Shown: piece after piece, positions 1 to 64,000 of the stretch
Numbering within the stretch: the first letter of the stretch is position 1
Layout of the letters: the number at the start of each line of letters is the position of its first letter
DNA from: Macrostomum lignano
Taxonomy: Eukaryota
Length of the DNA stretch: 64,000 nucleotides
Direction of reading: 5' to 3'
Assembly (NCBI GenBank): GCA_002269645.1
Contig: NIVC01003721.1
Span: forward strand, 62,001 to 126,000
Translations under genes and position numbers: made by a program
Notes under the pieces: generated by a model
Databases searched by the model: none
What the model saw: the letters and a program-made list of their open reading frames with translations, nothing else
What the model was told of the DNA's origin: nothing

Positions 1-246
1 GACATTGTGAGACAATGTGAGACACTGTGAAACACTGTGAGACATTGTGAGACACTATGAGACACTGTGAGACACTGTGAAACACTGTGAGACACTGTGA
101 AACACTGTGAGACACTGAGACACTGTGAGACACTGTGATACATGGTGAGACACTGTGAGACACTGTGATACATGGTGAAACACGGTGAGACACGGTGAGA
201 CACTGTGAGACATGGTGAGACACTCTGAGACACTGTGAAACACTAT
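1..246. repeat. 10-bp minisatellite (GACACTGTGA)n, running off the left edge
   Basis: About 24 degenerate tandem units visible directly; the 55..243 ORF is a by-product. Confidence 0.95.
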
Positions 247-297
247 GAGACACTTACAATCTCACAATAGTCAACTTCACAATGCCTCCCTCGCTAG

Positions 298-1506
298 ACG
301 GAGTTTCCCCTGTCCCAGCTGTCGCAGCTCCGTGACGCAATCTCCAGAGCCCGCAGCGCATCCGAGCTGCGCCATGCTCAGGAGGTCGTGTGGACCACCC
401 GCAGCCGCCTGTACACCGCGATGCTGAAGGACTCGGCATTTCAGCAACTGTATAGTGGCTCCGTTATCTCCATCAACTTTGAGCTACTTGAACTGGACGA
501 GTCTAACCTTGCTGTGCTGCCGGGAGACAGCGGAAGCGGCCCCGAAGGCGATGACAACGCTCCGAACAGCGTCATGGTCGCCACGAACGACGGGCAGCTG
601 GTGCTGGGGTACGGAAGCACTTTGTACTGCCGGAAGGGCCTGCGGGCGGACTTTGACTTGTACTGCAATGGACTGGATAGGGGTGAGACCGGCCTGGATT
701 GGTTGAATTAGTGACCGGATTGAGATGTGATGATGGATGTACTTACTCACTGGCCTGGGACATTGAGGCGCCAACCGACAGGAGCGGCCCACAATGAGAT
801 AGGGGCGCCTACCAAGAGACAGGGGGGCCAACCAAGTGACAGGGGCGCCCACCAAGTAATAGGGGAGCCTACCAACTGACAGGGGAGCCTACCAACTGAC
901 AGTGGCGCCAACCAAGAGACAGGGGCGCCAACAAAGACACAGGGGCGCCAACAAAGACACAGGGGCGCCAATCAAGAGACAAAGAGCGCCCACGAAGAGA
1001 TAGGGGGCGCCCACCAAGATATAGGGGGCGCCCACCAAGATATAGGGGGCGCCCACCAAGAGATAGGGGGCGCCCACCAAGTGACGGGGCGCCCACCAAG
1101 AGGCCAAATATTTGCACCCATTGAGGTTGCAGCCCGTCCAAATAAAGTTCCCGCACTGTTTTTCAGTCCCTACATATAATTGCGAATTCTTTGCGAATTT
1201 TCAGCGGACTTCTCATCCGAGACCCTAGCTGGTCTGTGCTCAAGCCTGGTGATCGGCTTCCTGTCTCAGCTTCTAGCCACCGATGGTGAGCAACTGGCCG
1301 CAATTCCTGAGCAATCGTTGTCGTTGTTCGTTTCGCTCGACTGTTTCAGCGGCACCAGTTTGAGTCCGTGCTCAAACTGCGATTTGGAGTCGCAATTGTC
1401 TGCCAGTCTCCAAAGCCTCATCAGCGAGGAGCTGATGCTCAGGCATCCGTTCTATTCCGAGGGCTGCCCCTACGCTCTGCTGAAGAGGAGAGTGCGATTG
1501 GATTGA
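298..1506 (+). CDS. Last two exons (298-682, 1205-1506) of an incomplete host gene; product uncertain, weak resemblance to a NAT16/HisAT-like acetyltransferase C-terminal region
   Basis: AG|ACG acceptor at 297/298, G|GTGAG donor at 682/683 and TTTCAG|CG acceptor at 1204/1205 give a phase-1 join (…NGLDR-A-DFSSETL…RVRLD*). Codons are GC-rich and AATAAA occurs near 1592. The product call is weak inference. Confidence 0.6.
768..1098. repeat. 20-21-bp minisatellite (AGGGGCGCCAACCAAGAGAC)n in an intron; same family as the array at 54224-54570
   Basis: Tandem units visible; their reverse complement matches the units at 54.2-54.6 kb. Confidence 0.9.
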
Positions 1507-1620
1507 TGAGAGGAGGGTATCATGCACCTGATTGCACTGCTAATTGCACCGGATGCTTGCCTATGAGCTTACTGTGCTCAATGTACTGTCAAATAAAGTT
1601 AATAAATAACCTTTCAAATG

Positions 1621-1961
1621 CGATGAGGCACAAAAAGACACGGTCAGGCACAGAAAGACACAGTGAGGCACAGGGAGACACGGTGAGGCACAGGGAGACA
1701 CGGTGAGGCACAGGGAGACACGGTGATGCACAGGGAGACACCGTGAGGCACAGAAAGACACAGTGAGGCACAGGGAGACACCGTGAGGCACAGGGAGACA
1801 CGGTGAGGCACAGGGAGACACCGTGAGGCACAGAAAGACACAGTGAGGCACAGGGAGACACGGTGAGGCACAGGGAGACACGGTGAGGCACAGGGAGACA
1901 CGGTGAGGCACAGAGAGACACAGTGAGGCACAGGGAGACACGGTGAGGCACAGGGAGACAG
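1621..1961. repeat. 20-bp minisatellite (CACAGGGAGACACGGTGAGG)n
   Basis: About 17 tandem units; explains the three overlapping minus-strand pseudo-ORFs. Confidence 0.95.
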
Positions 1962-2820
1962 ATTCTCTGGCATATTTGAAGTCTTAATGTGGCCCCTTAA
2001 TTATCTTACAGAATAGAATGTACGTATTCACCACAGGTAACTAATTTTAATTGTAAGATAAACGCTTGAGTTAAAAAATAAAAGTACACAATTGAACCGT
2101 TTTAAGTGGCGCAAAGTTCACTTAGGTTTACTCTTACTTGTGTTCATTACTTGCTTAATGTTGTACAACTTGCATGAATAAAAATATTTTCTTAATACAA
2201 AGAAATTTCGCAGTATCCTTCTAGGGCAAAAGTTCACACTTCGCAACATCAAGAAATTGGAAGACTAAAATTCTAACGCACAAAATTGAATAGCCATGCG
2301 CATAAATATTGCCTATAAGAGAGTCCATCGATAGATTGTTTTTAATAACAGGATTAATTTCTTAAAAAATAGTAAAAGTAAAAATTTTGAATCATTTTTT
2401 TAATTCGAGTGGGACTGAGACTCTCGTATCGATTCTTTCCATTGAGTACCATAAATATATTACTGGTGCAACGGTTAACTTGAAGAAAAGCAGAGAACGC
2501 GCAGAAAACTTTGACCAATTTTTTTCAAACTGTCTTGGCCGCCAGCTCCAACGGCAGGCGAGATCGTTTGCCGCGTCCCTTCGCTTCTTAATCGCTTTTA
2601 TCTTTTGACTTCGCTTCACCCCAAACTGCTCATTGCTCACAGCCTATGGCTATATTGTTCTCAGAATTCATTGCCTACTGAGCTTCTCGTGCTCAGCTGA
2701 TATGGAAAGGTCGCACACCTGAGCTTATTAGGCAGACCTTAGCGGGTGAGAGCGCAACAATTTAAGTTTGATTCGGCGGAGACGGCCAACTTACAGAACC
2801 TGACATTTTTTTGTGTTGCC

Positions 2821-5800
2821 ATGCGGTTTCTGATACCCATGCTGCTGTCCCTGCTGCTCAGGGGCTCCCCATGCAGAGCGCAGTTCGGCATGGAAAACGC
2901 GCCAATCAGCAGCGTGGACTTCCCGTTCCCTGAGTATGCTCAGCCGTGGGAGATCGGGTGAGCTGTGCGGTTTAGCATGTTGCGCTCAGGCACCAGGACT
3001 CAGGATTTAGGCATCATGTTTTAGTATAAACGCAGAGTGACACTTGTTTTTCCTGCTTCAATGGTTGTTTAGTGGCTGGCTGTGTTGACTATTGGTTTCT
3101 CGGGTGTCTGCTGACTTACAGCGGTGTTCGCAATTGATGCTTCAGCGGATGTCTGCTGACTTACAGCGGTGTTCGCAATTGATGCTTCAGCGGATGTCTG
3201 CTGACTTACAGCGGTGTTCGCAATTGATGCTTCAGCGGATGTCTGCTGACTTACAGCGGTGTTCGCACTTGATGCTTCAGCGGATGTCTGCTGACTTACA
3301 GCAGTGTTCGCACTTGATGCTTCAGCGGATGTCTGCTGACTTATAGCGGTGTTCGCACTTGATGCTTCAGCGGATGTCTGCTGACTTACAGCGGTGTTCG
3401 CACTTGATGCTTCAGCGGATGTCTGCTGACTTACAGCGGTGTTCGCAATTGATGCTTCAGCGGATGCCAGACCAGTTTCTCATGAACACTATACAGTCAA
3501 AAGCTGTCAGAGGACTAAATCATTAATCATAAATTTTCTTATTCCCACTTGCAATACGCAGAAAGCAGGTATGCGCCTACCTAAAAACCCAGAGCGGAAA
3601 GAGGATCTACACCACCTGCTTCCCGTACAAGCAGCGCATCTGCGGCGCCGACACGTGAGTGTACTTTAGCTTTCAGGCAAGGAATAACTAAATAGGAGGA
3701 CTCTGCATAGAGAAGGTTTTAGTAATGTGCCCTTTAATTTGAGGTATTCGATGATAAACAAGAACGAAAAATCATAAAAGTGAATATGCTCGTATTCTGC
3801 TATTGCTGTTAAAATTCTGTTAAATTGCTTCTTGCCCTAAACTACTGTTTAGGTTAGTGTTCAGTAGCAATTTTTGCAAATCTCTTTCCTGCTATTTTAC
3901 AAAGTTATAATAAATATCAATGGAATCGACGCGCCGCACGTCCGCAGGCAATTCGAGTACGACTGCTGCCCCGGATACGGCCACGACAAGGACTTCGAGG
4001 GCTACACGACGGGCCCGAACTGGCCGCGCAATGAGAACTGTCTCAAACGGCTGGGCAGGGACGACCTCACATCCAGCAGCGACAGCCTGATGCAGCGGAT
4101 CGGCGCGGATGCTGCCACAACTGGCCGGTTCAGACGAGACCTGGAAAGGTATGACCAGTGCAGCGTGCGCTCACTGTATCGAGAGCCAAGTAGTAGGTTC
4201 TAGACTGAAATCATTGCACATTTCATCACCAATTGCATCGCTCAATAGCGCGCATCATTCAATGCAGAGTTGCGGGCCAGCTGACGGCATTCCTGCCCTA
4301 CAAGGAGACCTACAAGTCGAGGCGCTTCGACTCCGACGCGGGCGATTCGACGGCCTACATGGCGCTGGGCAGCCACTTTGTCCGGCACCTGCTCGATGGA
4401 GTCGCTGTGCCCAGCGCCGATACTGGCGGCTCCATCAAGATATCGAGATACTCGAACGGAGTGAGTCTGTCGGGTGGTATCGGCTATGGCTGGTGTGTGA
4501 GAGTAGCCTGACTGCCGTGCACTGACTAACTGACCAACTAACTAACCAACTAACTAAATTTGACACCCTAATTTGATTCTTTTAAACTTTCAGATAATTT
4601 GCGCCGAGTGCAGGCGGTTTGTGTCAGCTGATCACAGTCTCGACGACAGGGCTGTGGTGCACTTCGTTGACGGGGGGAGTGTAAAGCGGTGGGATGAAAT
4701 ACCGTCTACGAGCATCACAAGAGGGAAGTAACGAGTCTGTAGAATGAGACAGCCACTGCCGTAACCACCGCAGTTTGTTTTCCCCAGCCGAAAGTCGCTG
4801 GCCGAGCTGCTCAGAGAGCGGTACGCTTACTTCTGGTCCGACATTCCCGCTGGCCTGCAAGCCAGGCTGGGTGACGCCAACTGCGGCCGCTGGTACACCG
4901 TGCTGGTGCCCACCCAGAGCGCCTGGACCGCCGCCAAGACGAAGGCCGGCTCGAACGCTGAGATTCAGGAGAAGCTGCTCCGCGAGCACATCCTGCCCCA
5001 GCTGGTCTGCTCGTCGGCCGTCTGCCAGGACTCGCAGCGCAGCAAGAATTTGAACGGCGAGAACGTCATCCTGGCCTGCGAAGGCGAGGGTCGCGTCTAC
5101 GCGCAGAGGTCGCACGAGTTCGGCGTCAGCAGCGAGAAGGCCTACCTGCAGGCCGGAGCCGACGGAGAGGTCGACCAGATGGCCAGCAACGGAGTGGTGC
5201 ACAAGACCGACAAGGCCCTGCTGCACAGCTCCGGTGCGTGCCTGGAAGATACAGAGCCCGACAGACAGACTGAGATTAAGAATCCCTGCAAACTTACTTG
5301 ATGTGTGATCCCCCTGAATTGCAGCAACCTCCTATCGCGACATCGCCTGGCCAGACTCCGTGCCGGACTCCTGCATCTCGCTGGACCCGGCCAAGCAGTA
5401 CATCTTCCTGATACCGCGGGAAGCAGCCTGGCAGCGTATGTGCGCGGTGTCTCATTCCACTCTGACACTCTGGTGCATTTTCCCATTTTGTTAACTCTCA
5501 CAGTCAGCAGCTCAGCAACACGAGGATGTCACCGTTTAGTTTGTTTGATACTTTTTCGGTTTTGGTCCACGGTAGCTACATGAACTGTACTGGGCGTAAT
5601 TAGGCTGGTGGTTAAAGTCCAAAGTCCGGGGTTAAACTCTAATGATGGGAGTCAAATGATGAAATACCGAGTGCACGCCTGTCTCCGCCGGTAAGGGTAC
5701 CTGCAGCGTCAGCAGCAGCACCGCCTGTGGAACAGTATAGACCCAGCGTGAATGACGTAACCTACCAATGAGAGTCGTCGTCGGCGAGAGAGTCGGCGAG

Positions 5801-8800
5801 AGAGTCGCCGACGGCGCCGGCGGCGAATAGACATCGAAACAACCGAAGGCGCATCACGCAACCGAAACCCCTTCAGGTTTCAAAACTCAGGACACCACAA
5901 TCAGCCCGGAGGAGTCGATGAAGAAGTTCAGCGACTGGTACACCGCGGACGCCACCTACCGCTGTCTAGTGCGCCAGTACCACGTGCTCGAGGCCGAGCC
6001 GGGGCAGACTTCACTGGACAATCTGTGGTCGCAGTTCAACCCGGCCAGCTGGCCGAGAGGACGCCAGCCCGGCTCCTATCGGACGCTGGCCAGGTGGGCC
6101 GCCGGGTCGGACGCTGACGCGACGAGGCGCAACAGCTACGGCTACCTGCAGAACCAGCTGCACTTCCAGAAGGGCGACAACGGGCCAAGGGTTTGTGAAT
6201 AGTTTATAGAATTTTTTTATTTCGCTTCAAAATTCATTTATCAAACTGAAACTGGATGCCCAGTGTCCACCATCGCGCCATTGGTGTGTAAAGGTGCTGA
6301 TGTCTGCGTGATTTCAAAAATCCAACTCGAGGTCCATCCTAGAAAGTAGAAGGCATGAGGGGGCTTCTGGGACAAAATTTTTCACTTCCTCCATAATCCC
6401 ATTAAATCCATCTATATTATCCCTGACAGAATCAGAAAAAAAGGGGGGTCGCACTCGCTCACAAAACGTCCTCCATAATCCCATTAAATCCATCCATATT
6501 ATCCCGACAGAATCATGAAAAAGTGGAGGGGTCGCACTTGCTCCGAAAACTTCGAACATAATCGTATTAAATCCATCCATATTATCCCTGACAGAATCAG
6601 AGCAGGTGTCCACTGATACCTGTTATGTTCACTGACACTGACATAATCCACTGACATCCACCCATAACATTTCTAAAACAATCAGAAAATAATCTGCATT
6701 CTTCTCCACACATTCAATCCGCAACGTGCTACCACATCCCTAAGACTTTAAATCATCAGCGCAGGGTCCTCACCCTTTGAAAAAATTAAATTCTCAATAA
6801 AAATGTTTCCAGTTGTCTCTCCAGGTTCTTATTACAAAGCGCACGAGCCTAATTACAAGAGTAAGTACCGATGCAAACTAGAATGCAGCGAGTACATGAG
6901 AAAATATTGGCCCGATGTTGATATCAATGCCCCTAATATTAATCTAGCTCTTCAAAGACACTGGTTTCATAAGTACGGAGTAACCTACGTAAAAGATTAC
7001 GACAGCTACTATAACTTTGCAGAAATCATTAAGCAATTGTGATTTCTTACATTCTCTCAATGATCAACGTCAATACAAACTCTTCACCGTTGAAATCAAC
7101 ACCTACCCCATCTTCAGTCTCAAACTGTAGCACAATCTCGTGAATCTCCTTATTACTCAATACAACTCTTTTCACTGGATTTGGTTTCTCTACCACCATC
7201 TGTCCTCCAGCAACAGAGTTGGAGATGTTGTACAAAATATTCGTTCGCTTTCCCTTAAATACCCAATCAAGACTGAGATTGCTTCTGATTAGAATATTCA
7301 AACCCTTTACAATGTCTGCAATATTGGGTGCTAAGAACAAACCGCTTACATTTTCCCGGGCCATTTTAACGGTCCCCGATGCTTGAGTGGCGGTCCGCGC
7401 CGCGGATTCTGCCTTATAAACTTTCTTCTCGAATCCCAGTTCCCTATACCAAGTGTCATCTTTAAACTCAACCTCCGCATCTTTGTGAACTTGCATGACC
7501 ACTCTCATTACAGTGAGATCATAGGTTAGTTTGACAGGGAACAGTTTCTTCTCTGGCTTACTCGCATCAGGTGTCTCAAAATGGCCTCTTTTAGTAAAGA
7601 CATTTTCTAGAAAGTTATTGTAGGTATCCACACTTTGCGTGCTCACATGGAATACCACAGGGTCTGCTGCTGCGCCTTTCCATTTGTAATAAAACTTATT
7701 ATTTGCTGCCATCACATTGGGAACGTTTGACCAACCAGTGAAGTCGTTAAGATAGACATGGTAATTAGCACCTGGATCCAGGCGAATCGCCTGCTCTAAT
7801 TTTTCAACAAATATCCCGTTTGAGTCATTAATTCGCCCGGTTATTGTAATAGGAATGCTCTCCTTAGAGTGTGAAACAATGTTATTTAGTCTTTCGGCTA
7901 TAGCTTCCATTTTTTGTCCTAAAAAATATTTAAACTTTACTGGATGAATTGTTGATCATGTTAAGCTTCACCTTCCTCTCAAATGCATAGACAATGTACA
8001 GGTCCACGGGTGTTGCGGTAGTCCTCTCAATGTTAGTCACGATATTCACAGGGCTGTTATCAGTAGGCATTTGTCTGGCAGACACATCAGCGCCAAACAT
8101 CGGATATAGAGTTCCATATTGAAGAGCAGTGATAGCAATTCCATTGTTCTCTTTCACAGCCAAGTCGACCAACTCGCTGTAAAATTTGCTAATCTTGTTC
8201 TGACTGAAATCTCCATTTTGTGGCAGTGCAGGGTAAAGATTATCACTGATTTCATGCTGAATGGACCGCACGTCTCCATGCATGTAGCGTATAATGCTAT
8301 TTGGGTTTCTCATATTAATAATGATATACCTTGGATTGCTGCATGATCCCTCTTTAATGCAGATGTTTGTTCTAGTTTCGTTTCGCTCATCTCTACACAT
8401 GTAGGCTGTGTATGCAACATCAATGTCCTTCTCTATTGCCTTGAGATAATCCGCTTTTAGTGCAGTCTTTGGCTCAATGACTTCCAAATACAGCTCGATT
8501 CCGGTTAGCTTCACAGCCATCCCAGTGTGGTCCGCCCCAGTCCACAACACTCTACTGCGATCATCTCTAGTCAGTCTAAATGTGTAGCTAAAGTTACTAG
8601 TCAGTCGATTAAATGTATTACAGAATCCACTCATGAATCTCAATGGTACAAATACATCAACAGACCGATACAGCGGGTTCTTAGCAGCATCATCAGCACC
8701 TTGCAATGCATAGTTGTATCTCTTCTTCCTATTTTTATAACCACTGTCATTGATATCTCCTTCTTTTTCGTCTGCAATAAAACCCGCACCACTTCCCAAT

Positions 8801-11800
8801 TGAATAAAATCAGGATTCTCGATTAAACAATGAGCGTCATAGACAATTCCAAAGTTGGCGATTCGCTCCAACTCAGTGCTCCCATTCGATACACTAAACT
8901 CCTTGAACATATACGCCCAAAAGTTACTGATCAGAGCCACATCCGCATCATGCTTGTCAACGTTAGCACGAGCCGCATCCGCACCACCCTTTGTCTTGAA
9001 TTGAAATGTCATATGGAAGCCGCTCTTAAGACTGTGCACACTAACCAAAGACGAACATCCATTGTATGTAAATGTCAGTGTTTGACCAGGACCAAGATTA
9101 GTTTCATTCTGATTTTCCTGACTGGGAACTCCCACCCGAGTCGCTTTGATTGTGCTATTATCACTCAAAATAGGCTTGTTAATCTTGTAGAAAACTGGTG
9201 TCAGTGGGTCGTTCATTTTTTAACTAAAAATAAAATAAAATAAGAAATGAAGCGAAAAAGTACACAGCAGATATCTGAATTGGAGAAGCTAGCACAAGCA
9301 GAGAAACGAGTTACCGGGCTAATAAATAAGGAGCAACAATCCTACAATGAGTTTGTCCAAGCAGCCACAGAGTTTCATAAGCCCGGGTATGGAGAAGCTA
9401 AGAAAAATATTGATCAGGTCAAAGAAACTATCGACGACATACAGGAAACCCAGGTGCAAAAGGCCTTGGGCAAAATTCCAGAAGCACCACAGATACAGCC
9501 GCAACCACAGACACAACCGCAACCACAACAATCACAACCACAACAATCACAACCACAACAACAGCAACTAAAAGTGACCGATAACATTTTTGGACCAGTA
9601 GAGCGTGTAGAACATGATGGGAAATATGTATTTGGAATAAGTGTGTGGAGAAGAAACATTTATAATGACCCAGTGGAATATTATATCGACATAAATAAGA
9701 AACATATTTCTGTTGTTAAAGGCTCGGAAACTAAGAGCATTCCTTTCACAGAAACCTTACTGAATTTTATGACCAAGAACCAAGAGAGAATCTCGGACAA
9801 ACAGCTAAATAACTATAGAGATCTAGTGACTTTTGCTCTTGCTAGAGATATAGAAATACTAAAGGCCCCAGAAGTCCTGAGACTTATGTATGATAACGGT
9901 GTCAACCTGACTAGATTCAAAAAGTACAAACACTTTAAACAATGGTTCGGTTTGCCAGATCAGGCGGAAGTCATAAAATATCTAGAACAACCACAACAGC
10001 AACAGCAACCGCCACAACAGCAGCAACATTCCATAGAAGAACAAGTACTCAGTCAACTCGAGCAGTTAGACCCTTTGAAAGTGGCTGAATATAAGAAACA
10101 AAACCCGACAGACTGGCAACACTTAGAACAACACTCTCCAGATCGAATGAACAGAATCAAGCAGAGTTTTCACACCTCAACAAAGACAGGCACCACATGA
10201 CAGTTCCATCTCTGAAAGTGAGCAGTCTTTTGCATCACCTCCCCAGCAGCCACAAGCCCAACCAACTCCACAACCTCAAGACCAACCGCCCTCAACTGGA
10301 AAAGGAATTTCTGAAATCTACAAGCGAGTAGCGGTTCTTCTAGGAGCAGCAAAGACCGGAATGAAAGATGAAAATAGAAAAGAATTTGTCAACATCCTGG
10401 ACAAGATGCTTGAGAGAAAATATATCGATAAAAGAGCAAGAGAACTTTTGCTTTCACGGTTTAACAAAAAATAAATTTCTATTTAAAAAGATGCCAATTA
10501 TTTTCGAAAAAGACATTGACAAATACTATGACAAAGAGGAACTTAATCTCATTAAACGTGGATCTGGACTTTTCCCTGCAGGCCACTATCCAAGAAAAGA
10601 ACGCTCAGGGAACGGTCTTGCCGATTTGATCGCTCAGGGGGCCAAGATTTTTAAGGTCATTGGAGAGAACAAAGAGAACATCAAGAACGTTGCCGAAGCG
10701 GCTGGCAGTGTAGCCACAGCAGCCAAAAAGATAAAGGATACTGTAACACCTAAACAAGAGATTCAGCCTCCACTGGCCCCGCTGGCTCCATTGGCCCCAA
10801 ATCCAGACAGTGTGGACCCTGCAGTCTATGAGAAGATGAGGGCTAGCATTAAAAAAGGAAGTGGTTTCAAATTTGACTAAAGGGTACTTTCCGAGGGTAC
10901 AAGACTAGTCCCGAAATGACACATCTAAGTCCCAAAATGACACATCTAAGTCCCGAAATGACACATCTAAGTCCCGAAATGACACATCTAAGTCCCGAAA
11001 TGACACATCTAAATTATTTATTATTTAAATTTTTTTTTCATCATAGAAAAAATTGACTTTTCAAAAGACTTCAATCCTCACTGGACGCGTAATCAGATTA
11101 AGTTTTCTCATCACGAGTCAATTCCGAGTCACTTCAGATGCATTGTTGTTGGTTCATCAGGTTCAGGTAAAACATTCAGAGTCTTTAACATGCTTCTTAG
11201 ACCTGGCTTTATCGACTATGACACTCTGCACATCTACTCTCCCACACTGTATCAAGATGAGTATAAAATGTTGATTTCTGGATTGCAAAACAAACTGCAC
11301 AAAGAGGACATTATTGCATGTTTTAATAACCAAATGAGCCTTCCCAGTAACCCTGAAATTGTAGCTGCTGAATATGCAAAGCACCTCAAAGACAATGAAA
11401 AATGGCAGAACATTAAAGTGTTCACCTATGGAGATCCACAGGCTGATCCAAAGACCAAACTTCTACCCCAACCAGATGAGCTAGAAAAGGGGAGAAAGCA
11501 TTTGATCGTCTTTGATGATTGTATGACAGGCCCACAGAAGCAGATAGAAAACTATTTTACAAGAGGGCGACATAACAATTGCAATGTAATTTACATTGCA
11601 CAGAATTGGTTCGAGCTCCCGAACAAAACAATTCGTGGGAACTGCAATCTGATTCTCCTGTTTCCAACCATTCCACAGGACAGGCTAAAAAGATTTTACA
11701 ATGAGGTCATTGCGCCTGCCTATTTCATAAATCCAACAAAAAACTCAAGCAGAAAGATTTCACAAGAGGAATTCGTTAATCTTTGCTATGACAAGTGGAA

Positions 11801-14800
11801 TCAGCCTTACCAGTTTGTGATTATCAGCAAAGACAAAAGAACTGTAATTTAAAATTTGCTATTAAAAGATGTCGATAAACTTTGCAGGTGAGTCAACTAC
11901 AGGCAACAGCACTCTCACAACTTCCTTCCTTGATAAGCGCTACATTAACACTAATGAAGAGATCCCAGAGATCAAACTGAATAAAAACAGACTGAAACAA
12001 TTAGAGCGCTCCATGCACCAGTTGCAAATAAACATGGAAGATCTCAGGCTTAAAGTAGCTAGGCAGAAGTTTGAAAGTGATAAGCTTTATGTGCCGTTGT
12101 TAAACGCAACTAATGAACTAAGGTCAGAAATAACTTCGATAGTCTCGCTAATCAACGGCTTGAGATCATCAGTTAATCTTCTGGGAAATTCCACTGATAG
12201 ACGAATGCGTATTCTCGAAGGAGGAGTTTTCACAAACACAGCTAAAGTAAATAATTTAGAAGAGTTCATGAACCAGTCAACAGCGTTGCATGATAGAATT
12301 AAAGAAAACGTCGCAACCAACACAGTTAAAGTCAATAATTTAGAAGAGTTCATGACTCAGTCAACATCGTTGCATGATAGAATTAAAGAAAGACTTGATG
12401 CATTAGAGAGAAACGATGTATCACACAGTAGCTATCTAAACGGAATGTATAGCTCTTGGGGTAAAATAATAAGGAGGCTTGATCGTCTGGAGAGAACACT
12501 CAATCTTCGTGATATTGCTATTGATGAAGCAGAATCTGCTGCTCGTCCGGTCATGTCTACAGATCGAGTAGAAGGAGCTCTGGACCCCGACGGAGTAATC
12601 CGGCACGCTCTCAAACGTCAGCCGCCCAGCCGCTGCCTGCTGGACTCGCGATCCTCCAGCGTCAAGAGAGCCGCCTAGACAACCGGCGGTGCAGATGGAA
12701 TTATCAAAAAGAAAACAGATCTTTCAACCGGATAGTTTTATAATTTTTATTATTTTTTCTAGAGAAAAAAATGGCCCAACAAAATTCTCTATACGATCAG
12801 TCTCAATATGCTGAACCTAAAATACCGACAGCACCAAACTCAATGGCACCGAATTCGAACACACAAAACCTGGCACCGAATCTGAATGCATCGAATCTGA
12901 ATGCACCCAATATGAGCAACAAAAACTCTACCCGTCATTACTTGTAACTCTCAACAGTTTCGACTGGTGGAGATTCAAAAAATGCGCGATGATCTTGAAA
13001 AAAATATTTTCCACAACACAAAGAAAATTAAGCGCTATGACAACCACTGTAAATTTTTCGACTACAGCAATATATTCTAGGATCTGTGTCTGTTCTATCT
13101 GGATCTGCTGCAGCTGTCTCAGTGTTGCCAGCCATCACAGCCCCAATCGCAATTCCACTTGGTTCAGTAGGTGCTGCATGTGGACTTATTTCAGCAATTA
13201 CTGGAGCAGTAGCGCGAAACAGGCGAAAAAAACTAAAGCAGCTACAGGAGAAGCAAGTAAAAGAGAAAGGGTGCACACTTCAATCATAGGGTACATTTCA
13301 AGGGCAATCGAGGATAAGTTCATTTCAGAGGATGAGTTCAAAACCATTCAGGATCTTTATGAACAATCAATTCGAATGAACTTGAACATGGTCGGTACTG
13401 ATGACATGAGTCAGCTGAAAATGAACTCGAGAAAGTTTTCAACATTATGTGGAAAGAAAGTCGGCGAAAAATTCGGCAAGAAATTCGGCAAGAAGGACGA
13501 CGAGAATGCACAATGAACCCTATGAAACACAGCCAAGAATAATTTCCTTGTAGGTCTTTCGTGTTTTGGTCATTGCATACAAAACAGTCATGCACAGCTC
13601 ACCGCAAATATCACTGCTAAGACCTTGGAGAATAAAGTCTGAGCGATAAATTTTTTTATTTTTTTCCCCTTCATATAATTTCTTAGCTCTTCTGGTACTG
13701 CCGTCCCATAGCTATCGAAGTAATAACACTTGTGCTTGCGATCGGATCAATCACCCAGCAAACCCAATGAGATCCTGGCTTATCGGTGGTGTCAAAGTTC
13801 ATGATGCCGCATTCCTTTCTTAGAGGAAAATCGGGCAGAGTGTCCCTCATAAATATTCCTCTAAAGTTTGGGATTTCCAGTTCGTTAGCCAAATCTTCAA
13901 GAAAGTTATTTGTCGTCATTTTTTTATGAGGTTTATTAAACTTTCTCTTAAACCTAAACCCAATCTCCTAATCTCCTAATCTCCAGTGCCCGAATCTAAC
14001 TTCCACCTCCTAAGCCTAATCTCCAATGCCCGAACGGTAGACTGTTAATGTTGTCATCAAAAATGAATCTCTTGTTATCTGCACCTGACAGTCCAATCTT
14101 CTTTTGCTGAATTGTGTGAATAATATGGTTTTTAGATTGTAGCTTTGAGAACTCATGTGATGTCTTTTTGTTGCAATTCAAGGCGTCTCTGTATTCAGCT
14201 TCATTAATTTCCTTCCTAACTACACGTTTCGGAATTCCCTTTGATTTTTTGATTGGGTCTGACGACTCACATTTTATAAAATAGGACTTTGCTCTCAACC
14301 CAATGAATTCAGTGATTATGTCACCAGCAATCTCGTCCTTCATTTTCCCAATCACTTTCTTGTTAGTGGCGTCAAACACTTGATCGCCATTCTGTGTCCT
14401 GCAAGATTCATCATACTCAGACAAGTCAAACAAATCTTTTTGCTGCAGCATGTCCTGATAAATGTCTTGTTTGAATGTCCATAATAAAACTGTCTGTGTC
14501 GTGTACAAGAGTTTCATTTTATCCTTGTACTGCTGCTTCATGCCATAGAAGAACTGGTACATCAGACGTTTTGATTCGTCGAGAACAGTGACACCTGTAT
14601 AGATCGGCTTGCGCAGCGTCACCTTGGTTTTGTAAAATATGATCACACCTAAGTAGCTATTAAAGATATGGAGTTCTTTGAATGTTGGCTTTGACATATT
14701 TGCCTGAATAACAGCAGGCTCTGATGAGGTAACAAGTTTCAGGTTTGTTCTTTTCCGCTCATTCTCAAGAGTCTTGCCATAGACAGAGTTGTTGGCCAAC

Positions 14801-17800
14801 TTAAAGAGGTTCTTGTCAAAGTCGTTGGTTGCTTTGGTCCTAAACTGGGTGTTCTTATCAATGTAGGGTTTCATCCACGCTTCCTCTGTAAATGTAAGAG
14901 CCCGGTGAACTTTGGTGACCCTGCAACCAAGTGAGATAAAATACTGAAGCAGTTTGTAATGGATTTTGTAACGTGTCTTGTTGTTTAGATTCTGTGTTAG
15001 TTTCTCTGTATGTTCTTTTTCTGTTCCTGACAGGCCAAGTTCCATTATTATCATTGGGAGTTTCGATTATTTTCGGGCACTTGATGTTCTCTGGGAAGGG
15101 TGGAAAGTCAGAGAAATAGTCGTGAAGCTCTGGTGGAATGTAAACATCAACTTCATAAATGGCAGCCAATGAAAAGTCCCGTTTGAATTCTGATGAGGGT
15201 AACCATCGAAAATCTCTAACTGGAAGATCTTGACTCATCGCCCACCCGTAGAGATTATTAGCGTCCAAGTAAGTAATGTAGTTTGAGGGCTGCTCCTTAT
15301 TGTAAGATTCAATGTAGGGATTGTTTGCTTTTGCATATCTAGTGCAAATTGAGATCCCCCTCGCTTTGATGATTCGACAAAATTGTACATGTCAATGTCT
15401 GTAAGAAGTTCAATGTACCAATCTGGATCTTGATCCCATTTCATTTAAGCAAAGATTCCCAGCTAGTGGCAGGCAGAGACACATAATGTGCTGGATCGAG
15501 GCCATATGCTGTGTACCAGGTATATCTGAAGGTTTCAAACACATCGCGCCAGCAGAAACACATCTGTGAAGAGGTAAAGCAGGTGATACTGGAAGAAGTT
15601 TTGACAATTAAAGTAATTATAGACATGCTTCGCGTGCTCATAGTCTTTGTCAGAGATTCCAGAGTCTGTTAGCTTTGAAAAGAACTTCTCCTGTGGTGGT
15701 AAACCTTCTTCAAATACGTGATACCCAGTAATATTTTCATAGGGGTAGAAGCCTTTGTTCTCAGGAGTTTAAATGATTCATCACTGTTGTTAATTTTACT
15801 TGCAAACATCTTTGTATATGTACATTGTTCATCTTTTAGATTCTTGCTTAGTTCGTCTAGACTGGCAGCTAGAAATTGATATGAATCCTTCAGTCTTATT
15901 TTACCTTACCCGAATTATCCTGTTTAATATCAACACACTTAAACTTCTCCTTGTTCTCTGCGATGCAGTCAAGGTGTATGTCTGGAATCATGCCGATTTT
16001 TTCAACTATTAAATGCATGTCATAGTTCTTTGCGTTGTGACAAAATATCGTTAGATCATGAATGTTCGATTTTAGCTTTAGATTACAGGTGTTATGCGCT
16101 GCACCTCTAAATTTCCCAGTAAAGTGGCAGTGGTCCCTAACGGTGGGGTTTTTAATATCAGTGCAAGTTAAATGTTTCCTGCAGATGTGGCAATGAGTTG
16201 CTGATAGGAAATTGCTTTCATCCTCCTCAGTCATCATTATTGAACAGGTTGAAGGGTGCTAATCACTTTTTGCAACTCTAACATTCTGGCAATAAACTGC
16301 TCCACACACTGCTCTCCAAAGAAATAATTATACTCAACAAGTCCTTTTGTATTAATAAAGGCATATGCTACTGAATTGGGGACATTTTTGAGTTTGAGTT
16401 TGTTTTTGAGTTTCTGGCATGATTGAGCATTCGAAATCAGCATATACAACAAATGGGAGCTTCTCCATCTTGTGATAGTTCTTAAACCGGAGATACTTCT
16501 CTTCAGCTGAAGGAAGAGAGCAGTTTGTCGGGTGATCCTCGCATGATAATTCATGCTCTGTTAGTTTTCAAAGCGTTCAGGTCCACTGTAATGCTTAAGG
16601 CACAAGCGGCAGATGGCAACAGCCTCGTGATGATATTCAACTGCTTGTGAATGAGTCTTGAAAGATCTTTAATCCAAACATAGTGAGCCTCCTCTAGTAA
16701 ATTACCAATCACTAGAAGATCCACTTCATCCGCCTTTTCCCCTCAGGATCTAAAACGTCTTTGCTACATCTGACCGGTTGAACTTCTCAGTTTTTTCACT
16801 CCACTCAAAGACTGTGATTCTAATTTTGTTATTAAACACTTCTTCTAGCTTTGGGATCTGAGAGATCGCCAAGCCTCCTTTGTCAAACCTGATTCCCTTC
16901 TTTTCGCATTCGATGAGATAGTAGTTGAAATAATTTGATAATTTGAGGTTCTTTCGGGTGGTGAGGACACTAATAGTGCAGAAAGAACTGCCCATAGAGC
17001 ACAGCAATTGTCTTTATTTTTAACATTTATGCAGCTTTTTTGCCGGCTAGCTTATGCGGGGAGCTCTATATAAGAGGAGGCTTTAAGTGGGTCATATTTC
17101 ATGACCATGACGTCGCTCTTTGAATCCCTCCCACGACCCATCCGGAACCTCTGGATGTAAACGCTTCAATTTTCTTAGTGACATCTTGAAGGAAAGGATC
17201 CAGTGTGTCAGTAGGGGTGAATGGTTTTGCCTTTGTTGTCATGTAATACTCGAGATGCTCAGTGGGTTTGCAGGCATATAAAACGCAATCTTGAATGATA
17301 TCTGTAGTTTAAAGTCTTGCGTGTTTTGAGTGTGTGATCAACAACTGATTGGATGCTGTCTTTATAGTCGTAGATGTTTGCGGTGGTATCCTTAATTGGG
17401 ATTGTGTACTCTATGTAATGTTCTGTAAACTTCCTCTGTGCAAAATTAATCTCTTCAATGGCAAGCTCCGACTCTTTTAAATGGATTAATTGCTCTAATT
17501 TCTCTTGTTCCTGCTTATTTTGTGGGTACTTTGCTTTTTCACCAGTGAGAGTTTCGTATTTGTTAACTAAGTTGCGACTCCTCTCTTGGTGTTCCTTTGC
17601 AGAATTTTTTATAGGCGCATACTGGTTGGATTCTAATTGATTGATGATTTCCAACTGTTTTTCATAGCTTCCCAGGTGACCAGGGTCGGTGTTAAACTTT
17701 GTTGTATGCTTCTCTTAGTGAATTACTTTTGTCTTGAAATGACGCCTTTTGAAAAATATTTGTTGACTAAATCTTTGCTGGATTAGCTTTTGCATTTTTC

Positions 17801-20800
17801 TCTAAAATAAAAAAAAATTTTGAGGGTGACCACCCTGATAGAAAAGTTGAACTGTTTCTACATCCTATCAGTAGTATTAGGTTTATGAAGCTGATAAATG
17901 GGGTTTTAAACCTCATCACATGCGCATTATTGTAAACCCAGCATTGTGCAGTGTCATGATGGCTTTGACAATGTCAGACTTGCTTACAGAATTTTCAATG
18001 CTCAAAATCATCACGATCGGGCAGCCTCAGGGACCTCTCCTGCCTTAATTGTTATACCTTTGTCTCTTGCAATCTTTGCAATTCAAGCTGGTGGGCTCTA
18101 TCATTCCCAGCTTTAACAGCAGTTGCTACACCTCCAGCTACACCACCTGCGGCACTTACAGCGCCTGCAATGATTCGGAATAAGAGCTGCTAATGGTAGG
18201 ATTCCTCCTGACTTTTCATCTGTGATGCTGTGTCTTTGCTCATTACACTGAACTTTGCTGCACGGGATCGATTTTTACTTTGGCACCTTTAATTGATATA
18301 AGACTGGTTCTTTGATTCAATGATTTTATTGAGTTTATTGATGGTTCTGGTTTCAATCTTTGTCATTTTTATTTTAATATTTTAATTAATTTCTGTGTCA
18401 GCCGGTATCACTAGGAGTTCAGCTCTAGTGAATGACCGCGTGGGGATTTAGGGTTAAAGGCTGAGATAAAAAGTAATAGTCACCAGAGTCGGAGGTAAAA
18501 TGTCTGTCTATTTTATGTACATCAAGGCTGAAGTATGGATCTGTAGCTCTTCTTTTAGTGTTTTCTCTAGCTCTCCAGTAGATATAAAAAGCGTAGAAAC
18601 TCAGAGTTTGTCAGTATATATGGTGATTCAACTCCTGGAAGCTTAGGGTAGTTCGAGGTGTCTGTTCTATGAGATGCCTTAAGTTCGACAGTGTCTTGTT
18701 TAATTGCATGGGACGGTTTCAATCCAGTCATACGTGTGACTTCATTGTTCAGTTGCTCTATAACAGTGGGGAGCCGGTCTGTCCATTTTGAATAGTACTG
18801 ACCACTTTTTAGTTTCAGCTCCTCAGCTGTCTGCTAGTGAATAGCCTCTTGGCTAGAGTTAGATTGAATCTCTCAACGTACGCTTGGTCTCTGTGCAAGT
18901 TTGTTCTGCCATAGCGAATCTCTGTGTCATGCTTATGTAGAAGTGATTTCACTGCACCCATGAATTCTTTGCCAGGATCAGTCATAAAGGTTTCAGGGTA
19001 GCTAAGGGGTGAGTTTTTATAAATATCTTGGAGGGCGGCTGCAACTGCTTCTGACTTCTTCGTCTTGAGTGGGCGAGCTTCCTTATATCTGGAAGCAACG
19101 TCTGTAATTGTAAGAGCATACTTGTAGCCCGAGTCATTGGGGAGAAACAGAAGATCTGCTTGATGCGCCTCATTAGGTTTATAAATACTGAAATGGGGCC
19201 TTTCAAATTTTACTGGTGGGAAATAGACTTGAAAGACAGCCTGCTTAGAGAGCCATTTTTCTACTGTAGCTTTTGGTTCCTTACTCAGCTCCATGAGTTT
19301 ACTAACGGCATTTTTTGCCTACAAAGAATCCTTTGTCGCTGTAGTAGAGTTTTTTAAGTTTCTGATCTGTCATTTTTTTAAAAAGAAAATTTAAAATAAA
19401 ATAATGCAACGCTCTGGTGGTAAGTTAGATTCACATGGACTGATAGAAAAGCTTCCTCATCCAAACAAAGGCTGGACACTTCCCGGCTATAAATATTGCG
19501 GGCCTTTGAATCCACTTGAAATACAGTTAGATACAAACGATAATCCAAATCCTGGGCATGAGCCTGTGAACGAGCTAGACTCTGTCTGCATGTGGCACGA
19601 TGTTAAATATAGGGATTTTCCTGAGGAGAAGAATCGCTGGGACAAAGAAATGCTTAGAAGACTAGACAATATAGGGGCTTCAAGCGGATTTCGTGAGTCG
19701 ATCGCTCGGAAGCTAGTTAAAGCTGTTATTTTTAGTAAGGCAAAACTGGGGTTGGGGGTTGAAGGCGAGGGTGGGTGCTTGGGGAGAGAGGGCTGGTGCA
19801 CGAGGAGAGAGGGCGGAGGCTCAGGAGCGGGGTTTATTTTGTGCGCTCCTAACAAGAAATTGGGAAGACTGCTGAAAGAGCTGGGGGTAGAGAGAGACGC
19901 TTGAGTCGGGAAGGGCATGAGCAAGTGTGGATTTGAGTAAGTACAGTTTTTTATTCCCTAAAGAGTTGCGCACAAGAGAGATTCTCATTCTTCAGAGAGC
20001 TAAGAGCAGAAAATGAAAAAAAAGTCAACCGCTTCACCGCCATTGGCATGCATGGACTGCTTGGGATTCCTTGATTGATATTGATTATTGGCCAAATTGC
20101 GAGGCCAGTTGGCCCGCCGAGTTGGCCTCGGCCCGCCGATTTGGCCTCGGAATGTGGCCCGCTTTGTTGGTCTATACGGTATGAAGATATGGGGGGGGTA
20201 GAGAGGGGCGCTTGAGTCGGGAAGGGTTTAACTATTATTCTCAACCCTGGCCAAACGCGACAGCTGCATTTGAAATGTTGAGAAGCAGAAGGGGGGTGGG
20301 GTAACTGCTATTGCTGAGGGGGGGGGGCGTAGCCCTCTAATCGATTTTGCGAATGTACAAGTTCCACGTGTGCATTCCTTTCCGCTTTGACAACCGGAGG
20401 GAAGGAAGCGGGTGGAGGGAATTGATCGCTCGGAAGCTAGTTAAAGCAAGCAAGAAAATTCAGCTCATTTTGCTCGCACACGTTCTTCGTCGCGCAATAC
20501 TGCACCGTTGTGGCTGCTGATTTCATTATGTTGTAAGTTTATTCATTTTTTACTTACTGAAATTCTATACTGTGTTAAGAATTGAAAAATCTCTTATTTT
20601 GATTAAATCTTTGTTTTTAGTTCACAAAAAATTACGTTCTACTCGACCGACCTAGAAAATCTCCATGGTCGCCTTGTTGAAGGATTAGATGCCAACGAAC
20701 CGGCATCAGAGAGAATTCAAGAAGTTCTCCATCATTTCTTCAATGAAAAAGTTGAGAACCAGCGAATTTGTTCAAGAGCGGCCATGGAGACCCAGGATAA

Positions 20801-23800
20801 CAACTACGCCATGAGAACCGAAATGGTGTTTGACGAACTTCGCCGATCATTTGTTGCTGATGAAGATTCACTTCTTAGTTATCAACAAATTTTTTCCAGG
20901 ATTTTATCAATGTAAGCTACTGATAGTAGTCTTCTAAACACTTTCCTGGATCTCCAAGATTTTTTTCCAGGATTTTTTTTAAACTCGTGCCAATTCCTGA
21001 CAATACAGGAATTCCTGACAATACAGGAAAGTCTTTTACTGGATTTTTTCCAGGATTTTATCAATGTAAGCTACTCATAGTAGTCTTCTAAACGCTTTCC
21101 TGTATCTCCAAGATTTTTTTTAAACTCGTGCCAATTCCTGACAATACAGGAATTCCTGACAATACAGGAAAGTCTTTTACTGGATTTTTTTCCAGGATTT
21201 TATCAATGTAAGCTACTCATAGTAGTCTTCTAAACACTTTCCTGTATCTCCAGGAATTTTTTAAAACTCGTGTCAATTCCTGACAATACAGGAATTCCTG
21301 ACAATACAGGAAAGTCTTTTACTGGATTTTTTTCCAGGATTTTATCAATGTAAGCTACTCATAGTAGTCTTCTAAACACTTTCCTGTATCTCCAGGATTT
21401 TTTTTAAACTCGTGCCAATTCCTGACAATACAGGAATTCCTGACAATACAGGAAAGTGCTGTTCACAAAATGACTGGGAGGAAAATCAATATTATTCTGG
21501 ATCCGAAGAATATCGATTTTGGATTGTGTGAGGATCTACAATATCTTGTTCTTTCTCTACCTTATTCATTTCCAGCCTTGCAACTAAGCTTGCGCGTCGC
21601 GGACCAGCATTAGCTGGGGTAATTGGGGGTGTGTGGCGACTCCCCCAGTCCTTGGACTGAACAGCCGTACGCAGCCTTCAGATCTGCTCTTTCCTCCTTT
21701 CCTTTCCTTTGTTTTATGTAAATATACTTGTGAATAAATGAACTCAGTATGTTTTTTAGTAAGCTTTTGTGTTTGCTTTTCGATTTCTTCTGTTGCTGGA
21801 GGACAGATGGTGGTAGAGAAACCAAATCCAGTGAAAAGAGTTGTATTGAGTAATAAGGAGATTCACGAGATTGTGCTACAGTTTGAGACTGAAGATGGGA
21901 TGGGTGTTGATTTCAACGGTGAAGAGTTTGTATTGACGTTGATCATTGAGAGAATGTAAGAAATCACAATTGCTTAATGATTTCTGCAAAGTTATAGTAG
22001 CTGTCATAATCTTTTACATAGGTTACTCCATACTTATGAAACCAATGTCTTTGGAGAGCTAGATTAATATTAGGGGCATTGATATCAACATCGGGCCAAT
22101 ATTTTCTCATGTACTCGCTGCATTCTAGTTTGCATCGGTACTTACTCTTGTAATTAGGCTCGTGCGCTTTGTAATAAGAACCTGGAGAGACAACTGGAAA
22201 CATTTTTATTGAGAATTTAATTTTTTCAAAGGGTGAGGACTCTGCGCTGATGATTTAAAGTCTTAGGGATGTGGTAGCACGTTGCGGATTGAATGTGTGG
22301 AGAAGAATGCAGATTATTTTCTGATTGTTTTAGAAATGTTATGGGTGGATGTCAGTGGATTATGTCAGAGTCAGTGAACATAACAGGTATCAGTGGACAC
22401 CTGCTCTGATTCTGTCAGGGATAATATGGATGGATTTAATACGATTATGTTCGAAGTTTTCGGAGCAAGTGCGACCCCTCCACTTTTTCATGATTCTGTC
22501 GGGATAATATGGATGGATTTAATGGGATTATGGAGGACGTTTTGTGAGCGAGTGCGACCCCCCTTTTTTTCTGATTCTGTCAGGGATAATATAGATGGAT
22601 TTAATGGGATTATGGAGGAAGTGAAAAATTTTGTCCCAGAAGCCCCCTCATGCCTTCTACTCTAGAACTATATAACTTTTGATATTTCCCGGGCTAAAAC
22701 TACTAATAGTAACGTAAATTCATGTCTGAATTTTCGTCCTATCTTACGGGTTCCCATGTCGCAGAAATCCATCTCGACAACCTTGATCTCTTGAGTTCTC
22801 GACAATGCCTGTCGTATGTACTGTAGTGTCAGACAGTCTTACGCCCGAGCACTGTAACCTGATTGCAGCTTCACTACCAGTTTGCTCCCGTGCGAAACGC
22901 CAACGGCTTTGCGCTGAAAGAGGGCCACGGCTACATGGTAGACTGGGTCAACGTCCCGCCGCACGAGAGCTCGACTGACTTTTTCAAACGCCGACCGGAT
23001 CTCAGCAAGCACCTTGACCTAGTTAATGAGGAGAGAGAGTTGGCTACCGGTGAAGGTAGGCAGGCCCTGTACAATGGTGAGGGCGCGGTCCAGCTTATCA
23101 TTGTGTCCAAGGACGCCTGGTACAACAAAGGCATAAGCTCAACGCTGAGAAAAGTGGACACCGTCCATGATCTTATAAAAAACAACTGGAATTTGACGGA
23201 TGTAAGAACTCATTATTCTTATAGTCTCTATTTTATCCAATGCCTGGCATGATCCTGAACAAACTTTTACTCCAGTTCCTCTTGCTCAACTGGGGCAACC
23301 TGCAATACTGGCTTGGCGACCTGGGCTACCTGGCCAAGGGCGAGAAAGTGTTCATACAGAGCGGCCACCCCGACGTGCTGATTGGCGTCTGCCGGCATTT
23401 GCAAACTGGCAAGTTCTACGTGTGGAACGAGATGAAGACGGCCGAGCCAGAGAGTCTGCAGTCTGTGCAGTCTCGCTGGGTAAGCGCATGGGCCAAGGGT
23501 CGGCAAACTTTTTACCTCGATGTCCAGATAGAGAAACCAGCGCATGACTACGGGCCAGAGGGGGAAGAGGAGAGAGAAGAGAGATAGAAGAAGAGAGAAT
23601 AAATAAGAGGAGGTGAAGAAATCGAAGAGATGAGAGGAGTGAAGGGAGAGCAGAAGAGAGGACAGAAGAGAAGGAAAGCAGAGAGGAGATGGATGATTAG
23701 AGAGTAGGGAGCTGAGAAGAGGCACAAACCCTAAGCGGGCCGGATTTCTATTCTGAAGTTTCAAAGGACCTCTCTTGGATAGAGAGGCTTTGTGGGCCGC

Positions 23801-24718
23801 ATGTTGCCAATCGCCAATGCTGACTAATCCATGACAGAGAGAGAGCGTGGATCTTTCTCTATTAACTACAGATACCTGGGACAGCAGACAGAGATCAAAC
23901 TTACCTATATTGGAAGCAAAATGTAGGCATCCACAGAGAGAAAGAGAGAGACTCAGAGAGCGGACAGGCAACAGTTCAGCGGTTTTCAGACTAATAAATC
24001 TATTAATTTTTGCCTCATGGGAAGAGGAAGGTTGATGACAAACGTCTGTTAAAAATGTATGAGTAATAGGAAGGTTACAGAATTTTCTAGAGTCCCAGAA
24101 TGCCCACGAGGTGTGGTTTCTTAGAAAGGTCCTGTAACCCCAGAACAAAATTCAGTATATTTTTGTTGATGTTGCAGATGAATTGACTTACAAGACTAGA
24201 AGACTTTCTTCTTCTAACAGACAATGCTTTACTGTGTATTCTTAATTCTTATGCTTTGAAATCGGTTCCAGAAGTACATGCACTTTCGCTTGCCTTTTTT
24301 TCCAGTCTCATTATCGTTTCACGACTCCACCATAACAATTGATTCCGTCAACCCGCAGCAAGAAATCGTTGAGTACAATCACTTCAAGACGGACGCGGTC
24401 ATCTGGATAGTCAACACGCCGTTCCAGTGCAGCCGGCGCCTGTGCAAGTGGAACACCAACAAGGGCAAGGTGAACCTGCCCTGGACCTTCGCTGCCGCCT
24501 GCGGCGATTTTGTCACCCTTGACAGTCCGGCCACAGAGCCGCTGAAGCAGCTCTTCAGAGCGGCTGGCGGCAACCTCGGATTGGAACAGCAGTTGAACGT
24601 CACGACCGAGGTGCGGACAGGCAGGAACAAGGGCGACAATCAGGTCGTGTCCTGCTACGCAGTCGGCATGGTGGCAGCCAAAACCATTGTGTTCGAAGGA
24701 GATGACGATCAAGTTTGA
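2821..24718 (+). CDS. Secreted EMI + four fasciclin-1 (FAS1) domain protein, periostin/TGFBI-like, 841 aa, 11 exons
   Basis: Exons 2821-2957, 3562-3654, 3948-4148, 4268-4460, 4594-4727, 4788-5233, 5325-5435, 5877-6190, 22869-23201, 23276-23479, 24359-24718. All are GT-AG and phase-compatible, totalling 2526 nt (the exon 5 donor is the least certain). Signal peptide MRFLIPMLLSLLLRGSPCRA; EMI cysteine pattern VCAY..TTCFPYKQRICG..YDCCPGY; FAS1 motifs TAFLP/VVHFVD, TVLVPTQSAW/ASNGVVHKTD, IFLIPREAAW/GHGYMVDWV, LIIVSKDAW/VIWIVNTP. Confidence 0.88.
3105..3466. repeat. 45-bp minisatellite x8 in intron 1 of the FAS1 gene
   Basis: Unit GTCTGCTGACTTACAGCGGTGTTCGCAATTGATGCTTCAGCGGAT, period 45. Confidence 0.95.
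6345..7217 (+). repeat. Left TIR (873 bp)
   Basis: Reverse complement of 21789-22661; manual alignment gives 9 substitutions and no indels. Confidence 0.95.
6803..7042 (+). CDS. 79-aa TIR-encoded protein of unknown function (left copy)
   Basis: ATG after A-rich leader (AATAAAAATG); identical protein in the right TIR despite 5 nucleotide differences, all synonymous. Confidence 0.75.
   Translation: MFPVVSPGSYYKAHEPNYKSKYRCKLECSEYMRKYWPDVDINAPNINLALQRHWFHKYGVTYVKDYDSYYNFAEIIKQL
7047..7910 (-). CDS. Minor capsid protein (penton-like, Polinton PX), 287 aa, intact
   Basis: Polinton penton-like motifs (AIRL..YHVYL.DF.GW.NVPNV...NNKFYY; C-terminal EKPNPV..IHEIVLQFETEDG..VDFNGE...LTLII) and position directly downstream of the MCP. 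Assigned from motif recall plus gene order. Confidence 0.8.
   Translation of the reverse strand: MEAIAERLNNIVSHSKESIPITITGRINDSNGIFVEKLEQAIRLDPGANYHVYLNDFTGWSNVPNVMAANNKFYYKWKGAAADPVVFHVSTQSVDTYNNFLENVFTKRGHFETPDASKPEKKLFPVKLTYDLTVMRVVMQVHKDAEVEFKDDTWYRELGFEKKVYKAESAARTATQASGTVKMARENVSGLFLAPNIADIVKGLNILIRSNLSLDWVFKGKRTNILYNISNSVAGGQMVVEKPNPVKRVVLSNKEIHEIVLQFETEDGVGVDFNGEEFVLTLIIERM
7930..9216 (-). CDS. Major capsid protein (double jelly-roll, hexon-like, Polinton PY), 428 aa, intact
   Basis: Size, beta-rich composition, motifs DNSTI / FSVSNGSTELE / VFVPLRFMSGF / DLYIVY, and adjacency to the penton gene. Confidence 0.8.
   Translation of the reverse strand: MNDPLTPVFYKINKPILSDNSTIKATRVGVPSQENQNETNLGPGQTLTFTYNGCSSLVSVHSLKSGFHMTFQFKTKGGADAARANVDKHDADVALISNFWAYMFKEFSVSNGSTELERIANFGIVYDAHCLIENPDFIQLGSGAGFIADEKEGDINDSGYKNRKKRYNYALQGADDAAKNPLYRSVDVFVPLRFMSGFCNTFNRLTSNFSYTFRLTRDDRSRVLWTGADHTGMAVKLTGIELYLEVIEPKTALKADYLKAIEKDIDVAYTAYMCRDERNETRTNICIKEGSCSNPRYIIINMRNPNSIIRYMHGDVRSIQHEISDNLYPALPQNGDFSQNKISKFYSELVDLAVKENNGIAITALQYGTLYPMFGADVSARQMPTDNSPVNIVTNIERTTATPVDLYIVYAFERKVKLNMINNSSSKV
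9247..10474 (+). CDS. Gln-rich Polinton protein of about 409 aa, split by one frameshift near 10167-10170
   Basis: ORF 9247-10200 continues in another frame (TPQQRQ…TGKGISEIYKRVAVLLGAAKTG…EFVNILDKML…RFNKK*, stop 10472-10474); removing one T from TTTT joins them. Confidence 0.65.
10491..10880 (+). CDS. Putative virion core protein (129 aa) with repeated [KR]xGxG candidate protease sites
   Basis: Likely start is ATG 10491 (TTTAAAAAGATG) rather than 10368, which overlaps the upstream gene; motifs KRGSG, RSGNG, KKGSG. Confidence 0.6.
   Translation: MPIIFEKDIDKYYDKEELNLIKRGSGLFPAGHYPRKERSGNGLADLIAQGAKIFKVIGENKENIKNVAEAAGSVATAAKKIKDTVTPKQEIQPPLAPLAPLAPNPDSVDPAVYEKMRASIKKGSGFKFD
10907..11011. repeat. 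21-bp tandem repeat x5 (AGTCCCGAAATGACACATCTA) upstream of the ATPase
   Basis: Five near-perfect units. Confidence 0.95.
11043..11852 (+). CDS. FtsK-HerA/A32-like genome-packaging ATPase; start codon unresolved
   Basis: Walker A GSSGSGKT at 11151-11174, in frame but upstream of the first ATG (11190); Walker B LIVFDD; FTRGRHNNCNVIYIAQ motif; frame open from 11013. Confidence 0.9.
   Translation: MEKIDFSKDFNPHWTRNQIKFSHHESIPSHFRCIVVGSSGSGKTFRVFNMLLRPGFIDYDTLHIYSPTLYQDEYKMLISGLQNKLHKEDIIACFNNQMSLPSNPEIVAAEYAKHLKDNEKWQNIKVFTYGDPQADPKTKLLPQPDELEKGRKHLIVFDDCMTGPQKQIENYFTRGRHNNCNVIYIAQNWFELPNKTIRGNCNLILLFPTIPQDRLKRFYNEVIAPAYFINPTKNSSRKISQEEFVNLCYDKWNQPYQFVIISKDKRTVI
11869..12678 (+). CDS. Coiled-coil protein of 269 aa, candidate fibre/spike
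   Basis: Intact ORF with heptad pattern and an internal 28-aa tandem duplication; function is inferred. Confidence 0.6.
   Translation: MSINFAGESTTGNSTLTTSFLDKRYINTNEEIPEIKLNKNRLKQLERSMHQLQINMEDLRLKVARQKFESDKLYVPLLNATNELRSEITSIVSLINGLRSSVNLLGNSTDRRMRILEGGVFTNTAKVNNLEEFMNQSTALHDRIKENVATNTVKVNNLEEFMTQSTSLHDRIKERLDALERNDVSHSSYLNGMYSSWGKIIRRLDRLERTLNLRDIAIDEAESAARPVMSTDRVEGALDPDGVIRHALKRQPPSRCLLDSRSSSVKRAA
12771..13516 (+). pseudogene. Frameshifted Maverick-type hydrophobic (membrane-segment) protein
   Basis: Fragments in different frames: MAQQNSLY…, KLYPSL, QQFRLVEIQKMRDDLEK, SVLSGSAAAVSVLPAITAPIAIPLGSVGAACGLISAITG, ISRAIEDKFISEDEFKTIQDLYE. At least 3 shifts. Confidence 0.6.
13520..13919 (-). 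CDS. Adenain-like cysteine maturation protease, two apparent frameshifts
   Basis: CGIMNFD…GSHWVC (His), YYFDSYG (Asp, shifted frame), LQGLSSDICGELC (Gln/Cys, shifted frame), stop at 13520-13522. Confidence 0.85.
13996..17795 (-). CDS. polB: Protein-primed family B DNA polymerase (pPolB), multiply frameshifted in this sequence
   Basis: Probable ATG at 17795; ExoI VVYADFEC (~16430); Cys/His insert HCHIC…VRDHCHFTGKFRGAAH; ExoII HNAKNYDMHL; DANNLYGWAMSQDLP; KLANNSVYGK; YTDTDS broken by a 1-nt deletion near 14500; IGKMKDE; GLRAKSY. Confidence 0.95.
17920..18366 (-). pseudogene. Adenovirus pX-like core-protein gene (frameshifted); 3' boundary approximate
   Basis: ATG at 18366 after AAAATAAAA; reconstructed KSGGILPLAALIP-IIAGAVSAAGGVAGGVATAV resembles adenovirus pX RGGILPLLIPLIAAAIGAVPGIASVA. 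Confidence 0.65.
18382..19373 (-). CDS. Retroviral-like (DDE) integrase of about 330 aa with apparent frameshifts
   Basis: ATG 19373 (MTDQKLKKLYYSDKG), extra A at ~19311-19316; DDE triad HQADLLFL / FMTDPGKEF / YVERFNLTL; C-terminal WTDRLPTVIEQLNN, RATDPYFS, RSFTRAELLVIP. Confidence 0.92.
19404..19904 (+). CDS. Parvovirus VP1u-type phospholipase A2 domain protein (PLA2X-like), 166 aa
   Basis: WTLPGYKYCGPLN calcium-loop-like motif, PVNELDSVCMWHDVKY catalytic HD motif, AKLGLG. Confidence 0.85.
   Translation: MQRSGGKLDSHGLIEKLPHPNKGWTLPGYKYCGPLNPLEIQLDTNDNPNPGHEPVNELDSVCMWHDVKYRDFPEEKNRWDKEMLRRLDNIGASSGFRESIARKLVKAVIFSKAKLGLGVEGEGGCLGREGWCTRREGGGSGAGFILCAPNKKLGRLLKELGVERDA
20528..20915 (+). CDS. 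Putative spliced 99-aa ORF (exons 20528-20532, 20621-20915) within the element
   Basis: ATGTT|GTAAGT donor, TTGTTTTTAG| acceptor, 88-bp AT-rich intron; the in-frame product MFSQKITFYSTDLENLHGRL…FSRILSM* has no internal stop. Confidence 0.5.
20889..21456. repeat. About 141-bp tandem repeat x4 inside the element, each unit with two TTCCTG-ACAATA-CAGGAA dyads
   Basis: Units start near 20889, 21044, 21185 and 21326. Confidence 0.9.
21789..21959 (+). pseudogene. Duplicated 3' end (56 codons plus stop) of the penton gene carried in the right TIR
   Basis: SVAGGQMVVEKPNPVKR…LIIERM* matches the C-terminus of 7047-7910 except for one V-to-M change. Confidence 0.85.
21964..22203 (-). CDS. 79-aa TIR-encoded protein (right copy)
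   Basis: Protein identical to 6803-7042. Confidence 0.75.
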   Translation of the reverse strand: MFPVVSPGSYYKAHEPNYKSKYRCKLECSEYMRKYWPDVDINAPNINLALQRHWFHKYGVTYVKDYDSYYNFAEIIKQL

Positions 24719-24904
24719 GCTTATAGCAAGGCTAACTAAAGTAGATGGAACTCGTCGAAAATCCTGCAAATTTCCCTAGAGGCAGGTAGCATTCACGATT
24801 TTTTTACAATATCTCAACTTCTGTGGAGTTGCAAACTGCAAATAAAGCAAATGCATGCTTTGTGCGAGAGAAAATTTCAGCATTCTTTTCAAGCCAATGG
24901 AGGC

Positions 24905-25317
24905 ATATATAGTTAGTAAAACAGCTTTTTACTTTCAGTTCAGCAGCGAAGAAGTGGCATAAACTATTTTATAAAAAAAGAAAGGCTGCTGAAAGGACTT
25001 TGATAAGTTTAGAAGCCGTAAATAACTTGCTAATTGGTTCAGCAGTGATGTACATTAGCCAGTCCACTGAAATGTACATGGTAGCTTTGGACTGGAATTC
25101 CGAAAGGCAATAAAGATTGGAGCGGGGCGGGGGAGTAGTGTGGAAAGGCGCCGGTTGGAGGGTTTAAGCTGGGGTAGGGGAGGGGGTGGCTAAGAGCCAA
25201 TAAATTAGCCTTGAGTTTAAAAATACGCTAAAATGCTTGCTTAACTTGCTACTGAACTGAAAGTAGTTTACACGCAAATGTGCTGAGTGGCCCATCCAGT
25301 TATTCTTGTATCTGTGA
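24905..25317 (+). mobile_element. 5'-truncated copy of the MITE at 31958-32411
   Basis: Collinear similarity to 31990-32413 (roughly 85% by eye); retains the right TIR-like end GAGTGGCCCATCCAGTTATTCTTGTATCTG. Confidence 0.7.
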
Positions 25318-25802
25318 TGGAGTCCAGGAGCAAGCAGTTTTATCCTTAGTGAGAGAGAAGCAATCTATTAAAAAGAGAAGAAGGTAATAGCATGACCTTT
25401 TTGCCCGACAGGCCAATAACCAATACCCTTTAACGCCATAGACTATCAACACCCGCTAATGTCGAATTTGTGGGCAAATGTTCTTTTGAACATAGACAGT
25501 TTGTTGTTTCTGTTTCTTGCGCTCTACGCCGCCCGACTCTGCCCCCTCACACCCCACCCTTGCTATGAAATCGTAGCCTGAGCAAATATGTCTATGGTAG
25601 CTCGTATATTAGCTTGATTCTCTCACTTAGGATTGAACTGCTTGCTAATCAGTTGGCTTGTAAAAAATACAACAGTGTTCTGTAAACGGATTTCGCAGCA
25701 AAGATTAGCCTTCTGCGCAGCGTTAAACCCGAGGTTTTACCATAGACAAAACTCATGCACTTGTTTCATCCGCAAACTCAGAAGCTGAAAATGTGAGACT
25801 AT

Positions 25803-25995
25803 GGGCCGTATGCAGAAAGCTTAGTCCAGACTAGCTAGTCCGGACTTGGGTAGTTCAGTCTATGGTCTATGGTCTAGCTACCCTAGTTCTGCTATAGTAG
25901 ACCGATCTAACTTTGCGTTTCTGCATACCAAATCCAAGTCCAGACTAGCTTTTCAAGACCGGACTACCCTAGACAGAGCTTTCTGCATACGGCCC
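25803..25995 (+). mobile_element. 193-bp MITE (PIF/Harbinger-like), copy 1
   Basis: TIR GGGCCGTATGCAGAAAGCT / AGCTTTCTGCATACGGCCC; 3-bp TSD TAT. Confidence 0.8.
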
Positions 25996-26021
25996 TATGC
26001 ATTAGCAAGATAGCACATATT

Positions 26022-26215
26022 GGGCCGTATGCAGAAAGCTCTGTCTAGGGTAGTCCGGTCTTGAAAAGCTAGTCTGGACTTGGATTTGGTATGCAGAAAC
26101 GCAAAGTTAGATCGGTCTACTATAGACAGAACTAGGGTAGGTAGACCATAGACTATAGACTGAACTACCCAAGTCCGGACTAGCTAGTCTGGACTAAGCT
26201 TTCTGCATACGGCCC
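26022..26215 (-). mobile_element. 194-bp MITE, copy 2, inverted relative to copy 1
   Basis: Near-identical reverse complement of 25803-25995; flanks ATT/ATA. Confidence 0.8.
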
Positions 26216-26468
26216 ATAGACTTTTATCATAGTTTCTAGCAGTATTTTAACCAATGATTCAAGTTTCCTTAGATCTGAAACAAATCCAATTTCAATTATT
26301 TTTATTACGTCTAATCCATATTTACTAGCTAGATAATAACTATTAGATGCTACACTGCTGTGCAAGGATTGACACCTATATTTAAATTATTCTGTCTGAT
26401 ATTTGCAAACATTTTTCTTTCAAGTATTTTCTGTTTTGGGTAAACAACAAGCGGATTCAGGAATTATT

Positions 26469-27265
26469 GGATGAGATCAGAGCGATGGGATCAGAGTGAT
26501 GGGATCGGAGTGATGGGATCAGAGCGATGGGATCAGAGTAATGGGATCAGAGTGATGGGATCAGAGTAATGGGATCAGAGTGAAGGGATCAGAGCGATGG
26601 GATCAGAGTGAAGGGATCAGAGCGATGGGATCAGAGTGATGGGATCAGATGGATGGAATCAGAGTGATGGGATCAGAGCGATGGGATCAGAGTGATGGGA
26701 TCAGATGGATGGGATCAGAGTGATGGGATCAGATGGATGGAATCAGAGTGATGGGATCAGAGTAATGGGATCAGAGTGAAGGGATCAGAGCGATGGGATC
26801 AGAGTGATGGGATCAGATGGATTGGATCAGAGTGATGGGGTCAGAGTGATAGAATTAGAGCGATGGGGTCAGAGTGATGGGATCAGAGTGATGAGGTCAG
26901 AGTGACGGGATCAGAGTGATGGGATCAGAGTGATAGGGTCAGAGTGATAGGATCAGAGTGATGGGATCAGAGTGATGGGGTCAGAGTGATAGGATCAGAT
27001 TGATGAAATCAGAGTGACGGGATCAGAGTGATGAGGTCAGAGTGACGGGATCAGAGTGATGGGATCAGAGTGATAGGGTCAGAGTGATAGGATCAGAGTG
27101 ATGGGATCAGAGTGATGGGGTCAGAGTGATAGGATCAGATTGATGAAATCAGAGTGACGGGATCAGAGTGATGAGGTCACAGTGATGGGATCAGAGTGAC
27201 GGGATCAGAGTGATGAGGTCACAGTGATGGGATCAGAGTGATGAGGTCACAGTGATGGGATCAGA
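26469..27265. repeat. 14-bp minisatellite (GGGATCAGAGTGAT)n
   Basis: About 55 degenerate tandem units. Confidence 0.95.
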
Positions 27266-28746
27266 AGAGTGGGCTACAGAAGCCTCAGAAAGCAGGTCCA
27301 AACCAAAAAGCAACAAGAGCTCAGACGCGGCAGTTGCTGCCAGTATATCTCAGGCCAGAGGAGAAGGGCAGGAAAAATTTCAAAGGCGGGACAGAAGCAG
27401 GTCCCGCCGCGCGCGGCAGTGCAGTGTGTGCTGAATTTTATTTTCAGTTCTGTTTCACCTGTAAAACTCTGTAGTAGCGCAAAGCTAAAAGAGGCGCCGC
27501 AGCAGGCAACAGCGCCGCAGGAGAGAATTTGGGAAGATGTGCGCTCCGGCCTTGCTTTATGCTTAGTCAAAGACACGGACAAGCAAACAAACGAACAAAA
27601 AGCAAAAGTGTTGCCAAAAAACACAAACAGAGAGAGAGAAAACCACAGCGGACAAAATGGGAAGTAGAAGGCGGAGTCGAGCTCCGCAGCAGCCCAGCGC
27701 AGGTCTGCATGTACAAAATAGGCCTGTTCGCAGTGCGAGCCGAATCTGGCTGGGCTGGCGGGGGCGGGCGGCGGCAGAAAAAAGCAGCACAAGAAAAGCA
27801 AAGTAGAAGAGAAAAAAACGGAACACGCACGCAAAAAACCGCAAAAAACTCGGTGAGGGGAGGGTGCGGCATGGGTGACAGAAAATTGAGGCAAAATTCA
27901 CGGATTTCATTTCTTCTTCTTGAAAAAGAGACCTCCTGCGCCGGACATTACGAGCTAGTTTTTGAAAAAGCACTGGCGACAGACATGAAGCGAAAACAAA
28001 TTGCTGAATAAAAGCGAGGGACTCAATGCCAAAATGGAGGCTTATATTAAAAAAAATTGGAATATAGCCGACTTTGTTCAACACACAGTACTAGCAATAG
28101 TATTTAATGGCTCTGCAAAAGAAGACTTCGGGGTCAAGGTAGAAATCAAATTGTTGTTGAGCGCAGACAACAGCGGTCAGAAATCAATTTACAAGCAGAA
28201 ATTTTCACCAAAAACGCTTTTTTTGATTTTGAATATTCACGCCGCCTTACTGCCGGTCTCTGCTAGGCCCAAGTTCAATGCCCGGGGTAGTTCCGCCGAC
28301 AAATGAAAAAATAGAGGGGAGCGAGACAGACAGAACAGAAAAAAAACAGACAACGGCAGCGCGCATTGGAACAGCTGAGGAGAAGCATAGCGGGGGCGGA
28401 ACCTTTCTAAAGCGCAATTTACAGACAATATTGAACTTCTTGACTGGCTGTCAAAGAGAGTGCGTGTGCAACAGAGAGGCACAACATCAAAGAGAGAGAC
28501 AGAGAAAAAAACGCACAAGCACACAAAAAAGCAGAAAGAAAAAATCTCATCAAATGACACCGACAAACAAAATTTTGTTTAAACGCGCCACAACAGCAAA
28601 AAATGTGTCTCTGTCTGTCTGTCCTGTCCGATGGGAGCGAGAATACAGTTAGGCGTTCGGAGGGCTGAGAAGGAGGAGAGGAAGGAGGTGTGGGCTGAGA
28701 AGGAGACGGAGTCGAGCATGTCACTGCCGGAGCTCGGAGAGGCGGC

Positions 28747-63756
<35,010 letters not shown>

Positions 63757-64000
63757 CTTTGATGGTGAGAGACAGAAATTGGAGAAAATCATCTTTGGAG
63801 TTTCGTTATTTACGAGCAAAGAACAAAAATGATTCTGCATCGCTTTAGAGTTGAGTTTTTTAAACAAGGGCAATAAAAATCAACAGATAGCAAACTATTT
63901 GTAGCCTTTAAAAGTTCAAAACAGAAATGATAAAATAACACAAAACAGTCCAATTTTCTGTGTGCGAGCGATGGCAGATAGTCAGGCAGACGGACAGACT

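Follow-up and report, generated by a model that had tools for sequence, protein, structure and literature searches.

We propose that ORF79, an open reading frame of 79 amino acids present in both terminal inverted repeats of a Polinton-like insertion in Macrostomum lignano, is a constrained accessory gene, probably of RNase T2 origin, at the termini of the element, that its product likely binds RNA without being catalytic, and that its two copies carry two sibling haplotypes, which likely mark the point reached when the left end was copied onto the right one. The probability of this reading is, in our estimate, roughly 55%. It builds on the anatomy of the element, the constraint on the gene, the standing haplotypes, recombination among siblings, the differences at the inner edge of the arms and the variable repeat length, each of which was observed. 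Positions are those of the window, i.e., the whole 64,000-nucleotide stretch of DNA that was analysed, and its relevant features are as follows.

6339..6344, no strand: left target-site duplication CTAGAA, present as a single copy in the empty-site alleles C959 and C198
6345..7217, forward strand: left inverted arm of 873 bp starting with AGTAG, from the inverted-repeat alignment
6803..7042, forward strand: left copy of ORF79, an open reading frame of 79 amino acids with a pI of 8.8
6878..6994, forward strand: putative RNase-T2-like core, about residues 26-64 (helix, YWP and CAS II-like HWFHKYG), from matches of sibling variants
6952..7000, forward strand: five silent arm differences (left TCCCC, right CTTTT), from the arm alignment and copy survey
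7047..7910, reverse strand: putative minor capsid protein, so named because the major capsid gene lies next to it
7104..7106, reverse strand: two substitutions between the arms that exchange Val and Met in the tail of the capsid gene, from the arm alignment
7930..9216, reverse strand: major capsid protein (double jelly roll), PF21738 E 7e-5, under the curated cut-off
11013..11852, forward strand: A32-like packaging ATPase, PF04665 E 3.3e-6, over the cut-off
13683..13967, reverse strand: protease-like fragment, by motif only
13996..17714, reverse strand: putative region of a protein-primed DNA polymerase, spread over several frames in the assembly, by motifs
18815..19318, reverse strand: rve integrase piece, PF00665 E 1.4e-10
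19404..19904, forward strand: PLA2-like (PLA2X) gene, PF08398 E 1.8e-13
21789..22661, reverse strand: right inverted arm, with a 171-bp duplicate of the capsid-gene tail, from the inverted-repeat alignment
21964..22203, reverse strand: right copy of ORF79, an open reading frame
22662..22667, no strand: right target-site duplication CTAGAA, read from the sequence

The longest inverted repeat in the window pairs 6345-7217 with 21789-22661 and bounds an insertion of ~16 kb (6345-22661), which has AGTAG at both termini and a 6-bp target-site duplication, CTAGAA, on both sides. Contigs C959 and C198 carry empty-site alleles with one CTAGAA copy each, and because such alleles exist and the flanks are 99% identical, the insertion looks recent. 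Within the left arm lie three repeat units of ~83 bp (about 6384-6601) as well as ORF79 and the putative minor-capsid gene's tail. ORF79 has no hydrophobic stretch, reads inward from the terminus and is convergent with the putative minor-capsid gene, the two stops lying 4 bp apart; a profile search with the putative minor capsid protein returned no match. The PF21738 match, sub-cut-off but in the expected context, was counted as a double-jelly-roll capsid. We take 13683..13967 to be protease-like from a motif, and an informative profile match to this fragment was absent. The region 13996..17714 presumably encodes the polymerase, judging from polymerase motifs visible in fragments; Pfam, PHROG and PDB searches with it gave no match to a polymerase, and an endonuclease-VII-like stretch (PF02945 E 7.7e-5) lies inside it. 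Of the features of Polintons and adintoviruses, terminal inverted repeats (TIRs) with AG/AGT termini, a 6-bp duplication, an integrase, an A32 ATPase and a double-jelly-roll capsid were found, as was the PLA2X gene that marks the alpha-type adintovirus virion module according to the definition given in passages of PMC8502044. Judged by its sequence, the element fits a Polinton/Maverick with an alpha-type adintovirus PLA2X. ORF79 is present in many siblings, with at least 150 matches at 88% identity or more from 605 first-look candidates.

The left arm (6345-7217) and the right arm (22661-21789) aligned without gaps and differed by 9 substitutions. Five of these fall in ORF79, at 6952 (CTT/CTC), 6961 (CAC/CAT), 6976, 6988 and 7000 (TAC/TAT); all are third-position and silent, and both copies encode the same 79 amino acids. 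The non-coding arm differences are those at 6637 and 6765. All seven sites had been listed in the sequence-only reading and were recovered in the alignment, but that inventory had overlooked that the arms continue 175 bp beyond ORF79, into the putative minor-capsid tail, where 7104 and 7106 together make a Val-to-Met change. The chance that all five ORF79 differences would be silent without selection was 0.0002 when all single changes were considered, 0.004 with transitions only and 0.009 with three CpG and two other transitions.

Constraint on ORF79 was evident among its genomic copies. The piN/piS ratio was 0.39 (0.24-0.62) among 69 unique intact copies and 0.42 (0.25-0.67) among 30 copies chosen without regard to ORF similarity, and it was 0.49 and 0.53 when transitions were weighted 3x; the bootstrap intervals were all below 1, and 7 of 84 copies, which were broken or had no start, were excluded from the set. 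The four control frames of ORF79 gave ratios of 1.1-2.2, the in-register antisense frame, which has stops, gave 0.44-0.59, as expected, and the capsid-tail control gave 0.17-0.22. The view, taken from the sequence alone, that ORF79 is a real gene under purifying selection thus agrees with ratios of 0.39-0.53. A non-functional frame in which CpG decay produced the silent excess would be consistent with the location of three of the five silent sites at CpG, with constraint weaker than that on the capsid gene and with residues 12-27 being near neutral (piN/piS 0.68-0.93). However, the piN/piS intervals exclude 1, alleles present in at least five copies were 25 silent to 30 replacement where about 1 to 3.6 was expected (singleton alleles were 7 silent to 22 replacement), and length changes among intact copies are in frame. 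The constraint analysis has thus largely refuted CpG decay as the explanation, which we consider highly improbable.

The gene is not carried by every sibling. When loci were selected by the terminus, 23 of 30 had ORF79, and when they were selected by the capsid gene, 22 of 30 did; the window's arms are among these, and three copies were frameshifted. Among the best 150 ORF79 protein matches, eight had an internal stop. By its pattern of variation and occurrence, ORF79 is a dispensable, moderately constrained accessory gene.

The five-site haplotypes of both arms recur in the sibling family. Among 111 distinct copies, a count that includes the window's own arms and keeps some allelic duplicates, the left haplotype TCCCC was found in 10 and the right haplotype CTTTT in 14, as the proposed search for two haplotypes across copies had anticipated; the commonest patterns were CCTCC (33/111) and CCTTC (25/111). 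Read errors as the source of the five differences were rejected on this recurrence. Contigs of all four public runs contained alternative alleles at 6952, 6976 and 6988, while 6961 and 7000 were unlisted there. In the stretch 6946-7217, 1-2 changes separate the left arm from the left-end copies L140, L132 and L133, and 2-3 separate the right arm from L172, L195, L199, L067 and L068; L067 and L071 also have the right arm's inner neighbour sequence and its 7217 boundary. The inner part of each arm, being near its own sibling copies, therefore sits in its native context. The sequence-only reading was right in deriving the differences from a diverged sibling, given that both haplotypes exist elsewhere and the inner arms are near different sibling copies. 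Its 49-bp patch is instead the inner edge of a mosaic arm, at which each side runs on into a sibling haplotype of its own.

Both arms bear alleles of the TCCCC group upstream of 6952, which points to copying from left to right; over its outer ~607 bp, the right arm agrees with the left parent, and the right allele at 6765, present in 1 of 111 copies, is a private change. Among 61 common sites, mean r2 was 0.56 at 1-10 bp, 0.06 for sites 31-60 bp apart and 0.01 for those >120 bp apart (p 0.0005 by permutation). Linkage thus decays within about 30 bp, indicating intense recombination among siblings. The five silent differences are thus standing variants that have recombined, and neither read errors nor local decay account for them.

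Arms were also compared across the sibling family. Comparison was attempted for 42 arm pairs. In 12 of them a terminus lay outside the retrieved stretch, leaving 30 evaluable pairs, among which matching target duplications were present in 24 and missing in six. The 24 target-site-verified elements had repeats of 261 to >1600 bp, with ORF79 at both ends in 16 and at one end only in eight. The two ORF79 copies differed in 10 of the 16 two-copy elements, and the premise that TIRs are identical at integration thus looks untrue for this family. Six of the 16 pairs had no ORF difference, two had one private change, six had shared-allele differences confined to ORF base 113 and onwards, and two (C1151 and C570) differed throughout despite matching target duplications. 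No pair differed only within the first 112 ORF bases, against only 94 of 6039 random copy pairs that were clean upstream. All seven elements with repeats >1100 bp, some of which duplicate capsid sequence, had no shared-allele ORF difference, although C276 and C1652 probably represent a single insertion that entered the count twice.

Most ORF arm differences (66 of 77) were alleles present in at least three copies. Across the 16 pairs, 33 differences were silent and 44 replacement, or 10 and 11, respectively, when the window and the two wholly diverged pairs were left out. The synonymy of all differences in the window is thus not general: with mixed differences in other elements, its 5:0 split was a favourable draw. 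From outside to inside, substitutions per arm quarter numbered 14, 11, 3 and 28, leaving out two pairs with >40 substitutions; the between-element background was 43, 69, 89 and 88 per kb.

Merging of sibling reads into one arm during assembly could also produce such differences. Misassembly is real in this genome, where the chimera C2715 joins the window's right end and flank with another element's left end, and public DNA contigs are too short for phasing the flank with the ORF. The five sites, however, are just 607-655 bp from the unique flank, and a second contig carries an identical right arm, the right 2 kb being the same in two contigs. Neither haplotype is the commonest, and majority polishing would therefore not yield TCCCC or CTTTT. 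The seven long-repeat elements free of such differences also argue against merging. An assembly artefact is thus unlikely for the five sites, and we would assign it a small probability.

The arm pattern of the family points to copying from the terminus inward over a variable distance, which would be the simplest single mechanism. Considering these results, we propose the following scenario for the window. Recombination very probably made a genome whose left end was of the TCCCC type and whose right end was of the CTTTT type. Before integration, the right end may then have been overwritten from the left end over its outer ~607 bp, a step that we somewhat favour. By analogy, such overwriting might proceed through a displaced-strand panhandle in protein-primed replication. 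Contrary to this copying model, the arms of C1151 and C570 are different over most of their length although the target duplications match, and several pairs have differences near the terminus, as reflected in the counts for the outer (14, 11) relative to the inner (3, 28) quarters.

Alternatively, the element may have integrated with matching arms, after which ectopic gene conversion from a sibling copy overwrote the inner part of one end. Hundreds of sibling templates are available (first-look candidates 522-637), and the same inner-edge pattern and direction would be expected. Conversion tracts must in this case end inside the arm, and the outer part therefore stays identical too. The six of 30 pairs without a matching duplication fit ectopic exchange or misassembly. 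Ectopic conversion alone, however, leaves unexplained the repeats of 1100-1600+ bp that duplicate capsid sequence at both ends with 0-6 substitutions, as well as the very short linkage among shared alleles with constraint kept, and the insertion looks recent. We therefore regard ectopic conversion as a rather unlikely source of the differences and retain terminus-inward copying as the preferred reading.

Regarding the origin of ORF79, the term 'orphan' used in the sequence-only reading is probably too strong, as sibling variants match RNase T2 weakly. Matches to PF00445 were obtained with four of 17 aligned variants (best E 0.0047 at 17.5 bits) and with 13 of 26 (best E 0.0026), over profile positions 66-101 of 188; scores were 14-20 bits, below the Pfam cut-off of 26. 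All three PDB sequence matches of variant L110 were T2 enzymes (human RNASET2 with E 0.0079 and two ACTIBIND entries), aligned from MRKYWP through the CAS II-like HWFEKHG of sibling variants, which corresponds to HWFHKYG in the window's ORF79, and the A2 profile recovered the same three entries with E 0.2-0.3. In a language-model atlas, RNase T2 clusters headed the ranking both for the window variant (0.90) and for L110 (0.83), at recognition values of 1354 and 1677, under the tool's 2300 mark. In comparisons with the host T2, the shuffle p was 0.002 for L110 and 0.08 for the window variant, and the profile comparison gave a probability of 1.4%; an RNase T2 exon of the host genome is 100% identical to a protein labelled Macrostomum lignano. 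Pfam and PDB searches with the window's own variant returned no T2 match. The T2-matching variants were chosen after the lead was known, and the T2 signals are not independent, because all rest on one similarity of ~35 residues.

Tyr35, Trp36, Pro37, His53, Trp54, Lys57 and Gly59 were invariant in all 103 unique copies. With the CAS II register taken ungapped from the L110-T2 alignment, the first His and Lys of CAS II were present in 103/103 copies, the Glu position was Trp in 103/103 and the second His, at position 58, was present in 18/103, with Tyr in the other 85. Position 56 was His in 80/103 copies, and the H-x2-H motif suggested earlier is hence not conserved. Among 69 copies, 34 columns were invariant, many of them outside the T2 motifs. 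The copies are 78-80 aa long, and three predicted helices bracket the conserved motifs. CAS I was absent from ORF79, and a scan of 195 sequences for CAS I elsewhere in the element, as in a split T2, gave 10 motif-like matches, one being a host exon, and no convincing frame. A signal peptide was not found in ORF79 (top 11-residue hydropathy 0.48).

Two predicted models of ORF79 had pLDDT values of 61 and 56 and three main helices, and Foldseek PDB, viral fold and wide aligner searches with both retrieved no T2 (best Z 4.0); the fold searches on these models were uninformative, neither favouring nor opposing a T2 fold. Outside the genome, no ORF79 homologue was found in a word search of 5.8 billion proteins at near length, among 1857 candidates of a longer-length search (none at E 10 or better) or in viral and metagenome contigs, and a PHROG search gave no informative match. 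Three matches in a search of 1.84 billion representatives were all tandem-repeat proteins and were rejected as summed-score artefacts; MRKYWP was also matched by a chance tandem-repeat protein. The glycosyl hydrolase 31 PDB matches of the window variant (E 0.7-1) were attributed to chance.

Taken by CAS I or by score, ORF79 does not belong to the RNase T2 family. The motif similarity suggests that it probably descends from the CAS II half of RNase T2, and ORF79 is likely a non-catalytic mini-T2 that retains YWP and the CAS II helix without CAS I.

Being basic, aromatic-rich, unsecreted and inward-reading, with a His53/Lys57 helix, ORF79 would best be read as an early RNA-binding or decoy protein. 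We tentatively suggest, from these sequence features, that ORF79 lacks RNase activity, acts inside the cell, binds RNA through the His53/Lys57 helix and blunts host RNA-based silencing. As described in parts of PMC6211748 and PMC3400635, viral T2 homologs are thought to modulate host responses, some without catalysis. An active ribonuclease, whether alone, oligomeric or host-complemented, would be compatible with the HWFEKHG variant, in which His, Lys and His are all retained from CAS II (three of 30 unbiased copies, and 18 of 103 once copies had been retrieved in a targeted way), and with active-looking T2 enzymes in other viruses mentioned in sections of PMC6211748. In contrast, CAS I is absent from ORF79, with no convincing frame in the 195 sequences; Trp replaces the CAS II Glu in every copy and Tyr the second His in 85; and T2 enzymes need their catalytic histidines, the loss of which inactivates Rny1, as stated in portions of PMC3400635. 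Activity of this kind is thus improbable.

The main rival to a T2-type function is a small zinc-binding protein using Cys24, Cys28, His53 and either His56 or His58, of non-T2 origin or built on a T2-derived scaffold, and the two functions may coexist. Cys24 (101/103 copies) and Cys28 (102/103) lie one helical turn apart, His53 is invariant, and the second His stands at 56 (80 copies) or 58 (18), never at both. However, five of 103 copies have neither His56 nor His58, the His56/His58 swap lies in a single linked block and thus represents one event, not repeated covariation, a zinc-finger profile match was absent from Pfam searches, and the models are too weak for geometry (pLDDT 61 and 56). A zinc site seems rather doubtful on this balance. 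Returning to the T2-derived decoy, we would cautiously entertain a wider picture in which a Polinton miniaturised a host RNase T2 to a dead 79-aa early protein acting as an RNA or RNase decoy, now in hundreds of copies with shuffled motif cassettes, while its terminal repeats are the variable footprint of terminus-inward copying that doubles or drops cargo.

To our knowledge, Polinton replication has hardly ever been observed directly. Hundreds of recent copies, with arms that record identity from the end, make the panhandle model testable from sequence, and arm divergence should not be taken as insertion age. If the proposed scenario is true, terminal repeats would not be fixed, and terminus-inward copying would double or drop terminal cargo genes. 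A T2-derived mini-protein would likewise extend the few viral T2 captures by a shortened form that is probably not catalytic and offer a handle on how Polintons cope with host RNA defences.

Polintons, their cargo regions, their mosaicism and the capture of RNase T2 by viruses are already known. In the literature covered, which lay outside most subscription journals, none was found that links RNase T2 to a Polinton, adintovirus or Maverick gene, and that on the Polintons of this host held no such gene or end dynamics; a direct paper on Polinton TIR conversion or adenovirus end repair was not found either. The element resembles Polintons/Mavericks and alpha adintoviruses, as parts of PMC8097293 and PMC8502044 present them, in its size of ~16 kb, AGT-type termini, 6-bp duplication, rve, A32, double-jelly-roll capsid and PLA2X. 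Vertebrate Mavericks have TIRs of 46-1447 bp according to the same parts (PMC8097293, PMC8502044). Unlike known Polintons and adintoviruses, the present siblings of one family have repeats from 261 to >1600 bp, arms that are often of different haplotypes and a T2-like mini-gene in the terminal slot. Tupanvirus reportedly has a T2 that is another viral RNase T2 homolog. The word 'RNase' is absent from the main text of the adintovirus paper (PMC8502044), while excerpts of PMC6211748 name pestivirus Erns, polydnavirus T2 and the T2 of planarian nidovirus PSCNV as viral RNase T2 homologs. ORF79 would share with these, as far as the excerpts go, the presence in a virus of T2 sequence taken from a host, for which a role in modulating immunity or toxicity is assumed, and the T2 domain of PSCNV is likewise presumed cytoplasmic (PMC6211748). 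In contrast, the PSCNV domain has CAS I and CAS II in those excerpts (PMC6211748), whereas ORF79 has no CAS I, is 78-80 aa long, covers only positions 66-101 of 188, has no signal peptide and lies in a Polinton end.

Nematode Mavericks carry WASP proteases and KRMA kinases as cargo, as noted in part of a preprint (bioRxiv 10.1101/2022.07.12.499685), and mosaicism is described for Polisuviricotina in sections of another (bioRxiv 10.64898/2026.10.13.758929). The present family is similar to both, as these parts portray them, in variable subterminal cargo, host-derived genes and recombination between elements, including below the gene level. Those reports, in the same parts, concern swaps of modules or domains between diverged elements, whereas recombination here is at the scale of alleles within one family, with linkage of <~30 bp, and the cargo here is duplicated into the repeat.

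In adenovirus, non-matching terminal repeats undergo panhandle-mediated repair, a process for which the literature searched yielded no demonstration in Polintons. Panhandle replication also appears in a title cited in PMC9863843. By analogy, the present element may resemble adenovirus as a protein-primed linear replicon in which one end templates the other and identity runs from the terminus, whereas the tracts here, compared with adenovirus repair, would extend from hundreds of bases to >1.6 kb and capture genes.

The ends of the element are a variable cargo region, since in the terminal slot of sibling copies other unannotated ORFs either replace the 79-aa terminal gene, ORF79, or accompany it.

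Terminal-slot ORFs of sibling copies, by length and sequence stretch (L numbers)
225 aa: L094, L106 and L125
212-240 aa: L135-L137
207 aa: L091
92-142 aa: L008, L010, L099 and L119

The siblings in L065, L066, L075, L114 and L232 have the same ends and ORF79, yet the tail of their capsid gene is just 71-76% identical, so that their capsid module is a swapped one. In the window (7040-7049), ORF79 runs towards the convergent putative minor-capsid gene and the two stops are 4 bp apart, and the 3′ ends of the two genes would thus overlap; a spacer of approximately 350 bp is present in other copies. The inner repeat boundary of the window (7217/7218) recurs in contigs C1076 and C875 and in L123. 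Furthermore, a contig of the public sequencing run X18 departs from the element at 7218 into different sequence, with telomere-like repeats at its start.

The right end and flank of contig G000:C2715 (L005, L181, L245 and L246) are those of the window, and its left end and flank are those of another element. To the right of about 20,000 it is near-identical to the window; deeper inside, indels are numerous. C2715 is likely an assembly chimera, suggesting that some of the frame breaks in the polymerase and integrase of the window may also be assembly errors.

A host gene for RNase T2 carries a sibling element (G000:C2606, L232:2907 to L233:2479) in one of its introns, a minisatellite intron that separates the exon encoding the catalytic motif CAS I from the next exon; the target duplication is AAGCCA, and C3540 and C4945 are further contigs for this insertion. 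Because the insertion is polymorphic, C195 (L234) being the empty allele, and the host exons are distant in sequence from ORF79, the presence of a member of the ORF79-bearing family in this gene is probably a coincidence.

The window also contains other repeats and, interspersed with minisatellites, frames that resemble exons of a host RNA-binding gene, putatively of the RRM type.

Other repeats and exon-like frames in the window
20890-21469: about four tandem copies of a 142-bp unit, within the right part of the element
25796-26222: near-perfect hairpin in host DNA, arms of about 200 bp, 20-nt loop
29869-30672, minus strand: exon-like frame
35613-36425, minus strand: exon-like frame
50360-50593, minus strand: exon-like frame
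63481-63840, minus strand: exon-like frame

Within ORF79, the variable residues 12-17, 48-52 and 56-64 vary as multi-residue cassettes (KAHEPN, KTHEPN, TQPNPL and TQPHPL, plus two or three C-terminal blocks), and many different combinations of these were observed among copies, a pattern that may be likened to that of a surface under diversifying pressure.

Follow-up and report, generated by a model that had tools for sequence, protein, structure and literature searches.

Animal Polintons/Mavericks and adintoviruses with the PLA2X virion module combine AG...CT termini, a 6-bp target-site duplication (TSD), an integrase, a type B polymerase, an ATPase, a protease, major and minor capsid genes and a PLA2-like gene in about 16 kb, according to the accessible text of the sources (PMC8502044, PMC8097293), where their terminal inverted repeats (TIRs) are reported as lengths only. 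These are 46–1447 bp in vertebrate Mavericks (PMC8097293) and 100–1500 bp in Polintons (10.1101/2023.08.22.554363), and TIR identity serves as a sign of recent insertion (PMC12220804), as far as those texts were available. In poxviruses, the expansion of inverted terminal repeats (ITRs) in mpox 2022 isolates and in a vaccinia model involves end-to-end duplication, deletion at the receiving end, truncated junction genes, transfer in both directions and reciprocal products, in hairpin-ended, non-integrating genomes of 190 kb (accessible text of PMC10230479). Megamimivirus TIRs of 12–37 kb are also gene-bearing with variable content, genes in the TIR of one virus lying outside it in another; in the accessible text, the comparison is between species, the model is transposase-driven and arm-level conversion analysis is absent (PMC13712841). 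In adenovirus and PRD1, panhandle homology restoration makes the two ends of a protein-primed linear genome identical by copying, as known from engineered genomes in culture (accessible text of PMC11886824); it restores ends without lengthening the repeat inwards. For Polintons, Mavericks and adintoviruses, no description of gene-bearing TIRs or of moving TIR boundaries was found in a mostly open literature without the founding Polinton papers, Repbase notes and supplements. Polinton TIR boundary movement was absent from the accessible text of 10.1101/2024.01.15.575659, 10.1101/2023.10.06.561300, PMC12220804, PMC11296320, 10.64898/2026.07.28.741278, PMC8363768 and PMC8502044; the supplementary TIR tables of PMC8097293 and PMC12220804 may bear on its novelty.

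The stretch analyzed here (the window) comprises 64,000 nucleotides of Macrostomum lignano (assembly GCA_002269645.1, contig NIVC01003721.1, positions 62,001 to 126,000) and harbors one integrated element (Table 1). Its TIR arms show 9 substitutions and no gaps over 873 nt (99% complementary), a length that is not unusual given the reported ranges. Both arms start with AGTAG, so that the AG...CT termini of Polintons/Mavericks are present, and 6-bp TSDs were found at this element and at most sister copies. The PLA2-like accessory gene, which marks the Alpha-class virion module of adintoviruses as defined in the accessible text of PMC8502044, is present, and the capsid genes comprise a double jelly-roll major and a penton-fold minor protein. 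The latter (287 aa) gave no Pfam or PDB match by sequence and is identified by fold only; its model (14 sequences, pLDDT 78) best matched the mavirus penton 6G42 (E 9e-10), followed by adenovirus and Sputnik pentons. Motifs A, B and C of the type B polymerase (PolB) were found in 45, 44 and 48 of 100 half-element loci, and A and B in the window. The polymerase, fragmented in the window, had no Pfam, PHROG or PDB polymerase match, and PF03175 was absent in a profile search of its fragments and of a 1097-aa frame of another copy. The putative packaging ATPase and cysteine protease showed the motifs given in Table 1, with no family match above cut-off. On the integrase, PLA2-like and double jelly-roll matches and the PolB, ATPase and protease motifs, the element is classified as a Polinton/Maverick.

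Table 1. Features of the element and its flanks (window coordinates).
Feature	Position	Strand	Evidence or remark
Integrated Polinton	6345-22661		CTAGAA flanks = 6-bp TSD
Left TSD copy, CTAGAA	6339..6344	+	repeat of hexamer at both flanks
Right TSD copy, CTAGAA	22662..22667	+	
Left TIR arm = penton end, 873 nt, AGTAG terminus	6345..7217	+	
Right TIR arm = integrase end	21789..22661	-	inner junction 21788/21789
Imperfect sub-repeats of ~82 bp within TIR	6384..6601		copy number differs among elements
ORF79 (79-aa gene), left copy	6803..7042	+	purifying selection; weak RNase T2-like lead
Penton (minor capsid protein), 287 aa	7047..7910	-	fold match; last 171 nt inside TIR
Major capsid protein, double jelly roll	7930..9216	-	PF21738 E 7e-5, below cut-off
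Packaging-type ATPase	11151..11852	+	Walker A, Walker B, RGRH motifs
Adenain-type protease region	13600..13919	-	disrupted here, with its His and Cys motifs out of frame with each other
Type B DNA polymerase region, several frame pieces	13996..17714	-	motif A 15265, motif B 14802; endonuclease VII-like domain
Retroviral-type integrase	18815..19294	-	PF00665 E 1.4e-10, above cut-off
PLA2-like gene	19404..19904	+	PF08398 E 1.8e-13
142-bp repeat, 4-5 copies	20890..21469		variable accessory region; this copy without long accessory ORF
80-bp piece of very high-copy genomic repeat	21604..21683		inside element
Orphan 73-aa ORF	21738..21959	+	penton residues 231-287 behind 16 codons derived from T-rich non-coding DNA; start not conserved
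ORF79, right copy	21964..22203	-	same protein, 5 silent differences

The element and its relatives also show variable parts. A variable slot, bounded by the PLA2 gene and the integrase-side TIR, is occupied by at least 10 unrelated or distant ORFs of 130–300 aa across L061–L160, several of which look like coiled-coil proteins with a common C-terminal helical motif; it is devoid of such ORFs in the window copy. The same termini and replication module are joined to a second capsid module (penton 73–80% and major capsid 78–79% identical to those of the window) in L063, L075, L084, L094, L114 and others. Family elements are nested within other family copies in L109, L115/L116, L117/L118 and L143. 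The 82-bp TIR sub-repeat has grown to ~9 or more units at one end of C2715 (L137 1840–3613), and in C819b the integrase-side ORF79 is interrupted by 2.2 kb of inserted DNA carrying a 352-aa ORF (L083, ~600–2800). The 80-bp high-copy piece (window 21604–21683) has a summed depth far above that of the element and is missing from C2038 and C1319, which have the junction described below. The surroundings of the insertion (window 4765–6202 and 22863–23587) contain several open frames of 100–180 aa, possibly another mobile element, two of which had no Pfam match, and a near-perfect 430-bp palindrome, with arms 97–99% complementary, lies at 25796–26222.

The sequence-only reading had claimed that the 873-bp inverted repeat spans the 79-aa ORF and 171 nt of the penton gene, ending at 7217/21789, and that the right end thereby carries a penton C-terminus open from an ATG at 21738. 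Both claims were confirmed (6345–7217 / 21789–22661; 21738–21959, 73 aa). An exact 32-mer across the 21789 junction was found on 7 genomic contigs (0 for the control), as compared with at least 92 exact matches for the native penton continuation and at least 188 for the terminus. A diverged form of the same junction on two further contigs brings the total to 9, which correspond to seven insertion sites after two same-insertion pairs were merged (C2715 has the right flank of the window, and C187 has that of C1203); a distinct flank was seen for six. In short-read data, contigs of runs X1, X3, X5 and X16, from four studies, bridge the junction with at least 31 letters on each side in a diverged variant, and the exact form of the window occurs in one X1 contig that passes the junction by 20 letters only. 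No listed piece of run X13 bridged the 7217 junction. A neighboring junction at 7218–7221, followed by two telomere-like TTAGGG-type units and a different inner sequence, was observed in C2034 (L128), and the same type occurs in a contig of run X13.

Comparison of the inner boundary across the family was based on 50 elements for which both ends were fetched, with more ends added later. Arm lengths among the 50 ran from 184–275 nt up to 1125, 1618, 1752 and 4854 nt, and two further elements with perfect TSDs had arms of 4755 nt (one insertion on three contigs) and about 6.2 kb. TIRs of sister copies thus range from about 0.2 to 6 kb, some 30-fold in one family of one genome. For the integrase-side census, 39 elements were picked mainly by paired termini, and 36 remained after exclusion of one N run and two duplicates. 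Among these 36 ends, 6 held a penton piece, 12 the whole ORF79 without penton, 5 part of ORF79 and 13 neither. Any impression that the state of the window is peculiar to this copy was contradicted, as ORF79 is found at 18 of the 36 sampled ends and a penton piece at 6; about half of the family thus has a gene within its TIR.

Five junction types were observed within the penton gene, at 7106 (3 elements), 7112 (1), 7217 (9 contigs), 7218–7221 (1) and 7582 (4), each with its own inner neighbor sequence. The sequence-only reading had proposed this comparison of inner boundaries, with routine penton tails in relatives as the outcome adverse to it. Relatives with penton tails do exist (6 of 36), but their breakpoints differ, which strengthens a dynamic reading. 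Boundaries are abrupt, with 0–4 nt of microhomology or filler where both parents are known. Layering was seen at two ends, where a penton tail or ORF79 copy from an earlier duplication has itself received a newer one. The penton of the window resembles the orphan tail of C819b and C1330 at 99% and their resident penton at 77%, which indicates that capsid modules were exchanged after the duplication and that the orphan persists without linkage to the gene it came from. A search of 10 + 10 pattern matches did not yield the outward parent of the 7217 junction; hence, we infer the loss of an accessory gene there. The spacer after ORF79 was considered as a relic of an integrase end, and no support was obtained for spacers of 380, 878 or 65 nt. 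Mirror-image defectives with arms of 1.75–6.2 kb were also observed (L198/L199 in C276, L196/L197/L215 in C2140, L121/L122 in C633 and L123/L124 in C1584); although the integrase and polymerase region is mostly or wholly missing from them, they have perfect 6-bp TSDs and were likely mobilized in trans.

Transfer in the reverse direction was found in C70, C986 and C1525, all with matching TSDs. Their penton ends are without ORF79 and hold 2.0–2.8 kb, of which 1.5–2.3 kb is 88–99% identical to integrase-side ends elsewhere, with accessory ORFs of 212–225 aa in the transferred segment of two of the three. These penton ends have one common junction with a short filler matching neither parent. At their integrase ends, ORF79 and part of the penton-end spacer are joined to the last PLA2 codons with a few bases of microhomology, and 55 nt of spacer is present at both ends. 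Deletion at the receiving end was seen as the loss of ORF79 in this class and of the last PLA2 codons in another. Three different cassettes lie outward of one reverse-class junction, which would fit later re-copying from an inner anchor to the tip. The two end types of this class correspond to A' and B', the reciprocal products in the vaccinia/mpox model, as given in the accessible text of PMC10230479. The parallel with poxvirus ITRs drawn in the sequence-only reading holds: two-way transfer and reciprocal end types are found next to end-to-end duplication and non-homologous junctions, often mid-gene. The differences from poxviruses are that this is a 16-kb integrating element, protein-primed by its Polinton class, in which each state is a chromosomal record and a core capsid gene is cut. 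As against animal Polintons in the accessible text of PMC8502044 and PMC8097293, the ~30-fold TIR variation, the genes and gene pieces in TIRs and the two-way transfer set this family apart.

The two arms of an element are closer to each other than to those of other elements. Among elements with the 7217 junction, arm identity within an element was 99.0% in the window, 99.5% in C1076 and 99.3% in C875 (both arms and TSD), versus 94–97% between elements, which implies that the arms were re-copied after the shared junction arose. In C875, a stop in ORF79 is present on both arms, which differ there by 0.4%. Over the terminal 126 nt of 49 elements, the median difference was 0.8% within and 4.8% between elements. 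In the window, 2 differences fall in the outer 607 nt versus 7 in the inner 266 nt (p 0.005). Across TSD elements, differences were more numerous in the inner half than in the outer half for 22 of the 28 cases without a tie (p 0.004), an uncontrolled count in which one locus was entered twice and which is inflated by local-alignment ends. When scaled to between-element divergence, the polarity was 12 up, 4 down and 2 ties for ORF79 (n = 18, sign test p 0.077) and 11 up, 6 down and 6 ties for the middle region (n = 23, sign test p 0.33). Homogenization in 18 TSD elements involved the tip (126 nt) only in 6, ORF79 only in 0, both in 8 and neither in 4; in the middle-region comparison (n = 23), the corresponding numbers were tip only 8, middle only 2, both 10 and neither 3. 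These counts are suggestive of more frequent re-copying at the tip than inside. Arm identity spans about 75 to 100% among elements with perfect TSDs, several being only 76–90%; hence, recombinants can integrate without repair, and TIR identity as a sign of recency would mislead here.

These observations are probably best explained by an inner TIR boundary that has moved many times, in both directions, by non-homologous end-to-end recombination followed by re-copying of the arms, likely from the tip inward and of panhandle type. In a first step, a non-homologous crossover or polymerase template switch would join the left end, past the old TIR, to the interior of the right end in opposite orientation; what had been on the tip side of the junction would be replaced, often with the loss of an accessory gene. 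The junctions are observed directly, and linear replicating genomes would be their setting. In a second step, displaced strands would anneal via the repeat and one arm would be copied from the other towards the tip, a mechanism proposed for the homogenization observed. In a third step, the products integrate with 6-bp duplications, as found at the copies themselves. Recombination between lineages would supply new arm differences, and both boundary shift and re-copying would take place in extrachromosomal replicating DNA. All the evidence comes from integrated copies in one assembly and from short-read contigs, with no extrachromosomal or replicating form among them. The controlled tip polarity (p 0.077 and p 0.33) and the 4 of 18 TSD elements homogenized nowhere count against this explanation.

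An alternative is that boundary shifts and arm identity arise after integration, by gene conversion or ectopic recombination among the hundreds of chromosomal copies or arms. The at least 188 exact termini in the genome offer many partners, chimeric loci without matching TSD exist and the controlled polarity tests are not significant. However, seven insertion sites with flanks of their own have one junction in common, which must predate those integrations; end-swapped and mirror-image forms have perfect TSDs, and ORF79 was homogenized without the tip in 0 of 18 elements. This alternative is therefore considered unlikely.

Extension of a folded 3' end in a panhandle copies only outward of the annealing point, towards the tip. 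It cannot move an inner boundary, and the panhandle copying invoked in the sequence-only reading as the cause of TIR expansion therefore covers the second step only: copying from the penton to the integrase end stands, as does arm re-copying judged by within- and between-element identity, but the boundary shift, with its non-homologous junctions, does not. Panhandle copying alone, with a displaced strand folding back and the polymerase copying beyond the old inner boundary, would account for the re-homogenized arms with their tip-anchored tendency, and panhandles are commonly invoked to explain how homology is restored in protein-primed replication, direct evidence being described as lacking (accessible text of PMC11886824). 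The abrupt boundaries and the existence of reciprocal end types, together with outward-only extension, make it improbable as the sole process. A copy-back template switch at microhomology was counted under end-to-end recombination with re-copying.

The orphan ORF contains 57 penton residues (231–287), the last three strands of the penton model, behind 16 codons of T-rich DNA that also flanks other junctions. Selection of this 73-aa ORF as a new gene, for example a truncated penton fragment bearing a signal peptide, with the expansion kept for it, would be in keeping with its hydrophobic N-terminus, with a frame that stays open after ATG 21738 in 6 of the 9 contigs, corresponding to 4 of the 7 sites, and with the absence of stops in 14 orphan penton tails, whose pN/pS is 0.22. 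However, the start is shifted in C875 and the frame is closed by a stop in C2038 and C1319, tails in other copies are 55–60, 66, 171 or 536 nt with other neighbors, and three jelly-roll strands are all that the tail encodes. The low ratio is expected from re-copying of the native gene, whose tails have a pN/pS of 0.076. The new-gene reading is thus very improbable, and the orphan ORF is likely a neutral passenger; the open frame noted earlier holds for the window and is not conserved. Contigs from four runs presumed to be RNA extend over the stretch and are uninformative on transcription, strand or level.

ORF79, in comparison, behaves as a real gene carried at either end, judging from its pattern of substitution. 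Its translation is identical from both window arms despite five silent differences, the pairwise pN/pS is 0.28–0.29 at either end (non-independent pairs) and a stop occurs in 8 of the best 150 of 605 candidates. No homologue at near lengths was found in a set of 5.8 billion sequences, no match was obtained against PDB sequences, and two matches in a 50% representative search were judged spurious (repeat-rich proteins, 20–28 positions matched). Fold searches with a model of pLDDT 58.6 yielded no clear match (Foldseek, best E 4.2; VIA, best Z 5.0). Weak matches to PF00445 (RNase T2) were obtained for 6 of 18 ORF79 variants (best E 0.0027, 17.5 bits versus a cut-off of 26), covering only profile positions 65–101 around the second active-site segment, and the Atlas, at 0.90 with low recognition, pointed in the RNase T2 direction. 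The WFEKHG segment of the variants resembles the second RNase T2 active-site motif (CAS II). However, 79 aa is too short for a full RNase T2 domain (CAS I and CAS II), and the low-confidence model had no RNase T2 fold match. A relationship to RNase T2 is a lead only.

The sequence-only reading had also raised misassembly of the duplicated segment; although the assembly has redundant and chimeric contigs (C2715 has the right flank of the window but not its left end), an artefact is scarcely credible and was rejected, as the window has no N, the junction lies on 9 contigs that differ in sequence and represent seven insertion sites, and it is spanned by contigs from four runs, each of a different study, one of which may be the assembly's own sample.

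A process known from poxviruses and mimiviruses thus extends to a further class of element, whose record of it is unusually rich. Polinton replication has so far been a model without direct observation, and tip-anchored re-copying of arms, reciprocal end-swapped forms and integrated mirror-image defectives are the traces expected of linear protein-primed replication with recombination between genomes; such traces can be counted in any long-read genome. It is tentatively proposed, as a possibility we hold somewhat short of an even call, that the ends of this animal Polinton family act as a "terminal gene accordion," swapping and duplicating genes during extrachromosomal, co-infecting replication, moving ORF79 and exchanging the accessory cassette between ends and lineages, with panhandle repair fixing the result. 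If true, TIR divergence would not date Polinton insertions, a 16-kb element would have a route for gene relocation and accessory-gene exchange so far known from poxviruses and mimiviruses, and its hundreds of integrated copies would offer the first naturally preserved record of how Polintons replicate by strand displacement and recombine outside the chromosome.

What the first reader, a model, noticed from the sequence alone, without database searches (positions are those of the whole stretch)
6345..22661. Complete, precisely bounded adintovirus-like Polinton with a full virion gene set
Seen: perfect 6-bp TSD, AGTAG/CTACT ends, TIRs about 99% identical, and genes for pPolB, integrase, ATPase, protease, MCP, penton, pX-like and PLA2 proteins. 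Established: a 6-bp TSD, AG…CT ends and this core gene set define Polintons/Mavericks, and capsid plus adenain plus PLA2X-type genes characterise adintoviruses. Inference: a young proviral insertion of a probably uncharacterised lineage in an invertebrate host; novelty cannot be confirmed without searches.
Basis: partly seen in the sequence, partly recalled or inferred. Interest (0 to 1): 0.9.

Follow-up and report, generated by a model that had tools for sequence, protein, structure and literature searches.

The report
Defective Polinton provirus in a flatworm
This is a real, sharply bounded 16.3-kb Polinton/Maverick (adintovirus-like) virus-like element in the genome of the flatworm Macrostomum lignano, but this copy is not complete: its polymerase, integrase, protease and several other genes are riddled with frameshifts and stops, while its capsid genes are still open.

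Summary
The sequence-level observation holds. Two 873-nt inverted repeats (9 mismatches, no indels) end in AGTAGA…TCTACT and are flanked by a perfect 6-bp duplication, CTAGAA. Inside are recognisable genes for pPolB, rve integrase, FtsK/HerA-type ATPase, an adenain-like protease, a double-jelly-roll major capsid protein, a penton, a parvovirus-type PLA2 and a weak pX-like protein.

Predicted folds of the capsid protein and penton match viral capsid and penton proteins. The host is Macrostomum lignano: a neighbouring six-exon gene is 94-100% identical to its proteins.

The reading "complete, young provirus" is only partly right. Frameshift-aware comparison with relatives counts at least 12 frameshifts and about 5 stops in pPolB. 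The protease has 2 frameshifts, the integrase at least 2, and the pX-like gene 5 frameshifts plus 3 stops. Another gene has 1 frameshift, and the ATPase lacks a start codon. Capsid, penton and PLA2 genes have none.

The breaks are not introns and not homopolymer errors. They are far denser than the indel-free repeats allow, so they most likely predate the last replication or insertion.

Verdict: a defective, non-autonomous copy of a sparsely sampled adintovirus-like lineage, and a new member of a known kind.

The parts
6339..6344 (.). Left copy of the 6-bp target-site duplication (CTAGAA)
   Evidence: Read directly. Identical to 22662-22667 and abuts the repeat end.
6345..7217 (.). Left terminal inverted repeat, 873 nt, starting AGTAGA
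   Evidence: 98.97% complementary to 21789-22661 with no indels. It holds 83-bp subterminal tandem repeats at 6387-6601, ORF79 and the 3' end of the penton gene.
6803..7042 (+). ORF79, a 79-aa gene of unknown function carried in the repeat (left copy)
   Evidence: the two copies encode identical proteins although they differ at 5 nucleotides, all third-position synonymous transitions (P about 0.004). No Pfam hit and no match in related loci.
7047..7910 (-). Penton (minor capsid) protein, 287 aa, open
   Evidence: 11 homologues at 38-64% identity. AlphaFold2 pLDDT 69. Foldseek matches mavirus penton at 4e-08, adenovirus penton bases, and giant-virus (NCLDV), virophage, MELD-virus (midsize eukaryotic linear dsDNA virus), adomavirus and adintovirus minor capsid proteins. 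0 frameshifts and 0 stops against 4 comparators.
7930..9216 (-). Major capsid protein, double jelly roll, 428 aa, open
   Evidence: Pfam DJR-like domain in all 10 family members, best 1.8e-16. The model is low-confidence (pLDDT 54), but every top Foldseek PDB hit is a double-jelly-roll capsid protein, with PBCV-1 Vp54 at 2e-10. 0 frameshifts and 0 stops. 12 of 19 differences to a 95%-identical second copy are synonymous.
9247..10465 (+). Gln-rich protein of unknown function, conserved next to the MCP in relatives; broken by 1 frameshift
   Evidence: A 446-aa single-frame homologue in L005 aligns over the whole span with 1 frameshift. Partial homologues in L001 and L002.
10491..10880 (+). Small conserved virion-module protein, 129 aa, open, function unknown
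   Evidence: 83% identical to the L005 fragment and 36-42% to the L006 149-aa protein, which sits next to the MCP. 0 frameshifts. No Pfam hit.
10907..11012 (.). 21-bp x 5 tandem repeat directly upstream of the ATPase gene
11013..11852 (+). FtsK/HerA-type (Pox_A32) packaging ATPase. The body is open, but no ATG precedes the Walker A motif (start codon apparently missing, 1 break)
   Evidence: Pfam PF04665 at 3.3e-06, 27.2 bits against a 22.8-bit cut-off. Walker A and B motifs read. 0 frameshifts against the L003 ATPase. First ATG lies after Walker A.
11869..12678 (+). Coiled-coil protein, 269 aa, open; candidate fibre or scaffold-like protein (inference)
   Evidence: The N-terminus is homologous to the L002 218-aa protein that follows the penton there. 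Only weak coiled-coil Pfam hits. Internal 84-bp duplication.
12771..13516 (+). Putative membrane protein gene, apparently broken by about 3 frameshifts (read by eye only, no comparator)
   Evidence: Open pieces in three frames, including a hydrophobic Gly/Ala-rich stretch. Low confidence.
13520..13919 (-). Adenain-like cysteine protease; broken by 2 frameshifts
   Evidence: Three pieces in three frames are collinear with a single-frame 119-aa ORF in L003. His, Asp and Gln...Cys motifs are visible. Pfam Peptidase_C5 is seen only weakly, in the comparator (E 0.11).
13996..17795 (-). [quoted passage not shown]
   Evidence: E 1e-92 to P0010 (PF03175) and 974 homologues. The C-terminal half shows 6 frameshifts and 1 stop with 5 of 8 comparators. 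The N-terminal half shows 6-7 frameshifts and 4 stops with two independent comparators. The frameshifts are not introns and not homopolymer-linked. 96% of conserved columns are retained. An Endonuclease VII-like zinc motif lies inside.
17919..18372 (-). pX-like small core protein gene; broken by 5 frameshifts and 3 stops (single comparator)
   Evidence: Homologous to the L006 124-aa protein (52% identity, locally 94%), which has a weak Adeno_PX hit at E 0.042.
18428..19373 (-). Retrovirus-like (rve) integrase; broken by at least 2 frameshifts in the core, and about 2 more seen only by reading the frames
   Evidence: Pfam rve at 1.4e-10, 41.8 bits against a 32.6-bit cut-off, on the largest open piece. 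52% identical to the L003 integrase with 2 frameshifts. Bounds.
19404..19904 (+). Parvovirus-type phospholipase A2 protein, 166 aa, open. Its 3' end may be altered by one insertion
   Evidence: Pfam PF08398 at 1.8e-13. Weak matches to the AAV VP1 N-terminal region. Homologous to PLA2 genes next to the integrase in L004 and to one in L007. A GC-rich 0.7-kb segment bounded by a 24-nt direct repeat lies at or after the ORF end.
19905..20965 (.). Stretch without a recognisable gene
20966..21457 (.). 142-bp x 3.5 tandem array, present on the right side only
21789..22661 (.). Right terminal inverted repeat, ending TCTACT. It holds the second ORF79 copy (21964-22203, -) and a duplicate of the last 57 penton codons (21789-21959, +)
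22662..22667 (.). Right copy of the 6-bp target-site duplication (CTAGAA)

Best explanation
This is an endogenous, defective (non-autonomous) copy of a Polinton/Maverick of the adintovirus type. It sits in intergenic DNA of Macrostomum lignano, about 5 kb beyond the 3' end of an RRM-protein gene.

From established knowledge of Polintons and adintoviruses, an intact family member would work as follows. The pPolB copies the linear genome by protein priming from the terminal inverted repeats. The rve integrase inserts it with a 6-bp staggered cut, which gives the duplication seen here. The double-jelly-roll MCP and the penton build an icosahedral shell, and the FtsK/HerA ATPase fills it. An adenain-like protease matures it, and the PLA2 helps cross a membrane on entry.

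This copy keeps the ends and open capsid, penton, PLA2 and ORF79 genes. Its pPolB, integrase, protease, pX-like gene and at least one more gene are pseudogenes, so it cannot replicate or integrate on its own.

Shown: the bounds, the gene identities, the break counts and the uneven spread of breaks.

Inferred: the broken genes carry far more indels than the indel-free repeats. The damage was therefore mostly already present when the element last replicated and inserted, so it was copied and integrated by proteins supplied in trans from intact relatives.
For: - Bounds, repeats and duplication.
- Gene identities.
- Host. Six exons are 94-100% identical to M. lignano A0A1I8IG10, and the gene ends at 27640.
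- Break counts come from a frameshift-aware protein-to-DNA alignment. It gave 0 breaks in the four controls (MCP, penton, ATPase, coiled-coil gene) at 34-73% identity.
- Counts per gene: pPolB at least 12 frameshifts and about 5 stops; protease 2; integrase at least 2; pX-like 5 frameshifts and 3 stops.
- The frameshifts are not introns: no DNA-only gap of 30 nt or more lies beside them, with one exception.
- They are not homopolymer-linked: 27% against a 23% background.
- Break density is 5.2 per kb in the replication, integration and maturation genes and 0.34 per kb in the other genes (binomial P=1e-07).
- No indel occurs in 2 x 873 nt of repeat, although 6.6 are expected at the density of the broken genes (P=0.0014).
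- The family is multi-copy. A 598-bp contig from another sample is 93-95% identical to the MCP gene and is itself damaged.
Against: - No intact helper copy has been seen. The window holds no second copy, and the genome could not be searched.
- If all genes were dispensable in a trans-mobilised lineage, the capsid genes should have decayed too. Their intactness (P=1.4e-05 for penton plus MCP at the other genes' density) needs an extra explanation such as selection or recombination.
- Counts for the pPolB N-terminal half and the pX-like gene rest on comparators of only 34-52% identity.
- Conserved pPolB residues are retained as well as in intact relatives (96% against 94%). The damage is therefore almost purely indels, which is also what an assembly artefact would look like.
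Confidence: 0.6

Rival explanations
1. Mosaic copy. The left part (left repeat to about 12.7 kb: penton, MCP, neighbouring virion genes, ATPase) was recently acquired by recombination, template switching or gene conversion from an active relative. The right part (protease, pPolB, pX-like, integrase) comes from an older, decayed copy. The element is still defective, but the contrast between halves reflects two histories rather than selection.
For: - Break density changes sharply between two contiguous blocks, 0.34 against 5.2 per kb (P=1e-07).
- The two repeat arms differ mainly by synonymous changes in ORF79 (5 of 5, P about 0.004). That is expected if the arms stem from two variants that diverged while functional.
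- The MCP shows purifying selection against a 95%-identical copy, with 12 of 19 differences synonymous.
- Relatives show shuffled gene orders and module exchange. The L002, L006 and L007 layouts differ, and L007 carries a helicase.
Against: - The open PLA2 gene and the right repeat lie beyond the damaged block, so at least two exchange points are needed.
- One frameshift and a missing start codon also occur in the 'good' block.
- No second copy is available to show discordant phylogenies.
Confidence: 0.2
2. The provirus is intact and young. The frameshifts and stops are consensus errors of a long-read assembly in a repeated region.
For: - The damage is dominated by 1-2-nt frame changes.
- 96% of conserved pPolB columns are retained.
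- The repeats are 99% identical.
- M. lignano is known to be very repeat-rich, and the window is full of minisatellites.
Against: - The frameshift sites are not enriched at homopolymers.
- About 8 in-frame stops are present as well.
- 5.9 kb of other coding sequence and 1.7 kb of repeats in the same element are essentially free of indels. Random consensus error would not spare them.
Confidence: 0.1
3. An intact provirus inserted and then decayed in place. Host-level selection, through co-option of the capsid, penton and PLA2 genes, kept those genes open.
For: - MCP, penton, PLA2, the 129-aa gene, the coiled-coil gene and both ORF79 copies are open.
- The changes in ORF79 are synonymous only.
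Against: - The indel-free repeats are hard to reconcile with 21 or more frameshifts arising after insertion (P=0.0014).
- A virion-module gene and the ATPase start are also damaged.
- There is no evidence of expression or of orthologous conservation.
- Purifying selection in the MCP is equally explained by recent viral activity of the family.
Confidence: 0.07

Closest known systems
Adintoviruses (proposed family Adintoviridae; Alpha / Mayetiola-class virion module), Starrett et al. 2021, PMC8502044
   Same: - Animal host.
- pPolB plus rve integrase.
- Adenovirus-like virion set: double-jelly-roll MCP, penton and an adenain-like protease.
- FtsK/HerA ATPase.
- A parvovirus-type PLA2 gene, which the paper gives as characteristic of Alpha-class virion modules.
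- Inverted terminal repeats and integration into host DNA.
   Different: - Here the PLA2 domain and the pX-like protein are separate genes on opposite strands, not one PLA2X fusion.
- Sequence identity to anything in the databases is low: MCP at most 77%, to unnamed metagenomic contigs, and pPolB at most 51%.
- Flatworms are not mentioned in that paper.
- This copy is a pseudogenised endogenous one.
- Placement in the Alpha or Beta PolB clades could not be tested.
Vertebrate Mavericks (Barreat and Katzourakis 2021, PMC8097293)
   Same: - 6-bp duplications.
- Size within their range of 12.7-24.6 kb, and repeat length within their range of 46-1447 bp.
- An end motif close to their 5'-(AGT)2//(ACT)2-3' (here AGTAGA//TCTACT).
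- Two gene modules.
- Most of their copies (96%) are degraded, often with the pPolB fragmented.
   Different: - Flatworm host.
- The gene order differs.
- A PLA2 and a repeat-borne ORF79 are present.
- By their definition of 'intact' (all core ORFs open, plus repeats and duplication), this copy is a fossil despite perfect ends.
Nematode Polintons (PMC10748475) and other invertebrate Polintons (Kapitonov and Jurka 2006, recalled from own knowledge)
   Same: Self-synthesising element with pPolB, integrase, protease and ATPase, long inverted repeats, a 6-bp duplication and 5'-AG ends.
   Different: No close sequence relationship was found. The named pPolB hits come from cnidarians, molluscs, wasps and a hemichordate at 40-45% identity.
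Mavirus virophage and adenoviruses (structural comparators)
   Same: The penton model matches the mavirus penton crystal structure best (4e-08), then adenovirus penton bases. The MCP model matches double-jelly-roll capsid proteins of the same virus kingdom.
   Different: Sequence identity is about 10%. Genome size, host and lifestyle all differ. The similarity is of fold only.

Membership tests
Polinton/Maverick | [quoted passage not shown] | tested here: met
   The 352-aa open piece hits 974 proteins, best E 1e-92, many carrying PF03175. Homology spans 14017-17245. The gene is present but broken.
Polinton/Maverick | Retrovirus-like (rve) integrase gene | tested here: met
   Pfam rve at 41.8 bits, above the 32.6-bit cut-off. 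52% identical to the integrase of Polinton locus L003. The gene is present but broken.
Polinton/Maverick | Long terminal inverted repeats with 5'-AG...CT-3' ends and a 6-bp target-site duplication | tested here: met
   873-nt repeats, ends AGTAGA...TCTACT, duplication CTAGAA on both sides.
Polinton/Maverick | Morphogenetic module: double-jelly-roll MCP, penton, FtsK/HerA ATPase, cysteine protease | tested here: met
   MCP. Penton. ATPase. The protease rests on collinear homology and motifs only, with a weak Pfam C5 hit in its comparator.
'Intact' (potentially autonomous) Maverick in the sense of PMC8097293 | All core ORFs uninterrupted, plus repeats and duplication | tested here: not met
   pPolB, integrase, protease and further genes carry at least 21 frameshifts and about 8 stops in total.
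Adintoviridae (proposed) | Animal host with adenovirus-like virion proteins (hexon-like MCP, penton, adenain) together with PolB and integrase | tested here: met
   The host is M. lignano. Folds of MCP and penton. The adenain assignment is only partly supported.
Adintoviridae, Alpha-class virion module | PLA2X gene: a PLA2 domain fused to a C-terminal pX-like domain | tested here: inconclusive
   The PLA2 domain is clear (1.8e-13). The only pX-like similarity lies in a separate, broken gene at 17919-18372 on the other strand and is weak. The native 3' end of the PLA2 gene may be disturbed.
Adintoviridae (proposed) | PolB and MCP fall inside the Alpha or Beta adintovirus clades in a phylogeny with named references | not testable with these tools
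   No named adintovirus sequences could be fetched, and the database hits are unnamed or 'uncharacterized protein'. A phylogeny would also need a joined-frame pPolB, which was not built.
Adintoviridae (proposed) | Evidence of a free, linear viral genome (coverage falling to zero at the repeat ends) | not testable with these tools
   This needs read data. Only short related contigs from metagenomes and read archives were seen.

The most novel reading that the evidence does not exclude
The family contains a helper-dependent lineage that has lost its own polymerase, integrase and protease but keeps its capsid, penton, PLA2 and the repeat-borne ORF79 under purifying selection. That would be a satellite-like, capsid-encoding parasite of intact Polintons. 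Alternatively, it could be a set of capsid genes on the way to host co-option in a flatworm. In either case, ORF79 would be a new conserved gene located in Polinton terminal repeats.
Probability: 0.15. Interest if true: 0.6.

Novelty: new member of a known kind. Interest (0 to 1): 0.3.

Why it matters
- It documents a Polinton/adintovirus-like lineage in a free-living flatworm that is a laboratory model for regeneration. No paper in the searchable library links Macrostomum to Polintons or Mavericks.
- The lineage's capsid protein has very few relatives among 1.84 billion representative proteins.
- It is a clear caution for scans. Perfect ends, a perfect duplication and 99%-identical repeats do not make a provirus complete.
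- The uneven decay (capsid genes open, enzyme genes shattered) and the synonymous-only differences in a repeat-borne ORF give a concrete, purely descriptive question for a genome-wide census. Are such copies mobilised in trans, are they recombinant, or are they partly under selection?

Tried and rejected
- Nematode host. Pfam hits C_tripleX and XTBD on flanking ORFs turned out to be translations of micro- and minisatellites. This was rejected once six exons matched M. lignano proteins.
- Introns as the cause of the frame changes. Rejected: the DNA is contiguous at the frame changes.
- Homopolymer-type sequencing errors. No enrichment was found.
- Related loci in IMG/VR and JGI metagenome contigs, searched with the MCP and with its alignment. 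Nothing was found.
- Rfam on the whole window. No hit.
- Sequence search of the PDB with the MCP profile and with a protease piece. Only noise.
- Pfam on the separate protease pieces and on most accessory ORFs. No significant hit.
- A second copy of the element elsewhere in the window. None.
- Substitution-level decay of pPolB. Conserved columns are retained at 96% against 94% in intact relatives. This test does not separate real recent decay from artefact.
- The 137-aa ORF at 8830-9243(+) lies antisense to the MCP gene and was treated as spurious.

Full report

Yes, for the architecture. An exact search for inverted repeats gives one dominant pair, 6345-7217 and 21789-22661. Base-by-base comparison shows 873 nt with 9 mismatches (8 transitions, 1 transversion) and no indel, which is 98.97% identity.

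The repeats start with AGTAGA and end with TCTACT. The six bases outside each end are identical: CTAGAA at 6339-6344 and at 22662-22667. The sequence beyond them is unrelated. A 6-bp match at fixed positions has a chance of 1 in 4096.

The element is 16,317 bp at 41% G+C, inside minisatellite-rich DNA of 45-55% G+C. No other copy or fragment lies elsewhere in the window. Each repeat carries 83-bp subterminal tandem repeats.

**2. What the genes are**

- **MCP, 7930-9216(-), 428 aa.** Its own Pfam match to the double-jelly-roll-like domain is weak (7e-05, below the cut-off). All ten members of its family match that domain, best 1.8e-16. The AlphaFold2 model is poor (pLDDT 54). Even so, its 50 best Foldseek hits in the PDB are all double-jelly-roll capsid or scaffold proteins: PBCV-1 Vp54 at 2e-10, SGIV, PM2, PRD1, vaccinia D13, faustovirus and ASFV p72.
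- **Penton, 7047-7910(-), 287 aa.** It gave a better model (pLDDT 69). The best PDB matches are the mavirus penton (4e-08) and then adenovirus penton bases. In the viral structure library it matches minor capsid or penton proteins of giant viruses, virophages, a MELD virus (midsize eukaryotic linear dsDNA virus), adomavirus LO5 and Drosophila-associated adintoviruses.
- **ATPase, 11013-11852(+).** It passes the Pfam Pox_A32 cut-off and shows Walker A and B motifs.
- **Integrase.** The largest open piece passes the rve cut-off (1.4e-10).
- **PLA2, 19404-19904(+).** It has a clear parvovirus-type PLA2 domain (PF08398, 1.8e-13) and weak matches to the AAV VP1 N-terminal region.
- **pPolB.** A 352-aa open piece finds 974 homologues, best E 1e-92 at 51% identity, many of them carrying PF03175. 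The named ones are 'uncharacterized' proteins of sea anemone, pearl oyster, parasitoid wasps, coral, a hemichordate and a planthopper.
- **Protease, 13520-13919(-).** It is recognised by three pieces that are collinear with a single-frame 119-aa ORF in Polinton locus L003, and by His, Asp and Gln-Cys motifs. Pfam Peptidase_C5 appears only weakly, in that comparator (E 0.11).
- **pX-like gene, 17919-18372(-).** It is homologous to a 124-aa protein of locus L006, whose Adeno_PX hit is weak (E 0.042).
- **Further genes.** These are a Gln-rich protein (9247-10465), a 129-aa protein (10491-10880) and a coiled-coil protein (11869-12678). All three are conserved next to MCP or penton genes in related contigs. 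There is also a putative membrane protein (12771-13516).
- **ORF79.** A 79-aa ORF lies inside each repeat.

**3. The host**

A search that included a flanking exon returned Macrostomum lignano RRM-domain proteins at 100% identity. The 485-aa protein A0A1I8IG10 maps to six exons on the minus strand between 38041 and 27640, at 94-100% identity.

The window is therefore M. lignano or something nearly identical to it. The element lies about 5 kb downstream of that gene, in intergenic DNA. An earlier hint of a nematode host (Pfam C_tripleX) was an artefact of translated simple repeats.

**4. The copy is not complete**

The right half has no long ORFs. To count breaks I wrote a protein-to-DNA aligner that allows frame changes. 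As controls I aligned MCP, penton, the 129-aa gene, ATPase and the coiled-coil gene to relatives of 34-73% identity. All gave 0 frameshifts and 0 stops.

| Gene | Frameshifts | In-frame stops | Basis |
|---|---|---|---|
| pPolB, C-terminal half | 6 | 1 | 5 of 8 comparators |
| pPolB, N-terminal half | 6-7 | 4 | two independent comparators |
| Protease | 2 | 0 | |
| Integrase | at least 2 in the core, about 2 more by eye | 0 | |
| pX-like gene | 5 | 3 | one comparator |
| Gln-rich gene | 1 | 0 | |
| Membrane-protein gene | about 3 | not counted | by eye only, no comparator |

The ATPase has no ATG ahead of its Walker A motif. The PLA2 ORF is open, but a GC-rich segment of about 0.7 kb, bounded by a 24-nt direct repeat, sits at or after its end and may be one insertion.

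The frame changes are not introns, because the DNA is contiguous at them. They are not enriched at homopolymer runs: 27% against 23% for random positions.

**5. The pattern of damage**

Using comparator-based counts only, the protease, pPolB, pX-like and integrase genes (5.6 kb) carry 29 breaks, or 5.2 per kb. Penton, MCP, the two neighbouring genes, ATPase, the coiled-coil gene and PLA2 (5.9 kb) carry 2, or 0.34 per kb. The binomial P is 1e-07.

At the density of the damaged genes, 6.6 indels would be expected in the two repeat arms. None is seen (P=0.0014). Most of the damage is therefore older than the last event that made the two ends alike, which for a protein-primed linear element is its last replication.

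Conserved pPolB residues are retained as well as in intact relatives (96% against 94%). The decay is therefore shallow at the substitution level, a few per cent at most.

Two observations point to recent purifying selection in the family:
- Five of the nine repeat mismatches fall in ORF79. All are third-position synonymous transitions, and the two ORF79 proteins are identical (P about 0.004).
- A 598-bp contig from another sample is 93-95% identical to the MCP gene. Twelve of its 19 differences in the gapless part are synonymous, against 20-33% expected. That contig is itself damaged, with one deletion and one stop.

**6. Explanation**

I consider the most likely reading (0.6) to be a defective, non-autonomous endogenous copy. 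It was already broken in its enzyme genes when it was last copied and inserted, which implies replication and integration by proteins supplied from intact relatives.

The rivals are:
- The contrast between the two halves is due to recombination or gene conversion with an active relative (0.2). The synonymous-only repeat differences and the module shuffling seen among related contigs fit this.
- The breaks are an assembly artefact and the provirus is intact (0.1). The stops, the lack of homopolymer bias and the clean neighbouring sequence argue against it, but only reads can exclude it.
- Decay happened in place, with host selection keeping the capsid genes open (0.07). This conflicts with the indel-free repeats.

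**7. Comparison with what is known**

The element meets every tested defining feature of Polintons/Mavericks. It has the gene repertoire that Starrett et al. (PMC8502044) use for adintoviruses, including the PLA2 that they give as typical of Alpha-class virion modules. Here, however, PLA2 and the pX-like protein are separate genes rather than a PLA2X fusion.

Its ends resemble the (AGT)2//(ACT)2 motif of vertebrate Mavericks. Like 96% of those elements, it is degraded, and it fails their definition of 'intact' (PMC8097293).

Placement in named adintovirus clades could not be tested. No named references were reachable, and I did not build a joined-frame polymerase.

The lineage is thinly sampled:
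- The word-indexed search found 9 MCP relatives, the best at 77%.
- The exhaustive search found 99 at E<=0.001 and 5 at E<=1e-30 among 1.84 billion representatives.
- All are unnamed contigs from metagenomes or read archives.
- No paper in the library links Macrostomum with Polintons or Mavericks, and the adintovirus paper does not mention flatworms.

**8. Verdict**

This is a real feature with correct bounds and a mostly correct gene list. It is a new member of a known kind, in a host not yet reported for it, but the copy is a pseudogenised one rather than a complete provirus.

Interest is modest at 0.3. The uneven decay and the selected repeat-borne ORF are worth a genome-wide descriptive follow-up.

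Noticed in passing
window 6803-7042 (+) and 21964-22203 (-): A 79-aa ORF is carried in both terminal repeats. The two copies differ at 5 nucleotides, all synonymous third-position transitions, so the proteins are identical. It has no Pfam hit and no match in the related loci, and looks like a real, selected gene of unknown function.
   Followed up: partly
window 21789-21959 (+): The inverted repeat runs 171 nt into the penton gene, so the right end carries a duplicate of the last 57 penton codons. It differs from the functional copy by 2 nucleotides and 1 amino acid.
   Followed up: yes
window 27640-43321 (-): A host gene for an RBMS-like RRM protein has six exons that are 94-100% identical to Macrostomum lignano A0A1I8IG10. 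An alternative first exon near 43232-43321 matches A0A1I8HNX4. Introns and flanks are packed with minisatellites of 14-, 25-, 31- and 34-bp units and a (CAGG)n run at 35777-36195, which mimic long ORFs and give spurious Pfam hits.
   Followed up: partly
window 15899-16258 (-), inside pPolB: An Endonuclease VII-like zinc-ribbon motif (Pfam PF02945, 9.3e-05) sits inside the polymerase. The same weak hit occurs in the pPolB pieces of the distant Polinton loci L003 and L004, so it seems to be a conserved insert of this polymerase clade.
   Followed up: no
window 19404-20965: A GC-rich (52% against 41%) segment of about 0.7 kb, bounded by a 24-nt direct repeat, lies at or after the end of the PLA2 ORF. 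It may be an insertion or an internal duplication. It has no similarity elsewhere in the window.
   Followed up: partly
window 20966-21457 and 10907-11012: There are two internal tandem arrays. A 142-bp x 3.5 array lies just inside the right repeat only. A 21-bp x 5 array lies directly upstream of the ATPase gene. They may be regulatory or protein-binding repeats, but this was not tested.
   Followed up: no
L008 (ENA ERZ27309238, 598 bp): A contig from an unrelated metagenome assembly is 93-95% identical in DNA to the MCP gene of this element. It is itself damaged, with one internal deletion and one stop. The same family therefore exists in other samples, either as Macrostomum DNA or as a close relative.
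   Followed up: partly
L007 (ENA ERZ26859043, 16-kb contig): A more distant MCP relative (47% identity) lies on a contig with a PLA2 gene and an AAA_30-type helicase. No polymerase was called on the 12 kb of the contig that was fetched, which fits the module exchange known among mid-size linear dsDNA viruses.
   Followed up: no
window 787-982 and 54275-54574: A 20-bp-unit minisatellite occurs in opposite orientation at both places, about 53 kb apart, at 78-83% identity. It is probably a dispersed host repeat and is unrelated to the element.
   Followed up: no
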